Shown here piece by piece: positions 1-64,000 of a stretch of DNA of 64,000 bases (positions within the stretch are counted from its first letter, which is position 1; each line of letters begins with the position of its first letter). Position numbers and translations under genes: made by a program. Below the pieces are notes generated by a model. The model was given only the letters and a program-made list of their open reading frames with translations, was not told where the DNA came from and made no database searches. Source of the DNA: a virus; IMG/VR virus record IMGVR_UViG_3300023174_000074, positions 1-64,000 of that record; one strand, 5' to 3'.

Positions 1-710
1 GTGGAACTTCAGGTACTTCAGGATCAGCAGGATCAGCAGGATCAGCAGGAACTTCAGGAACTAGCGGTACCTCAGGATCAGCAGGAACTTCAGGATCAGC
101 GGGTACTTCAGGATCAGCAGGTACATCAGGATCAAGTGGATCATCCGGTTTAAGTGGTGTTTCTGTTTACCCATATAACATCAACAGACTTTCTGGTGGC
201 AAATATTACCCTGTTATAGCATCACACTGGGCAAATACAAATGGTGTTCTAACTATAAATCAATTAGTAGTTATGAAAGCTATAATAGGAGCAACACAAT
301 CGTTCACTGGCTTAGCTTGTTTATCAGCTGGAACAGCTTCTGCAATGGCAAGAATGGTTGTATATTTAGATAATGGCTCTGGTGGAATAGGTGCTCTTGA
401 TTTTGATTCAGGACAAGTTTCAATAAGTGGTTCTGGTATAAAAGACTTTTCATTTGGTGGAACAAAAACGTATAGTGGAATAATATGGGTAGGTTATGTT
501 CCTCAATCAGTTTCTGGTTCAGTTAATAAGTTTCCAGCTTCGTTACTAGGTACTGATTTATTCGTAGCAGTTTCAAGTCCTTATTCAGTAGGACCTGGTA
601 TAGCATATGCATTAACTAGTATCACAGGAGCACCACCAAATCCATGGGGCGCTACTTATACTGATGTATCACCTTCAAGTTGTCCAATAATTTACTTAAA
701 AACACTATAA
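1..710 (+). CDS. 3' part of Ser/Gly/Thr-repeat fibre-like virion protein (5' truncated by window)
   Basis: Frame open from position 3 (GTSGTSGSAGSAG...) into the 273..710 ORF; (G-S/T-S)n repeats followed by a beta-rich C-terminal domain. Confidence 0.7.
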   Translation, partial: GTSGTSGSAGSAGSAGTSGTSGTSGSAGTSGSAGTSGSAGTSGSSGSSGLSGVSVYPYNINRLSGGKYYPVIASHWANTNGVLTINQLVVMKAIIGATQSFTGLACLSAGTASAMARMVVYLDNGSGGIGALDFDSGQVSISGSGIKDFSFGGTKTYSGIIWVGYVPQSVSGSVNKFPASLLGTDLFVAVSSPYSVGPGIAYALTSITGAPPNPWGATYTDVSPSSCPIIYLKTL

Positions 711-715
711 AAAAC

Positions 716-982
716 ATGAAACAATTTCAATTAGACAAACCTTATAAGTTTATTTACCAAAGAGAAATCATTAATGAGATTTCTAAAACTACAGATTTAC
801 TAGAACGTTCAGTAATAGACACAGGAACAGAAGTAAATGCACATATTTATTTTGAAGGGCAAACAGATCCTTTACAGTTAAGTCTATGGAACAGTGATAC
901 TACTCCAACTTATCAAACAATAGGAAACTGGACAGACGAACAAGTAAATAACAGAATTCTTGAAATATTACAATTAAGCTAA
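716..982 (+). CDS. hypothetical phage protein
   Basis: ATG at 716 after A-rich leader; IGNWTDEQV motif resembles small tail-associated proteins. Confidence 0.55.
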   Translation: MKQFQLDKPYKFIYQREIINEISKTTDLLERSVIDTGTEVNAHIYFEGQTDPLQLSLWNSDTTPTYQTIGNWTDEQVNNRILEILQLS

Positions 983-1176
983 TGCCTGTTCACACAACAA
1001 AAGACACAAAGGGATGTTATGCCCAATGGGGAGATCATGGAGCTAGATATTATTATGAATGTGGTAATAAAGAAGCTAGACAAAAAGCAAAAGCATCTGC
1101 ATACAAGCAAGGTCTTGCAACAGGAGAGTTTGTAGTAGAAATGGCTAATAAGGGAAACAAGAAAAGTAAATGTTAA
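982..1176 (+). CDS. small basic phage hypothetical protein
   Basis: TAATG overlap with upstream gene; WGxxGxxYYY motif. Confidence 0.6.
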   Translation: MPVHTTKDTKGCYAQWGDHGARYYYECGNKEARQKAKASAYKQGLATGEFVVEMANKGNKKSKC

Positions 1177-1529
1177 ACCAAGCACTTACTCAAGCATATA
1201 AACAAGTTATTCTTGATAACAGACTCTATGACACTGGAGCTCTTCATGCTTCTATTTCTGTTGATGCTACATTAAATGGTAATCAACTAGAGATAACAAT
1301 AAGTGCTCTTGATTACTTGAAATATCATCTAGAAAGTTATAGACTCACTGAAGATTTTACAAATAGGCCTGAATTTTCTAATGAAATAGGAAATATATAT
1401 GCTAAATATGTAGAAAATCAGGTGTTTAATGCAATAAGATATGGACTTATGTACATCAAGAAGATCAAGTGGTTCTTCAGGATCTTCCGGATCTTCCGGA
1501 TCTTCCGGATCTTCCGGTACTTCAGGTAG
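1170..1529 (+). CDS. neck/tail-completion-like protein, apparently truncated near 1440
   Basis: DTGALxxSI motif resembles HK97 gp10-like proteins; C-terminus runs out of frame into the SG repeat (FRIFRIFRI). Confidence 0.4.
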   Translation: MLNQALTQAYKQVILDNRLYDTGALHASISVDATLNGNQLEITISALDYLKYHLESYRLTEDFTNRPEFSNEIGNIYAKYVENQVFNAIRYGLMYIKKIKWFFRIFRIFRIFRIFRYFR

Positions 1530-2735
1530 TTCAGGATCATCCGGTTCAAGTGGATCTTCAGGTACAAGTGGATCAAGTGGTACTTCAGGATCAAGTGGAA
1601 GTAGTGGTACATCCGGTAGTTCAGGATCAAGTGGAACTTCTGGTTCATCCGGTTCAAGTGGTTCTGCTGGAACATCAGGTAGTTCAGGCTCAAGTGGCTC
1701 ATCAGGTAGCTCTGGTACAAGTGGTTCATCAGGATCTTCAGGTAGTTCAGGTACAAGCGGATCTTCCGGTAGTTCTGGATCAAGTGGATCATCCGGATCT
1801 AGTGGAACTTCTGGTTCTTCAGGATCAAGTGGTACATCAGGATCAAGTGGTTCTTCTGGAACTTCGGGATCATCAGGATCTGCTGGTACTTCGGGTGTAT
1901 CTGTGACAATACTGAATAACACGGATAACTACATCGTAACAGCAACAGGTACTGACAATCAGATTAACGGGGAATCTAAATTGACATTTGATGGTACTAT
2001 ATTAGCAGTTACGGGTAATAAAATTATCACAGGTACATCAACTTTTGGTAACGGAACATTTACAAAAGCAGGGTCCGCAACTGGGGATGTTATTTTAGAT
2101 AATAGTGGAACAGATACTCCTGGTGTTTTGTTTTATTACGGCAATAATTCAAATTATGGTATTGATAGCTGGAATGGGTCATTTGATGTTTTAAGTGGTC
2201 AGTTAGTTCATATCACAAATAAATTAAATGAAACTGGCGGAGCCGTAAAGATGGCGATAGACACATCAGGTAATCTGGTGATGACTGGTTTTATAAAAGC
2301 AAATGCATGGAGACCAGGTCAGGTAATTAATGATATTATTTTGAGTAATACCGAAGTAACTATCAGTACAACAACTATTGCAACTAGTAATTCTGATACC
2401 GATTTCTTAACTTATAGTTATACCCCATTAAGTGCTACAAGTTATTTAGTTATACATTATCATTTAGCTAGTTTTTCATTTGAGGGGGAACAGGTAATGA
2501 CTCATATTTTTCCAGAATAAAAGTAGATGGTGGAGAAATAACATATTCTAGACAAAGTACTGTAAATGGTAACCGTACGGGAGTATTATTCCCTCTTACT
2601 GGTAGATATACAAACTCTAATACTACTGCTAAATCAATAGTTGTTGCCGCAAGAAGAGATTCTGCAGACGATAGCATTACTATAGTGAATTCAGCAACAT
2701 CAATGTGGCTAAGAATAACAGAAATTGCCCGATAA
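1441..2735 (+). pseudogene. Ser/Gly-repeat tail-fibre-like gene, N-terminally truncated and frameshifted at a G5 run (2484-2488)
   Basis: ~150 aa (GSS/GTS)n, then fibre-like domain; -1 frame continues GTGNDSYFSRIKVDGG...MWLRITEIAR* to TAA 2733-2735. Confidence 0.6.
1465..1895 (+). repeat. degenerate 9-bp tandem repeat encoding G-S/T-S
   Basis: ggatcttcc/ggttcaagt/ggtacttca units seen directly. Confidence 0.9.
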
Positions 2736-2842
2736 ATATTATATTGGGCTGGGTTCAAACACTCAATCCATTATTCAGAAAATAGGATAATCCTTAGAAC
2801 TTTTCCGGATATTTCTGTATAATATCAATTAACACAAACTAA

Positions 2843-3250
2843 ATGGCAGTACAAATTTATTTACCAGAGAAAGTTTACGTGTCACCTAGCCCAATTCATG
2901 GCTATGGGGTTTTTGCTAAATCCCGAATTGGAAAAGGAGAGATTATAGAGGAATGCACAGTTATAGGTCTGGATCTTCATGTAAATGAATCGTGTTGGCA
3001 CGTGCTTGAACACTATCGATTTATGTGGCCTAGCTTTTCCCCGAATAAGCAGGTTATTCCAACCGGATATGGAGCACTTTACAATCACTCAAATTCACCA
3101 AACGCAACATGGAAAAGCTCTGAACAAAGGGAGACTTTTTTCTTCTATGCAATTAGAGATATAGAGCAGAACGAGGAGATCTTCACTTTTTATGGTGGTG
3201 AAGATTACTGGGGGCAAGGCAACCGCATGAAACCAGGAGAACTAAAGTAA
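2843..3250 (+). CDS. SET-domain protein lysine methyltransferase
   Basis: SPIHGYGVFA, YNHSxSPN and RDIxxNEEIxxxYG motifs. Confidence 0.9.
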   Translation: MAVQIYLPEKVYVSPSPIHGYGVFAKSRIGKGEIIEECTVIGLDLHVNESCWHVLEHYRFMWPSFSPNKQVIPTGYGALYNHSNSPNATWKSSEQRETFFFYAIRDIEQNEEIFTFYGGEDYWGQGNRMKPGELK

Positions 3251-3261
3251 ATATATAGTGT

Positions 3262-3687
3262 ATGAAGTACCTGCTAGAATATGAAAAATACAGCCCTGAC
3301 GAGGAATACAAATCCGATTCTAGAAGATCCCTTAATCTGGATCTTGTTAGGAAAACCGTTGATTATAAAAGACTAATAGATCTTGGATTCAAAGAGGATA
3401 CCTCGCATCAGCAAGAAATCAATAACACACTAAAATTTGTTAGATCAACAAATAATAAAAATGAGAAGGGCCACGATAAGGTATTCTACACTGTTCATCC
3501 AACGGGAAAGGTTAGAAGATACAACCCACTGAAAAACGAGGATAATCCGGGTGAAAGAATGGAGGGTAATGGCAACGACATAAAGGATTTCGGCAAGCCT
3601 TTTAGTAGACCATCAGAGTACGGAAAGGGTTTAAGATATCTTTGGCAGTATATTAAACGCAAACAAGAAAGAGGTAATTATAGATAA
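3262..3687 (+). CDS. hypothetical protein with capsid-targeting-like N-terminus
   Basis: ORF; starts MKYLLEYEKY; ATATATA motif upstream. Confidence 0.65.
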   Translation: MKYLLEYEKYSPDEEYKSDSRRSLNLDLVRKTVDYKRLIDLGFKEDTSHQQEINNTLKFVRSTNNKNEKGHDKVFYTVHPTGKVRRYNPLKNEDNPGERMEGNGNDIKDFGKPFSRPSEYGKGLRYLWQYIKRKQERGNYR

Positions 3688-3917
3688 TGTGTAATTGTAC
3701 ATCAAGCGGATTTGAATTTGAACCCATTAAAAGGGATATGTCAAAGGAGGAAAGTAAAATTCTAAATAAGTGGATATTAGACAATATGAACCGAAGGCTT
3801 CTGATACAGAATCCTATATACGATATATACAACGATATAATTGGATACATCACTAAGAATCCGGACGGCAATATCGTTCGTATTTTTAAAACCAATATAA
3901 AACAAATTTTAGATTAA
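3687..3917 (+). CDS. hypothetical protein
   Basis: ORF tightly packed in operon. Confidence 0.55.
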   Translation: MCNCTSSGFEFEPIKRDMSKEESKILNKWILDNMNRRLLIQNPIYDIYNDIIGYITKNPDGNIVRIFKTNIKQILD

Positions 3918-3921
3918 TAAT

Positions 3922-4383
3922 ATGTTTCACCCAACAGGAAAATTACCAAACGGAAAAACCTTAATCTGTATGATGGATGAGGAAGAAGAATTAGATAGCA
4001 TCATAGATGAATGTGGATCTTCAAAACAATATGTTAAAGCCGTTACCGAATGGCTAAACGAAAATGATTACTGCGTAGAATGCTGGCAGTTAAAAGAATA
4101 CCTTAAAGCTAAAGGTATGGAGGAAGGAAAAATGAATGAGGATATGGTTGCAGCAGCAGCGCCAGCACCAGGATTAGCTACTTTAGGTAATGTGTCAGGA
4201 ATGGGTAATCCATCACCTCCTAGCTCTGCAGGTGCTACTAATAGCGGATTTTATAATCCTGCTAATAACGGATCAGGGGATAAATTCACTAGTCTTACAG
4301 CAGGAACAGGAGCAGCTAGGAATAAGAAAGCAAAGACCGTTGATAACTATTTAGAATTCGTAAAGAAAAGAAAGAAGAAATAA
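3922..4383 (+). CDS. hypothetical protein with low-complexity C-terminal half
   Basis: ORF followed by terminator. Confidence 0.6.
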   Translation: MFHPTGKLPNGKTLICMMDEEEELDSIIDECGSSKQYVKAVTEWLNENDYCVECWQLKEYLKAKGMEEGKMNEDMVAAAAPAPGLATLGNVSGMGNPSPPSSAGATNSGFYNPANNGSGDKFTSLTAGTGAARNKKAKTVDNYLEFVKKRKKK

Positions 4384-4403
4384 TATTTCCATTAATATGA
4401 CAA

Positions 4404-4429
4404 GCCCGGTCGAAAGATCGGGTTTTTTT
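4404..4429 (+). terminator. intrinsic terminator
   Basis: GCCCGGTC-GAAA-GATCGGGT followed by T run. Confidence 0.85.
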
Positions 4430-4461
4430 CGATATATAGTATTGTAAAAAAAAGAAAATAG

Positions 4462-5034
4462 ATGAAAACATTTAAACATTTTAAAGGAGGTACTAACGAA
4501 GGTCTAGAGTTAGAAGGAGTAGAAATAACATCTACTCCTATGGTTTGCACACCGAAATCTCTTCCTGCTGATATCGTTGCAGTATTTGAAAAAAGATTAG
4601 CCGACGAATACACAGCACACTATACATATAGAAACGCAGCTAACTGGTGCAAGAACGCAAACTATAAAAAAGCAGCAGTTTATTTCGAAGGCGAAGCAGC
4701 CGAAGAATTAGAACATGCTAAAGGTTTACAGGATTACTTAACACAATGGAACATCCTTCCCCAGATTCCTGCAGTGATTGTACCTAACGAATTCGATTCT
4801 TTGGTTGGTATTATTGACGAGGCATATGATATCGAGTATAAATTACTTCAAAGCTATTCTGCTATGCAGCATGCTCTTTGTGACGTTCACCCAGCAACAT
4901 TTAACTTCATCCAAAAATATGTTGATATTCAGAATGAGTCAGTTGGAGTATATTCAGATTTATTAAATGCACTTATGCTGATCAACATCGATAACAAATT
5001 GGATCTTTTATTCTTCGAAGAAAGATACTTCTAA
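4462..5034 (+). CDS. ferritin-like protein
   Basis: E..A..Y, EELEHA, E...Q..E ferroxidase-type residues of the four-helix ferritin fold. Confidence 0.85.
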   Translation: MKTFKHFKGGTNEGLELEGVEITSTPMVCTPKSLPADIVAVFEKRLADEYTAHYTYRNAANWCKNANYKKAAVYFEGEAAEELEHAKGLQDYLTQWNILPQIPAVIVPNEFDSLVGIIDEAYDIEYKLLQSYSAMQHALCDVHPATFNFIQKYVDIQNESVGVYSDLLNALMLINIDNKLDLLFFEERYF

Positions 5035-5060
5035 TAACACATATAAATTATTTGATAGAT

Positions 5061-5090
5061 GCCGAGCTAATTAGCTCGGCTTTATTTTTT
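5061..5090 (+). terminator. intrinsic terminator (20-bp palindrome)
   Basis: GCCGAGCTAATTAGCTCGGC plus T-rich tail. Confidence 0.75.
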
Positions 5091-5115
5091 ATCCCGGGAC
5101 TATTCATTATATTTG
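5091..5115 (+). promoter_or_regulatory. ATCCCG-N11-TAnnTTTG promoter (Bacteroidota -7 box plus upstream box)
   Basis: ATCCCG 5091, TATATTTG 5108; same spacing at 7679-7703(-), 21558 and 54578. Confidence 0.7.
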
Positions 5116-5125
5116 CTAAAAAATA

Positions 5126-5371
5126 ATGAATATGGAAATAGCAAAACAAAAATTAAAACAATTTATTGACTCAAATTTTAATGAATTTAGTAATTTAGGT
5201 AAATCTGAGGTAACAGAAATCAGTGCTGAAGAATTTGATACTGACGTAATTAACTATTTAAAAACGTGTATCGAAAATAGATTTGATTATGAGGATATTT
5301 GTATTTATTACGTCGATCGTAAAATTGGAAAGACCACTAACGAAATTTGGGTTGAAAATATGAATTCATAA
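5126..5371 (+). CDS. hypothetical protein
   Basis: ORF downstream of promoter. Confidence 0.6.
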   Translation: MNMEIAKQKLKQFIDSNFNEFSNLGKSEVTEISAEEFDTDVINYLKTCIENRFDYEDICIYYVDRKIGKTTNEIWVENMNS

Positions 5372-5373
5372 AA

Positions 5374-6186
5374 ATGCCAGAAGGACCAGAAGTAAGAAGA
5401 ATGGCTGAGGGATTAGCCAAAAGAATAGTTAATAAAGAACTAACCGAGGCTGAAATACTTGGAGGAAAATGGATAAAGAAAGAACCCACCGGGATTTCAC
5501 TTATCAGGGAAGCATTATCAGCAGGACCACTTCAGGTTGACTGGGTTAAAGTCAAGGGTAAATTCATCTACGCTAAAATTGGTGACCTATACATGTGGAA
5601 TACATTAGGTATGAGCGGTGGATGGAGGGATCTTAGAGGAAAGCATTCCCATTTTGTACTTAGATTTTCCGACTCATCTGAGGTTTTCTTTGAGGATGTA
5701 AGAAGATTTGGCAACATATCCTTTTATCGCACCTACCAGGAGATTGAGAATAAATTGAAACAGGCAGGACCGGATATGCTGAATGAGAATGTCAGTCTGG
5801 AGACATTTATTAGCAGGCTACATAAAAGACCTAATAAAAATATCTGCCAATTGCTCATGGACCAGAAGGTTATCTCAGGAGTTGGCAACTATATAAAATC
5901 AGAAGCACTCTACCACTCTGGTATCAATCCACATATAACACCATCTGAGATGACTGATCCGCAGATAAAGTCGCTTTGGAGCTGGATATGTACCATAATA
6001 AAAACTTCGTATGAACAAGGAGGTGCAACACTAGCCACCTATACCGATATGGATAACAATCATGGGGACTTCGTTTTCTCATTCCGTGTATATCGTAAAG
6101 AATCAGATCCGCTAGGAAACAATGTTATCCACGAGATCACACCGGATGGTAGAATGACCCATTGGGTTCCCGAAATTCAAAAGTAA
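5374..6186 (+). CDS. Fpg/Nei-family DNA glycosylase/AP lyase (no zinc finger)
   Basis: N-terminal MPEGPEV, KGKF, DVRRFG, LMDQKVISGVGNYIKSE H2TH motif. Confidence 0.92.
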   Translation: MPEGPEVRRMAEGLAKRIVNKELTEAEILGGKWIKKEPTGISLIREALSAGPLQVDWVKVKGKFIYAKIGDLYMWNTLGMSGGWRDLRGKHSHFVLRFSDSSEVFFEDVRRFGNISFYRTYQEIENKLKQAGPDMLNENVSLETFISRLHKRPNKNICQLLMDQKVISGVGNYIKSEALYHSGINPHITPSEMTDPQIKSLWSWICTIIKTSYEQGGATLATYTDMDNNHGDFVFSFRVYRKESDPLGNNVIHEITPDGRMTHWVPEIQK

Positions 6187-6587
6187 TGGGAGGAAGAGAG
6201 ATACTAATACAGGAGGATTATCTGAAAGAGCCCTGGAAAATCATGGTTTGCTGTATCCTCCTAAATCAAACAAACAACAAGCAGGTAAGACCAATTTTAA
6301 GCTCCGTATTTGAGCTTATACCCAATCCTTTATCTACTATTGGATGTGATCCTGAAATGCTGGCAGCGGTCATAAAAACAACAGGATTTCAGAATGTAAA
6401 AGCATCTCGTATAATAAAACTTAGTCAAAAATGGGTTGATGGATTTGATGATGCTATCGATCTACCTGGGATAGGTAAATACGGAAGAGATTCTTGGGAG
6501 ATATTCGTTAACGGTAATGTTAACCTGGAGGTTACCGATAAAAAGCTTGACGCTTACCTAAGGGCTATTAATATACCTTCCAATTAG
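6186..6587 (+). CDS. MBD4-like HhH-GPD DNA glycosylase
   Basis: PWKIMVCCILLNQT, LPGIGKYGRDSWEIF, DKKLxxY. Confidence 0.85.
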   Translation: MGGREILIQEDYLKEPWKIMVCCILLNQTNNKQVRPILSSVFELIPNPLSTIGCDPEMLAAVIKTTGFQNVKASRIIKLSQKWVDGFDDAIDLPGIGKYGRDSWEIFVNGNVNLEVTDKKLDAYLRAINIPSN

Positions 6588-6668
6588 GAATAATTACTAT
6601 GCTTTTCATGTTACGCTTTTTAATAGGCATAACATACTCAACAAATTCTTCAAATAGTTTTATACGTC

Positions 6669-7667
6669 TCAAGCTTCGTCTATTATTTTTAAGCAAACTT
6701 CATTAACAAATTCTTCCATATCTTTTGGATCTATTGTGTCCACTGAGTCTGACATTTTGTGGCAGTTGAATAACATTTTGAAGTTTAGGTATTTACCATC
6801 CTTATTTATAACTGGGCTTTTTTCCTCAGTTACAGGAAGAGGATTAATCACAGTGCTGTTTATCCCATATTTCTTGAAGATTACTGAATCGTTAAATGGT
6901 ACGTTTACAATTGGACATTCGAATCTATTTGCGATCCAATCTGTTAAAGGTGTTCCCATTGCTCCTACAAAGAAACTTTTACCTCCTTTACCGGTTAGCT
7001 CTAAGTTAAGTACCCATTTACATTTGAAATCTCCTGCTTTGATTCTTTGTGCTAGCTGGTTAGATCCTATACCTCCGAATTCCTCGCCATCTAATATAAC
7101 GACATTTACTTCGGGTCTTAGCTTCTTAATCATTAAAGCGTTTATAACTGAGCAAGAATTATCATTGGCATTATCAGAATCTTTATTTACGATGTCATGA
7201 TGTGCTACGACAAATTTATCCGATGATCCAGGAAGAACGATATTGAAGTAGCTGTTAACATTTCTTTTAATCTCTCCTGCGATTGCTTTTAACTTTTCTG
7301 AATACTCGTCTTCTAATTGATAGAATTGTTCTTCGTGAAAATCATAAGCTTCTTCGTCGTCTTCTAATCCAGATTCTTTGAAGTCTGTATCTAGAGCTTC
7401 AACTTTTTCTCTAAATTCTTTATATAGATCTAAAGCTTCTTTTCTTTTTACCGGTGACAACGTATCTACGATATAACGGAAATCTCTCATCGTCACATCA
7501 GCTTCTCCGTTAGATTTGCTATCAGAGAAAGTATCTAACTCGTATTTAAGCCCCATCTGATCACAAAGATCAAGTATGAAATTTACTCTAGGTGTTGGAA
7601 GCTCTCCGTTTCTAAAGCAGTTTCCTAAATTTTTGACTTTACAAAAGTCGTATATCTTTGAATACAT
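6669..7667 (-). CDS. M28-family zinc peptidase
   Basis: AHHD, ANDNSCSV, DGEEFG, LEL, C-terminal HxxxD. Confidence 0.8.
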   Translation of the reverse strand: MYSKIYDFCKVKNLGNCFRNGELPTPRVNFILDLCDQMGLKYELDTFSDSKSNGEADVTMRDFRYIVDTLSPVKRKEALDLYKEFREKVEALDTDFKESGLEDDEEAYDFHEEQFYQLEDEYSEKLKAIAGEIKRNVNSYFNIVLPGSSDKFVVAHHDIVNKDSDNANDNSCSVINALMIKKLRPEVNVVILDGEEFGGIGSNQLAQRIKAGDFKCKWVLNLELTGKGGKSFFVGAMGTPLTDWIANRFECPIVNVPFNDSVIFKKYGINSTVINPLPVTEEKSPVINKDGKYLNFKMLFNCHKMSDSVDTIDPKDMEEFVNEVCLKIIDEA

Positions 7668-7708
7668 ATTGTTTTTTACAAATTTAATGAATTAATACGG
7701 GATAAAAA

Positions 7709-8014
7709 TTAATTTCTCTTTTTAGATGCTTTATCTTTAAATGAGTCTTTTATGTATCCTGTTATCTGAGCCCCTGATTTTTTACCTTCATTTAAAAATT
7801 TATTGAATTTCTCTGATTTACCCTCTTCGTCTAGAAAATCGTGAAAATATGCTGCCTCGAACATGGCGTCAAAAACTTCTGGAAGCTGCTGATTTTGTGT
7901 TTTGTAATTTCTTGAATTAACTCTAATTTCCGAATTTTGTCCTGGAACGTCTATGCTACCGGGTGAATCTAGCCATTCATTAATAAACATGTGGATATTT
8001 TTTAAATTTTTCAT
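7709..8014 (-). CDS. hypothetical protein with capsid-targeting-like N-terminus
   Basis: MKNLKNIHMFINE; GATATATA at 8020-8027 on minus strand. Confidence 0.6.
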   Translation of the reverse strand: MKNLKNIHMFINEWLDSPGSIDVPGQNSEIRVNSRNYKTQNQQLPEVFDAMFEAAYFHDFLDEEGKSEKFNKFLNEGKKSGAQITGYIKDSFKDKASKKRN

Positions 8015-8094
8015 CTTTTTATATATCTTACTGAAACTTAAATAAAGATTGAAATAAAAAGATAGTATCTATATAAAACATACACAAATAAAAA

Positions 8095-9492
8095 ATGATC
8101 GTAGACATTGAGAATAAAGGGGAATATCTTAAAGTATCACACTTCACGGAGGAAGGCGATTTATCTTTTTTAGATGTCCCTATTCCGGAATCAGAAAGAT
8201 TTGTTTGGGAAAAATGCAGTCCTAGCAATTCCTCTAAGGATAAAGAATGGAAAACCTGGACGGGTGACTCTGTAAAGAAACTAAAAACTAAAAAATACGA
8301 CAAATACAGGATGGCTCAGATTTTAATTGAGGCAGATCCTGAACTAACAGCTCCACTTTGGATATATCAAAATCCTAAGAAATATTTTGTCGATATTGAG
8401 GTTGAGATAACCGAGGATATGGCAGCAGCACTAGACACGGAGAATGCTAAAAATAGAGTCATTTCGATAGGTATTGCAACGGATAAATGTAAATTAATAG
8501 TTTTAGGTCTAGATCCACTGACTCCTGAACAGCAAGCTAGTATCTATAAGAAAACCAATGAATATTTCAAAAAGTTTGGCGACGAATGGTCTTTTAAATA
8601 TAAACAGTTTGAGACCGAATATGATATGTTGTACACATTCTTTAAAGAGCTTGGTCCTAAAATGCCAGTTATGACAGGATGGAACTGGCTAGGTTATGAC
8701 TGGCCCTATCTTATTAATAGAGCGAAGAAACTTGGGATTGATCCAAAAATTATTTCACCTGGCGGGTATCTTATAGGGAAACAACAGCTACCCGCTCATC
8801 TACTAATGTTTGACTACTTAGAAATCTACAAGAAGTGGGACAGAGTTATCAAGATTAAAGAAAGTAATAGATTGGATTACGTAGCAGACAAAGCAATAGG
8901 ACTTAAAAAAATTGAATATAATGGGACACTTCGAGACCTCTATCAATCAAACTTCGAAGACTTTATTTACTATAACGTAGTTGACTGCGCTTTAGTACAT
9001 TACATCGATCAGAAATTAAAGACAATGCAGACTTTCTTTAAAATAGCTATGATTAGCGGGGTGGAGATAAATAGATGCCTTTCTCCGGTTTGGTCAACAG
9101 AAGTATTAATGCTTAGGAAATTCTTAGATCGCAAACAGTTATTTGTCGTGGAAAACAGGGAGGAAGTACACGTAAAATTTGCGGGTGGATATGTTAAAGA
9201 ACCCATAACGGGACTACATGAATGGGTGGCATGCTATGACTTTGCGTCGCTATATCCAAATACAATGGTTCAGTGGAACATCTCACCAGAGGCATATAGA
9301 GGTAAAAATCCGGTAAATCCCAAAGATGATTGGATTAGGACAGCATCCGGAGCATGCTTTGCCTCCGACGAAGAAGATCCGATACTTAAAATAATTATTA
9401 AGGATTTGTACGCTAAACGTCGTAAAACGAAGGATAAAATGCTAGAGCTAGAATATGAAATCGATCAGCTGAAAAAAAAGATAGGTAAATAG
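8095..9492 (+). CDS. family B DNA polymerase, N-terminal subunit (3'-5' exonuclease plus motif A)
   Basis: DIE (ExoI), GWNxxxYD (ExoII), YNxxD (ExoIII), GGYV and DFASLYP; ends in the first fingers helix with no motif B or C. Confidence 0.92.
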   Translation: MIVDIENKGEYLKVSHFTEEGDLSFLDVPIPESERFVWEKCSPSNSSKDKEWKTWTGDSVKKLKTKKYDKYRMAQILIEADPELTAPLWIYQNPKKYFVDIEVEITEDMAAALDTENAKNRVISIGIATDKCKLIVLGLDPLTPEQQASIYKKTNEYFKKFGDEWSFKYKQFETEYDMLYTFFKELGPKMPVMTGWNWLGYDWPYLINRAKKLGIDPKIISPGGYLIGKQQLPAHLLMFDYLEIYKKWDRVIKIKESNRLDYVADKAIGLKKIEYNGTLRDLYQSNFEDFIYYNVVDCALVHYIDQKLKTMQTFFKIAMISGVEINRCLSPVWSTEVLMLRKFLDRKQLFVVENREEVHVKFAGGYVKEPITGLHEWVACYDFASLYPNTMVQWNISPEAYRGKNPVNPKDDWIRTASGACFASDEEDPILKIIIKDLYAKRRKTKDKMLELEYEIDQLKKKIGK

Positions 9493-9582
9493 AAAATAAA
9501 GAACATCGAGCCGCTTAAACCATATCGATATATAAAACCCAGCGGAAACACTCAAGTAAGTAAACAATTAAAAAAGACAAAT

Positions 9583-10062
9583 ATGGCAAACACAGACAAT
9601 CAATGCAAGGACCTTATTATTGAGGGGGATTACGTAAAGTCCACACACCACTTGGACACATTAATGACATTACAGAAGAATACTCAGGAGAATGTATATG
9701 GCTACGATTTCGCAAATCTCTCTTTGGGAGAAATTAAAGACTTTTGGCTTTGGAACACCAGAGCAATCGATGACGAAATTTCGGAAGCATATGACGCTCT
9801 AGGCGGGGTTTCAAATAATGGTGAAACATCAATAGGTAACGCAGTTTGGAAACCCTGGAAAAGTAATTACAAGAAAGGATATGAAATGAAAGTATCAGAT
9901 CTTTCTGAAGACGATGTTAAAGAGTTAAAAATGGAATTGGTGGATATCCAGCACTTTTTGTTCAATATGATGATTTCTGTTGGCATGAATGCGGAGGAGC
10001 TTTATGACTATTATTTAAGTAAGAATAAAGAGAATATCAGAAGAGCTAATAGCGGATACTAA
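9583..10062 (+). CDS. all-alpha dimeric dCTPase/dUTPase (MazG-like, T4 gp56-like)
   Basis: DEISE...WKPWK...ELVDIQHF...KNKENIRR..SGY. Confidence 0.8.
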   Translation: MANTDNQCKDLIIEGDYVKSTHHLDTLMTLQKNTQENVYGYDFANLSLGEIKDFWLWNTRAIDDEISEAYDALGGVSNNGETSIGNAVWKPWKSNYKKGYEMKVSDLSEDDVKELKMELVDIQHFLFNMMISVGMNAEELYDYYLSKNKENIRRANSGY

Positions 10063-10107
10063 TTCTTTCTGATCTTAGCAAAATAAAAAATAAAAATAAA
10101 CATTATT

Positions 10108-11088
10108 ATGAATCGTAACATTTTCATGCCCAGAGTGAATATTCTTCCCTATGAATATCCATCTCTTTTGGCATACAAAGACGCAATCCGCCACTCATAT
10201 TGGATTGACACAGAATTTAACTTTACCACAGATATTGATGATTTTAAAACTAAAATATCAGATCAGGAGCGTGAAGTTATAAAAAGATCAATGCTTGCGA
10301 TTGCTCAGATAGAGGTAAACGTTAAGACCTTTTGGGCTGATCTTTATAAGAGAATGCCAATAACTGAAATTGGCGATGTTGGTATGACCTTTGCTGAATC
10401 TGAAGTAAGACACAAAGACGCATACGCTAGATTAATTCGAATACTTGGTCTGGAAGAGGAATTTATGCATGTTGTTGAAATTCCTGCAATTAAAGACAGA
10501 ATAGCTTACCTAACTAAATATTTAGACGGTACAAGAAGTAAGGACAATAAAATGTATACTAAATCCGTTCTTTTATTTTCTTTATTCATAGAACACGTTA
10601 GCTTATTTAGTCAATTTTTGATTATGATGTCTTTCAATAAAGAAAAAAATCTTTTTAAGGGAATTTCAAATGTCGTTGAAGCTACTTCAAAAGAAGAAGA
10701 AATACACGGTAATTTTGGTTCAGAACTTATTAACATTATTAAAGAGGAAAATCCTGAATGGTTCGATAAAGAATTCGAACAATTGATCGATTCAGCTTGC
10801 AAAAAAGCGTATATTGCTGAATGTAAAATACTAGACTGGATCTTTGAACAAGGTGAACTAAGTTTCTTAACAAAAAATACTATTAAGAGTTTTATACAAA
10901 ATAGATTTAATAATTCTCTACAACGAATTGGCATGAAACCAGTTTTTGAAGTGGATTTTGCTGAAATAGAAAAAACTTTATGGTTCGATATTGAGATACT
11001 TTCAACTAAGGAGGGGGACTTTTTTTACAAGAAGCAAATCGAGTATTTTAAGAAAGGTAAGTCAATAACTGAAGATGATTTATTTTAA
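10108..11088 (+). CDS. nrdB: class I ribonucleotide reductase small subunit
   Basis: PYEYP, ExxH twice (EVRH, EEIH), DFF...Y C-terminus. Confidence 0.92.
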   Translation: MNRNIFMPRVNILPYEYPSLLAYKDAIRHSYWIDTEFNFTTDIDDFKTKISDQEREVIKRSMLAIAQIEVNVKTFWADLYKRMPITEIGDVGMTFAESEVRHKDAYARLIRILGLEEEFMHVVEIPAIKDRIAYLTKYLDGTRSKDNKMYTKSVLLFSLFIEHVSLFSQFLIMMSFNKEKNLFKGISNVVEATSKEEEIHGNFGSELINIIKEENPEWFDKEFEQLIDSACKKAYIAECKILDWIFEQGELSFLTKNTIKSFIQNRFNNSLQRIGMKPVFEVDFAEIEKTLWFDIEILSTKEGDFFYKKQIEYFKKGKSITEDDLF

Positions 11089-11326
11089 GGACGAAATGGA
11101 CGAAATCAATAGCCAGGATTTCGTACTAGGCGAATACCTATATATGGGAATGGCTAAATGTTCAAACGCAACAGTCGTAATTTCTATAGGATATAAAATA
11201 GATTATTGCTACAAGAAGGCAATGGAATTTCAAGCTTTAAATGAAAATATTGTTTTTTATAAAATTAATAAAGTTAAGGTTGGGAAATTAAAAAAATGTA
11301 AAGAATTTTTAATTGATAAAAAATAA
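11075..11326 (+). CDS. hypothetical protein
   Basis: ORF between nrdB and nrdA. Confidence 0.5.
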   Translation: MIYFKDEMDEINSQDFVLGEYLYMGMAKCSNATVVISIGYKIDYCYKKAMEFQALNENIVFYKINKVKVGKLKKCKEFLIDKK

Positions 11327-11341
11327 AAAAAATAAAAATAA

Positions 11342-12409
11342 ATGAGTTACGAAAAAAATTACTGGCTAAATGAAGACAGTAGAACATTTTTATCCAGAGG
11401 ATATATTACTGAATCACCAGAACAACGGATTAAAGATGTAGCAAACACCGCAGAAAAGTATCTAAAAATTGAAGGGTTTGCAAAAAAGTTTGAAGACTAT
11501 ATGACTAGAGGATTCTATAGTTTATCAACTCCTGTTTGGATTAACTTCGGTAAAGACAAAGGACTTCCTGTTAGTTGTTACGGTAGTAATGTTGATGATA
11601 CTTTAGATAGTATCTTAAATGGAAGCAGAGAAGTTGGAATGATGTCAAAATACGGAGGTGGAACTTCTGCATTTTTAGGAAACATCAGAGCAAGGGGTAC
11701 TGCAATTTCAACAGGTGGAAGTGCAGATGGGCCAGTTCACTATGCTAGATTATATGATACTACAGTTGATGTTTGTAAACAATCAGAGGCAAGAAGAGGA
11801 GCATGTGCAGTGTGGTTACCTGTTGAGCATAATGACATTTTAGAATTCTTAGATATTGGAACAGAAGGTAATCCCATTCAGAATTTACAATATGGGGTTA
11901 CTGTTACCGATAAATGGTTAGATGAAATGAAGGGTGGAGACTCAGATAAAAGAAAAATATGGGCTAAAATAATACAAAGACGTAGTGAATTTGGATTTCC
12001 GTATATCATGTTTAAGGACTCGTCAAATAGTAATTCACCATACAAAGAATTAGGACTTGAAATTACTGCAAGTAATTTATGTGTTGCTCCTTGGACTGAA
12101 GTAGATGTTAAAGTAGATGGAATTAAAAAAACAATGCCAATAATCATGTTAGATTGTTTATTTCAATATAACATGTATAAAACACTTGAAGTTAAATCAT
12201 TCAATACTAAAACATCTGAGGCTGAATATAAAAGAGTATTAGATAGTGCTATGACATCTAGCAAAGCTAAAGTTATGAAAATAACTGACGAGAATACTGG
12301 AAAGTCAATAACATGTACGCCTGATCATAAAGTGTATACAAGCAATAGAGGATATGTTATGGCTAAAGATTTAAAGGAAGATGATGAATTAGTTATAAAA
12401 AGTTCCTAA
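11342..12409 (+). CDS. nrdA: class I RNR large subunit N-fragment (no ATP cone) plus split intein N-half (12080-12409)
   Basis: STP..N, SC, GGG, RRGA, GFPY, SNL|CVAP; intein block B CTPDHKVYT. Confidence 0.92.
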   Translation: MSYEKNYWLNEDSRTFLSRGYITESPEQRIKDVANTAEKYLKIEGFAKKFEDYMTRGFYSLSTPVWINFGKDKGLPVSCYGSNVDDTLDSILNGSREVGMMSKYGGGTSAFLGNIRARGTAISTGGSADGPVHYARLYDTTVDVCKQSEARRGACAVWLPVEHNDILEFLDIGTEGNPIQNLQYGVTVTDKWLDEMKGGDSDKRKIWAKIIQRRSEFGFPYIMFKDSSNSNSPYKELGLEITASNLCVAPWTEVDVKVDGIKKTMPIIMLDCLFQYNMYKTLEVKSFNTKTSEAEYKRVLDSAMTSSKAKVMKITDENTGKSITCTPDHKVYTSNRGYVMAKDLKEDDELVIKSS

Positions 12410-12478
12410 AGTTTTATGTTCTGAGATAAAGTTACTAAATTATTTAGATATATAATTAAATAAAAATAACTTTATCTT

Positions 12479-13426
12479 ATGGACTATGAAAAAATATATA
12501 AGAATTTATGTACTTTGTGCCAAACAAAAAATATTAAAGAACGAATATCCAATAGAAATTTGAACGATAAACGCTTAAATGAAGATTACATCTATACTGA
12601 AAAACACCATATTATACCAAGACATGCCGGAGGAAATGATAATGTTCTAAATTTGGCTGAAATGCTACCGGAGGAACATTATATGGCACATTTATTAAGA
12701 TATAAAGCGTATAATGATAGAAATGATTTTTTAGCTATTAGATTTATGGTTAATGGCTATATTAATAAAAAAATATTAGCGGATAAGATCGATCTAAAAT
12801 TAAAAAATAAATTAGCTGCATCATTCAAACAAAATATTGCAATGTTTAGGAAAAACAATTCATGGCATAGCACTGAAGGTATTAAAAATATATCAGAAGC
12901 AAGAAAGGGTACTATGGTAGTTAAAGATAGTATAGAAAATAAAATCATAGGTTCAGTAGATATAAATCACCCTAATATCATATCAGGAAAATGGGTACAT
13001 CATACTAAAGGAAAAATATCGGTAATTTGTAAAAAAACAGGAATTAAAAAAAATATAACAGCTAAGGAATATGAAGATAATAAAGATAATTATGCCTACA
13101 ATGGAGGAAAGGTTAATGGTAAAAATAATCCAAGATTTAGCGGATTTTCCGACGAAGATTTAATTAAAATAGTGTCTGATTTTTCAATTAAAATGGATAT
13201 AGGATTTTTACTTCCATACCGTACTGTAGCAAATCATTATAGAAAATATGAAAAATATGAAAAACTACCAAAATCATTTAGTTCATTTAGATTCAATGGA
13301 TTGGGCGTTGTAGAATTACATAGACTAGCATCAGAAAAAACAGGATTAGAACTTAATATCTATTACTATAATGATCCAAAAATTAAAAACAAAATTAAAA
13401 ACAAAATTAAAAACATATTATGTTAA
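12479..13426 (+). CDS. MobE-like HNH homing endonuclease
   Basis: MDYEKIY...EKHHIIPRHAGGND...NL...EEHYMAHLL. Confidence 0.88.
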   Translation: MDYEKIYKNLCTLCQTKNIKERISNRNLNDKRLNEDYIYTEKHHIIPRHAGGNDNVLNLAEMLPEEHYMAHLLRYKAYNDRNDFLAIRFMVNGYINKKILADKIDLKLKNKLAASFKQNIAMFRKNNSWHSTEGIKNISEARKGTMVVKDSIENKIIGSVDINHPNIISGKWVHHTKGKISVICKKTGIKKNITAKEYEDNKDNYAYNGGKVNGKNNPRFSGFSDEDLIKIVSDFSIKMDIGFLLPYRTVANHYRKYEKYEKLPKSFSSFRFNGLGVVELHRLASEKTGLELNIYYYNDPKIKNKIKNKIKNILC

Positions 13427-14406
13427 AAATAGAATATTTAGAAGAAGAAATACCAGTATACGATATTACTGTTGAAGATAATCATAACTTTTATGCTGAT
13501 GATATTTTAGTGCATAACTGTTCAGAAATTCAATTACCTACGGATTCATTCAATTCCTTTGTGTGCTGTTTAGGTTCTATTAATCTACTGCACTGGGATG
13601 AAATTAAGGAAACCGATGCAATTGAAATTTATACGATGTTCTTAAATGCAGTTATGGACGAATTCATAAACAAGTCATTTAATATGCCCGGGATGAAAAG
13701 AGCATGGAGATTTGCAAATGATCATAGAGCGTTAGGACTTGGAGTACTAGGATATCATTCATTGTTTCAATCTAAACTAATCTCATTCGATTCTCTTAGA
13801 GCAAAGCAGTTAAACCACGAAATATTTTCAATATTAAAAGAAAAAAGTGAAGCGGCTTCAAGATTATTGCATGATGAGAAAGGTTACAAATCAATCAGAC
13901 CCGGATATGCTAATACAACGCTTATCGCAATTGCTCCAACAAAGAGTAGTTCATTCATTCTAGGACAGGTAAGTATGGGAATTGAACCGATTAAATCTAA
14001 TTATTTTATTAAGGATTTGGCGAAATCAAAAACAATTTATAAAAATCCTTTTTTAATCCAAGAGTTAGATAAGTATGACTTAAATACTCCGGAAGTCTGG
14101 GAGAGTATTTTAAAGAGAGATGGATCAGTTCAACATTTGGACTTTCCAACAAAGGGAGTTTTTAAATCATTTATTGAAATTTCTCCAAAGGAGATAATTT
14201 TACAGGCTGCTCAAAGACAAAAGCATATCGATCAGTCACAGTCTCTTAACCTAATGATACACCCTTCAGTGTCAGCAAAAGATATTAATCAATTATATCT
14301 CTATGCGCATGAGGAGGGGATTAAAACACTATATTACCAATTTAGTCAAAGCTCTGCCCAATCTTTTGCTAGGAATATATTGGAATGCTCTAGCTGTGAG
14401 GCTTAA
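13420..14406 (+). CDS. nrdA: split intein C-half (13420-13518) plus RNR large subunit C-fragment
   Basis: VYDITV...NF...LVHN|CSEI; CCLGSINL, RALGLG, APT..SS, DQSQSLN, KTLYY, C-terminal CxxC. Confidence 0.92.
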   Translation: MLKIEYLEEEIPVYDITVEDNHNFYADDILVHNCSEIQLPTDSFNSFVCCLGSINLLHWDEIKETDAIEIYTMFLNAVMDEFINKSFNMPGMKRAWRFANDHRALGLGVLGYHSLFQSKLISFDSLRAKQLNHEIFSILKEKSEAASRLLHDEKGYKSIRPGYANTTLIAIAPTKSSSFILGQVSMGIEPIKSNYFIKDLAKSKTIYKNPFLIQELDKYDLNTPEVWESILKRDGSVQHLDFPTKGVFKSFIEISPKEIILQAAQRQKHIDQSQSLNLMIHPSVSAKDINQLYLYAHEEGIKTLYYQFSQSSAQSFARNILECSSCEA

Positions 14407-14420
14407 AAAATATTACAGAA

Positions 14421-15047
14421 ATGGAAAGAATAAAAAATTTTCAGGATTTTGCTTTAAACGAAAGAGAACTTCCTGATAATCAAGGTAAAATACTGGTTAT
14501 TTTGGGATCACCTGGATCTGGTAAAGGTACATTATCGAAGGAATTGAAAAAAAAATATGATTTTATCCACTTATCAACTGGAGATCTTATAAGAAATTCA
14601 GAAGACGAGGATATTAAAAAAATCATAGATGCTGGTAATTTTTTACCTGACAATATGATGATAAAAATGCTCAGAAAAGAGTTAAGAAAAGTTGATCCTA
14701 GTTCTAATGTTATCCTGGATGGATTTCCTAGAACAATAAAGCAAGCTAAAAGATTAGATTCTCTTTTAGGTAGAATGGGATTAGGTTTAAATCATGCGAT
14801 TTATTTAGACCTCCCCGATAAGGTTGCTAAAGAGAGAATAAAAAGCAGAGCCAAAGAGGAGAACAGAAAGGATGATGCTAGTGAAGAAATTGTAGAGAAA
14901 AGGTTTAAAGAATACCACGAGAAAACATTTCCTCTTTTAGACTTCTATCAAAAAAGTCGTAAGCTTATAAAAATAGAGGCTAACGAGGGTAAGGATAAAG
15001 TTTTAAAACAAGTCAGAGAAAGACTTGGCTTAAAATCCAAAAAGTAA
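14421..15047 (+). CDS. adk: adenylate kinase
   Basis: GSPGSGKGT, HLSTGDLIR, ILDGFPRT, RKDD. Confidence 0.9.
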   Translation: MERIKNFQDFALNERELPDNQGKILVILGSPGSGKGTLSKELKKKYDFIHLSTGDLIRNSEDEDIKKIIDAGNFLPDNMMIKMLRKELRKVDPSSNVILDGFPRTIKQAKRLDSLLGRMGLGLNHAIYLDLPDKVAKERIKSRAKEENRKDDASEEIVEKRFKEYHEKTFPLLDFYQKSRKLIKIEANEGKDKVLKQVRERLGLKSKK

Positions 15048-15057
15048 AATTTAGATC

Positions 15058-15708
15058 ATGTCAGAAAGCATAGCTGGGAATTTTGTGAGGTCTCTAAAAG
15101 AGAAGCTTTCAGAAGAAAAAAATCAAATACAAAGGAAAAGAATCCTATTACAGGATTCTTTTGATATCATTCTCGAAGTGTTTAGAACACATTCGGATCT
15201 CGAGATAAGAACTATTAGGGATTTTGAAACTTCAGAGATATCTTTTTTTGTTGACGTTTACTCACCGTCGGATCAATACGAATCTATAAAAATTGCATTA
15301 GAAAAATCTGGCATTCTAATAAATTCAACAATGCTTGGTGAATATAAGTGCCTGTTTATTGTAGATCTTGAAAATAGATTGATAGCATCAGGGAATCCGC
15401 ATAACATATTCTCTATTGAAATTTTCTCAAAAAGGCTTAGAACTTTTAAGCTTAAAATATCACACTGTGATCCTAATTTTACATATTCTGTTTTTGAAAA
15501 AAATTACCATGAAATAAAATACTGGTATTATGAGAATTGCTCAATAGAGGTTAAATCGATAAGACTTAAGGATTTTGATAGGGATAAGGAAAAAATTAAT
15601 ATATCTGATGATGAAACCAATCATGAGATAGAAATGACATTCAATGAAATAGGTGAGCTAAATAATTTTAATTTATTTCAGAAAAAGGGGAGAAAAAACA
15701 AGAAATAG
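15058..15708 (+). CDS. hypothetical protein
   Basis: 216-aa ORF in operon. Confidence 0.6.
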   Translation: MSESIAGNFVRSLKEKLSEEKNQIQRKRILLQDSFDIILEVFRTHSDLEIRTIRDFETSEISFFVDVYSPSDQYESIKIALEKSGILINSTMLGEYKCLFIVDLENRLIASGNPHNIFSIEIFSKRLRTFKLKISHCDPNFTYSVFEKNYHEIKYWYYENCSIEVKSIRLKDFDRDKEKINISDDETNHEIEMTFNEIGELNNFNLFQKKGRKNKK

Positions 15709-15735
15709 ATCTATAATAATTAAAATATACAACCA

Positions 15736-17001
15736 ATGAATAAATCTAAGAAAAAGGCAGTCCCCATGGGGAAAATAAACCCCATAACTGCATCAATGTC
15801 AAAACCACCATCTAACAGACAAGAGATAACTCTATGCTTGGTTATGATTGTAAAAGATGAGGAAGACACAATAGCCAAATGTTTAAAAGCTGTTGCACCA
15901 TATATTTCATACTGGGTTATAGTTGACACCGGATCAAAGGATAATACTCTAAATGTCATCAGAGAAACGATGGCTGAACTTAATATAGAAGGTGAACTTC
16001 ACGAGAGACCTTGGGTTAACTTCGAAGTTAACAGAACGGAAAGTTTAGAATTAGCAAAAGGCCGATGCGATTATAGATGGATTATAGATGCGGATGATAC
16101 ATTCTACCCGGAATTTCCCGGGACAAATCCATTTGCGGGATTAAATAAAGAGCCGGATGGGTATCAAATCCTTTACAGATTAAACGCTTTACAGTATCAC
16201 AGGGTTCAGATAGTTAAATCTGATCAGGACTGGGTTTATAAAGGTGTTCTGCATGAATATCTGCATTTGGATAAACCGAATATAATACAAGATATAGTAC
16301 CAAACTCTTTTGTTATTGCCGACATCTCACCACTAAAAAGAGCTAACTCATTACAGGAAAAATATGCTAATGACGCTGAAATTCTTGAGAAGGCACTAGT
16401 GGATGAACCAGGTAACACCAGGTATATGTTCTATTTAGCTCAAAGTTATAGGGATTCCGAACAACATGATAAAGCTATCGAAGCCTACGAAAAAAGAATC
16501 AACATGGGGGAATGGCCAGAGGAGGTTTATTACTCTATGTACATGATCGCTAAAATCAAAGAGAAAATCGGAGCATCTAACGAGGAAGTTACCGAGTGCT
16601 ATTCTAGAGCTTGGGAATACCGTCCGGAAAGGCTAGAAGCGGTTTTCCATACGATGAGAAAACTTAGGGATCAAAAAAGATTCTTAATAGCATTTGCATA
16701 CGGAGACGTTGCTATAAAAACTAGGGGAACCGGTGATATCCTATTTGTAGAGCCGGAAATTTGGCAGTGGAGACTTTTAGATGAATATTCATTATGTGCT
16801 TATTATATAGGAAACCCTGATCTATCGATGGAAAAAACATCAGCAATCATAAATGCACCATTCTTTAATTCATTACCTGAAGAGGAGAAGGTAAGATTAA
16901 AGAAGAATATGGATTTTTATAAAAAGGGATCAGATGAGAAAATGAAGAAAATCCAGCAAATGCAAGCAGCTGAAAAAGCTCAGAAAATGCAAAAAAGATA
17001 A
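15736..17001 (+). CDS. GT2 glycosyltransferase with TPR repeats
   Basis: LVMIVKDE, VDTGSKD, IDADD, GVLHE; TPR-like FYLAQSY. Confidence 0.88.
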   Translation: MNKSKKKAVPMGKINPITASMSKPPSNRQEITLCLVMIVKDEEDTIAKCLKAVAPYISYWVIVDTGSKDNTLNVIRETMAELNIEGELHERPWVNFEVNRTESLELAKGRCDYRWIIDADDTFYPEFPGTNPFAGLNKEPDGYQILYRLNALQYHRVQIVKSDQDWVYKGVLHEYLHLDKPNIIQDIVPNSFVIADISPLKRANSLQEKYANDAEILEKALVDEPGNTRYMFYLAQSYRDSEQHDKAIEAYEKRINMGEWPEEVYYSMYMIAKIKEKIGASNEEVTECYSRAWEYRPERLEAVFHTMRKLRDQKRFLIAFAYGDVAIKTRGTGDILFVEPEIWQWRLLDEYSLCAYYIGNPDLSMEKTSAIINAPFFNSLPEEEKVRLKKNMDFYKKGSDEKMKKIQQMQAAEKAQKMQKR

Positions 17002-17028
17002 GATATATATAGAAAAAATATTAAATTA

Positions 17029-17565
17029 ATGAAGCATTTACTAGAATACGAATCGTACGAAAATCAGATAAACGAAGGCGCTATCCCTGTTTATGACGAG
17101 GTTGAATTTTTTAAAGATACCAAATCTAAGCCAGAAATGGAGATTAGATTTACCCAAATCCCTGCTGTTGTCGAGGGTCTTTTAGATAAAGTTGAAACCG
17201 GCGAATACTCTTCAGTTACTGTTACTGCAGATTTACCGTCTCAGGGTAAAAACGCTCCGGAATACGTCAGAGACATAATGACAAAGGAGAGAGAAAGAAT
17301 GGCAAAAAGACAACAAGCTATTCACGGTAGCAGAATCGAAAGAGCTGATAGACCAGAAGGTGAAGAATATAGGGATGAAATCAACGTTTTTGTTGACTCT
17401 GAATATACAGTCGAAGGTGTTGTTAAAGAGGACGGAAAAGATTATTTAATATGTATACCAGCTTCTTTTGTAAAAAAGGTTAAAAGAGAGCCAAGTTTAA
17501 AAGACTACTATACTGTTAAGATAGCACCACAGCAAATTATCGAGATTTATTTCACTAGAGCTTAA
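17029..17565 (+). CDS. hypothetical protein with capsid-targeting-like N-terminus
   Basis: MKHLLEYESYENQINE; GATATATA at 17002. Confidence 0.65.
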   Translation: MKHLLEYESYENQINEGAIPVYDEVEFFKDTKSKPEMEIRFTQIPAVVEGLLDKVETGEYSSVTVTADLPSQGKNAPEYVRDIMTKERERMAKRQQAIHGSRIERADRPEGEEYRDEINVFVDSEYTVEGVVKEDGKDYLICIPASFVKKVKREPSLKDYYTVKIAPQQIIEIYFTRA

Positions 17566-17590
17566 TTACTTTATCGCTTTAAATATATTA

Positions 17591-17623
17591 AACCCCAGTA
17601 TTTTTCAAATATTGGGGTTTTTT
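17591..17623 (+). terminator. intrinsic terminator
   Basis: AACCCCAGTATTT...AAATATTGGGGTT plus T run. Confidence 0.8.
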
Positions 17624-17689
17624 GTTGAAACTTTGACCGATCCGGTCATATAACTTTGGCCGGATTAGCCGGACTTAATTATATAAAAT

Positions 17690-19420
17690 ATGAGTAAAGT
17701 TAATAAAACCATTGAAGTCCTTACAGATTTTGAACACATTATAAAAAGACCAACAATCTATGTTGGTAGTGTAAAAAGAAGCGAGGAGACACTTCCTATA
17801 ATTGAAGCAGGAATCATTAAAAGTGTCTTAAAAGAGCATTCAGTTGGAATGTATAAGTTGTTTGATGAAGTGTTTTCTAACTCAGTAGACGAAGCAAAAA
17901 GGATGTCTACGGCAATGAAGAAAATAATCGTCGATGTTGATATAAAGGAGAACTCAGTTTCTATTACAGATACTGGTGACGGATTTACCAACGGATCAGC
18001 AATAAACAAAAAGAGCGGGCTTAGCAATATCGAGACCGCTGTTTCAATGCTTAGAGCAGGATCAAATTTCGATAATGACTCAATTACGGAAACCCTTGTA
18101 GGAACTAATGGTATGGGTGTTAGCTTGGTTAATGCCTTATCTAATGTGTTTGAGATAGAAACTGCTAACTCGAAAGAGGTTTATTTGCAGACCTGGAAAA
18201 CTTTTAAGGCATCAGCTGCTAAGGTTACTTCAAAGGCAAAAAATAGACAAACAGGAACCCGTGTAACATTTACCCCCAACAACCAAGTTTTTGATAATTC
18301 CAAATGGGATTATCAGACAATAAAATCATATCTTTGTTTAAAGAAAAGAGTACTTGAGACCGAAGCTAAAACCGCAAACCTCAAGATAGATTTCACCTGG
18401 AACGGTAAAGCTGAAAACATAACAAGTTTACTTTCCCCTGATTGGACAGCAAAAACCCCTATTGGGGAAATTCTGATTTGGGAGAAGACCACAGAATCAG
18501 GATCATTCTCTTTTGTCAACAGTGCATTATGTACGGGTATCCATCAGAAGATAATCCTAGATAGAATCAATGGGCAACTGGAGGATTCTTTAGGTCACCA
18601 CTTCTATGACACTTTGATTATTCTAAATCTTTCTCCTGGTATAGTTCGATTCGGTGACCAGAATAAGACAAAGTTCGTTTCAAAGAGAGAAGAAGTGGAA
18701 CCAACAATTGCAAAACATTTTGATCCAATTTTAGGAAGATTCTTCAAGAGCGAAGTTTATAAGAACATCAAGAAGGCAGTTGATGCTAGAAAGAAAGAAA
18801 CAGAGTTAAAGAAGATTAGAAGGGATAAGAAATCAATTAGAATAAAACAATCGAATAAGTATTTTCCTTCAGCATCCTCCAGGCCAGAAACATTATTTAT
18901 TGTAGAAGGATTATGTATAGATGAAAATGAAAAAATAAATATATGGAGGGAAGGAAATCTTATAGAGACGACATTAAGAGATGTTATAATAGGCGATGAG
19001 GTGGTAACGCATGCTAATAGAATTAGAAAAATAGTAAATAAGCAGAGAAAATTAAAGGAATGTGTTTCTATTAAATTATCCGACGGTACTGTTATAAAAC
19101 AGCCTAAGACTCATCAATATTACACGTATAATAAAATCACAAAAGACTTCTCATTTAAAAGGATTGATCAAATTGACATTTCTCACGATTGCTTGGTTAA
19201 ATCCAATCTCGGCAGCTTTATAGGAACACTAGAGGTTGTTGATTTTGCTAAGTCAGGGGATGAAAAATATCCTAATATTATATTTCTAGAGGATAATTCT
19301 TGGTATCAATTCAGCGATACCCATAAATATTGTGTTTATGATATAAAAAGCTCTGGGTTTACTATGGAATTAGGTAAGGATATTTCAATTGGCAATCTTA
19401 TATGTGTTTTCGATTTTTAA
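17690..19420 (+). CDS. type IIA topoisomerase ATPase subunit (GyrB/gp39-like) N-fragment plus split intein N-half (18914-19420)
   Basis: EHIIKRPTIYVG, EVFSNSVDE, DTGDG, GTNGMG GHKL motifs; TOPRIM LFIVEGL|CIDE. Confidence 0.9.
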   Translation: MSKVNKTIEVLTDFEHIIKRPTIYVGSVKRSEETLPIIEAGIIKSVLKEHSVGMYKLFDEVFSNSVDEAKRMSTAMKKIIVDVDIKENSVSITDTGDGFTNGSAINKKSGLSNIETAVSMLRAGSNFDNDSITETLVGTNGMGVSLVNALSNVFEIETANSKEVYLQTWKTFKASAAKVTSKAKNRQTGTRVTFTPNNQVFDNSKWDYQTIKSYLCLKKRVLETEAKTANLKIDFTWNGKAENITSLLSPDWTAKTPIGEILIWEKTTESGSFSFVNSALCTGIHQKIILDRINGQLEDSLGHHFYDTLIILNLSPGIVRFGDQNKTKFVSKREEVEPTIAKHFDPILGRFFKSEVYKNIKKAVDARKKETELKKIRRDKKSIRIKQSNKYFPSASSRPETLFIVEGLCIDENEKINIWREGNLIETTLRDVIIGDEVVTHANRIRKIVNKQRKLKECVSIKLSDGTVIKQPKTHQYYTYNKITKDFSFKRIDQIDISHDCLVKSNLGSFIGTLEVVDFAKSGDEKYPNIIFLEDNSWYQFSDTHKYCVYDIKSSGFTMELGKDISIGNLICVFDF

Positions 19421-19455
19421 GATCGAGGGAGATATATAAAATAAAGCCTTCGACT

Positions 19456-20850
19456 ATGAAAAAAATAAAATATGAAGTTAAAATAGGTCAATTTATTACA
19501 GATTTTAAAATTTCCGATCTTAATGATTCGTACAATGATCAAAAGATTCTTAGATACATGAAAGCATCTCTAATGAAAAGCGGGATTAATTATAATGATT
19601 TAATTAAAGAAAATCTAAATATTGACGTTGGAAAATGCCCGTTCTGTGGATCCGATAGTAAATATGAGATTTCATATTTAATAGATAGGCCTAAAAAAGT
19701 ACTAGATATACTCGGTATAGAGTACATAGTAAAAGGTGGAATGATAAATTATCATTGTAAGAGCGGGAAAAATAATTGTTCAGGCAGCCGTCTAAATTCA
19801 AATTCTATAGAATATATTTCTAATGCTTTTAAGATAAGCAAAGAAAAAGCTAGAGCATATATTATTGACCGTAATAAATCCCCCTTTTATGCGAAAAATC
19901 ACGATAGCAAGGAAGATTACAAGAAATTTCAAACCCGAAATTTGGATTGGTATATCTCTAAATATGGAGATTATGAGGGTAGATCAAGATATCAGAATTT
20001 TAAGGATAAAGTATCCAACGGGAATACAAAGGAATCTATAATAGCAAACCACGGAATAGATTCTTATAATGATATGATTAGAAGAAAGAAGGTTTGTACA
20101 ATTGAGCATTTTATTTCTAAATATGGCGAAGAATTAGGAAAATCTAAATTTGATGAATACAAGAAGTCTTTAGGGCTAACAAGAGATAATTATATAAAAA
20201 AATTTGGAAAGGATTCTTGGGATAAAAGAGCAGAAATCATAAAATATAAGAAATCTCTAGAATTCTATATTCAGAAGCTTGGAGAAGAAGAGGGGCGTAA
20301 AGATTTCAGAACTTTAAGGGAATCCTATAGCTTTAATAAGGAGAAGTATATTGAGAAGTACGGAGAAGAAAAATGGATAGAAAGATATAAGAATTTTAAT
20401 CTAAATTTTTATAGTAAAGAGGCATCGGTTTTCCTTAATAAGCTATTGGGTATGCTTATAGATCTAGAATTGCCGTTGAACAATATTAAGATGGAAAAGG
20501 ATGAGTTTTTTCTATGGGATACCGAATACAGAAGGATTTATTTTTATGATTTGTATTTCGAATGCTTTTCTAAAAAGATAATTGTTGAATATGATAATGA
20601 GTTTTGGCATCCAAAAAACGAAAATGATACCAGTGCTTGGGATAAACTTAAAATTGATCATAAATTTACAAAATCAGAAAAGATAGAGTATGACGAAAGA
20701 AAGAGAATGTTTGCTAAGTATAAGGGATATGATATAATAAATATTTCATACTCAGGACAAAAAAACCCACTAAGAAAAAATAACGAGGAACTTTGGGAGC
20801 CCTTATTGATAGAAGTTTTAAACAAAATAAAAAATATTATAAGATGTTAA
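19456..20850 (+). CDS. Vsr-like homing endonuclease with KYG repeats
   Basis: Repeated I.KYG helices; YSKE..F, FYDLY...IIVEYDNEFWH; likely ATG 19456. Confidence 0.8.
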   Translation: MKKIKYEVKIGQFITDFKISDLNDSYNDQKILRYMKASLMKSGINYNDLIKENLNIDVGKCPFCGSDSKYEISYLIDRPKKVLDILGIEYIVKGGMINYHCKSGKNNCSGSRLNSNSIEYISNAFKISKEKARAYIIDRNKSPFYAKNHDSKEDYKKFQTRNLDWYISKYGDYEGRSRYQNFKDKVSNGNTKESIIANHGIDSYNDMIRRKKVCTIEHFISKYGEELGKSKFDEYKKSLGLTRDNYIKKFGKDSWDKRAEIIKYKKSLEFYIQKLGEEEGRKDFRTLRESYSFNKEKYIEKYGEEKWIERYKNFNLNFYSKEASVFLNKLLGMLIDLELPLNNIKMEKDEFFLWDTEYRRIYFYDLYFECFSKKIIVEYDNEFWHPKNENDTSAWDKLKIDHKFTKSEKIEYDERKRMFAKYKGYDIINISYSGQKNPLRKNNEELWEPLLIEVLNKIKNIIRC

Positions 20851-21551
20851 CAATAGAACAAGAGAATTTTTTCCAGATTGTAGAAATTGAAAGTATATCC
20901 GAATCATTAGAAGTTTTAAATTGCATAGATTTAACAGTAGAGGATGACGAAAGCTTTGTTATCGGAAATGGCATTATTTCACATAATTCAGCTATGGGGT
21001 CTATACTACAGAAAAGAGATCCTAAGAAAGAAGCAGTCTATGCTCTAAAAGGAAAGATCAAGAATGCAAGGAGTTTATCAGATCTTTCAGACAACAGGGA
21101 GATATTAGAATTAATGCAGATCCTAAATCTAGATCCGGAGGGGCAAAATATACAATGTCCATTTGAGAGAGTCGTTATAGCTACCGATCAGGATCCTGAC
21201 GGAGCTCACATTACATCACTATTAATAAACCTATTTTATCTTTGGTTTCCCTGGATGATTAAGCAAGGTAGAATCCAATTCTTAGAAACACCATTGGTTA
21301 CCGTTGGGGATAAGGCTAAGAAATATTTTTATTCACTAGAGGAGTTTAAAAAAGGTACGGGAAGATCAGATAAAGGTAATGTCAGATACCTTAAGGGATT
21401 GGGATCTCTATCGTTGGAAGACTGGGATCATGTTATGAAGAATAAAAAAATAACAGTTCTAGTTGAGGACAAGAAAACTAAGTATCATTTAGATATGGCT
21501 TTTGGTAAGTCCTCAATGGAAAGAAAAAAGTGGTTAAGCTCAGTTGTTTAA
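20844..21551 (+). CDS. split intein C-half (20844-20987) plus topoisomerase II TOPRIM fragment (gp60-like)
   Basis: DLTVEDDESF...ISHN|SAMG; LKGKIKN, TDQDPDGAHI, YLKGLGS. Confidence 0.9.
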   Translation: MLTIEQENFFQIVEIESISESLEVLNCIDLTVEDDESFVIGNGIISHNSAMGSILQKRDPKKEAVYALKGKIKNARSLSDLSDNREILELMQILNLDPEGQNIQCPFERVVIATDQDPDGAHITSLLINLFYLWFPWMIKQGRIQFLETPLVTVGDKAKKYFYSLEEFKKGTGRSDKGNVRYLKGLGSLSLEDWDHVMKNKKITVLVEDKKTKYHLDMAFGKSSMERKKWLSSVV

Positions 21552-21586
21552 TTTTTAATCCCGAGGGATTTTATTATATTTACCGA

Positions 21587-22507
21587 ATGGAAAGAAGATA
21601 TGGTTATTGTTGTATAAATTTAAGTTTAGCTAAGGACAAAATCTCTACAAATAGAGGTATGGTCAAAAGGACATTTGAAGAAAAAGGTCTTCCTTATGCT
21701 TCCGAACTTGCACTAAAGAATGTTCAAGATCTCAAGAAAATCTTAGAGTGGAATAACGCTAACGACATTAGGATGTTCAGAATGTCAAGTGATATATTTC
21801 CCTGGTGTTCTGAATATGAAATAAGTGATCTTCACGATTACCAGGAGATCTCTCAAATTTTAAAGTCATGCGGGGATTATGCAAAGGAAACTAATCAGAG
21901 GATAACATTCCATCCATCTCCATATGGGGTTTTAGCATCAGAGAATCCTTCAGTTGTAAAAAAAGCACTAAAGGAGCTTAATCAGCATGGCGAGATATTC
22001 GATATTATGGGATTAGATAGAAATCACTTTTATCCTATAAACATACACGTAAACACTACAAAGCCAACCAAAGAAGCTGCTGCTATCAGATTCTGCGAAA
22101 ACTTCGAAATGTTATCGGAATCAACAAAATCTAGATTAGTCGTTGAGGTTGATGACAAGAAATCACAATATAATGCAGTTGATCTTTACCGTATGGTTTA
22201 CTCCAATATTAATATTCCAGTTACCTTCGACTACCTTCATAATAAATGTAATCCCTCACACTTAGACGAGAAACAAGCTCTTGCACTTTGTTTATCAACT
22301 TGGACAAAAGGAATCCCCGCTATTACACACTACTCGGATTCTAAAAAACTTTATGAGGATGAAACATCTAAGGAAGTTGCACACACTGACTGGATATGGG
22401 GTAATGTTGAAACTTATGGACTTGATTTCTCTATAGAATTTGAGGTAAAAATGAAGGATTTGGCTTTACTCAAATACATAAAAGAAAATAAAAAAATATT
22501 ATCATAA
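21587..22507 (+). CDS. uvsE: UV damage endonuclease
   Basis: GYCCIN, FRMSSDIFP, RITFHP, NIH, FDYLH, HYS, AHTD, EVKMKD. Confidence 0.9.
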   Translation: MERRYGYCCINLSLAKDKISTNRGMVKRTFEEKGLPYASELALKNVQDLKKILEWNNANDIRMFRMSSDIFPWCSEYEISDLHDYQEISQILKSCGDYAKETNQRITFHPSPYGVLASENPSVVKKALKELNQHGEIFDIMGLDRNHFYPINIHVNTTKPTKEAAAIRFCENFEMLSESTKSRLVVEVDDKKSQYNAVDLYRMVYSNINIPVTFDYLHNKCNPSHLDEKQALALCLSTWTKGIPAITHYSDSKKLYEDETSKEVAHTDWIWGNVETYGLDFSIEFEVKMKDLALLKYIKENKKILS

Positions 22508-22746
22508 TGAACGAAGAAGTACAGAACTTTGAGAATATGATTCTCGATAAAGAAAACACACAAGAGATTAAATATAATATCGATAGAGATATAGAGGCTT
22601 CAGTAAAGTATGAATATCTTTGTGAGAGTTTCGGTAAAGAAAAAGCAAATTCTGCTATTAAAGAAGCCGGATTGGAAATGGCAGATATCTATGATCTTGA
22701 TAATTTTAACATCATAGCAGAAATACTAAACAAATCTTCTATATAA
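22507..22746 (+). CDS. hypothetical protein
   Basis: TAATG-coupled ORF. Confidence 0.55.
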   Translation: MNEEVQNFENMILDKENTQEIKYNIDRDIEASVKYEYLCESFGKEKANSAIKEAGLEMADIYDLDNFNIIAEILNKSSI

Positions 22747-22749
22747 GAT

Positions 22750-23091
22750 ATGCACAGTGGCGATTTTTACATGGGGGATTTTATGATGGGCGGAAAGCAT
22801 CCACAATTTGAAATCATAAAAAAACATATAGAGAGGGCAGTGCAAGATCTTTTTATAGATTCTCTAAGAAGCAAAACCAATGACTTACTTTACGTGTTCG
22901 ACGAAGAATCACAGATAGACGGATTCACTGAAAGAATCCTTAATTACTGGGAGGAATTAGAGAATTATGAAGTTTGTAAAGAAGTCGTCGACTTAAGTAA
23001 TGATTTTAAGGAGAGATGGAAAAGCAGAGAATATTTAGAAGAATCAGCAGGAATTTCCCGACTAAAAAACCTTTTTAAATCTGAAGAATAA
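22750..23091 (+). CDS. hypothetical protein with UVR-like motif
   Basis: [14 protein letters not shown]. Confidence 0.55.
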
Positions 23092-23095
23092 TAAG

Positions 23096-24139
23096 ATGAA
23101 AGATTACTATCAAATACTAGGAGTTACCAAGGGGGCTTCGCTAGAAGAAATAAAAAAGGCCTACCGAAAGTTGGCTATAAAATATCATCCGGATAAAACT
23201 GGAAATGACCCAGCAGCGGAGGAAAAATTCAAAGAAGTCTCCGAAGCTTATGCTACACTATCAGACCCAAATAAAAAGAGCAAGTACGATAACCCCAATA
23301 CATTTGGTGGGATGGGTGGGGGAAATCCATTTGAACAATTCTGGAATGGAACGAATCCTTTCCAAAGTGGTGACTTCTCTTCTTTCTTTAACGGGCAAGG
23401 CAGAAGAACACAGGAGCCAATGATAAACAAAGGGAGAAACATAAACACTATAGTGGCTTTAACACTAGAAGAAATGATGACTGGTACAAATAAGAAGATC
23501 AAGCTTAATAGAAGAATTCATTGTGATCCATGCAAAGGCACAGGAGCAGAGAATGCAGATGTTATAAATTGTTCTGCATGCGGGGGAATAGGTAGGGTTA
23601 ATAAAACTGTTCAGTACCAATTTGGTGAAATGGTTACACAAGAAACATGTAGAGCTTGTGGAGGTCATGGATCTAAACCTAAAAAATCTTGCAATGAATG
23701 CTCAGGCACTGGAACTATTAGAAAAGACGAAGAGGTTGACTTCAATATACCTAAAGGATCTATATCCGGTGTTTCGTACGTACTTGCTGCTAAGGGAGAT
23801 TGGGCTAAGGCTCCTTCCAACCCAGGGGATCTCGTTATAACAGTAGAAGAATATGCTCATCCTGTTTATCGCAGAGATGGTGTAAATTTAATAAATGAAA
23901 AATATATTTCATTTAAGGAAATTTGTCTAGGTACCGAAATAGAATTTCCAAACTTAACTGGATCTAGCTTTAGAATAAAAATACCACCAGGAACACAGCC
24001 AGGCAAAATATTTAGATTAAAAGGTAAGGGGTTACCAGAATTTAATGGATTTGGAGCTGGTGATATACTGGTCCAGGTAAATGTAAAAATACCAGAATTC
24101 CTTACCGAAGAACAAATGAAAGCAATCGAACATTTTTAA
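23096..24139 (+). CDS. dnaJ: DnaJ chaperone
   Basis: J domain with HPD, G/F region, four CxxCxGxG repeats, C-terminal domain. Confidence 0.95.
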
Positions 24140-24142
24140 ACT

Positions 24143-24460
24143 ATGACTATACTATTTTTATTTCTCGGATGGTCCTTAACATCTCTAATAGTTAACGGAT
24201 CTATATTTGCACCATTTAGAAACTATCTGCTGGTAAAATCGCCATTCTTTGGTAAACTAGTATCTTGTATACAATGTACTGGACTATGGGCAGGTGTTAT
24301 AATCTTTGTTCCGCTCCTAGCATTGGATGAGGTTTCCCAAATATCAAGTTACGAATGGATAGGCTATGTTGCTTATCCAATAATACAAAGCGGTGTGGCA
24401 GTAATATTAGAATCATTCATAATTTATTTAGTTAAAGGATCAAGAAGCAATCAACAATAA
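24143..24460 (+). CDS. DUF1360-like membrane protein
   Basis: IFAPFR...LVSCIQCTGLW, hydrophobic segments. Confidence 0.6.
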   Translation: MTILFLFLGWSLTSLIVNGSIFAPFRNYLLVKSPFFGKLVSCIQCTGLWAGVIIFVPLLALDEVSQISSYEWIGYVAYPIIQSGVAVILESFIIYLVKGSRSNQQ

Positions 24461-24469
24461 AAATCTATA

Positions 24470-24976
24470 ATGTCGACAAACTTAAACATATCAGACCAGA
24501 TAAATCAACAATACAGAACTTACGCATTGTATGTTTTGCAAAGTAGAGGTATACCAAATTTCTATGATGCTTTAACTCCTGTTCAAAGGTTAATCCTAGA
24601 AAATTCTCCAGGTAAATTCAACAAGACTATTGGCTTGGTCGGAGAGGTAATTAAAACAGGGCTATATCACCACGGGGATTGTTTTTTATATAACACAAAG
24701 ATAAACCTAGCAGACGGAACACAGGTTTCGATAGGAGATTGGGCGGAAAAATTTCCGGATATTAAATTATTCGTATATTGCGTAGACGAAAACGGAGAAA
24801 AAACAATATCTTTAGGGCATTCCCCAAGGGTGGGTCAGATTACTGATGAAATGTTTGAGATCGAACTTGAAAATGGGGAGATATTTAAGTGCACAAAAAA
24901 TCACCCGTTTCTAACTAATAGAGGATGGATTAAAGCTGAGGATTTATTAGGTTCGGATGAGATAGTAAGCATCTAA
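24470..24976 (+). CDS. topoisomerase II cleavage subunit (GyrA/gp52-like) N-fragment plus split intein N-half (24680-24976)
   Basis: YALYV..RGIP..DALTPVQR, YHHGD|CFLY; block B CTKNHPFLT. Confidence 0.9.
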   Translation: MSTNLNISDQINQQYRTYALYVLQSRGIPNFYDALTPVQRLILENSPGKFNKTIGLVGEVIKTGLYHHGDCFLYNTKINLADGTQVSIGDWAEKFPDIKLFVYCVDENGEKTISLGHSPRVGQITDEMFEIELENGEIFKCTKNHPFLTNRGWIKAEDLLGSDEIVSI

Positions 24977-25013
24977 TAAATTTTTATCATCACGGGATAT
25001 ATAAAAATAAACC

Positions 25014-25916
25014 GTGATGATAAAGAAATGCTTATATTGTTCTAATAGATTTAAACAAAAAACTAGTTTTGTGAAATACTGTTCACCTAAATGCAAGTCT
25101 AGAGATAGATTTATAAAAATCCAATATGGAGAAAAATTTTTTAATATCTGGAAAGAAAATGCAATAAAATATCCAGATTTTTATAGTACGATAAAAAGAC
25201 CAAAGGATAGATTTAAAAATAAATGTCTAATGTGCGAAAAAGAATTTATCGAATTTAGAAAGTGCTGTAGTAGTGAATGTTCCCTGAAATTAAAAAAACA
25301 GACAACATTTAATTCTACTGGATCTGAGCATAATTTTGCAAAAAATTCAACATCAAGAACAGAGATGGATGATAATCTATTTAAAAATTTCGGAATAGTA
25401 AATATCTTTCAGAGGGAGGATGTAAAGTTGAAATTAAAAAATACGTGGATAGAAAATCACGGGGTTTCAAATCCTACCATTAATGCAAGCATTAGAAATA
25501 AGGTAAGAAAAACTAATGAAAATTCGGGGCGTTGGTTAAAAGCACACGAAAAAGATGAATTTGAGCTATATTGTTATCACGTAAAACAATTTACTAATTG
25601 GAATATGAATAGATTTGCATTAAAACTATGGGGGAATGAATTTTATAAGAATTGGGGATTTTATGAAAATCATCTAGATCATATATTTTCCAAAAAAGAA
25701 GGGTTTATGCAAAAAATCCCTGCTAATATAATAGGTAGCTTTGTAAATCTTAGAATGCTTCCACGTAAGGAAAATTTATCAAAGGGTATAAAATGTGATA
25801 TTACTAGCGAAGATTTATATAATCGTTATTTATTATTTGAAGAAGAGAATCCCGAAATATTAAGAGAAATAGAAACTATATTTAAAGAATCATTAAAATA
25901 TGTCAATAAAAATTAA
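25014..25916 (+). CDS. homing endonuclease (Cys clusters plus C-terminal HNH-like domain)
   Basis: CxxC/CSxxC motifs; HLDHIFS...NLRML...NLSKG; lies between intein halves. Confidence 0.75.
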   Translation: MMIKKCLYCSNRFKQKTSFVKYCSPKCKSRDRFIKIQYGEKFFNIWKENAIKYPDFYSTIKRPKDRFKNKCLMCEKEFIEFRKCCSSECSLKLKKQTTFNSTGSEHNFAKNSTSRTEMDDNLFKNFGIVNIFQREDVKLKLKNTWIENHGVSNPTINASIRNKVRKTNENSGRWLKAHEKDEFELYCYHVKQFTNWNMNRFALKLWGNEFYKNWGFYENHLDHIFSKKEGFMQKIPANIIGSFVNLRMLPRKENLSKGIKCDITSEDLYNRYLLFEEENPEILREIETIFKESLKYVNKN

Positions 25917-27219
25917 ATCAATAAAAAAAATTATCCTGGATTCTCCAAAGCCTTTTTATGATATAACGGTAGAAAAATATGCAAATTTTTCTATTGGTAA
26001 ATCTGGTATAGTAGTTCACAATTCATCTCTGTCCGGTGCTATATCAAAATTAGCTAGGCCTTTTGGCTGTGCTTTTAGCGTTCTTGAAGGTGATGGATTT
26101 TTTGGTTCACCCGTTAATCCAAGTCCATCTGCTCCCAGATACACGTCGGTTAAGATCAATAGCAGGATCAAAGATTTTTTATTCAAAAACTATGATCTTA
26201 ATGACAAGAACGAAGAGGGTGGACACGATTGGCTTCATGTTGAAGTTCCTATTGGATTACTAACTCACGTTGTTGGTATTGCAGTAGGGTACAGAAGTAA
26301 CATACTTCCTAGAAAATTAGAGGATATCATAGAGTATCTAAACGGATCTCCAAAATTGCTTAAGCCCTATTTTAAAGATTTCTCTGGTAAGATATCAAAA
26401 TTTAGAAATGAGGATAATACGTGGTTATTCGAAAGCGGATTTGATGTTGATGCTAAGAAAAAAACAATACACATCTATGATTTACCACCAGTAATGAGAT
26501 ATGATAGCTTTATTAATAAGCTAGATTCTAAATTAGAAAACTCTGGATGCGAATACAGAATAGAAAACAGATCACAAAGTAAGTGCGATCTGATAGTCTC
26601 ATTAAGAGGAATGGATAATGCAAGGTTTACCGAAATTGTTGAAATCATATCAAGACTATGTAAGATTATAGTTACCGAGGATGTTATATTTATTCGTGAC
26701 GGTGGAGTTATGGAATTCACTTCTGTCAAAGAGTACTTAGATCATTTCAAGGGTCATCTTGAATTGGTTAAATTAAAAAGGTTATTGAAGGATCTTAGCG
26801 ACTATTCTAAAGAGCTACAGTTTTTAGAAGCAAAACTAAAGTTTCTTAATTTCATGATATCTAAAAAAAGAACAAACGATGAGATCATAGCATTTCTCGG
26901 AGAATTTGAAAATTGGATATCACAGAGATTGCAGAGGATTGAAATAATAAGGCTAAGCTCTGACCACATTAAACAAACCGAGATTGATATCAAAGGGTTA
27001 AAAGAAAAAATAACCGAAGCTAAAAAGCTTGTAAAGGATCAGGAAAAAATACACAAAGAAGCGGCTAAGAAAATACAGGCATTGGGTAAAATTAGGTCAT
27101 TCAAACCCATGATAAATCTATTCGAAACAAATCAAATAGAAGGTATAGAGGTTTATCAGGTACCTGATGAAGAGGATACTGTAATTTCGGATGAAAATTT
27201 AGAAGAAAACGAAATTTAA
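25900..27219 (+). CDS. split intein C-half (25900-26022) plus topoisomerase II cleavage subunit C-fragment
   Basis: FYDITV...NF...VVHN|SSL; GDGFFGS, SAPRYT catalytic Tyr, GIAVGY; no GyrA beta-pinwheel. Confidence 0.9.
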   Translation: MSIKIKSIKKIILDSPKPFYDITVEKYANFSIGKSGIVVHNSSLSGAISKLARPFGCAFSVLEGDGFFGSPVNPSPSAPRYTSVKINSRIKDFLFKNYDLNDKNEEGGHDWLHVEVPIGLLTHVVGIAVGYRSNILPRKLEDIIEYLNGSPKLLKPYFKDFSGKISKFRNEDNTWLFESGFDVDAKKKTIHIYDLPPVMRYDSFINKLDSKLENSGCEYRIENRSQSKCDLIVSLRGMDNARFTEIVEIISRLCKIIVTEDVIFIRDGGVMEFTSVKEYLDHFKGHLELVKLKRLLKDLSDYSKELQFLEAKLKFLNFMISKKRTNDEIIAFLGEFENWISQRLQRIEIIRLSSDHIKQTEIDIKGLKEKITEAKKLVKDQEKIHKEAAKKIQALGKIRSFKPMINLFETNQIEGIEVYQVPDEEDTVISDENLEENEI

Positions 27220-27256
27220 TTGCAAAATCAATCTAGAACTATTAAATAATAAGAAA

Positions 27257-28018
27257 ATGAAATTAAGAATAACAAGCACCCAAAATTTTCTAGTCTTTTT
27301 AAAAAGACTTAAATCAGTAGAAAAAAGCGTAATCCTTGAATTGACAAAGGATAGCTTATTCTCCAAGGTTCACACTGCAGATAAAGCTGTTATGAAATAC
27401 ACCTGTATTTCGCTATCTGATGTTATGGAGGGTGACATCGATTGGGCAAAATTAAAAACTGATAGAGTTAAGATTGGCATTCTGGATGTTACAAGATTGA
27501 TGGAGGCATTCAAGCACTTCAGACCAGAGGAGGATGTTTATCTGGAACTTACCACAGATAATGTAGATGGAGATTGTGTATCCACTGAGGTTAAACTAAT
27601 ATCTGCTTCATTAAACATCAGATTAAGGTGTGCAGATCTAGGATTATTATCTTATGTCGAAGACAAAATTTTAGAAATGGTGCATTCTCAAGAAGATGCT
27701 GTTGCACAGTTTAAAATATACCAATCAGACTTTACGACAATCCTTTCTTTATGTGGATTAGAGACAAATTCAGAAGAGATATTAGCATTTGAGATAAACG
27801 AAAAGAATGCACACGCATTCGGTGATTCATTCAGATACAAACTTAATCTAGGTGCTTCTGAGATAACTACATCAGATCCGGTTATCTCTAATATCTATAA
27901 AGGCCAATTATCATATATGGAAGCTGAAACTTGCCAAATTTTCGTACATGATAACAGATTGGTTATGTGTTCTGAACAATCATCAACTTCTATTGCAATC
28001 GGATTAGTTGAAAAATAA
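27257..28018 (+). CDS. sliding clamp (T4 gp45-like)
   Basis: Size and pattern similar to gp45 (FLKRLKSV...IGILDVTRLMEAF); position next to polymerase. Confidence 0.6.
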   Translation: MKLRITSTQNFLVFLKRLKSVEKSVILELTKDSLFSKVHTADKAVMKYTCISLSDVMEGDIDWAKLKTDRVKIGILDVTRLMEAFKHFRPEEDVYLELTTDNVDGDCVSTEVKLISASLNIRLRCADLGLLSYVEDKILEMVHSQEDAVAQFKIYQSDFTTILSLCGLETNSEEILAFEINEKNAHAFGDSFRYKLNLGASEITTSDPVISNIYKGQLSYMEAETCQIFVHDNRLVMCSEQSSTSIAIGLVEK

Positions 28019-28031
28019 TAATTAATAATTA

Positions 28032-28964
28032 ATGAGCACAAGCAACATTTCATTTGTAACAGTATCTGATGACAGATATGGTCGTAAGGATGGTAAATAC
28101 TCATCAACTCAGGATTTTATTCTAGAAACTCTTAGAGGTAATTCCCATATGGGATTTTCTAATTTTTTCTTTTGGAAATTTAATGATATACTATCGACAG
28201 ATTTCTATAAGGATAATAAAAAGATGCTAGATAATTATGATCCTGCTATGAACGGTAGATGCTATAAGCCATTCACTATTCTAGAAGCTTTAAAGTCAAT
28301 AGGGGATGGAGATTTTTTAATATATAATGACGTTTCACCCGAGCATTGGACAAATCTATCATTCGATTCTTCGGTGTTTAGTCTTGACGTTATAAAAGAA
28401 CTGTGCAACTCAAACGGTGGTATACTTAGTACTGAAAGTGTTTGGATAGTTAATAACGAAGTTGCTCCACATACCCACGAGAACTTTACCACAGAGGCCT
28501 GTATGAATAGAATGGATATGCAAAAGTATCGCCATTCCATACAGCATGCTTCGGGTATGATAGTCTTTCAAAAATCCAAGAAAACCCTAGATTTTGTAAC
28601 AGAGTGGTTAAAATGGAATCTTATAGATGAGTGTGCTAGTTTATCATCATTGGACGAACCCATAAGGGATTTTTACGGAGTTGATGTTGGAAACTGCGGT
28701 AAGGTTGGGCACAGACACGATCAATCTATCTCCGGATTGCTTATAAATGATCTCAACGGGAAAATAGTTAAAAATCCAGGGGGATTTAATTTTCTGAATT
28801 TCTGCAGAAGAAATTTTGGATATGATTTCATTGAAACTAATCAGGGACCAAGTGATTATATTTACTGGAATACATTCGACGGAAGCAATTGGGTTTATCT
28901 AAAATCGCCAAGAAATCATGAAAATATAGCTAGGGTAACAAGTGATCCAACAAATTTAAGATAA
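28032..28964 (+). CDS. putative glycosyltransferase (GT-A-like)
   Basis: KPFTILEAL, LIYND, W..W, HRHDQSI motif. Confidence 0.7.
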   Translation: MSTSNISFVTVSDDRYGRKDGKYSSTQDFILETLRGNSHMGFSNFFFWKFNDILSTDFYKDNKKMLDNYDPAMNGRCYKPFTILEALKSIGDGDFLIYNDVSPEHWTNLSFDSSVFSLDVIKELCNSNGGILSTESVWIVNNEVAPHTHENFTTEACMNRMDMQKYRHSIQHASGMIVFQKSKKTLDFVTEWLKWNLIDECASLSSLDEPIRDFYGVDVGNCGKVGHRHDQSISGLLINDLNGKIVKNPGGFNFLNFCRRNFGYDFIETNQGPSDYIYWNTFDGSNWVYLKSPRNHENIARVTSDPTNLR

Positions 28965-29672
28965 ATGAATCAGGAAGAAATTAATGAAATAGAAGAAAGA
29001 ATAGAAAAACTCACTTCTCTAAAGAACGAGTTAAAGAACGAGGAACAGGCTGTAAAATTAACAATGAACTCGATATATGGGGCCATCGGAAACAATTGGT
29101 TTGTTTGTTTTAATCCTGACGTTGCCGAAGCTGTTACCTTACAGGGACAGGACCTGATTAAATATTCAGAAAAAGCGCTACATAAATACTTCCATGAGTA
29201 TTGGCATGTTGACAAGGAGCTTCATGAAAAGCTAGAATTAACTACAGTTAAAAGAGTTTCCAAACCTCTCGTAATCTATGGGGACACGGATTCAGTTTTT
29301 TCCGAGAGTATTCTTACGATACAGAATGGTTTGGGTGAGGAAAGAAAAATCCCGATTGGCTATTTATTTAACGAATTGAAAATAACTGAAGATGCATATT
29401 GTGACAATAGAGGTAATGAAATAATAGAACCAGATAATTTGGCATCTCTAAATTATATTAATGAATATCTAACATTTTCACCAATCAAAAAAATAATAAG
29501 ACATAAAGTCAGAAAAGCAAAATGGAAACTTGTTACTGAAACTGGTAAGGAAGTGATAGTAACTAATGACCATTCTCTTACTGTATTTAGAGACGGGATT
29601 AAGATCCACATAAAGGCAAGCGAAATTAATATTGATACCGATCTAGTTTTAGAGGTTTCTGTCGATATATAA
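28965..29672 (+). CDS. DNA polymerase B middle fragment (motifs B and C) plus split intein N-half (29292-29672)
   Basis: QAVKLTMNSIYG, VTLQGQ, YGDTD|SVF; block B VTNDHSL. Confidence 0.92.
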   Translation: MNQEEINEIEERIEKLTSLKNELKNEEQAVKLTMNSIYGAIGNNWFVCFNPDVAEAVTLQGQDLIKYSEKALHKYFHEYWHVDKELHEKLELTTVKRVSKPLVIYGDTDSVFSESILTIQNGLGEERKIPIGYLFNELKITEDAYCDNRGNEIIEPDNLASLNYINEYLTFSPIKKIIRHKVRKAKWKLVTETGKEVIVTNDHSLTVFRDGIKIHIKASEINIDTDLVLEVSVDI

Positions 29673-29689
29673 TACAAATTATATAATAT

Positions 29690-30847
29690 ATGGAGACAGC
29701 AATAATAAAAATGTTAATTACAAAATACAGAAGGGATAAAACAATAGAATCATGGAAGGTCCTCGAAAACCTAATAGAAGATAAATCATACTGTAGAGAT
29801 TGCAACGGATCTATATTCTATCCAAATTCATTAATTCGTTTAGGTAAAGACGGAAATGTAAAATATGAAACTAATAATCCCTGTTCAAGATCATTTAAGA
29901 ATGTAGGTGGTAATAAATATTATTTATCTGTATGTTCATTTTGTCTGGATAAAAAATTTGATGAATATTCGGGTATGAATAAATCTAGAGTATTCAATGT
30001 TATGAACAGAATAACCAGATATGCATATAATATTCCTGATGATGTTGCTAATGAATTTACTAAAACTACCGCAGTGACATTGGAAAATTTGGTGAAAAAA
30101 TATGGTGAAAATGACGGTAAACTTAGATGGGAAAAATATAGAAATTTACAGGCTGTTACTAATACATTCGAATATAAGAAAGAAAAATACGGATGGAACA
30201 AATCAGACTTTGATGAATTTAACCAATCTAGAGCTATAACAGAAAAGAACCTTGTAAATAGACATGGTGAGGAGAAAGGTAAAGAAATATTTAGCGAATA
30301 TTGTAAAAAACAAACAACTAACGGTAAGACACTGGAATGGTTCATAATGAAACATGGATATGCTGACGGTCTGGCTATTTTTGATAAGATGCTTAATGCT
30401 AAACTAAAGGGTATGGAAGGAATTGGTGCATATTCTAATATGTCCCAGGATTTTTTTGATTCATTAGATGCAGAATTCGGTAATATTTTTAAAACAATAT
30501 ATTATAGAAAAAACGGAGAAGAAAAGAGAATAGTGATAAATGTTGATGGTAAATATAAATTATATTACCTAGATTATTTTATACCTGAGCTGAATATAGC
30601 TGTAGAATTTTTTGGTAATTATTATCATGCAAATCCACAAAAGTATAAAGATCCAGAAGCTGTTATTAAATTTTCTAGACTTTATAATGTTGGCGAAATT
30701 TGGGAAAGAGATAGATTAAGAATAGAAAATTTAGAAAAACATCACGGAATAAGAACTATAGTTGTATGGGAATCAGATTACTATAAAAATAAAAATAATG
30801 ATAAATTTTATAAGAATATTGTTAAATTATGTATAGAGAAGAAATAA
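29690..30847 (+). CDS. Vsr-like homing endonuclease with KYG repeats
   Basis: KKYG/RHG repeats; YS..SQ.FF, YLDYF...AVEFFGNYYH, D..R, VVWESD. Confidence 0.85.
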   Translation: METAIIKMLITKYRRDKTIESWKVLENLIEDKSYCRDCNGSIFYPNSLIRLGKDGNVKYETNNPCSRSFKNVGGNKYYLSVCSFCLDKKFDEYSGMNKSRVFNVMNRITRYAYNIPDDVANEFTKTTAVTLENLVKKYGENDGKLRWEKYRNLQAVTNTFEYKKEKYGWNKSDFDEFNQSRAITEKNLVNRHGEEKGKEIFSEYCKKQTTNGKTLEWFIMKHGYADGLAIFDKMLNAKLKGMEGIGAYSNMSQDFFDSLDAEFGNIFKTIYYRKNGEEKRIVINVDGKYKLYYLDYFIPELNIAVEFFGNYYHANPQKYKDPEAVIKFSRLYNVGEIWERDRLRIENLEKHHGIRTIVVWESDYYKNKNNDKFYKNIVKLCIEKK

Positions 30848-31809
30848 AAGCAACAACCAGATTTTCAAAAATAGTATCATGCGAACAAATTGGTGAATTT
30901 GAGGACGAGTATGTATATGATCTCGAAATAGACGAGGAGGGTTATGATAATCAAACTTTTTTTGCTAATGACATATTGGTGCATAATTCTAATTATGTGA
31001 CCTTTCAAGAGGTAGTAGATTCTTGTGATTGGAAAGGTGATCCTAAAGATCTTATCCTACAGATAAACGAACATAGGCTAGCAGAATATCTTAAGACATG
31101 TTTTGAAAAGTATTCTAAAAAATGGGGTACTCAAAACTACCAGGATTTTGAGATGGAGAACTTGGCTATAAATGGTATATTCTTAGGAAAGAAGAAGTAT
31201 GTTACTAATCTGGTTTATGCAGACGGCCTACATATGGAGCCGCTCTCACAAATGAAAACAGTAGGGGTGGAAATGATTAAAGGTGGAACCCCACCTTTCG
31301 TAAGAGATAAATTGATCTACCTGACAAAATTCATTTTCTCTAAAGGACGTAGTTTTGATATCAGAGAGTTTGTGAAGGAGCTTAAGGAGATTAAAAGGGA
31401 TTTTAAAATACAGGAACCTAGGAACATCTCTGCTGCAATAGCAATTAATAACTATGAAAAGTATATCCTCAATGACGTAACGGAATTAGAAGTCACAAAG
31501 GGGTGTCCTATTCAAGTTAGAGCAGCAGCTTACCATAACTATTTGCTGAATAGATCCAAATACAAAGACAAATACCCGTTAATTAGAAGTGGAGAAAAAA
31601 TCAACTATTATTTCGTTAAGACTAAGTCCATTATGGACAACAACGTTTTTGCATATTCCCAAGGAACATATCCTTATGAATATGCACCACCTATCGACCA
31701 CGATATGCAGTTTACAAAGACCATATTAGATCCAATCAATCGATTTATTGAGGTTATGGGATATAATAGTATAAGTCCAAATTTATTCCTAATAAACGCT
31801 CTATTTTAA
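30829..31809 (+). CDS. split intein C-half (30829-30987) plus DNA polymerase B C-terminal fragment
   Basis: YVYDLEI...FFANDILVHN|SNY; KKKY, GVE..K..TP, GCPIQVRAA, SGEKI. Confidence 0.92.
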   Translation: MYREEIKATTRFSKIVSCEQIGEFEDEYVYDLEIDEEGYDNQTFFANDILVHNSNYVTFQEVVDSCDWKGDPKDLILQINEHRLAEYLKTCFEKYSKKWGTQNYQDFEMENLAINGIFLGKKKYVTNLVYADGLHMEPLSQMKTVGVEMIKGGTPPFVRDKLIYLTKFIFSKGRSFDIREFVKELKEIKRDFKIQEPRNISAAIAINNYEKYILNDVTELEVTKGCPIQVRAAAYHNYLLNRSKYKDKYPLIRSGEKINYYFVKTKSIMDNNVFAYSQGTYPYEYAPPIDHDMQFTKTILDPINRFIEVMGYNSISPNLFLINALF

Positions 31810-31813
31810 TATA

Positions 31814-32032
31814 ATGGGTTTCAACAAAAGATACATTCAGGAATTAGAAGTACTGAAGGAAAAAAGAAAGATGTACGCTTCTGATAATGAGTTTTTGGAT
31901 GCCGTTGTTGGAAAATCAGATGCACTAACAGGACCAAAGGAATCTGTGGATTATTTAGATTCTCTTTATGAAAAAATAAAATCCCTAGAGGAGAGGGAAC
32001 GCACCTATGGAGAACATACTAGAAAATTATGA
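31814..32032 (+). CDS. hypothetical protein
   Basis: MGFNKRY start; in operon. Confidence 0.6.
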   Translation: MGFNKRYIQELEVLKEKRKMYASDNEFLDAVVGKSDALTGPKESVDYLDSLYEKIKSLEERERTYGEHTRKL

Positions 32033-32258
32033 TTCGTATCGTAGATTCATTTTAGAGGAGACCGAATTAGTACTTAGGGAAAGAAAAAGATATATTCAGA
32101 CAAACTCTATAGGCTCTGTAACCAAGCTATTTAATCTTGATCAAATGATCGATTTCTTTTATCTGGAGGAAGAATATGAAATTGTTCAGGAATTAAGCGA
32201 ATTAAAGAAGGCAATAATGGTTAAACACTTTTTAAGAGACCCGATAAGTGATATATAG
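32007..32258 (+). CDS. hypothetical protein with UVR-like motif
   Basis: MIDFFYLEEEYEIVQEL. Confidence 0.55.
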   Translation: MENILENYDSYRRFILEETELVLRERKRYIQTNSIGSVTKLFNLDQMIDFFYLEEEYEIVQELSELKKAIMVKHFLRDPISDI

Positions 32259-32280
32259 CATAAAATAAATTACGCATTAG

Positions 32281-33741
32281 ATGGAATTAAATCGAATAAT
32301 GGACTTTTCGGAGTTTATAAACGAAGCTAGCTCAGTTAAGCCCCATGTTGTGATGCTAATAGGGGGTGGAACAAACGAATTCTCGAGATCTTTTGAAAAA
32401 GAGTGCAAAAGAAAAGGGATTCGTGTAAATGTCCTTGATATTGATTCTACTGAGGTTGAAATTGGCGAAAAAGGCCACATAATCAAAGAGGGTAAGCAGG
32501 TAGTTAAGATAGATCCAGCATCAACGGTAATTATAGCTAGATCTGGTGTTTTAAAATCGACCCACAACAAGGAGGTTCTTACAAAATTAGAAAATGCTAA
32601 ATATTTCGTTGTAAATAGGTTAAAACCTATGGAGGTGTGCGAGAACAAATTCATTACCTGCGACATACTAGAAGCTGCTGGTATACCTGTACCAAAATAC
32701 GCATTGGTAACCTCAGAAGATACCATGGAAGATGCGGTTAAAAAGATAGGTGGCAAATTCCCAGTGGTTATGAAGCTTCTTACCGGATCTAAAGGCATAG
32801 GTGTATCCATAGTGGATTCATTCAATTCCCTAAAATCGGTTTTCCAAACAATAAGAAAACTTGATGAAACCAGCGAGATTATGATACAGGAAAAGATCGA
32901 AGCTAAATACGATTTAAGAATACACGTTCTAATAAAAGATGTAGGTATAAAAGATCCAACCGATGCTGACAATTTTAAAATCATTGGAGCAATGAGAAGA
33001 AATGCGGTAGGAAAAGACTTTAGAACTAATTATTCTCTTGGTGGGACGGTTCAAAAGGTAAAGCTAACCAAAGAAATAGAAGAAGTCGCAATTAAATCAG
33101 CAAGTGTAACAGGGTGTAACTGGAGTGGGGTTGATATAATGATAGACGAAAAAGACGGAACACCATACGTTTTAGAAGTAAATTCTTCGCCAGGAACAGA
33201 GGGTATATCAAAAGCTTTAGGTACCCCTATTGTTAATGATGTTATCGAATTTGTTATGGATAGAGAGAATTGGGTATTACCTAAAACGCAAATAGGATAT
33301 TTGGAAGTGGTGGATATAGAAGGTCTTGGTGAAGTGGTAGGAAAATTTGATACAGGTAACGGAACTTTGTGCTGCTGCCTACATGGTGATAAAATAGAGC
33401 AAAAGGGTAAAATGCTTCATTTTGAAATAGGTCCTAAGAAATTCAACAAAAAAATAATAGGATACACTGATATTTCAGGTGGTATACATACTAAAGGCAC
33501 TAAAAAATACCCAACTATAGAGATGAATTTTAAATTTATGGGAATGGATATTACTGCTGAGGTAGCTGTATTAGACAGAGGACATAAAAGCACACCATTT
33601 TTGGTAAATAGAAAAACTATGTTGCCTATGAATATAATTATAAACCCCGATAATAAATTTATAGTTACTAAAAAACCAGAAGGATATAATCAATATAAGG
33701 CAAAAGGTAAACCCCATTCAGGCATAGAATTTAAAAAATAA
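32281..33741 (+). CDS. RimK-family ATP-grasp ligase fused to RimK-associated retropepsin-like protease
   Basis: NKF, VPK, FPVVMK..GSKGIGV, QE, DLR, FRTNYSLGG, GVD, LEVNSSPG; C-terminal KFDTG. Confidence 0.88.
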   Translation: MELNRIMDFSEFINEASSVKPHVVMLIGGGTNEFSRSFEKECKRKGIRVNVLDIDSTEVEIGEKGHIIKEGKQVVKIDPASTVIIARSGVLKSTHNKEVLTKLENAKYFVVNRLKPMEVCENKFITCDILEAAGIPVPKYALVTSEDTMEDAVKKIGGKFPVVMKLLTGSKGIGVSIVDSFNSLKSVFQTIRKLDETSEIMIQEKIEAKYDLRIHVLIKDVGIKDPTDADNFKIIGAMRRNAVGKDFRTNYSLGGTVQKVKLTKEIEEVAIKSASVTGCNWSGVDIMIDEKDGTPYVLEVNSSPGTEGISKALGTPIVNDVIEFVMDRENWVLPKTQIGYLEVVDIEGLGEVVGKFDTGNGTLCCCLHGDKIEQKGKMLHFEIGPKKFNKKIIGYTDISGGIHTKGTKKYPTIEMNFKFMGMDITAEVAVLDRGHKSTPFLVNRKTMLPMNIIINPDNKFIVTKKPEGYNQYKAKGKPHSGIEFKK

Positions 33742-33752
33742 ATAAAAACAAT

Positions 33753-33935
33753 ATGAGCAGTCAACAAGAAAAAACGGAAAAGATACAGGTACTTCTATCT
33801 GAGGAGGATTTAACAGATCTTAGTAGAAAAATCGCAAAAAGAGCATTGGCTAAAGGCGATGCACCGGTATCCATATCTCACTATGTTAGAAAACTAATCA
33901 GAAGAGATTTAGGTAAAACTACTGATGAGGACTAA
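33753..33935 (+). CDS. ribbon-helix-helix DNA-binding protein
   Basis: KIQVLLSEEDL...SISHYVRKLI pattern. Confidence 0.6.
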   Translation: MSSQQEKTEKIQVLLSEEDLTDLSRKIAKRALAKGDAPVSISHYVRKLIRRDLGKTTDED

Positions 33936-34213
33936 TCCTTATTAAAGAAGTCTTTAAAAGATAATACCCTGTTTGGTTCGCCTTGCTGGGTATTTTTTTG
34001 TTCCGACCCTTCTTCCTCAGCTTCCCCGCCTTTAGTCTCTGGTTCGATGTCTTCCACTGTTTCCTGTCCAGCCTCTATTTCTGAGTTAGCATCTTCTTCA
34101 TGCTCTATCTCAAGCTGATCCCAAGATCCTTGACCTTCTTCCCTTCCTATTTCGGGATTTAATTGCGAGGCATCCGTAGATATCTCGTCTCCTTGTAATT
34201 GTTCGTCTTCCAT
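33932..34213 (-). CDS. acidic hypothetical protein
   Basis: E-rich; C-terminal RVLSFKDF. Confidence 0.55.
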   Translation of the reverse strand: MEDEQLQGDEISTDASQLNPEIGREEGQGSWDQLEIEHEEDANSEIEAGQETVEDIEPETKGGEAEEEGSEQKNTQQGEPNRVLSFKDFFNKD

Positions 34214-34242
34214 TTAGATATATTTTAGATGATATATATTGT

Positions 34243-34560
34243 ATGAAAAAAATACTGGAATTCTCCGACTACTTGGACGATTTGGATCTTAATCCAGAGG
34301 AACAAGCTGAAATTAGAAATTGGCTAAAGAAATATGAGAAGTATTTCAATTTCCATGATAGCGGGAATTTTATGGATTCTGTTGATCAGATTACCAATGA
34401 TGCACTTAATCAGCTAGGTATAGATAAATCTAAGAAAGATGAGGTTCAAAGTTATATAGAAAGCATATATGACTTGTCTGATGGAATTTCAGTCATAATG
34501 GCACCGAATCCGGAGATTAATTATAATGGTATTGATCAGGTTCAAAGATTTCAGTACTAG
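34243..34560 (+). CDS. hypothetical protein with capsid-targeting-like N-terminus
   Basis: MKKILEFSDY; GATATATA at 34231. Confidence 0.6.
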   Translation: MKKILEFSDYLDDLDLNPEEQAEIRNWLKKYEKYFNFHDSGNFMDSVDQITNDALNQLGIDKSKKDEVQSYIESIYDLSDGISVIMAPNPEINYNGIDQVQRFQY

Positions 34561-34610
34561 CATTTGTGTTTTACATTTTATTGTTCTAAGTAAAGAAAAA
34601 TAGAAATTAT

Positions 34611-34640
34611 AAAAATTCAGATTCATCTGAATTTTTTTTT
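34611..34640 (+). terminator. intrinsic terminator
   Basis: AAAAATTCAGAT/ATCTGAATTTTT. Confidence 0.65.
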
Positions 34641-34682
34641 GTTTTCTGACTACAATAGAAATTAACGAATAATTTTTAATAT

Positions 34683-35618
34683 ATGAGGCCTACTAAAGCA
34701 ATATATGTTGATTGGTTTATGCCAAGAAAAAAAAGAGGAGAGATTAGCAAATTCAAAAAACCTTGGGAGATCGCTATGATCATAAGATCAACACATTTCT
34801 GCAAGGAGTATAATAACTTAAGCCCTATTTTATACTGTGATTCTGAGATCTATGAATATTACAAGGAAGTTGGATTAGATAGATGCTTTGACGAAATCAG
34901 ACCTATATTACCAACTATCCCTGACTTTGACCCGTCAATATTTTGGTCGGCTGGAAAATTTATAGCGATAAATGATGTTGATGAAAATTTTCTGATGATA
35001 GATTTGGATGCTGAAGTTAGATTCGAGATTGATTTTTCCAATTGTGATGTTTTCTGTGCTCACGCCGAAGGAATATTAGAAAACGATCTTGTACACTATC
35101 CAGATCCTGGATTAATAGACACGAATGGATACTTTACAAGCAAATATGGATTTAATTGGGATAAAAAAGCTTATAACACTAGTTTACTTTACTTTAAAGA
35201 CCTCCAAATTGCAAAAGAATATGCTACAGAGGCTTTGAATTTCATTCGCGGTACGGACAAAATAAACCCATCATTTGAGATCGCCTACATATTGTTACCA
35301 GAGCAAAGATTTTTGTATGAATTTTGTAAGTATAATCAGCTTAAGGTTTCCCGTCTTATAAGCGGGATATATCAACCGGAAGATAAACTGAGAAAAACTA
35401 AATGCTTTTTTGATAATTCTAATATAGACGAAATAACTGATAGAGGATTCCTCCATGTATGGGGATTCAAGAAAAAAATATTCAATATCGAGGACGAAGA
35501 GCAAGCTCTTTTCGGTAAGCTAATATCTTCTAGACTAAACTTGAAGGATCATATAATAGAATGCGTGATTAAGAACAAAGAATTATATGGGTCCAAAAAT
35601 ATACATCTTGATGATTAG
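34683..35618 (+). CDS. nucleotide-diphospho-sugar transferase-like protein
   Basis: FWSAGKF, IDLD (DxD), AYNTSLL, EQRFL, HVWG. Confidence 0.65.
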   Translation: MRPTKAIYVDWFMPRKKRGEISKFKKPWEIAMIIRSTHFCKEYNNLSPILYCDSEIYEYYKEVGLDRCFDEIRPILPTIPDFDPSIFWSAGKFIAINDVDENFLMIDLDAEVRFEIDFSNCDVFCAHAEGILENDLVHYPDPGLIDTNGYFTSKYGFNWDKKAYNTSLLYFKDLQIAKEYATEALNFIRGTDKINPSFEIAYILLPEQRFLYEFCKYNQLKVSRLISGIYQPEDKLRKTKCFFDNSNIDEITDRGFLHVWGFKKKIFNIEDEEQALFGKLISSRLNLKDHIIECVIKNKELYGSKNIHLDD

Positions 35619-35670
35619 ATATATACAAAATGCGGTACTCTCAATATATAAAGATCACCCTTCACTATCA

Positions 35671-36560
35671 CCAGAAGAGGTCAGAAAATATCAGGCGTTG
35701 GCCACAGTTAGCAGAATAAAAGGTTATTTATAATGAGATATTTAAAAACATATCGGGTATTTGAATCTGCACCAACCCTTACTGAAGACCAGTTTGGATG
35801 GCTTAATAGGTGCACACAAGGAAGCTGGAAACTGAATCACACAACTGGACTACTTGATGTGGATGGTTATTTTGGTTGTGACCAACAAGATCTAACGGAT
35901 TTTAAAGGTGTTGCATTTGGTCATGTTAAAGGAAATTTCTATTGTTATAACAATCAGCTTACTAGCCTGGTGGGAGCACCTCAGACCGTTGGTGGGGGTT
36001 TCTATTGTAACAATAATCAGCTCACCAGTCTTGATGGAGCACCTCAGACCGTCAGTAGTTTCTCTTGTGAGAACAATCGCCTCACCAGTCTGAAGGGTGC
36101 ACCTCAGAGCGTTGACGGTGATTTCTATTGTTATAACAATCTCCTCACCAGCCTGGAGGGAGCACCTCGGACCGTTGGCAGGGGTTTCTCTTGTCACGAC
36201 AATCAGCTCACCAGTCTGGAGGGAGCACCTCAGACCGTTGATGGGAGTTTCTTTTGTTACCACAATCTCCTCACCAGTCTGGAGGGAGCACCTCAGACCG
36301 TTGTCTGGAATTTCTCTTGTAACGGTAATCCGGTATCTAAAGAAACATTAGCATCTATTTTTGCACTAATGAAGAAAGGAAAGAGTTATCAGCAAGCTTT
36401 AGAAGAGCACTGGCCTAAGATGGGAAATGATGATAGAGCTCTAATGTATAAGCAAATGCCTAATCTGCCACCAGAAGAGGTCAGGAAGTACCAGGCGTTG
36501 GCCACAGTTAACAGAATGAAAGGTTATTTATAATGAGATATTTAAAAACATATCGGGTAT
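35671..36560 (+). repeat. ~90-bp direct repeats (35671-35760 and 36471-36560) flanking the LRR gene
   Basis: CCAGAAGAGGTCAG...GGTTATTTATAATGAGATATTTAAAAACATATCGGGTAT present twice, 800 bp apart. Confidence 0.9.
35733..36533 (+). CDS. leucine-rich-repeat protein (22-aa FxCxxNxLTSLEGAPxxV units)
   Basis: About seven 66-bp tandem repeats at ~35930-36330; N-terminus MRYLKTYRVFES. Confidence 0.85.
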   Translation: MRYLKTYRVFESAPTLTEDQFGWLNRCTQGSWKLNHTTGLLDVDGYFGCDQQDLTDFKGVAFGHVKGNFYCYNNQLTSLVGAPQTVGGGFYCNNNQLTSLDGAPQTVSSFSCENNRLTSLKGAPQSVDGDFYCYNNLLTSLEGAPRTVGRGFSCHDNQLTSLEGAPQTVDGSFFCYHNLLTSLEGAPQTVVWNFSCNGNPVSKETLASIFALMKKGKSYQQALEEHWPKMGNDDRALMYKQMPNLPPEEVRKYQALATVNRMKGYL

Positions 36561-36615
36561 ATTTATACATCTTCGAAACAAATAGTTTAACGCAATCTAT
36601 AGATACATAATAAAC

Positions 36616-36995
36616 GGGTCATCAAGGTATTGATTGGCAGAGTTCGTTCTTTGAGATGCAGGCAGAGTTAGTATCGGAAACTCTTAAATAACCTATACGA
36701 AGCTTTAAACGGCAAAAAATCAGTTTGGGACGTTATCAACGCGTTTGGTACACCCGTAGCTGAGGTTGAGTTAGCTTACGCTGCATAACCTCCGGAGTCT
36801 CACTTACTCCGTTTAAAAAAATGTGAACACATTACTTCTTAGTGTCAGAAGCAAAATATCATTCAGTTAGTTGAAGAAAAGGAACTGCGTTAACCCAATC
36901 TTATATTTTGTAGAATTAGAAAATTTTACTAAGCCTGTGAATGAGTCCTTTGACTATCTGAGCAAGACGGGGGTTCAATTCCTCCATGATCCACC
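36616..36995 (+). ncRNA. ssrA: tmRNA
   Basis: Acceptor stem GGGTCAT/ATGATCC-A with G3:U pair; T-arm GGGGG-TTCAATT-CCTCC; tag ORF 36711-36788 GKKSVWDVINAFGTPVAEVELAYAA*. Confidence 0.92.
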
Positions 36996-37052
36996 GACGC
37001 GATTTCGTACTTTAGTTTAGATATATAAACTAAACTAAACTAAAGTACAGAA

Positions 37053-37895
37053 ATGGCAAGAAAGGAACACAAATATCACTTTATTTACAAAATAGTAAAT
37101 ATTAAGAGCGGTAAATATTACATAGGTATGCACTCAACTCATAATCCAGATGACGGTTATATGGGTGGGGGAAAAAGAATTACCAATTCAGTAAGAAGAC
37201 ATGGTAAGGAATCTCACACCAAAGAAATTTTGGAATATTTTGATGATAGAGAATCATTAAGACAACGAGAAATTGAATTAGTTAACGAGGAGCTTCTAAA
37301 TGATCCAATGTGTATGAATTTGCAACCAGGTGGCGGCGGAGGAATAAGTAGTCCTGAGCATATGCAAAAATTTTCTAAAGCTGGAACTAAAGCATTTCAG
37401 GAAAAGCTGAAAGATGAGGTGTACAGAAATAAATTTATTGAGAGCACGAAAGAATGTAGGGAAAGGGGACTTGCTAAATACAAAGAATTGATAGAATCAG
37501 GGGTTCTTAAAATGGATTCTTTTAAAGGTAAAACACATACCACTGAAACTATTTCAAAGATGAAAGAATCAAAAAAATTTCATGGCATAGGGAATAAAAA
37601 TTCTCAATTTGGGAAGAAATGGATAAAGAATATAGAAACTATGGAATGTATAAAAATAGATTCATCTGAATATGAAAAATATATAGATTTAGGATGGGAA
37701 AGTGGAAGATTCTCAGATTCAGCTGGATCTACTGCTAAATTGACAGAATCCCAAGTTATTGAAATAAAAAATATGTTATCTGGGAATATTAGGGTATCCG
37801 AGATAGCTAGAATTTTCCAAATATCAATAACAACAATTAGAAAAATAAATCGGGGTGATATCTGGACCCATGTTAATTTAAACAGGTTGAATTAA
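37053..37895 (+). CDS. free-standing GIY-YIG homing endonuclease (Seg-like)
   Basis: FIYKIVN...YYIGMH, YMGGG, RE..L..N; NUMOD3-like FKGKTHTTET; C-terminal HTH. Confidence 0.88.
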   Translation: MARKEHKYHFIYKIVNIKSGKYYIGMHSTHNPDDGYMGGGKRITNSVRRHGKESHTKEILEYFDDRESLRQREIELVNEELLNDPMCMNLQPGGGGGISSPEHMQKFSKAGTKAFQEKLKDEVYRNKFIESTKECRERGLAKYKELIESGVLKMDSFKGKTHTTETISKMKESKKFHGIGNKNSQFGKKWIKNIETMECIKIDSSEYEKYIDLGWESGRFSDSAGSTAKLTESQVIEIKNMLSGNIRVSEIARIFQISITTIRKINRGDIWTHVNLNRLN

Positions 37896-37984
37896 AACAT
37901 AAGATTACTTTAATCGGAAGAATAATTTATGAAACAAATGTGTATAAGTAATATATAATAAACAAATTAAAAAAAAATAAATTT

Positions 37985-38284
37985 ATGCAAATTTTAATTG
38001 TCTTAGCAATTCTATTGGGCTCTTTCTTCATTGGATATTTGTTATTTAAGGGAAAGAAAAAACCAGCAGTAACCGTACCCGAGGTTGTAAAAGAAGAATC
38101 ACAAGTAACAGTAGAAACCCACACTATATCTACATCAGAATTAGAAAATCCGGAATCTGAAAAAAAGCAGCCAAAATTAAAAGCTGTAAAGAAGGCTAAG
38201 ACAAAATCGGTTAAAAAAGAGATTGTAGTTAAAAAAGAAAAAAAGTCAAAGGATAAAGAAAATGATATGCTTCTTTTAAGTTAA
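37985..38284 (+). CDS. membrane-anchored Lys-rich protein
   Basis: N-terminal transmembrane helix. Confidence 0.6.
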   Translation: MQILIVLAILLGSFFIGYLLFKGKKKPAVTVPEVVKEESQVTVETHTISTSELENPESEKKQPKLKAVKKAKTKSVKKEIVVKKEKKSKDKENDMLLLS

Positions 38285-38303
38285 CAGATAAAGAAACTAT
38301 ATT

Positions 38304-38336
38304 AAAAATCCTGCTAACTTTTAGCAGGATTTTTTT
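38304..38336 (+). terminator. intrinsic terminator
   Basis: AAAAATCCTGCTAA/TTAGCAGGATTTTT. Confidence 0.85.
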
Positions 38337-38412
38337 ATGATAAATTTTTTTTAACCGGAATCTTAATATAGATTTGTATAAAATAAAAATTGTACTAACT
38401 ATTAAAAAAGAA

Positions 38413-38808
38413 ATGGACAACAGAATTCACACATTAAGAAGGGCTACACAGAAAATGGGTATTAAATTTTCCCGTATGTTAAATCCGCGGGACAATTCAA
38501 AAATGGATCAAAGCGAAAGAAAAGCATCATATATTTTTAGAAAATTGTTAAACGATCCCGAATCGGAGCTTCTTATTTTTGGAAATTATTACATCAGGTC
38601 ACACGACAAGTCGATGCTTTTGGTTTTAGGCAACGGACAGATCTCTATAGTTGGATACAGCGTTCGGCTTTCACAAAAAACTGAAAATGTATTAGCAAAC
38701 ACATTCATTGAAGAGGTTGAAAAAAGGAAAAATCAAATGGAAACCGAAGATAATAATAATGTTCAACACAGCCTTAAGACGATAATAAAAAAGCTAAATG
38801 AAAAATAA
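38413..38808 (+). CDS. hypothetical protein
   Basis: ATG 38413 downstream of TAGATTTG -7 box. Confidence 0.6.
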   Translation: MDNRIHTLRRATQKMGIKFSRMLNPRDNSKMDQSERKASYIFRKLLNDPESELLIFGNYYIRSHDKSMLLVLGNGQISIVGYSVRLSQKTENVLANTFIEEVEKRKNQMETEDNNNVQHSLKTIIKKLNEK

Positions 38809-39100
38809 TAAATTTAATGCGATATTCTGGGTTGGTGTAATTCCCATTATATTTAGCCTCATAATCATAACATCGGGTATATTATACTCTGCTTTCGGAA
38901 CAAAACAGAATCACTCAGTAACAGAAATCACTTCTGCAAAACAGGATCAGCATAAGCCGGAAAAAGTTTATATTCATGACACCGTATATGTAAAAGTACC
39001 CCAGGTTTGTCATAAAGAACACGTTGAAAATAAGCCAGTAACATCAGGGCAAACAAAAGATGTTACCGACACTAATGATGCGGGCAATTCAACCAATTAA
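38798..39100 (+). CDS. membrane protein
   Basis: N-terminal transmembrane helix; IHDTVYV motif. Confidence 0.6.
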   Translation: MKNNKFNAIFWVGVIPIIFSLIIITSGILYSAFGTKQNHSVTEITSAKQDQHKPEKVYIHDTVYVKVPQVCHKEHVENKPVTSGQTKDVTDTNDAGNSTN

Positions 39101-39117
39101 AATAAAGCTAGTAACTA

Positions 39118-39777
39118 ATGCCAACCTTAGTATTCATATCAGATACCCACACTAAGCACTATGAAATAGACAGCCAACTCAAAGAAATCCACCAAAATCA
39201 CCCCGATGCTATATTGGTTCATGCAGGTGATATTTCATACAGGGGGAGAGTTTGGGAAGTTGAAGAATTTATCGAGTGGTATGCAAGTTTACCATTTAAG
39301 AATAAAATCATGATCGCAGGAAATCATGATTTTTTATTTGAGACTGAACCTGATAAATACAAAGAAATTATCGATAGACTAGGTCAAGATATAATATATT
39401 TAGAAGATAGCGGGATAGAGCTAGAGGGTTTAAAATTTTGGGGTAGTCCAGTAACACCATGGTTTCATAATTGGGCATTTAATAGAGTTGCCGAGAAAAT
39501 AAATGCACATTGGAATCTTATTCCTAATGACATTAATGTTCTAATAACTCATGGCCCGCCATATCTAACACTCGATGCTACTAAAAGTGGGCTTAGAGTC
39601 GGATGTCGCAGTTTATCTGAAAAAATAAAGGATCTCACTGATTTAAAAATCCACGTTTTTGGACACATCCACGAGGCTTCAGGTATAGTTGAAAAGAATG
39701 GTGTAACATACATAAATGCAAGCATACTAGATCTTTACTACGAGGTAAGAAATTCTCCAGTAATTTTAAGCATATAG
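39118..39777 (+). CDS. calcineurin-like metallophosphoesterase
   Basis: ISDTH, HAGD, AGNHD, ITHGPP, FGHIHE. Confidence 0.9.
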   Translation: MPTLVFISDTHTKHYEIDSQLKEIHQNHPDAILVHAGDISYRGRVWEVEEFIEWYASLPFKNKIMIAGNHDFLFETEPDKYKEIIDRLGQDIIYLEDSGIELEGLKFWGSPVTPWFHNWAFNRVAEKINAHWNLIPNDINVLITHGPPYLTLDATKSGLRVGCRSLSEKIKDLTDLKIHVFGHIHEASGIVEKNGVTYINASILDLYYEVRNSPVILSI

Positions 39778-39823
39778 TGAAATTTATTTAATGAACTATT
39801 CTAGAACTATTATAACTTAAGTC

Positions 39824-40618
39824 ATGGCAGGCATAAAAACTTTTTATAAACCAGGAGAAGCAATTAAATGGACCAAGGAGGAACTATTTAATCACGGATA
39901 TGTTGTTAAAACAGAAAGGTGGCAGGGAATAGAATCACCTGATGATATGTGGGAAACAATGAATCATTCATTTCAGTTTTTTATGCCACACACAATAGAA
40001 GAGTTGGCAACTGAGATTAGACCCAATCTTCCTTGGGCAGATGAACATTTTGAGGAAAGAGTTGGCGGACAACCTTTGAATCCCCCGCCTTCTCATGTTA
40101 GATGGCCTTTTGCCCAGAAGAACAATTCTCAATTTGGTGGTCATGAACAATTTTCGCACACATACCCAGAAAGAATCTGGTCTAGGTTTGCTGGTGATAA
40201 ATTCGAACATATAGATGAACCACGCAAAGGGATCAGATACGAATATGGTGATTTTGGAGATGTGCTGGATCTGATGGAAAGGGAACCTTTCACAAGACAA
40301 GCATTTTTACCAATTTGGTTTCCTGAAGATACAGGAACAGTTCACGGAGAACGTGTACCTTGTACCTTGGGATATCAGTTTATTAGAAGAGGCAATTGGC
40401 TTCATGTGACATATTACATAAGATCGTGTGATTATATAAGACACTTTAGAGACGATGTTTATATGGCATGCAGAAAGCTTATGTGGTTGTTAGACAACCT
40501 AAAACAAAGGGATCCAGAAAGGTGGTCTGATGTTACCCCGGGATACTTTGTTATGCACATAACATCTTTACATTGTTTTAATAGCGAAAGGGGCATATTG
40601 AAACAGTCTAAGATGTAA
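39824..40618 (+). CDS. thymidylate-synthase-fold enzyme, probable dCMP hydroxymethylase/methylase
   Basis: TRQA..PIW, VPCT, YYIRSCDYIRHFRDD (Asp at the specificity position), SLH. Confidence 0.75.
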   Translation: MAGIKTFYKPGEAIKWTKEELFNHGYVVKTERWQGIESPDDMWETMNHSFQFFMPHTIEELATEIRPNLPWADEHFEERVGGQPLNPPPSHVRWPFAQKNNSQFGGHEQFSHTYPERIWSRFAGDKFEHIDEPRKGIRYEYGDFGDVLDLMEREPFTRQAFLPIWFPEDTGTVHGERVPCTLGYQFIRRGNWLHVTYYIRSCDYIRHFRDDVYMACRKLMWLLDNLKQRDPERWSDVTPGYFVMHITSLHCFNSERGILKQSKM

Positions 40619-40637
40619 AAAAATAACTAAATTCACT

Positions 40638-40814
40638 ATGAACAAGGAACTACAAATTGCAAAAACTTATGAAGATCTTAAAAACTTTATCATTAAGATC
40701 TCACACGAAACACCAAATAATATAGAACTGGGTGATAAAATTAGAGAAATATCAAATTATCTGAAGGAAAACAAGTCTTCAGATATCAAAGAACCCAATA
40801 ATAACTCAATTTAA
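40638..40814 (+). CDS. small hypothetical protein
   Basis: 58-aa ORF with PNNIELGDKIR. Confidence 0.5.
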   Translation: MNKELQIAKTYEDLKNFIIKISHETPNNIELGDKIREISNYLKENKSSDIKEPNNNSI

Positions 40815-40815
40815 T

Positions 40816-41100
40816 ATGGAAAACGCAGAAAATAAAAAATCGGAATTAATTGGATTTAAAGCTCCAAACAAAGAAATGCTTAAGTATTATGGTGATCTTT
40901 ACGAGAGAAATCAAGCCAAATGGATACGTAGATCTTCTTTAGAGGCTGAACATCTCGGTTCCGAATTCCAGTTCGAAGGTAAAGATATGAAGTTAATGGG
41001 AACTATAGATGCTGTGCTAATGCTTGTAAAAGACTCTGATGATAATTACTATCGTATGAATTGTAACACCATATCAGAAATAGTAACGGGGAAAAGATAA
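40816..41100 (+). CDS. hypothetical protein
   Basis: ORF in operon. Confidence 0.55.
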   Translation: MENAENKKSELIGFKAPNKEMLKYYGDLYERNQAKWIRRSSLEAEHLGSEFQFEGKDMKLMGTIDAVLMLVKDSDDNYYRMNCNTISEIVTGKR

Positions 41101-41324
41101 TGGTCGAGTTCTACGTAAAAACACAGGATCCTAAATCACACATAGAAGCTTGTTCTTTAATCAATTACTTTAACTGTAAAATAATAACCGATAGAGTTTG
41201 TGAAAAGAATGAGTCTTTTTATGGTGTTTTTTACGTTAGCACCACAGAAGAAGCATTTGAGGTATTTAGCGAAATCTCCATTGGAATAACCGTACAATAT
41301 CCTAAGGGAAAAACCCTACGATAA
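41100..41324 (+). CDS. hypothetical protein
   Basis: TAATG-coupled ORF. Confidence 0.5.
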   Translation: MVEFYVKTQDPKSHIEACSLINYFNCKIITDRVCEKNESFYGVFYVSTTEEAFEVFSEISIGITVQYPKGKTLR

Positions 41325-41409
41325 TTTACAAAAATCTTTAAATACTTAAATTCTTCCGGATATATAATTAGCCATTTTTTGAAAATCTGGTAAAATTAAC
41401 CAAAAGACC

Positions 41410-41793
41410 ATGGAAGAAAAAGATATAACGAGCACGTTTTTAATGAAACAGATCTTAGATGAGCTGAATCATCTTAAAACTAACATGCCTAATGGCGAAC
41501 TTAAGCATCTGCAAACTACCATGGAGGATTTAAAAAAAGATCAAAAATCGATGAAAGATGACATTTCTGATATGAAGAAAAAGCTTCTTGATCCAGAAAC
41601 GGGGGTTATAGTTAAAGTTAACGAAAACACTAAATTTAGATTAGCTGAAGAAAACCGATACGACGATTATATGAAATTTAATATTGATGTCGATTCTCTT
41701 AAGAAATGGCAGGGCGGAGTTAATAAAGCTCTTTGGATTATATTTGGAGCTATATTGGCAATTGCACTAAAAGTTATTTTTGCGGTAGGATAA
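41410..41793 (+). CDS. coiled-coil protein with C-terminal transmembrane helix (holin/XhlA-like)
   Basis: Heptad pattern plus terminal hydrophobic helix; GATATATA at 41359. Confidence 0.55.
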   Translation: MEEKDITSTFLMKQILDELNHLKTNMPNGELKHLQTTMEDLKKDQKSMKDDISDMKKKLLDPETGVIVKVNENTKFRLAEENRYDDYMKFNIDVDSLKKWQGGVNKALWIIFGAILAIALKVIFAVG

Positions 41794-41816
41794 ATTCGAC
41801 CACCATTTATAAACAG

Positions 41817-41849
41817 CCCTCATGTTAATATATAGTGTGAGGGTTTTTT
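41817..41849 (+). terminator. intrinsic terminator
   Basis: CCCTCAT...GTGAGGG plus T6. Confidence 0.65.
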
Positions 41850-41927
41850 GTTTATAAAAATACAGATCCTACTATGTCCAGAACCGCTATAATTTAGCAA
41901 ATTAAATAAACATCAGATAATGATCCA

Positions 41928-42113
41928 GTGAAAGAAAATGAGAAAAAAACATATAACAAGAACTTAGAACTTTATTCGTTGATACTAAAAGGGAAAATCA
42001 AGGGTAAGACTGAAATATTAGAGTGTATAAGATTGCTTGAATATTTTGAGGATTATGAAAAATGTGAGCATCTGATTAATGTAATAAAAGAGATAGATAA
42101 TCCAACAACATAA
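41928..42113 (+). CDS. small protein with UVR-like motif
   Basis: LEYFEDYEKCEHL. Confidence 0.5.
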   Translation: MKENEKKTYNKNLELYSLILKGKIKGKTEILECIRLLEYFEDYEKCEHLINVIKEIDNPTT

Positions 42114-42204
42114 GAAGAACTTGGAAAGAAAAATGGATAGAGTTATATTTGAAAATGCAATAGCTACCATGAAAAAATATGGAGTCGGCAGTATATTGTC
42201 AACA

Positions 42205-43612
42205 AAGATATATCATTTTAGCATGAAAATGTATTCAAACAGAAGGAAAGAACTAAATGCTTTAAAAAAAGTGTTGCAACAGGAAAATGAAAACGATTAA
42301 ACTTCCATATAAAACCAGCGAAGATCTAACTTCTGTACTTAAGCAATATTCGTCTATTGTCAGGTATAGTTATAATCGGTTTCTTGAAGGTAAAACCGAA
42401 AAGAATATAAGGGAATTAACCAAATCATTAAATAACATTAATACACTAAACTCTTGGTTAGTTCAATGCGGGATTAAAGAGGCTAAAGCAATACAAACAA
42501 GATTTAAGAATGAAAAAGTTACATTTGGGGGTAAGTTTAATCTTATCAACAGACTTAAAAATAAGATAACTAATGATGAATATCGGCTTAAAAGATTAAG
42601 TCCTATAAACATTCAGGGCGAAGAACTTAAACAGGGGAATCGCTTATTTAAGCTGGATATAATTGAAAATAATCAAATCATTTTTAAATTAAATAGGTTA
42701 ACCCATATAAAATTAGAATTGCCTAATTTAAGAAATAACATAAAGAAAGAATTGTTTAAACTTCAACAACTTAATGAAGTCAAACAAAACCAAAAAGGAT
42801 ATACATATTCGATTAGATTTGACTTAAACAATATCTACATAAGTTTTGAAGAATTTAAAACAGAAAAAGTTAAAATACTAAACGAAAATAGATGCATAGG
42901 TATAGATTTAAACCCAGATACAATAGGAATTTCTATTTTAGATAGGGGAAATGTAATTTATACCCATGAATTTAGCTTGAAACCAATATTTAACAAAATA
43001 TTGAATGAAAAATTAAGCTCTAAATCGGATAGAATGAAGTTTTTTCAGAATAAATTAAAGTTTGAAACATTTGAAATAAGTAAATCGATAACTAAATTAG
43101 CAAAACAATTTAATTGTAAATCTGTTTTTATTGAGGATTTAGATTTTAAAAGTTCTTCAACTATTAAACTATCAAACAGAAAGAATAAAAATCTTTGGAA
43201 AAGAGAATTGTTTATTAATAACTTAACCAAAAGATTAAATATAGAAGGGATTAAACTATATTCAGTTAATCCGGCTTATTCGAGTTTTATCGGGAATTTA
43301 ATGCACGACTATACTGATGCAGTAAATGCTTCAATAGAAATAGCAAGAAGAGGATTTGAATATAGAATAAAGAAAAACAAGACAGGATTTTATCCAAATC
43401 TGTTGGTAAAACACCAATGGAAGGAAATGGCTACCAAATATACAGATTGGAAAAAATTCTTTATTGAAATAAAAAACTTGAAATTGAAATATCGGGTTTC
43501 ATTAGAAGATTGTAAAAAATCATTTAATGTTTTTCAGCAAAATTCAGCATCAAAAAGCATGGTCTTAAATTATGTTTTTTATGATTAACTATTTAATTTA
43601 ATGAATTTTGTA
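42205..43612 (+). mobile_element. non-autonomous IS607-derived element (tnpA tail remnant plus tnpB); ends approximate
   Basis: IYHFSMKMYSNRRK resembles the IS607 serine-transposase C-terminus and overlaps the tnpB start; appears to interrupt a small gene. Confidence 0.6.
42287..43588 (+). CDS. tnpB: TnpB-family RuvC nuclease lacking the zinc finger
   Basis: RYSYNR, IGIDLN (RuvC I), FIEDL (II), VNPAYSS, DAVNASIEIARR (III). Confidence 0.85.
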   Translation: MKTIKLPYKTSEDLTSVLKQYSSIVRYSYNRFLEGKTEKNIRELTKSLNNINTLNSWLVQCGIKEAKAIQTRFKNEKVTFGGKFNLINRLKNKITNDEYRLKRLSPINIQGEELKQGNRLFKLDIIENNQIIFKLNRLTHIKLELPNLRNNIKKELFKLQQLNEVKQNQKGYTYSIRFDLNNIYISFEEFKTEKVKILNENRCIGIDLNPDTIGISILDRGNVIYTHEFSLKPIFNKILNEKLSSKSDRMKFFQNKLKFETFEISKSITKLAKQFNCKSVFIEDLDFKSSSTIKLSNRKNKNLWKRELFINNLTKRLNIEGIKLYSVNPAYSSFIGNLMHDYTDAVNASIEIARRGFEYRIKKNKTGFYPNLLVKHQWKEMATKYTDWKKFFIEIKNLKLKYRVSLEDCKKSFNVFQQNSASKSMVLNYVFYD

Positions 43613-43841
43613 TTTTATTATGAATCTACAGAGGAATTTGAAAAGTGTACATACATAAAGAAATTCTTTGAAGAGCTAGAAAAAGAGGGCAAAGAATCCA
43701 AAATATATGAAGATATAGCAGGAGCTACAGGAGAAAGTTTTTCAGATAAAGCCTATAATTTTTAATCACTCATTCCTTGTTATATAATCGAAACCTTTGA
43801 TTAAAAAAGAATATAACAAAGAATAAACTTAACACTTGCTA

Positions 43842-45398
43842 ATGAAGTTTGAAGAATTAAACGACGAGCAAATATCTAAAATGTCAGATATTTACTGGAA
43901 TAGAGATTTGACATGGGATCAGAGAATGAAAAGCCTAAGTGATCTTATTGGAAAATCAGAACGAACTATCCAAAATTGGATTTCCAAATTAGGTATAACG
44001 GAAAAAGCATTAACAGAGTCACCGCAGTACATAAGGGCCAAAGAAAAAAAATTCGATAAGAAGAAGAAAAGGTTTATAATTACCTGGGCACAAAATGATA
44101 CTCCTGTTAATGAGGATTTTATACTAAACATAGAGGCTTACGCCAAAGTAATAGATGCAGATATTCACGTTATTGCAGGAAGATATAAAAACCCAACTTC
44201 GGTTTTCTCTGATAAAAGTTACGATGAGTGGTCAAATAGAATCTCAATATATCTTGATGCCAATCGCCACGAGGTTCATAAACATATGTGGATCATGTCA
44301 GATGTTAAAATCCAACCTACCGCAGTAGATCCGATGACAGGATTACAGGGTATGAGTGGAATTAATTCCTGTGTCTTTGGATCACCGAAAGTTCACATGG
44401 AAACAATTCCAGTTCTTGAAGGGAATCTACCTAAGATGATGATGACCACAGGGGCATGTACTCTTAAGAACTACACAGATTCCAAATCAGGAAAGAAAGG
44501 TGAATTCCATCATACACTAGGTTTTGTCGTTGTAGAGATAAAGGATGTGAATATATTTTTTGCCAGACAGGTTACAGCTACGGATAATGGCGATTTCTGT
44601 GATTTATATTACAAAGTTGAGAAGGGTGAGGTTTCTAAAATTAATTCAATTGCAGCTGCTGTACTCGGTGATATTCACTATGGTCAACATGACGAAAGAG
44701 TAATCTCCAAAACACTAGAGCTATTCAAAAATTTAAAACCAGATCATGTAATCCTACATGACGTTTTTGATGGCCTGTCTATTAACCACCACGAATCAAA
44801 AGATCCCTTTATACAATATCAAAGGGAAATAGACGGAACAAATTCACTGAGAGGCGAAGTTGAGGTAATGCTTAATGGATTAAAAAGTTTCGAAGATTAT
44901 AACGTTGTAATAGTTAGAAGTAACCACGACGACTTCTTAGATAGATGGCTAAAAGGAACAGATTGGAGGAAGACTGCCACTATGAAAAATTCCATTGAGT
45001 ACATGGAATATAGCGCATTGCTTCTTAAAGGAGCAGCGCCAAACGGTGTTATCCCATATTTAATAAATCAGGAGTATCCTAAATATAGAACTTTAGGCAG
45101 AAGTGATAGCTTTGTTATTAATGGCTGGGAATTAGCTCAACATGGTGATGTAGGATCAAACGGATCTAGGGGTTCTTTATTACAGTTCAGAAAATTAAAC
45201 ACTAAGATCGTAGTTGGACATTACCATTCGCCAGGAAGAAAGGACGGAGCACTTGCAGTCGGTACTTCAACTAAACTAAGAGTTAACTATAACATTGGAC
45301 CAAGTGGATGGCTTCAGTCGCATGTGATAATCCACCATGATGGTAAAGCTCAGCACATTAGTTTCATCAAAGGTGAATTCACCACGCTTAAATCATAA
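43842..45398 (+). CDS. HTH plus calcineurin-like phosphoesterase domain protein
   Basis: GKSERTIQNW HTH; GDIH, HDVFD, SNHD, QHGD, GHYH. Confidence 0.75.
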   Translation: MKFEELNDEQISKMSDIYWNRDLTWDQRMKSLSDLIGKSERTIQNWISKLGITEKALTESPQYIRAKEKKFDKKKKRFIITWAQNDTPVNEDFILNIEAYAKVIDADIHVIAGRYKNPTSVFSDKSYDEWSNRISIYLDANRHEVHKHMWIMSDVKIQPTAVDPMTGLQGMSGINSCVFGSPKVHMETIPVLEGNLPKMMMTTGACTLKNYTDSKSGKKGEFHHTLGFVVVEIKDVNIFFARQVTATDNGDFCDLYYKVEKGEVSKINSIAAAVLGDIHYGQHDERVISKTLELFKNLKPDHVILHDVFDGLSINHHESKDPFIQYQREIDGTNSLRGEVEVMLNGLKSFEDYNVVIVRSNHDDFLDRWLKGTDWRKTATMKNSIEYMEYSALLLKGAAPNGVIPYLINQEYPKYRTLGRSDSFVINGWELAQHGDVGSNGSRGSLLQFRKLNTKIVVGHYHSPGRKDGALAVGTSTKLRVNYNIGPSGWLQSHVIIHHDGKAQHISFIKGEFTTLKS

Positions 45399-45454
45399 AA
45401 AAAGGATCAGATAGATCATAGATAAAATAAAAAAATCAATTAATAATAAAAATA

Positions 45455-46058
45455 ATGATAGAAAATAATAATCCACCTCTTCTACGCGAGCTAAAATTTA
45501 TAGCTGGCGTAGACGAGGTGGGCTGAAGGAAGAGGATGTTTAAGCGGACCTGTTGTTGCTGCGGTAGTTATTATGCCAAAGGATTTTTATGATTCTAGAA
45601 TTAAAGATAGCAAAGCTATCAAAAGTTTAAAGAAAAGAGAAGAGGCAGAAGCTCTAATAAAAGAGTATGCAATATCATGGGGTATAGGTGCTGCATCTCC
45701 ACAGGAGATAGATCAAATGAATATTTTACAAGCCACATTTCTAGCAATGAAAAGAGCTATAGATTCATGTAAGATAGTTCCTGATTTTCTCTATGTTGAC
45801 GGCGATAGATTTCCTGGACATAAAGAAATAAATTATGAATGCGTTATAAAAGGAGACTCTAAGGTTCCTTGCATATCAGCAGCATCAATACTAGCTAAAG
45901 TCCACCGGGATAGACTGATGAAATCAATTAGCCAGGAATTTCCGAATTATTTATGGGAGAAGAACGTTGGATACGGTACTCCAGAACACATCTCAGCAAT
46001 AAAAGAAGTTGGCTTATCTAAGCATCACAGAAAAACATTTTGTCAAAACTTTATATAA
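45455..46058 (+). pseudogene. rnhB: ribonuclease HII interrupted by a 7-nt insertion with in-frame TGA (possible recoding)
   Basis: ATG 45455...IAGVDEVG-TGA(45524); +1 frame resumes GRGCLSGPVVAA; DSK, VDG, KGD, AASILAKVHRD, GYGT..H. Confidence 0.8.
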
Positions 46059-46059
46059 T

Positions 46060-46344
46060 ATGGAAGATAATGCAATAGAACTAAAAGGAGAAAAAGCTAC
46101 GATAGCAGATCCACACGAAAATTTCAAAGACGCCGAATGGGTTTTCCAATTCGATGACGAAGCTCCGGTGGTATTTGCATGGAGCGACAGCTCAGAAGAA
46201 CCGGGAGATGTTACCATCACACTTAAGCCAAATGTGAAAAGTAGAATTACTTTTACTAATATAGACGGAAATAAGGTAATGAGTCTTTACTCTCGACCGA
46301 TAACAGGGGAAACTGTAAAAATTAGGGAGAGTCAAATAAAATAG
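46060..46344 (+). CDS. hypothetical protein
   Basis: ATG 46060 directly after rnhB stop. Confidence 0.55.
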   Translation: MEDNAIELKGEKATIADPHENFKDAEWVFQFDDEAPVVFAWSDSSEEPGDVTITLKPNVKSRITFTNIDGNKVMSLYSRPITGETVKIRESQIK

Positions 46345-46354
46345 AGAAGCATTT

Positions 46355-46840
46355 ATGGTATATACAACTAAAAAAATAATGCAGAATTATATTTTAAATG
46401 CGGAGATAATGTCCAATAGAAAATTCACGTCTAGAGAGATGTTGGACATTAAATCAGTAATGGAATTAAGGGAAGATTTCATTATCTTGTATAGCATCTT
46501 TATTGATTGTATGGAATCTAACTTTAATGGATGCTTAGAAATCTATGTTGAGGATCTCGAATTAGACACAGATCTACAAAACGATCTGGAAAAAGTAGTT
46601 AAAGATCTGGATTCAATTATACCAGGTGGTTTATCAAACGATTCAAAAATAGAGTGGACGACAGGAACCCCTGCCATAAACACGGTTTGGTATAAAGATA
46701 ATGGTAATTGGTTCGAAAGAATTTCTGAATCGGAAAGAGAATTCTTTAGTGATTCGAATTTCGAAGACGATGACTATGATAATCCATTTAGAGGTTATAA
46801 TGATCTTTCAAATGGACAAGAAGGAGATGATTTCTGGTAA
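46355..46840 (+). CDS. acidic hypothetical protein
   Basis: ORF. Confidence 0.55.
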   Translation: MVYTTKKIMQNYILNAEIMSNRKFTSREMLDIKSVMELREDFIILYSIFIDCMESNFNGCLEIYVEDLELDTDLQNDLEKVVKDLDSIIPGGLSNDSKIEWTTGTPAINTVWYKDNGNWFERISESEREFFSDSNFEDDDYDNPFRGYNDLSNGQEGDDFW

Positions 46841-46864
46841 TAAACAAGTGATTATATATAAAAC

Positions 46865-47802
46865 GTATTGAAGGGTGCCTTTCGTACTTAGTGTCCCGGG
46901 TCAAAATGACCTTAGAGTTGTTAGCAATAGCAGCGATGGGATTTTAAAAAAAAGAAAAAGGTAAATGAAAAACAACACAATCGGAGTACAGAGTACTCCA
47001 AAACCACAAGCTTGGGTAGCCGTATCCAACAACAGACAAAAAATCTACGGCGCAAAGGATGATCTAGTTTATCTAGACAGCGGACAGGAGTTTCAAATCG
47101 AGCTCTATAATCCAACACCAACATCCTATTTAGCTAAAATCTATCTCAATGACAAGGTTATCAGTAACTCGGGTTTAGTACTTAGACCTGGACAAAGATA
47201 CTTCTTGGATCGTTTCATCGATGAGAAGAAGAAATTCTTATTTTCGACTTACGATGTTGATGCTACAGATGAGGTTAAAGAGGCAATTAAAAACAACGGT
47301 AAGGTAAAGGTTGAGTTCTACCCAGAACAAACAAATTACAGTTTCACGCTTTCGACTGGCACAACCTATGTTCCTTACCATCAAACTTGGATAAACAATC
47401 CAGGAACAGTAAATCCAACTATTTTCGGGGGAACTACTGCACCTAATGTTTACTTTACACAAACTTCATCAATCGGGGGTAATCCAATTATCTACTCTTC
47501 TAACAGCTTATCTGGGGTAGTTAACTGCTCAACTGCGGGTTCATTTGAAACTGGTAGAGTAGAAAAAGGTGAAAAATCCGATCAGGACTTTGGAAAAGAT
47601 TCGGGTAGTTACTCCTGGTATTGTTGTTACACATCAGAGTATCAAATTCTTCCGAGATCAGTTAAACCAGTAGAGGTTACTGAGATTAGAGATTATTGTA
47701 CAGTATGTGGAACAAGATCAAAGAAAAAAACATGGAAATTCTGCCCTAACTGTGGCGAATCTCTAGATCAATAAATTTCGTACAAAGGCACCCATTCAAT
47801 AC
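46865..47802. repeat. 23-bp imperfect inverted repeat enclosing one gene (arms 46865-46887 and 47780-47802)
   Basis: GTATTGAAGGGTGCCTTTCGTAC vs GTACAAAGGCACCCATTCAATAC. Confidence 0.88.
46965..47774 (+). CDS. hypothetical protein with beta-sandwich-like N-domain and C-terminal zinc ribbon
   Basis: EFQIELYNP...LVLRPGQRYFLDRF; YCTVCG...FCPNCG. Confidence 0.75.
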   Translation: MKNNTIGVQSTPKPQAWVAVSNNRQKIYGAKDDLVYLDSGQEFQIELYNPTPTSYLAKIYLNDKVISNSGLVLRPGQRYFLDRFIDEKKKFLFSTYDVDATDEVKEAIKNNGKVKVEFYPEQTNYSFTLSTGTTYVPYHQTWINNPGTVNPTIFGGTTAPNVYFTQTSSIGGNPIIYSSNSLSGVVNCSTAGSFETGRVEKGEKSDQDFGKDSGSYSWYCCYTSEYQILPRSVKPVEVTEIRDYCTVCGTRSKKKTWKFCPNCGESLDQ

Positions 47803-47856
47803 TTTTTACACGAAATTTTATTTGGCTTTTACAGTAGAACCTATAAATACAAAACA

Positions 47857-49791
47857 TTGAGAGTTTTTTACATTGTACCACATCTGTCTACCGGTGGGAT
47901 GCCTGAGTATCTAAAGAATAAAATAGACAAAATTAAAGACGAAGCGGAAGTTTGGGTGTTTGAACAAAAACACGAAGTTTCTTATATTACCATTAGGAAA
48001 AGAATAGAATCCATAATAGGCCGAGAAAGAATAGTAACCTGGGGAGACAAGCCAGAGGACATCTTGATTAGGGCTATCAAAGAAATGAAGCCTGATATTA
48101 TCCACTTTGAAGAACCCTGTGAGCAATTCTTAAGTCACCATTTGCTGGATATTATATTCTCTGATGATAGAGAATATAAGATATTCGAAACAATGCATGA
48201 CTCGTCAGTTTCATCTAGAGAAAAAATATACCTACCTGATAAATTCATAGTTATTAGTCCTTGGCAGGTTAGTCTTCTAAAAGATCTTAATGTACCGATA
48301 GAGGTTGTCGAGCATGCGATATCCAAGAAACCTGGAAGGGATTACCATGAAAGCAGGGCGAAATTAGGCCTAGATCCCAATAAAAAACACATAATCCAAA
48401 TTGGTATATTTACTCCAAGAAAGAACCAGAGAGAAACTGCTGAACTCGCTAAATTACTACCAGAGATAGAATTCCATTTCATCGGAACCTTAGCCGATAA
48501 CTTTAAATGGTATTGGGAACCGGTTACAAGTAATCTTCCTGCTAATTGTAAAATATGGGGAGAAAGAGATGACGTTGATTTATTCTATCAGGCAGCAGAT
48601 CTTGTTATATTTCCTTCGATACCTTTATTCAATGATAAAGAAACAAGTCCACTCGTTATAAAGGAAGCTATATCTTGGAAATCACCATTGCTTCTAAGGA
48701 ATCTTTCAGTATACGTTGACATGTATCAGGAATCAAACACTCTGAAATTCTTCAGAAGTGAAGATAAGAGTGAAATATTAAACCAGATAAGAGAAATATT
48801 AGAAATCAAAAAAGAATTAAAGATAAGCAATAAGAGCGATATGTTTGTGCATAGATTCTCCCCTGAAAATAATAGAATTGATATAGTTTACATTGGGGAT
48901 AGCAGAAACATAAACGAGATTGAATGTGACGTTTATGTTAAAGACATAGACAGTGGATCTAATATATTCCATTGTGGAATAAGATTTAATCTGGGTGGAT
49001 CGTACTGGATAATTCCCATTCCGATTCACATCTACGATTTCCAAAATAATCCAAACTTTGGAGGATTTCTCATTGAATATAGACAGGAAAACGATGTAAT
49101 CTCTGAATCTGTAATTAGATTCAGAAACGTAAGCAAGAAGATCTGTAGACTTGATACAAAAGATCCAATATTTAGAAACTATGAAGAATTCTTTACCGAT
49201 CGAATATATGGAACTATGACCGACTGTATATCCAGGAAAGGGGTTGCTATAGATGTTGGTGCTAATGTTGGATTGTTTACTGAATTCTGTCTAGACGCAG
49301 GATTTGCAAAAGTTTATTCAATCGAACCAAATCCACTAGCTGCAAATGAATTCAGAAAGATGCACTCCGATAATCCCAATGTTATTTTTGAAGAAATAGC
49401 TTTAACTGGTAACGGAGAGGATGTTAGTCTTAGCGTAGATCCAGGAAACACTCTGGTTTCGAGTATAGCAAAAACAATAAGCAATAATACTGTCTTAGTA
49501 AAATCAGAAACACTGAATTCTCTAATCGAAAGAGTCGGTGAGATAGATTTACTTAAAATCGATATCGAAGGTGCTGAGTATGATTTGCTAGAGGTGACAG
49601 ATATTGGATTGCTAGCTAAAGCTAATAACATAATTTTAGAATTCCATGATAATAATGACGGTAGAGTTAATAAGCTAACAGAGAAATTAATCAGTGCAGA
49701 TTTTGAGGTTAAGCTTTATAATGAATTAATACAGTATGAGGTTGATGACAGCGCAGATCATGGGGTAATATTTGCAAAAAAGAAAATATAA
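47857..49791 (+). CDS. GT4 glycosyltransferase fused to FkbM-family methyltransferase
   Basis: PHLSTGG, RKNQ, ETSPLVIKEA; DVGANVG, EPN, KIDIEGAE. Confidence 0.85.
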   Translation: MRVFYIVPHLSTGGMPEYLKNKIDKIKDEAEVWVFEQKHEVSYITIRKRIESIIGRERIVTWGDKPEDILIRAIKEMKPDIIHFEEPCEQFLSHHLLDIIFSDDREYKIFETMHDSSVSSREKIYLPDKFIVISPWQVSLLKDLNVPIEVVEHAISKKPGRDYHESRAKLGLDPNKKHIIQIGIFTPRKNQRETAELAKLLPEIEFHFIGTLADNFKWYWEPVTSNLPANCKIWGERDDVDLFYQAADLVIFPSIPLFNDKETSPLVIKEAISWKSPLLLRNLSVYVDMYQESNTLKFFRSEDKSEILNQIREILEIKKELKISNKSDMFVHRFSPENNRIDIVYIGDSRNINEIECDVYVKDIDSGSNIFHCGIRFNLGGSYWIIPIPIHIYDFQNNPNFGGFLIEYRQENDVISESVIRFRNVSKKICRLDTKDPIFRNYEEFFTDRIYGTMTDCISRKGVAIDVGANVGLFTEFCLDAGFAKVYSIEPNPLAANEFRKMHSDNPNVIFEEIALTGNGEDVSLSVDPGNTLVSSIAKTISNNTVLVKSETLNSLIERVGEIDLLKIDIEGAEYDLLEVTDIGLLAKANNIILEFHDNNDGRVNKLTEKLISADFEVKLYNELIQYEVDDSADHGVIFAKKKI

Positions 49792-49795
49792 AAAA

Positions 49796-52153
49796 ATGAG
49801 AATAGCACAAATAACCCCCGGAATAATACAGATTCCACCAAATGGATGGGGAGCAGTAGAAAAGATAATCTGGGAATATACAAAGGTATTAAGAAGACTC
49901 GGACATGGGGTCGAAATCATTTATACTGATGATGTTAAACCAGGAGAGTGGGATATCGTTCACGTACATGTGGCCAACCTAGCTTTATTACTAAAGGAGA
50001 GAGGAATACCTTATGTGTTTTCACATCACGATCATCATGCTTATTATCTAGGGAAAGACTCTGAAGTTTATAGACAAAATCTAGAAGCTATAAAAGGATC
50101 AGTTCTATCTTTTGTACATGCTAAATATCTTATAGATTATTTTGGATCATTACCACAATTAAGATATCTTAGCCATGGGGCTAATCTTAAGGATTATTAT
50201 TTTGAAGACAGGTCTATCGATCTTCTTGATAATGGACCAAGCCTAATTATGATGGCAAACAATGGTTTACTTGTAGATCCTTTATTTGATAGAAAGGGAT
50301 TCATACCAGGAATAGAATGCGCTAGCATATTAGATCTTCCGATTACTATAATCTGTCCTAGTAAAAATAACAAAGAGTTCTTTGAGAAGAATGCAGGCGT
50401 TGCTTCGTACCGTAAGCTAAATGTGATCTACGACATGAATTATGAAGATTCACTAGCAGAGATGAGAAAGCACCATGTCTTTTTGAATCCTGGAGCTATT
50501 GAGGCTGGGCATCCAAATCTAACAGTTACCGAAAGTATCGCCATGGGTATTCCTGTAGTTGGACTAATGGAATCTAATTTAAGAGGGATGAAAAGAATAG
50601 AGTCTGCAGATACTAAAGATTTAGTAGATGGAGTTGAAGAAGTTCTACAAAAGTATTCTCAGTATGTTCTAGAGTGTAGGGATCAAAGAAGCTTAATATC
50701 ATGGGAGGTTGTCGTTTCGAGAATGCTTATGGATTACGCATCATTTGGTAAGATATCTCAGAAGGATCTCATACTCAACGATTATAGGGGCATACCGAAA
50801 AGAATAGAAAAGAAGGAGGATCACGGATTCTACTCTTGGTTTAAAAGAGATCCGCATTTTTATAAATGCTCATATCCAGAAGGTGAAGGCCAAGCTATAT
50901 TTTTCAGAGATGCTAGAACTGGATCAATTAAATCTTTTCTTAATGTAGGTAAAAGTAAAAGAGCATGGTCAACCGTTCCCGATGATCGAGCTAAGTACAT
51001 TGATTGGGAAATAGTTATAAAAGACGGATCTGATGTTCTTAAAACTATTAAGATGGATTTAAGCAATCAGCATGTTCTGATCGAGGATGGAAACATAAGA
51101 AGAAATGACATCAAGGACATTATCAAGGACTTTGTGTCTTTGACTAAGTGCATTCCTTCGATATCTGAAAAGTCTAAATACTTAGAGGATATTCATATCC
51201 CGCATTTTAAATATAGCGGTGATGATGAATCTGGTTTTTATAGGGTTTTAAATACAGATCAGATCATATCTTTCTTTAGTCCCAATTATGTTAAGGATAA
51301 TAATCCGCTTATAATTTTAAAAACTTCGGCACTGGGAGACACTATATCTTTCATGCCTTATGCAGACGAATATGCTAGAAGACTAGGAATTAAATGTGAC
51401 GTGGTCAGTAACTTTGGATTTCTCTATGAAGATTTATATCAGAATGTGAACACAATACAGATGCCGACTGATTTAAGCACGTATACTGACATTATATGCT
51501 GTGACTATATCTATGACTTGCCTTTACAATTAGGCTTTGCTAAACAGCTAGGATTAGCCGATATGGGCAAGATCAGACCTCGGTTAAAGAAGTCTGGTAA
51601 GTCATCTCCTCTGAATAAGAAATATGTTTGCTTTTCCAGCCATAGTACTGCACAGGCTAAGCACTGGAACAATAACAATTCTTGGGAAAAGCTATGTGAT
51701 ATGCTACAGAAGAAAGGTCTTGTCCCTGTTTGCATAGATCGATATTACAGCTTTGGTAGCGAGGGTAATTGGAACGAGATTCCTAAGAACTGTATGAATA
51801 AGACCGGCATGGATCTTACTGAAATGATGCACTGGATCGAACACTGCGAATTCTTTGTTGGCCTTTCTAGTGGGCTTTCTTGGGTAGCACATGCACTAGA
51901 CAAAAAGGTGGTTGTGATATCGGGAGTAACCACAAAGGACAATGAATTTGATGATGATTGCATTAGAATCCATAGAGATGACGTTTGTAATTCCTGCTTT
52001 AATACACCCGAAAGATTCCCATTTGACCCGGGTGATTGGTTTTGGTGTCCAGTACACAAAGGAACAGCCAGACAATTTGAGTGCACCAAGAGAATCTCTG
52101 CAAAACAGGTTATGGATGCGATAGATTCTAGGGGCTGGTCAAAAATAAAGTAG
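49796..52153 (+). CDS. GT4 glycosyltransferase fused to TibC/Aah-like (autotransporter heptosyltransferase) domain
   Basis: PPNGWGAVE, EAGHPNL..TES; ALGDTI, STAQAKHWNN, FVGLSSGLSW, CNSC...WCPVHKGTARQFEC. Confidence 0.85.
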   Translation: MRIAQITPGIIQIPPNGWGAVEKIIWEYTKVLRRLGHGVEIIYTDDVKPGEWDIVHVHVANLALLLKERGIPYVFSHHDHHAYYLGKDSEVYRQNLEAIKGSVLSFVHAKYLIDYFGSLPQLRYLSHGANLKDYYFEDRSIDLLDNGPSLIMMANNGLLVDPLFDRKGFIPGIECASILDLPITIICPSKNNKEFFEKNAGVASYRKLNVIYDMNYEDSLAEMRKHHVFLNPGAIEAGHPNLTVTESIAMGIPVVGLMESNLRGMKRIESADTKDLVDGVEEVLQKYSQYVLECRDQRSLISWEVVVSRMLMDYASFGKISQKDLILNDYRGIPKRIEKKEDHGFYSWFKRDPHFYKCSYPEGEGQAIFFRDARTGSIKSFLNVGKSKRAWSTVPDDRAKYIDWEIVIKDGSDVLKTIKMDLSNQHVLIEDGNIRRNDIKDIIKDFVSLTKCIPSISEKSKYLEDIHIPHFKYSGDDESGFYRVLNTDQIISFFSPNYVKDNNPLIILKTSALGDTISFMPYADEYARRLGIKCDVVSNFGFLYEDLYQNVNTIQMPTDLSTYTDIICCDYIYDLPLQLGFAKQLGLADMGKIRPRLKKSGKSSPLNKKYVCFSSHSTAQAKHWNNNNSWEKLCDMLQKKGLVPVCIDRYYSFGSEGNWNEIPKNCMNKTGMDLTEMMHWIEHCEFFVGLSSGLSWVAHALDKKVVVISGVTTKDNEFDDDCIRIHRDDVCNSCFNTPERFPFDPGDWFWCPVHKGTARQFECTKRISAKQVMDAIDSRGWSKIK

Positions 52154-52189
52154 GCTCACCGAGGATAAATAGTAGTAAAAAAAACGTTA

Positions 52190-52771
52190 ATGAAAAAATT
52201 AATATTACTATTATTACCGACCTTAGTATTTGGTCAGAAACTTAGAGAGTCGGTTAAGGTAAAAACACCGATATATGAAGTAATATATAATGAAAAATTA
52301 GAGCAGCCAACTTGGATCAAGTACACGGTTCAATGCCCGGCAGGAACAGCTTCTAGAACAGGTATTGACTTTTACACCAATGATTCTATTAAAACTTCAG
52401 ATGCAGCTGATTACGTGAATAATGTCTATGATAAAGGCCATTTAGCTCCAGCAGCTGATTTTAATTGCACCAAAGAGCTTTTATATCAAACTTTTAGCTA
52501 CTTAAACTGCGCTTTACAGAATCAATACCTAAATAGAGGAGTATGGAGAATGCTAGAAGAACATGAAAGAGAATTGGCTAAGACTGAAAAGGTTACTGTT
52601 ACTATAACCCTTGTTTTTGATAAAAAATCGATCTTATTGCCATCAGGAGCCACTGTACCTAGTGGATTTTATAAAACAATCCACTTAAAAAAGTCTAAAA
52701 AGACGATAAAGTATTATTTTCCTAATGAGGCCCCGGTTAAGTCTAAATACACCGAATACATAATTAAATAA
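52190..52771 (+). CDS. secreted DNA/RNA non-specific endonuclease
   Basis: Signal peptide; YDKGHLAPAADF, N..LQ...LNRGVW..LE, VPSGFYK. Confidence 0.9.
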   Translation: MKKLILLLLPTLVFGQKLRESVKVKTPIYEVIYNEKLEQPTWIKYTVQCPAGTASRTGIDFYTNDSIKTSDAADYVNNVYDKGHLAPAADFNCTKELLYQTFSYLNCALQNQYLNRGVWRMLEEHERELAKTEKVTVTITLVFDKKSILLPSGATVPSGFYKTIHLKKSKKTIKYYFPNEAPVKSKYTEYIIK

Positions 52772-52810
52772 ACGAAAAGGATATATACATAAACATAAAA
52801 AACACAGAAA

Positions 52811-53224
52811 ATGGAAAGAATAGTATCATTTGAAGACTTTAAGAAAAAAGCTATGGAAATAGCGGAGGACGACAACATGGAGGGAGGACAAGAAAAACAA
52901 CACTACATGTTTTTCGCAAACTTAACTTCCATCAAACATTACATAGAAGAGATTCTTAAAATGGATCCAGGAGAAGTTGATAAACACCTTAAGAATGGTC
53001 ACGATTGGGCTGCTGATCATATTGCTACTTCTAAAGACGATATTCAAGAAGTTGCTGATTGGATCAGAAACGAAATGGAAGGTGAAGGATCATCCGAAGA
53101 ATCAGGAGAAGAATCAGGAGAAGAATCAGGAGAAGAAATGATCGAACCAGAAAACATAGAAGTTGAAGTAGAAGACGAGGAAAAACCCGAAGAAGACGAA
53201 GAGGGTGAAGAAGACGAAGACTAA
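52811..53224 (+). CDS. hypothetical protein with capsid-targeting-like N-terminus and acidic tail
   Basis: MERIVSFEDF; YMFF.NL...GHDWAADHI; GATATATA at 52780. Confidence 0.65.
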   Translation: MERIVSFEDFKKKAMEIAEDDNMEGGQEKQHYMFFANLTSIKHYIEEILKMDPGEVDKHLKNGHDWAADHIATSKDDIQEVADWIRNEMEGEGSSEESGEESGEESGEEMIEPENIEVEVEDEEKPEEDEEGEEDED

Positions 53225-53243
53225 TTAAAATCAGATAATATTT

Positions 53244-53273
53244 AAAGCCAGATATAACTATCTGGCTTTTTTT
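53244..53273 (+). terminator. intrinsic terminator
   Basis: AAAGCCAGATA/TATCTGGCTTT plus T run. Confidence 0.85.
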
Positions 53274-53319
53274 GTGGAACTTTGTACCGATAGAGTTCTA
53301 TGAAAAATAAATCATTTTT

Positions 53320-53955
53320 ATGGAAATAGGATTCGCAGAAAGCTTTGGTGATAGCATCAAAAAATTAATAAGACACAACACATGGTGGTATAAAACCTAC
53401 TCGCTCTTCAGATACGACATTCCAAGATTTTTGAAGAATGTTTGGAAATTCAGAAAGCCCCTAGCAAATCACTACTGGTGGGATCATCATGCTTTACTAG
53501 AGTTCATGGAAATTGGATTAGCCGATATGGGGGACAAGATGGAAAAGTATGGAATGGAGGTTGACATCAGCAGGCTCAAAAAAGTTAAAGCTATGAAGAG
53601 AGCTGCAGAGCTTATTAGGAACTATAATGAGGATCTTTATATCGAAATGGCAGAGGCAGAATTAGGTGAGGTTATACACCGCGAATGGGAATTTGAAGAA
53701 GTAGAGGATAAACCCGGGTATTCAAGATTAGTTGATAACGAAACCGAAGAAGAGAAGGTCCACAACAGAAAGGTATTTGAAAGATCTAGGGAAATAGGTG
53801 AGCAAGAATGGAAAGAACTCTGGAGGATCTTACAAGGGCAAGAGAATGAGGGATATCAGAAAATATTCAAATCTCTGGCAGAGGAAGAGAAAAAAGAGGA
53901 AGATCACTACTATAAATGGTTTGACGGAACGGATCTTCGTGGATGGTGGGATTAA
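53320..53955 (+). CDS. conserved phage hypothetical protein
   Basis: WWD...GWWD C-terminus. Confidence 0.65.
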   Translation: MEIGFAESFGDSIKKLIRHNTWWYKTYSLFRYDIPRFLKNVWKFRKPLANHYWWDHHALLEFMEIGLADMGDKMEKYGMEVDISRLKKVKAMKRAAELIRNYNEDLYIEMAEAELGEVIHREWEFEEVEDKPGYSRLVDNETEEEKVHNRKVFERSREIGEQEWKELWRILQGQENEGYQKIFKSLAEEEKKEEDHYYKWFDGTDLRGWWD

Positions 53956-53964
53956 ATAATAGAC

Positions 53965-54570
53965 ATGTCTGATATTAAGCACACTGAAAAAACAATACAG
54001 AAGAATCTGGAGAAAAGATTCGATAGCGGAAATATTAAATACACCGCAGGGAATCTTTATCTCTTCAAGGACGACTGGGAAACCGATTTTTTGGTAGTTC
54101 AGAAAAGCGGGTACTGCTATGAGATAGAAATAAAAATAAGCAGATCTGATTTCTTCAATGATTTTAAAAAGAAGAATAAGCACCTTATACTGAATGAGGG
54201 TATCTTCATGAAGAAAAAGTATAAATACCACACTGATCAGGTAACAAAAAAAAGAATATCTGAGCATTACTACGGCCCAATAGAATGGAAATTCAGGCCA
54301 AATAAGTTTTATTATTGCGTTCCTGAGGGATTGGTTAAAAAAGAAGAAGTCCCAGATTATGCCGGGTTAATGTACGTAAGTTCTTATGGTGTGGTTACTA
54401 CTATAAAGGAGCCAAGATTTTTACACAAAGAAAAAATTGAACTAACAAAAAAACTTTGCGATAAATTCTATCACTATTGGAAAAACACGAGGTGCAGTCT
54501 CAGATTACTTGAGGATCAGAATAAACTATATGAAGCTCAAATAAAAAATTTAAAAGAATCCAGTGTTTAA
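53965..54570 (+). CDS. MmcB-like PD-(D/E)XK nuclease
   Basis: ETDFL...YEIEIKISRSDF..D..K, PNKFYYCVP, YAGL. Confidence 0.7.
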   Translation: MSDIKHTEKTIQKNLEKRFDSGNIKYTAGNLYLFKDDWETDFLVVQKSGYCYEIEIKISRSDFFNDFKKKNKHLILNEGIFMKKKYKYHTDQVTKKRISEHYYGPIEWKFRPNKFYYCVPEGLVKKEEVPDYAGLMYVSSYGVVTTIKEPRFLHKEKIELTKKLCDKFYHYWKNTRCSLRLLEDQNKLYEAQIKNLKESSV

Positions 54571-54609
54571 TTTTTTAATCCCGTGATTGGTTATTACATT
54601 TGTAAAAAG

Positions 54610-54942
54610 ATGGAAGAAAAGAGTAGAAAGAAAAAGGTTACCACAATCAATAAGATAGTTAAGGAATATAAAGATGCTACCACAAAGGAAATTTGGGAGG
54701 GGGTAAGGGATAACTTTCTTTTTGGATTTATCGGAGCTACACTTGTGGTTTTTATATCAACAAGGGTTGATTTTGCGGTATTGATTGGATATCTTGTTTA
54801 TTATTCTTATATGGGGCGAATCGTAAATAGGCCCAAGTATGTAACGGATTTAGGCAAGCTAATAGTTTTCCCCTTCCCGTCAGCTTTAGGTGCATTTACC
54901 GGATATAAGATATCATATTTACTAGTCAATTATCTATCATAA
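54610..54942 (+). CDS. membrane protein
   Basis: Hydrophobic segments; ATG 54610 after TACATTTG. Confidence 0.6.
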   Translation: MEEKSRKKKVTTINKIVKEYKDATTKEIWEGVRDNFLFGFIGATLVVFISTRVDFAVLIGYLVYYSYMGRIVNRPKYVTDLGKLIVFPFPSALGAFTGYKISYLLVNYLS

Positions 54943-54943
54943 A

Positions 54944-55681
54944 ATGTTAATAAAAAATCAAACCCCTTATTTAGGAAAGATCAAATTGAAATTTGAAAAG
55001 TCACCCTGGTATTCTTCAGGAAACAACAAACTTAATAAAATCCACTTAAATCTGGGATTCACTAAGTTGGTCTCTAGGATTTATATTAGAAGGGATCTTA
55101 ATGGGTTTATTTCTGATCCCGAGAAGGTTAAACTCATTAATCTGTATACTGGAGGAATTATAGGAGAGCATAAATTCAATAATGACGAATACATTTTAGA
55201 AAACTCGTTTCTAGCTCCAGATGGAACATATCTAGGTGATCTGTCCGATGGATGGAGATATTACAAAAATCTGATGATTGTAACTCTGAAAAAACCGAAT
55301 GGAGTTGCTTTACTTTTAGAAAAAAATTTTTTCCATATCCCTTCTGGAAGAAAGGGTGTGGTTGAAGATTATTTTTTATCTTTTGTAAAGGGATATTATG
55401 GATATAGCCACAGAGGTGGAAACACATTTAGATTAGGCGACAGGTTATTTGATGAAAATTACGTTCCTGTTGAATCTGATTACATTAAGAAAGAGTGGGA
55501 CAAGTATAAAAAATTAGCTAATAAGGCGGAGATCAGAAACAGAAAAGACGGATGGCTAAAGGATGGTGACGCGTTTGAAATAGCATCGATTATACCATTT
55601 AATAGAAGAGGAAAGATAACGATAAGTACATGGGGAGAAGCTGAACAAGCCGCTATCAACATGTCAAATTATTTAAGCTAA
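54944..55681 (+). CDS. hypothetical phage protein
   Basis: GYSHRG..F..GD.LF motif. Confidence 0.6.
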   Translation: MLIKNQTPYLGKIKLKFEKSPWYSSGNNKLNKIHLNLGFTKLVSRIYIRRDLNGFISDPEKVKLINLYTGGIIGEHKFNNDEYILENSFLAPDGTYLGDLSDGWRYYKNLMIVTLKKPNGVALLLEKNFFHIPSGRKGVVEDYFLSFVKGYYGYSHRGGNTFRLGDRLFDENYVPVESDYIKKEWDKYKKLANKAEIRNRKDGWLKDGDAFEIASIIPFNRRGKITISTWGEAEQAAINMSNYLS

Positions 55682-55731
55682 ACGAAACTAAACAATATTT
55701 AAAAATATAAAATAATATAATCTAAAATAAA

Positions 55732-56718
55732 ATGAAAACCAGGGAAATTGGGAAAAGAGTAAGGGAAAAACTAGGTCTGCAGGAAGACATTGGGATAGAG
55801 TTTAATGAAGTTGATTACCATCACATTTTAGAAGATGAAGAAAAAAAGATGGATTTTGATCAATGGTCTGTGATGGGAGACGGGAGTTATCTCCCAGCAC
55901 CAAAGGCTGAAAAACGACTCCCTGCAGGTCTATATGAATTTGAATGGAGTAACCGGGCTAATGAGTGGTGTGTAATGAGACAAGCCATTAACACCGACGA
56001 GCTATACGAGCTACCAACTGCAGAAATTGGGGAGATTCTAACCGATATAAAAGCATTCTGGAAAAAGGCAGAGCTCTATAAATCATATAAGCTTATGCAC
56101 AAAAGGGGTATTCTTTTATACGGCGATCCCGGATGTGGTAAATCAGGCATTTTACAGCTTTGTATGATCCACATCATCAGAGAGTTATCTGGGATTGTTA
56201 TTAATATCAAAAACGAAGACTCAATTAAAGCATATATTGAAATGGTTCCTAAATTAAGACAGATTGAACCAGATAGACCCCTTGTCGTTATGATAGAAGA
56301 TATTGATAGCGTTGCAGGGGATAGCAATTATTCAACTTCTGTTTTGCTTAATATACTTGACGGAATTAAGCAAATTGAAAATGTTGTCTACATAGCAACT
56401 ACAAACTACCCAGAAAAATTAGAAGAGAGAATCACAAATAGACCTTCTCGTTTTGATAGGAGATATTACGTGGCTCCTCCTTCTAGAGAAGTAAGAAAAT
56501 CTTATCTTTTAAATAAGATAGGGGAGAATAAAATTACAATCGATATCGAAAAATGGTTAGATGATACAGCGGATCTCTCGATGTCTCATTTAAAGGAGCT
56601 ATTTATTTCTGTTGTTTTATTAGATAATAAATACGAGAATGCAATAGAACATCTAAAAGGAATGAAAAAAACACCAAGAGGAAAAAATCAAAAACAAGTT
56701 GGGTTCACTTCATATTAA
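55732..56718 (+). CDS. AAA+ ATPase
   Basis: GILLYGDPGCGKS, IEDID, LLNILDG, ATTNYPE, RPSRFDR. Confidence 0.9.
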   Translation: MKTREIGKRVREKLGLQEDIGIEFNEVDYHHILEDEEKKMDFDQWSVMGDGSYLPAPKAEKRLPAGLYEFEWSNRANEWCVMRQAINTDELYELPTAEIGEILTDIKAFWKKAELYKSYKLMHKRGILLYGDPGCGKSGILQLCMIHIIRELSGIVINIKNEDSIKAYIEMVPKLRQIEPDRPLVVMIEDIDSVAGDSNYSTSVLLNILDGIKQIENVVYIATTNYPEKLEERITNRPSRFDRRYYVAPPSREVRKSYLLNKIGENKITIDIEKWLDDTADLSMSHLKELFISVVLLDNKYENAIEHLKGMKKTPRGKNQKQVGFTSY

Positions 56719-56869
56719 ATATGAAAAACAGGGATCACATACTAATAAGAATAGCGAGAAATATAGCTGATATCAATCACCAACGAGCTAAAAAATTGTT
56801 ATTTAAAGTATTAGAGACACATATTGAATCATGGTGGAATTAAAAATATCATAAAATTTTTGATATTGA

Positions 56870-56966
56870 ATATAACGGTGGCGATTGGCGAAGTAAAAGC
56901 CTTGCACTACCGTTGATGTTCAGCACTACACTTGATGGCTTTTATTTTGCCAATTGCGTGTTAGCG
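56870..56966 (+). other. attC-like recombination site 1
   Basis: ATATAAC...GTTAGCG ends; internal arms GCGATTGGCGAAGTAAAAGCC / GGCTTTTATTTTGCCAATTGC. Confidence 0.65.
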
Positions 56967-57015
56967 GTTCGGGCTTCTCCGCTTTTAGAAGTCCAAAATT
57001 TAATAACAAAAAAAA

Positions 57016-57246
57016 ATGAAAAGAGAATTTAATGTTTACAAAAGTTGGTTCGCTGGATTTAGAGCAAAAGATTTGTTTCCAATATTCAGTTTTACCAAAA
57101 ATGTTCAAGGCTGGTTTTTTACTCGTGTATGGTCATTGAATTGGTTTACTTACGCTTTGTCGTTTAGTTTGACAAAAACAAGCGATTTGAACGAAGATAG
57201 AAGTTTGTCACACGAGAAAAATGTCAAACGGTATATGCTGTCTTAG
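57016..57246 (+). CDS. cassette-borne hypothetical protein
   Basis: Single ORF between two attC-like sites. Confidence 0.55.
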   Translation: MKREFNVYKSWFAGFRAKDLFPIFSFTKNVQGWFFTRVWSLNWFTYALSFSLTKTSDLNEDRSLSHEKNVKRYMLS

Positions 57247-57252
57247 CCTGAC

Positions 57253-57307
57253 CGCTAACGGATTGCAGCTATGCGCTCGTTTTAATGGCGCATAGGTGCT
57301 GTTATGT
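57253..57307 (+). other. attC-like recombination site 2
   Basis: CGCTAAC...GTTATGT ends; internal GCAGCTATGCGC / GCGCATAGGTGC. Confidence 0.65.
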
Positions 57308-57339
57308 GATGTGCTTTTATTAACCGAAAATAAATTATT

Positions 57340-57678
57340 ATGAACAAATCAATAGAAATAACCGATTGTAAAAACAGGACACCGGAACAGGTTGTGCTGG
57401 GTTATAAAACGGCATTGGTTGAAGATGTGTTTCATCAAGGTATGAAAAAAACAGCAATGCAACAACTAATTGATGAAATAGTTGAACATCTTACTTATGA
57501 TGATGATTTAACTGATGATAATAGAACAACTCTTGAAACTATTAGATTGAGATGTTTAGGAAAATTATCAATGGAGAAAGATCAAATAATTAACACCTTT
57601 AAAGATGCGCAAGTTTTTAAAGTTATGAATGATGAAACAAGAGCAGAACAATACTACTACAAAATATATGGAAAATAA
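57340..57678 (+). CDS. hypothetical protein (KTAMQ family)
   Basis: KTAMQQL...MEKDQI...AEQYY...Y. Confidence 0.6.
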   Translation: MNKSIEITDCKNRTPEQVVLGYKTALVEDVFHQGMKKTAMQQLIDEIVEHLTYDDDLTDDNRTTLETIRLRCLGKLSMEKDQIINTFKDAQVFKVMNDETRAEQYYYKIYGK

Positions 57679-57875
57679 CATAGAAACAATTGCAAAAAGA
57701 TATTGGGAAATATACAACTCTTTTGAAGGACAAACCCATTTAATTGATGTAGAAATGGAAGTAATTAATATGTTAGCAGAAGAGTTATTCTACAATGGGA
57801 ATATGGATAACATGCCAAAAGTATTAACTCATATGTATTTTTTAGGAAAAATTAATCAACAATTTGAAAAAGAAA

Positions 57876-58295
57876 ATGGACAATAGAAAAACCGCAATGC
57901 AAGAATTGTTTGATAATTTAGAATCAATTGATATAAAAGTACCAATTGGAGTTAAACAAATATTCCTTGAAAAAGAGAAAGAGCAAATAGCTGACACTTT
58001 CTACTCAGGTTATGAAGATAGAGATTTGTTCCAACACGGACATGATTATTACGATAAAATGTATGAAAGAAACGGTTGGCAAGGTATTATATTTCTTGGA
58101 GAAGTTGATGATGTAAAAATCTATTATGATAGTTATCATCCTGAACAAACATTGACAGTTGAATTAAATGAAGATAAAACGGAAATGGTTTATATCATTA
58201 GTCCGTATGATGATATTGAAATATTTGATGGAATTAAAAAAAATATTATTGTATCTGAAAAACCGACCACACTAGAAAAAACAATTAAAATATGA
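57876..58295 (+). CDS. hypothetical protein (KTAMQ family), paralog of 59119..59541
   Basis: Near-identical DNA to 59119-59530. Confidence 0.7.
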   Translation: MDNRKTAMQELFDNLESIDIKVPIGVKQIFLEKEKEQIADTFYSGYEDRDLFQHGHDYYDKMYERNGWQGIIFLGEVDDVKIYYDSYHPEQTLTVELNEDKTEMVYIISPYDDIEIFDGIKKNIIVSEKPTTLEKTIKI

Positions 58296-58702
58296 ACAAA
58301 AAAGAAATCATCAAAAAATGGAAAAAAAGCGGTCTATTAGATAACCTTACTAAAATGGATAAAGATAGTCCGATGTTAAAAGTTATTGAATCAATTAAAG
58401 AACAACGAATAAACGAATTTCCAAATATAGAACCAATGAATAAAGTAAACGAGGCTGGTTACAATGAATCAACCAAATTTGGTCCTTCAGAAAACAACCC
58501 ACCATACATCTCAGACGACTTTCAAATAGGTCCTGATGGTGCCTATGAACACAATGAAATAGTTCATATACAACAACAGTTAATCGATTTGTTATACTCA
58601 CAAGTAATAGACTTATCAATGATGTCTAAAATTGAATTAGGTGATAATGTCATTGCTGAGATTAAACGATTAAAATCTATTATAGATGAAAAGACTACTT
58701 AG
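58292..58702 (+). CDS. hypothetical protein
   Basis: KWKKSGLL; ISDDFQIGPDGAYEH. Confidence 0.6.
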   Translation: MNKKEIIKKWKKSGLLDNLTKMDKDSPMLKVIESIKEQRINEFPNIEPMNKVNEAGYNESTKFGPSENNPPYISDDFQIGPDGAYEHNEIVHIQQQLIDLLYSQVIDLSMMSKIELGDNVIAEIKRLKSIIDEKTT

Positions 58703-58877
58703 AATTATTATTGGACTTCCGCTATGTCCAGTTCCGATGTTTTTAGGAACTTGGATATGGCTATTTTCAAACACTAAAGATTCATGGATAGAGAGTATTG
58801 GGTATCTTACTTGGAATTTAGCATCGGGAGATTGGGATAAATTACCAGAATAAAAACAATTAAAATAAAAAATAAAC

Positions 58878-59108
58878 ATGGCAGATTTTTCAAAACAATG
58901 GTGTGAAATTAATGATACTAGTATGCCTAGTGATTTCGACATTTTAGAAGAGGCAAATAATATTAAACCTAATCATTATATTCCTATGATATGTGAAGGA
59001 TATGGTTTTGTAGCAATAGGTAAAGATGAGCATGATGATATTATATTAGCATTTAAAGATAATGAAGGTAATATTAAATGGGAAACTTATAACAGCGTTA
59101 TTAAATAA
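58878..59108 (+). CDS. hypothetical protein
   Basis: MADFSKQW...ICEGYG. Confidence 0.6.
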   Translation: MADFSKQWCEINDTSMPSDFDILEEANNIKPNHYIPMICEGYGFVAIGKDEHDDIILAFKDNEGNIKWETYNSVIK

Positions 59109-59118
59109 AACAAAAATT

Positions 59119-59541
59119 ATGGACAATAGAAAAACATCAATGCAAGAATTGTTTGATAATTTACAAGCAATTGATATATCTGTACCAAATGGAGTTAAAC
59201 AAATATTCATTGAAAAAGAAAAACAACAAATAGAAGATGCTTTTTACTCAGGTTATGAGGATAGAGATTTGTTTAAACATGGTGATGATTACTACAATAA
59301 AATGTATGAAAAAAATGGTTGGCAAGGTATTATATTTCTTGGAGAAGTTGATGATGTAAAAATATACTATGATAGTTATCATCCTGACCAAACGCTGACA
59401 GTTGAATTAAATGAAGATAAAACGGAAATGGTTTATATCATTAGTCCGTATGATGATATTGAAATATTTGATGGAATTAAAAAAAATATTATTGTATCTG
59501 AAAAGCCAACTACATTGGAAAAAATAATTACAAATGAATAA
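59119..59541 (+). CDS. hypothetical protein (KTAMQ family), paralog of 57876..58295
   Basis: Near-identical DNA to 57876-58290. Confidence 0.7.
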   Translation: MDNRKTSMQELFDNLQAIDISVPNGVKQIFIEKEKQQIEDAFYSGYEDRDLFKHGDDYYNKMYEKNGWQGIIFLGEVDDVKIYYDSYHPDQTLTVELNEDKTEMVYIISPYDDIEIFDGIKKNIIVSEKPTTLEKIITNE

Positions 59542-59755
59542 TCTAGATAACAAACTACCCTGTCAAAAAGAATATGTTTTTGACAACAGAGAAGTTAAAA
59601 CCTCATTACCCGGGGCTGAACTATCTGATGTTGATAGTTTGAAATATTTTTTTCAAAAATACATATCTTCAGTTGAAAATACAAAACCAAGTCAAAGTAT
59701 GGCGAATATACTGAAAGCATGGATTGATATTATACAGCAAAAATCAAATAAATAA
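59534..59755 (+). CDS. hypothetical protein
   Basis: ORF in operon. Confidence 0.5.
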   Translation: MNNLDNKLPCQKEYVFDNREVKTSLPGAELSDVDSLKYFFQKYISSVENTKPSQSMANILKAWIDIIQQKSNK

Positions 59756-59757
59756 AA

Positions 59758-60399
59758 ATGAATAAATTAGATAAAGATTATTGTAACCTACTTCAAGATA
59801 TCTTGGATAATGGTGTACAAAAAGAAACTAGAAATGGTGGTACTTTGAGTGTATTTGGAAGACAAATACGTCACAAAATGAGCGATGGGTTTCCGTTGCT
59901 AACTTCAAAACACATAAAGTTCGATTTGATCGTTTCCGAGCTCATTTGGTTCCTTCAAGGTCGAACTGATTTAAGATGGTTACTGGAGCAAGGAAATACT
60001 ATCTGGGTGGGGGACGCTCACAAGCGATTTATATTAGCAACGTCTGAAGATGAATATCAAGAGCCGACAGAAGATGCAAGAAAAAGATTTATTGATAAAA
60101 TCAAAAATGATAAAGAATTTAGTGATAGATTCGGGGATCTTGGTCCAATTTACGGATTTCAGTGGAGAAATTGGGGTAAAGATTTTAAACAAGTATTAAA
60201 TGAAACGGGAGATAAGGTTTATGATATAACAACAACTGGTATAGACCAAATCGCAAACCTAATCCACGACCTTAAAACAAATCCAGACTCAAGACGATTA
60301 ATGGTTAATGCTTGGAACGTTGCAGATTTGCCGGTTACTGATTATAAAACAGACGACGAACTCTATCAAGATTACTTAAAAGATATAGGAAAATCATAA
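59758..60399 (+). CDS. thyA: thymidylate synthase N-terminal fragment with 22-aa added tail
   Basis: TRNGGTLSVFG, FPLLT, ELIWFL.G, DLGPIYGFQWR, DQI, PDSRRLMVNAWN; stops before PPCH. Confidence 0.9.
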   Translation: MNKLDKDYCNLLQDILDNGVQKETRNGGTLSVFGRQIRHKMSDGFPLLTSKHIKFDLIVSELIWFLQGRTDLRWLLEQGNTIWVGDAHKRFILATSEDEYQEPTEDARKRFIDKIKNDKEFSDRFGDLGPIYGFQWRNWGKDFKQVLNETGDKVYDITTTGIDQIANLIHDLKTNPDSRRLMVNAWNVADLPVTDYKTDDELYQDYLKDIGKS

Positions 60400-60448
60400 A
60401 AACTATTACCCTCCTTAGATATATAAATAAAAAGGAGGTAATACCATT

Positions 60449-61339
60449 ATGATTATATATAAGACAACAAATTTAGTGAACGGTAAGATTTACATAGGAC
60501 AGGACAAATATAACAATCCAAGATATCTTGGATCTGGAAAAATTTTACATCTTGCTTTTAAAAAATATAGCGTTGAAAACTTTATCAAAGAAATAATTGA
60601 AGAGTGTGAATCAAAAGAACACTTGGATGAAAGAGAAAGGTATTGGATAAACTTTTACAAGTCAACTGATAGAAATATTGGATATAATATAGCGTTAGGT
60701 GGAAATGGCGGGGACACTATTTCAAATCATCCGGATAAAGATTTAATTAGACAAAAACATTCAGAATGGATGCAAGAAAACAATCCAACCAGAGGTAGAA
60801 AGAGGAGTGAAGATGAAATGGAAAGATGGAAAGATTCTTTTGTTGGAAAATATAAAGGTGAAAACAGTCTAAACTTTGGAAAAAAACATAATGGTGATTC
60901 AAAGATTAAAATGTCAGAAGCTAGAAAAAAATGGCATGAAACCTTAACAGAAGAAGAAAGAAATAGCATTAGCGATAAAATAAGCAAATTAAATAAAGGT
61001 AAAGAAGGTTATTGGAAAGGAAAAGATAATACTAATCATTCCGACTGGATGAAACAAAATAACCCGATGAAAGGTAGAACCCACACTGATGAAATTAAGC
61101 AAAGAATATCTGATGCTAATAAAAAACCTAAGTCTGATGAAACGAAAAGAAAACTTAGTGAAGCTAACAAAGGTAAAAAACCAGGAAACATAGTTAAGGT
61201 TGAAATAGGGGGAATTGTTTATGAAAGTCTAACAGAAGCTTCTATTAAAACTGAGATAAATTTATCAACATTAAGAAATCGAATTAAATCAAAAAATGTT
61301 AAATACTTAAATTACAAAATATATGAATCAGCTAAGTAA
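60449..61339 (+). CDS. GIY-YIG homing endonuclease with NUMOD3 repeats
   Basis: IIYKTTNLVNGKIYIGQ, YLGSG, RERYWI, GYNI..GG.GG; NUMOD3 and terminal NUMOD1/HTH-like region. Confidence 0.9.
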   Translation: MIIYKTTNLVNGKIYIGQDKYNNPRYLGSGKILHLAFKKYSVENFIKEIIEECESKEHLDERERYWINFYKSTDRNIGYNIALGGNGGDTISNHPDKDLIRQKHSEWMQENNPTRGRKRSEDEMERWKDSFVGKYKGENSLNFGKKHNGDSKIKMSEARKKWHETLTEEERNSISDKISKLNKGKEGYWKGKDNTNHSDWMKQNNPMKGRTHTDEIKQRISDANKKPKSDETKRKLSEANKGKKPGNIVKVEIGGIVYESLTEASIKTEINLSTLRNRIKSKNVKYLNYKIYESAK

Positions 61340-62042
61340 AGAAGAGTTTTTAGAAAAACTAAAAACTGACAAAGATTTTAATTTCAGATATGGAAGAAAA
61401 CATATTACAGAAGGAAAAATGGTACTTCCTCCTTGTCACTATGGATTTCAAGTTTATACAAGAGAAATGTCAGTTCAAGAAAGACAGAAGTATGATAATC
61501 ATTTTGATAGTTTAATTGGTGAATACCCAGACCATCATATTACATTAGATAAAAGAGGAGTACCTCGTAGAGCAATCTCGTTAATGTGGAATCAACGAAG
61601 TTGTGATGTGGGTCTCGGCATCCCCTTTAATATAGCATCTTACGGGTTGTTATTAGAGATAATCGCTAAAGCAGTTAATATGGTTCCTGATGAATTGATT
61701 GGAAATTTAGGTGACACACACTTATACTTAAACCATATTGAACAAGCAAAGGAGCAGATTGGTAGAGAGTTGAGTTTGGAAGAAAGGTTATCTTTAGTTA
61801 AAAATAATGTAATGAGTTTTGATGAATTATCCAAAGCAAATTATGATGAATTTTTTAAAAAGAATAATATACCGAACAGAACTAGAGAACCATACCCATT
61901 ACCAACATTAAAAATTGTGGGTTACCCTGAAGAATATAAGCATCCAAATGACGAACGACTATTTGAAGAGTTTGACATATCTGACTTTCAACTTGAAAAT
62001 TACCAATCACACTCAACTATTAAAATGCCTTTATCAAACTAA
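61323..62042 (+). CDS. thyA: thymidylate synthase C-terminal fragment with 31-aa added head
   Basis: MVLPPCHYGFQ, QRSCDVGLGIPFNIASY, GDTHLYLNH, IKMPLSN. Confidence 0.9.
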   Translation: MNQLSKEEFLEKLKTDKDFNFRYGRKHITEGKMVLPPCHYGFQVYTREMSVQERQKYDNHFDSLIGEYPDHHITLDKRGVPRRAISLMWNQRSCDVGLGIPFNIASYGLLLEIIAKAVNMVPDELIGNLGDTHLYLNHIEQAKEQIGRELSLEERLSLVKNNVMSFDELSKANYDEFFKKNNIPNRTREPYPLPTLKIVGYPEEYKHPNDERLFEEFDISDFQLENYQSHSTIKMPLSN

Positions 62043-62055
62043 AAAAATATAAATT

Positions 62056-62292
62056 ATGGAAAACTACAAATCGGATTACTACAATCCAGAAACACTTAAA
62101 AAATCAGAAGTTGAAACTAAAATACCTGTTAGTTTAGTTAATAAGGTTAAGCAAACACTAGATAAATTGGAAGGCTACATGATAACACCAACGATGGTTA
62201 ATCCCAAATATGATTCAGTAACATTCGGGATCATGGATATGACTAATAGAACATTAAAATATAGAGTTTCAATCACACCAAATTACCTTTAA
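62056..62292 (+). CDS. hypothetical protein
   Basis: ORF in operon. Confidence 0.5.
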   Translation: MENYKSDYYNPETLKKSEVETKIPVSLVNKVKQTLDKLEGYMITPTMVNPKYDSVTFGIMDMTNRTLKYRVSITPNYL

Positions 62293-62315
62293 GTAATTAA
62301 TACATATATATAACC

Positions 62316-62780
62316 ATGAAAAAACTAATTATTACAGCACTGCTGTGTTTACTTAGTCTAACCGACTATAGCCAAACATCCAAATTAGACTCATTTATCA
62401 ATACATGGGTGGGTGCTCCATATCGCTATGGTGGAACTACACTTAAAGGTATTGATTGTTCGGGTTTTGTACAGAAAATGTATGAGGAGGTATTTAATAT
62501 ACTTATTCCCCGAACAGCTAAAACACAATACAAAGTAGCTACCAAAGTATCTAAAGATGAGATATCTATTGGTGACTTGTTGTTCTTTATAAGTCCCAAC
62601 AGTCCATCAGGATGGCATGTGGCTATTTATTTAGGTAATAATTTATATGCACACGCTGCTAATAAACGAAAAGGAGTAGTGATGAGTGAATTAACAACGA
62701 ATGTGAGGAAACGAATATACTCTGTTGGTAGATTTGAGAGTCCAAAAGTCGATTTGTATTTTTATTTAAAAGAAATTTAA
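62316..62780 (+). CDS. secreted NlpC/P60 peptidoglycan hydrolase
   Basis: Signal peptide; G.PYRYGG..GIDCSGF, PRTA..Q, GDLLFF, HVAIYLG. Confidence 0.92.
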   Translation: MKKLIITALLCLLSLTDYSQTSKLDSFINTWVGAPYRYGGTTLKGIDCSGFVQKMYEEVFNILIPRTAKTQYKVATKVSKDEISIGDLLFFISPNSPSGWHVAIYLGNNLYAHAANKRKGVVMSELTTNVRKRIYSVGRFESPKVDLYFYLKEI

Positions 62781-62784
62781 AGTT

Positions 62785-63219
62785 ATGAGATACGCAATTA
62801 CATCAATGTATGCTAACCCAATTCATCCTGGACACATCGAGTGTCTTAAATTATCTAAAGAAATAGCGGATGAGGTATGGGTTATAGTGAACAACGATAA
62901 ACAAGCTGAATTAAAACGTGGTGTCCCATCATTCCAAGATGAACAATATAGGAAGGAAATAGTGGGAGCAATACGGTATGTGGATTATTCCTTTGTATCA
63001 ACTGATGAGGATGAGTCAGTATGTAAATCAATACGGGCACTACATAGTGCTATTTTAAATATTGACCATGATGCTGAGATTGTCTTTACAAAAGGTGGAG
63101 ACAGGTTCGCTGATGAAATACCTGAGAAAAAAGTATGTGACGAACTGAGTATCCAAATCATTGATAAGTTAGGAGAAAAAACACACCACTCGAGTCAAAT
63201 TATAAAAGTATTCAATTAA
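62785..63219 (+). CDS. cytidylyltransferase-like nucleotidyltransferase (TagD/RfaE-II type)
   Basis: PIHPGH, VIVNND, KGGDR, HSS. Confidence 0.85.
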   Translation: MRYAITSMYANPIHPGHIECLKLSKEIADEVWVIVNNDKQAELKRGVPSFQDEQYRKEIVGAIRYVDYSFVSTDEDESVCKSIRALHSAILNIDHDAEIVFTKGGDRFADEIPEKKVCDELSIQIIDKLGEKTHHSSQIIKVFN

Positions 63220-63261
63220 CGAAAAAAACCCAACAGTAAATAAAATTGTGGCATTAAAACT

Positions 63262-63495
63262 ATGAAAATAATAAATACAAAATTTAAAATAGGAGACAAA
63301 GCATATAAGCCGAAAGGATATAAATTTCCTTGTACCATCGTCTCTGTATTTAAAACTTCTGGTGGCGATATTAGGGTTGTTGCAGAAATGGAAGGATATG
63401 GGTTGTTACATATATTCAACGAAAATCAACTAGAAATTAAAGACAGCTATGAACAAATTGAAGAAGATCTCAGAATCCCAGGAGCCGGTTGTTAA
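63262..63495 (+). CDS. SH3-fold protein resembling DfrB/R67 type II dihydrofolate reductase
   Basis: FKIGDKAYKPKGYKFPCTIVSVF.T...VVAE...GLLHIF....LE aligns by eye with the R67 core. Confidence 0.5.
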   Translation: MKIINTKFKIGDKAYKPKGYKFPCTIVSVFKTSGGDIRVVAEMEGYGLLHIFNENQLEIKDSYEQIEEDLRIPGAGC

Positions 63496-63524
63496 CAAAA
63501 ATATCTAAACACAAAAAGTTATAA

Positions 63525-63887
63525 ATGATAGAAGAAAGGCCATGGGGATTTTACGAGATCCTACTTGAAACCGAATACACCAAGGTAAAACAGATAACGG
63601 TAAACCCCGGGCAGAAACTGTCGTATCAATACCACTCAAAAAGAAAAGAGTTCTGGACGATAGTTAAGGGAACAGCAACGATAATTTTGGACGATGAAAA
63701 TATTCTTGTTTTTCAAGGAGAATCTATCGATATCCCTTTGCGGGCTAAGCACAGAATCATAAACGAAACAGCCCAACCAATAATTTTTATAGAGGTTCAA
63801 ACAGGAAGTTATTTTGGAGAGGATGATATAATCAGAATCGATGATGAATACGGAAGAGAAATAAATATATCAAATTTATCTAGATAA
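63525..63887 (+). CDS. mannose-6-phosphate isomerase type II cupin domain
   Basis: RPWGFY, VKQITVNPGQKLSYQYH..R.E.W, HRI.N, IEVQTGSYFGEDDIIR. Confidence 0.9.
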   Translation: MIEERPWGFYEILLETEYTKVKQITVNPGQKLSYQYHSKRKEFWTIVKGTATIILDDENILVFQGESIDIPLRAKHRIINETAQPIIFIEVQTGSYFGEDDIIRIDDEYGREINISNLSR

Positions 63888-63888
63888 C

Positions 63889-64000
63889 ATGGAAAATAAT
63901 GTAAATCAAAATAAAACGGAAATGGATATTTTAACCTTTCACCCAATTAAAAAGTCGGATCTTGGATTTCATGGAAATCTTTTTGGTGGGCAACTATTAA
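63889..64000 (+). CDS. hotdog-fold acyl-CoA thioesterase (3' truncated by window)
   Basis: SDLGFHGNLFGGQLL. Confidence 0.7.
   Translation, partial: MENNVNQNKTEMDILTFHPIKKSDLGFHGNLFGGQLL

Follow-up and report, generated by a model that had tools for sequence, protein, structure and literature searches.

A phage thymidylate synthase split by a probably mobile homing endonuclease cassette whose short tails may help the two halves to rejoin

The window, i.e. the whole stretch of 64,000 nucleotides of a lake phage analysed here, contains a thymidylate synthase gene (thyA) in two pieces separated by a GIY-YIG endonuclease gene. We consider it likely that thyA was split by a mobile cassette and that the two halves reassemble non-covalently with the help of tails borne by this cassette. 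In the mechanism that we propose, the cassette would have entered thyA in the loop situated just before the catalytic cysteine. It would be composed of a tail for the N-terminal half (N-tail) that ends with a stop codon, a GIY-YIG homing endonuclease gene kept under translational repression, and a tail for the C-terminal half (C-tail) headed by a start codon. We infer that a single transcript would give two separately translated halves and that these would associate again, without covalent joining, to form an active enzyme, presumably an (N.C)2 dimer. Of the two tails, both short and predicted to be helical, one is acidic and the other has a basic linker; they would belong to the N/C interface. 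According to this proposal, the insertion would be harmless to the phage because the tails compensate for the broken chain. In the ThyA small domain, the last helix would be the source of the C-tail, and both tails would move by homing with the endonuclease cassette among sites and thyA lineages and would outlast the loss of the endonuclease gene.

Anatomy of the broken gene and of the inserted cassette

The features of the locus are the following (all on the + strand; source of each feature in parentheses).
59758-60399, +: thyA N-fragment, 213 aa, ending with ...AWNVADL followed by PVTDYKTDDELYQDYLKDIGKS and a stop codon (ORF)
59758-60330, +: native part of the N-fragment, residues 1-191, ending with ...NPDSRRLMVNAWNVADL (ORF, Pfam PF00303)
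60331-60399, +: N-tail PVTDYKTDDELYQDYLKDIGKS, 22 aa, and stop codon (ORF sequence)
60331-61418, +: whole cassette, with N-tail, stop, hairpin, endonuclease gene, start and C-tail (contigs of unsplit alleles)
60392-60454, +: RNA hairpin over the AAGGAGG ribosome-binding site and the AUG of the endonuclease gene (predicted fold)
60449-61339, +: endonuclease gene, 296 aa (ORF, Pfam)
61323-62042, +: thyA C-fragment, 239 aa, beginning with MNQLSKEEFLEKLKTDKDFNFRYGRKHITEG-KMVLPPCH (ORF)
61323-61418, +: C-tail MNQLSKEEFLEKLKTDKDFNFRYGRKHITEGK, 32 aa (ORF sequence)
61419-62042, +: native part of the C-fragment, from MVLPPCH... to PLSN and the stop codon (Pfam; alignment with the unsplit immuto ThyA)

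The ORF calls and the Pfam searches reproduce exactly the arrangement described in the earlier note, namely a thyA broken between AWNVADL and KMVLPPCH with an endonuclease gene in between. The N-fragment is separated from the endonuclease ORF by a spacer of 49 nt, and the latter overlaps the C-fragment by 17 nt. The domain Thymidylat_synt (PF00303) is matched by residues 6-192 of the N-fragment over its positions 1-139 (E 1.4e-44) and by the C-fragment from residue 32 over its positions 140-266 (segments 140-245 and 223-265, E 3.5e-36). The whole domain is covered when both fragments are combined and, since the N-fragment stops at position 139 and the C-fragment resumes at position 140, the cut is clean, without loss of any profile position. 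The native part of the N-fragment includes the DSRR motif (NPDSRR, residues 175-180) and the native small-domain helices, predicted at residues 84-95, 105-117 and 119-125, and the motif LPPCH is retained at residues 35-39 of the C-fragment. We take the Cys of PPCH (residue 38 of the C-fragment, codon 61434-61436) to be the catalytic residue and DSRR to be the phosphate-binding motif of ThyA.

An assembly artefact as the cause of the break was ruled out by contigs from two public DNA runs (one of which may be the source sample), which bridge the tail-endonuclease-tail region with 0 differences (record 14 of run X2, 60288-61463; record 4 of run X1, 60364-61460). A scan of positions 60400-61320 detected no terminator on the + strand, and the promoter-like sites between the fragments are not above those of shuffled sequences (18 vs 14.9 +/- 4.5).

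By its sequence, the 296-aa ORF is a free-standing homing endonuclease of the I-TevI kind, composed of a GIY-YIG catalytic domain, repeats of NUMOD3 and a DNA-binding domain resembling that of I-TevI. Pfam detects NUMOD3 (PF07460) with an E-value of 9e-17, GIY-YIG (PF01541) with 23.1 bits for a cut-off of 22.6, and I-TevI_DNA-bd (PF20987) with 25.1 bits, below the cut-off of 27. Residues 227-283 match the structure 1i3j of the PDB (intron-associated endonuclease 1, E 5.5e-6), and the protein is 69% identical to the endonuclease found at the same place in locus L007. The hairpin covering the translation signals has a predicted energy of -16.9 kcal/mol (z = -3.75; 1 of 200 shuffles is as stable) and, by analogy with MobE in the accessible text of PMC3045599, probably represses translation of the endonuclease.

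The limits of the cassette are given by contigs of unsplit alleles, where it stands in place of 6 nt coding for DS or DQ. These cassette-free alleles co-occur with the split form in the same lake-metagenome runs. In runs X2 and X3, position 60330 is joined to 61418 via GATTC (read L-DS-M) and, in run X1, to 61417 via GATC (read L-DQ-M); past 60330, the contigs of the unsplit alleles diverge from the window sequence. The Flavobacterium phages vB_FspM_immuto (MW353175, MW353176) encode a ThyA of the same subfamily, with the long small-domain insert, which displays 50% identity to the N-fragment and 53% to the C-fragment. However, their ThyA is continuous (...ELDQMVLPPCH), with neither tails nor endonuclease gene. 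The same difference is observed for the close relative L023, which shares 92% nucleotide identity with the window over 59104-59894 (genes upstream and the initial ~137 nt of thyA). The continuous ThyAs of the immuto phages and of L023 comprise 423-436 aa. The alignment with unsplit ThyA and the cassette-free alleles both indicate that the tails are absent from unsplit homologues. An unsplit thyA bearing the same insert, for which the earlier note proposed to search, was found in part: the protein P0171 is an unsplit ThyA that keeps the N-tail fused in frame to the linker of the C-tail, and thus carries some of the insert and not all of it. This sequence indicates that the insert is tolerated within one chain.

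Origin, selection and distribution of the tails

The C-tail is predicted to form helices at residues 6-15 and 17-23, followed by the basic linker RYGRKHITEGK. A profile of the C-tail helix was searched against 61 unsplit ThyAs; of the 56 with a match, 45 are matched on the native helix, with an end exactly at G.LGPIYG, and the median score is 11.5 bits versus a maximum of 3.3 for reversed and 2.1 for shuffled sequences. The likeness to the insert of the N-fragment claimed previously is thus beyond chance and, on these profile scores, the C-tail is a copy of the native helix of the ThyA small domain.

The N-tail is acidic (6 D/E and 3 K) and is predicted to be helical at residues 199-209 of the N-fragment in the single-fragment model. 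Its profile remains at noise level against the 61 unsplit ThyAs (median -2.2 bits versus a reversed maximum of 1.4). Among the 49 unsplit ThyAs with a match, 14 have their best match on the YxNYLK helix and 21 have a best match ending 6 residues before G.LGPIYG, a position that we assign to the TDDEF portion of the other helix. When seven fragments of the first break type were considered, the best match fell on YQAYL(K) in six of them, with 2.3-2.5 bits in four (shuffle controls: 95th percentile 0.6, maximum 4.0 bits). Furthermore, phmmer places the N-tail without gap on the strand following the catalytic Cys of solved ThyAs of 315-316 aa, with a fit about as good as that to the small domain. 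From the proposal of a duplicated small domain split over two chains, we therefore retain the C-tail as a helix copy supported by its profile, whereas the N-tail, with a profile at noise level, is a doubtful other half.

Both tails are translated and under purifying selection, as tightly as the surroundings of the catalytic Cys. The values of pN/pS, pooled over 91 non-independent pairs of 14 distinct loci, are 0.19 for the C-tail (pS 0.509, pN 0.097) and 0.14 for the N-tail (pS 0.593, pN 0.084), to be compared with 0.23 for the segment LPPCH+10 and 0.135 for AWNxxxL. Both halves of thyA are likewise under purifying selection in the 14 distinct loci.

These data bear on the possibility that a self-splicing intron, of group I or of another kind, lies hidden at approximately 60331-61418, the tails being intron read-through as in T4 td with I-TevI. 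The I-TevI-like DNA-binding domain of the endonuclease would agree with it, as would the fact that the thymidylate synthase of T4 is a classic host for an intron (accessible part of PMC8351571), and a large ORF within a loop can hide introns from the Rfam models. However, no intron family was found in 59500-62300 even at E<=10, where Rfam gave 7 chance-level matches, and there were 0 matches at the gathering score in 10 related loci, in line with the absence of a group I intron claimed by the earlier note. The room for a ribozyme core is only about 115 nt on the 5' side and 79 nt on the 3' side of the endonuclease ORF, the position of the start codon of the C-fragment is conserved among related loci, and the sequence between the tails is swapped wholesale in L003, L006 and L086 with the tails unchanged. 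Finally, the synonymous changes of the tail codons are near saturation, and an untranslated ribozyme would not show pN/pS values of 0.14-0.19. On the Rfam searches and this selection at the protein level, the intron was rejected, and we regard it as very improbable.

Inteins begin with Cys or Ser, end with His-Asn followed by Cys, Ser or Thr, and have a minimal size exceeding that of these tails. Here, the insert begins with Pro and ends with Gly-Lys, followed by Met; the tails total 22 + 32 aa without Hint or intein match in Pfam, and the homology of the C-tail is with a ThyA helix and not with an intein block. A degenerate split intein joining the halves by trans-splicing, which has been raised as one way in which the NrdA tails could have arisen (accessible text of PMC3045599) and has parallels in the split inteins with endonuclease genes that occur in metagenomes (accessible text of PMC2677866), is the least probable of the explanations considered. 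The intein was rejected on the lack of a Pfam match and on the wrong junction residues, as the earlier note had maintained.

The split form with these tails represents 75 of the 120 best matches of the C-fragment and 76 of the 120 best matches of the N-fragment. The conservation of the tails, on which the earlier note had made its reading depend, thus extends far beyond this phage. Among 1.84 billion proteins, a profile built from the tail alone recovers 55 cluster representatives (E<=1e-3); in 46 of these, the helix motif lies within the first 50 residues. The sequence lying between the fragments is a GIY-YIG gene in the window and in L007, L013, L083, L088, L090, L092 and L094, an HNH gene in L087 and L089, three small ORFs in L003 (the first, of 134 aa, matches 0 families in a Pfam scan), one ORF of 58 aa in L006/L084, and about 100 nt without ORF in L086. 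The tails are constant whatever separates the fragments, including L003, L006 and L086 where the intervening sequence is wholly replaced. The protein P0064 resembles a deletion product in which the middle of the enzyme is missing.

A second split site, located after GWRNWG, is flanked by similar tails in 19 loci (type 2), 17 of which come from a 31-locus search seeded with the tail itself. The locus L086 encodes a three-piece ThyA, the middle piece of 83 aa having the C-tail at one end and the N-tail at the other. These loci show the recurrence and the portability of the tails. In divergent ThyAs, the tail helix is identical at 13-17 of 19 positions whereas the core is only 31-65% identical. 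Both tails are also present in L094, where the N-fragment has no match to the helix motif (by eye). Since divergent ThyAs bear the tails and the N-fragment of L094 lacks a helix match, an imported module is a better reading of the tails than a duplicated domain of the same protein: the origin in a ThyA helix holds for the C-tail, and the source in this protein's own domain, as formerly proposed, is less apt.

The selection on both halves and both tails in 14 distinct loci, the intact fragments found among 75/120 and 76/120 best matches, and the retained catalytic motifs all argue against the split thyA being a dead remnant, with thymidylate coming from the host or from a different gene of the phage. 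The completeness of the phage record is only 46%, so another thymidylate synthase may be encoded elsewhere in the genome; a distant ThyA-like ORF is located at 39824-40618, ThyX was not found in the sequenced part of the record, and P0064, without the enzyme middle, offers an example of apparent deletion. We nevertheless judge the remnant highly improbable.

Predicted assembly of the two halves

The co-prediction of both chains, suggested by the earlier note, yields a confident complex with both tails in the interface (0.89 vs 0.00 for the control). The model was computed from alignments prepared for this analysis. The three scores are 0.89, 0.90 and 0.88, against at most 0.00 among the 3 controls; in the benchmark of these models, 58 of 80 solved complexes reach the mark, as do 2 of 110 mismatched pairs. 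At least 92% of the contacts agree between runs, with a partner pLDDT of at least 79. As the halves belong to a well-known fold, this result may reflect memory of solved ThyA structures. The interface includes, on the side of the N-tail, residues 190-195, 197, 199-200, 202-203, 205-207 and 209-210 and, on the side of the C-tail, residues 3-4, 6, 9-10, 13 and 23-37. The hydrophobic faces of the tails are thus located in the confident N/C interface, with L202, Y203, Y206 and L207 for the N-tail and F9, L10 and L13 for the C-tail. The model output consists of lists of interface residues without residue pairings, so that a tail position denotes presence in the interface and not a contact of one tail with the other. 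The AlphaFold models of the single fragments are poor, as expected for half-folds (mean pLDDT of 55.5 for the N-fragment and 62.6 for the C-fragment). The tails have a moderate or low confidence in these models, from which secondary structure alone was taken.

From the sequences and the complex model, the tails probably help the halves to rejoin without splicing, in the manner of a clasp. The bulk of the predicted interface corresponds to the native ThyA core, and the 25 pairs of lowest error are all formed by core residues. Moreover, the break adjoins the DSRR and Cys elements and, according to the accessible text of PMC3045599, the NrdA fragments of Aeromonas phage Aeh1 still heterodimerise without their tails, although dimerisation is defective. 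The native ThyA interface could therefore join the halves alone, the tails being kept for another reason, for instance to dimerise the N.C heterodimers (as for Aeh1 NrdA), to shape the active-site loop, to keep the free halves soluble, to couple translation or to protect the site from being cut again. Taken together, we estimate these possibilities as rather unlikely, since the hydrophobic faces of both tail helices are found in the confident N/C interface and one tail pair is used at two different break sites, as would be expected of a generic association module more than of a role tied to one site. Nonetheless, the Aeh1 NrdA tails being needed for the dimerisation of heterodimers and not for pairing of the two fragments, a simple clasp may be the wrong picture here.

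A bolder version of the proposed mechanism, which we put forward tentatively and with somewhat less than even confidence, is that the tails are a self-sufficient and portable heterodimerising helix pair, originating from the ThyA small domain and travelling with homing endonuclease genes. Such a pair would allow an essential enzyme to be broken harmlessly at different surface loops and could be stacked up to three-piece enzymes. This non-covalent protein splinting would constitute a third silent way of insertion beside introns and inteins.

Comparison with known systems and significance

The idea that tails reassemble an enzyme split by an endonuclease is already in print for the 'genes in pieces' ribonucleotide reductase nrdA-a/mobE/nrdA-b of Aeromonas phage Aeh1 (Crona et al. 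2010, building on Friedrich et al. 2007; PMC3045599, accessible text). According to this text, the tails that NrdA-a and NrdA-b carry are indispensable for activity, not needed for the a/b heterodimer and required to dimerise the heterodimers, and similar tails were predicted on other fragmented genes (PMC3045599). As far as this source describes it, the Aeh1 system shares several features with the locus studied here: a free-standing homing endonuclease gene splits an essential enzyme of nucleotide metabolism between active-site elements, without intron or intein, the downstream fragment begins inside the endonuclease ORF, the translation signals of the endonuclease are enclosed in an RNA structure, and the new C- and N-terminal tails are oppositely charged. 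It differs by its components, NrdA with an HNH endonuclease (MobE) instead of ThyA with a GIY-YIG endonuclease, and by its tails, which are described as unique sequences of unknown origin (accessible text of PMC3045599), whereas the C-tail is here, by its profile matches, a copy of a helix of the host-enzyme family. In addition, dozens of divergent phages here conserve the tail pair, which recurs at a second site and in a three-piece enzyme and persists where the endonuclease has been lost. For NrdA the role of the tails is proven (PMC3045599); for ThyA it is proposed here.

The td intron of T4 is located downstream of the catalytic Cys, whereas the present break is upstream of it. Like the present locus, this group I intron with I-TevI and related thyA introns (T4 td is mentioned in PMC8351571) lodge an endonuclease of the GIY-YIG type, with a DNA-binding domain of the I-TevI type, in the thymidylate synthase gene of a phage, but in our case no ribozyme was detected and the flanks are translated and selected as protein. 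In the fractured genes with split inteins, an endonuclease gene likewise separates the two parts of the gene, and association is mediated by short segments added at the new termini (PMC2677866, accessible part). Unlike them, the split thyA has no intein motifs and its added segments are too small, so that covalent ligation is not expected. No description of a split thyA with tails was found in the accessible parts of the open literature, including PMC6715854, PMC8351571, PMC8670742 and PMC5107563.

In metagenomes, the two fragments are called as separate short 'thymidylate synthase' genes, and annotation pipelines therefore undercount intact thyA. The loci described here form a natural series for studying how a broken enzyme functions, with unsplit forms, three break sites, a three-piece enzyme, forms having lost the endonuclease and a re-fused form. 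To our knowledge, NrdA of Aeh1, in one phage and with tails whose origin is unknown, is the only example worked out so far of added tails rescuing an enzyme split by an endonuclease gene. The ThyA case would represent the same solution as a conserved, widespread and reusable module, with one of the tails traced to a helix of the host-enzyme family. It opens a test of the tails as generic association tags, which might be usable in split-protein engineering, and bears on the way in which homing endonucleases may colonise essential genes without intron or intein.

Structure of the split locus and absence of splicing elements

The window carries its thymidylate synthase gene as two fragments, thyA-N and thyA-C, in a virus record of 126.8 kb (estimated 46% complete). 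The features of the locus are:

59758-60399, + strand: thyA-N, ORF of 213 aa
60392-60454: RNA hairpin in which both the AAGGAGG site and the AUG of the endonuclease gene are paired (-16.9 kcal/mol, z -3.75)
60449-61339, + strand: GIY-YIG/NUMOD3 endonuclease ORF, 296 aa
61323-62042, + strand: thyA-C, ORF of 239 aa with a 17 nt overlap with the endonuclease ORF

Residues 6-192 of thyA-N correspond to positions 1-139 of the Pfam family Thymidylat_synt and thyA-C corresponds to position 140 onward from its residue 32; the break is therefore clean. The additional residues are the 22 beyond ...AWNVADL in thyA-N (N-tail) and the 31-32 ahead of MVLPPCH in thyA-C (C-tail). The endonuclease ORF contains the GIY-YIG/NUMOD3 and I-TevI-type DNA-binding domains (Pfam) and matches PDB 1i3j (E 5.5e-6). 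The earlier note described a thyA split by an endonuclease gene, and this split is real: ORFs and Pfam matches are as described, and contigs of public lake-water DNA runs span tail-endonuclease-tail with 0 differences. The endonuclease gene displays a strong AAGGAGG site (60430-60440), and no such site is found upstream of the fragment starts 59758 and 61323.

The same note had seen neither intein motifs nor room for a group I intron, and the searches agree. With Rfam, no intron family was detected in the window region (E<=10), and ten related loci searched at gathering score gave no match. Pooled over 91 pairs, not independent, from 14 distinct loci, the pN/pS ratio is 0.14 for the N-tail (17 codons; pS 0.593, pN 0.084) and 0.19 for the C-tail (29 codons; pS 0.509, pN 0.097), the references being 0.23 (LPPCH+10) and 0.135 (AWNxxxL). 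The direction is clear: both tails evolve as protein. An intron was rejected on these grounds and because what lies between the tails is not itself conserved. Inteins obey rules on their junction residues; the junction Pro...Gly-Lys/Met does not fit an intein, nor do tails as small as these, and Pfam detects no intein domain.

The cassette (N-tail, stop, hairpin, endonuclease gene, start and C-tail) was delimited with contigs of unsplit alleles from the metagenomes that contain the window. In these contigs GATTC links 60330 to 61418, or GATC links 60330 to 61417, and the alleles read L-DS-M or L-DQ-M; since the alignments are at 85% likeness and have short flanks of 30-48 nt, the contigs derive from related phages. 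From these junctions the cassette therefore occupies 60331-61418, in place of six bases.

The nearest named relatives are the Flavobacterium phages vB_FspM_immuto, whose unsplit protein (423 aa) reads ...AWNVGELDQMVLPPCH. The close relative L023 also has an unsplit thyA (436 aa), and 59104-59894 of the window shares 92% nucleotide identity with it (2178-2974). This identity extends over roughly the first 137 nt of thyA and collapses beyond, and one island of 56 nt (60241-60296) is 98% identical. The window's thyA locus looks like a recombinant patch, as co-conversion round a homing event would give.

Distribution of tails and break sites

Among the best 120 matches to the window's C-fragment, 75 are tailed C-fragments of its kind (two being the window's own), 25 are unsplit ThyAs, 8 are C-fragments with their break within the small-domain loop, another 5 have it ahead of IDQI, 6 are truncated calls and one is P0064. 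The best 120 matches to the N-fragment comprise 76 that end in the N-tail, 43 that continue unsplit, and P0171, an unsplit ThyA in which the N-tail is nevertheless fused to the C-tail linker. P0171 answers in part the earlier proposal to look for an unsplit relative with the insert. A script classed 113 loci as 71 unsplit, 16 of the window's type, 19 of a second type, 2 'first type', 3 cut and 2 without Cys motif; 31 of them come from a tail-seeded search, so these counts are not frequencies.

Between the fragments, a GIY-YIG gene is present in the window, L007, L013, L083, L088, L090, L092 and L094, and an HNH gene in L087 and L089. L003 has three small ORFs, the first of which (134 aa) matches 0 Pfam families. 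In L006/L084 a 58-aa ORF lies there and the N-tail continues into a remnant of an endonuclease C-terminus; in L086 there are about 100 nt without ORF. Such tailed fragments without endonuclease (e.g. L086) indicate that the split outlives the endonuclease.

A second break site, after GWRNWG and before IDQI, carries tails related to the window's (...SDDKLYEDYLKKVKEK at one end, M..HEDGTPFTKEEFLQKLKTDKEFNDEFGNKG at the other); most loci whose upstream side is covered have an HNH gene between the fragments. L086 has both breaks and encodes a ThyA in three pieces, of which the first has 160 aa and the middle one, of 83 aa, begins with a C-tail and finishes with an N-tail. Yet another kind of break falls within the loop that connects the two small-domain helices and has no duplicated tails; it was found in L030, L079, L118, L119, L124, L168 and L192/L193. 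A tail-only profile recovered 55 cluster representatives, including far more distant ThyA C-fragments (P0251, P0255, P0257, P0268, P0269, P0281) where 13-17 of 19 tail-helix residues are identical to the window's and the core is 31-65% identical. The N-fragment of L094 has no match to the helix motif by eye, yet both tails are present, which on this reading would be imported and not copied from that protein's own domain.

P0253 (97 aa) has a C-tail-like helix at its start, followed by native ..SDAYKNYAKY.. and then the second helix in its native form, which points to another break site immediately ahead of the first small-domain helix. P0064 is a single chain of 335 aa in which an N-part ending ...DGDAYQAYLKECEKLKK joins the C-tail EEFLEKLKTDRDFNNRYGRKHITEGKMVLPPCH directly, without the whole enzyme middle from GPIYG to AWN; it resembles the product of a deletion from the native helix region to the tail copy, or a middle piece is encoded elsewhere.

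Two other ORFs were observed. Just 3' of thyA-C, 62056-62292 (+) encodes 78 aa beginning MENYKSDYYNPET..., with close homologues in L095 (1523-1759), L106 and L112 (both 2722-2958); in second-break loci, homologues sit between the HNH gene and the C-fragment. From these differing positions, the small ORF therefore moves round the thyA locus. The 264-aa ORF at 39824-40618 (+) displays a sub-threshold match to the catalytic-Cys region of PF00303 (18.7 bits, cut-off 24.3), and it also matches solved ThyA (E 0.0016) and CMP 5-hydroxymethylase (E 0.12) weakly. Its product may be a distant pyrimidine-modifying enzyme of ThyA fold.

Origin and predicted assembly of the tails

The tails had been proposed to be a split duplicate of ThyA's own small domain. 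For the C-tail, descent from a small-domain helix is supported: its helix is homologous to the native helix ending at G.LGPIYG, with a match in 45 of the 56 unsplit ThyAs giving a hit and a median of 11.5 bits, above null maxima of 3.3 and 2.1. For the N-tail the evidence is weak: YQDYLK resembles the YQAYLK ending loop-break N-fragments with scores near noise, and in phmmer the strand that follows the catalytic Cys in solved ThyAs aligns with this tail just as well. Loop-break C-fragments start with HPEGRPYTKEEF, and the optional extension at the N-terminus, H.EDGTPFTKEEF, is similar to it; this fits a cassette that arose at the loop break and later moved with its flanks.

Small proteins without Pfam match (P0265, P0286, P0287, P0295 and L126 1900-2277, the last encoded just upstream of thyA) contain the helix-loop-helix motif, ..Y..Y.. 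then ..EEFI.K.KTD.EF..KWG, and several end ...IPTKLITI.YN...IE.YE. The helix pair of the small domain seems to exist as a free-standing module.

Helices are predicted at 6-15 and 17-23 in the C-tail, mirroring native 105-117 and 119-125, and at 199-209 in the N-tail. Modelled singly, the fragments fold poorly (mean pLDDT 62.6 for the C-fragment, 55.5 for the N-fragment). Structure prediction of both chains together, as the earlier note advised, gave complex scores of 0.89, 0.90 and 0.88 against 0.00 for the best control, with at least 92% of contacts agreeing between runs and partner pLDDT of at least 79; ThyA structures are abundant, so the pass of the core may merely reflect solved structures known to the predictor. 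Of 80 solved complexes 58 attain this score, as do 2 of 110 mismatched pairs, values that hold only roughly because custom alignments were supplied. The confident interface comprises residues 190-195, 197, 199-200, 202-203, 205-207 and 209-210 of the N-fragment and 3-4, 6, 9-10, 13 and 23-37 of the C-fragment. In the model, which gives interface residues and not residue pairs, it covers the linker in full and the hydrophobic face of each tail helix.

Comparison with the split NrdA of Aeh1

No description of such a split thyA was found in the literature searched, which includes few subscription journals. The closest known case is nrdA-a/mobE/nrdA-b of Aeh1. In that enzyme, activity depends on tails acquired with the insertion; the mobE ORF runs into the downstream fragment, MobE is repressed by an RNA structure, and the authors predicted similar tails elsewhere (PMC3045599). 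Compared with Aeh1 NrdA, the split ThyA is new in several respects: another host enzyme, a tail whose origin can be traced, deep conservation, reuse at several sites, three-piece stacking and persistence without endonuclease. Comparative evidence gives good support to the proposed mechanism, in which the two ThyA chains would assemble without splicing, aided by the tails.
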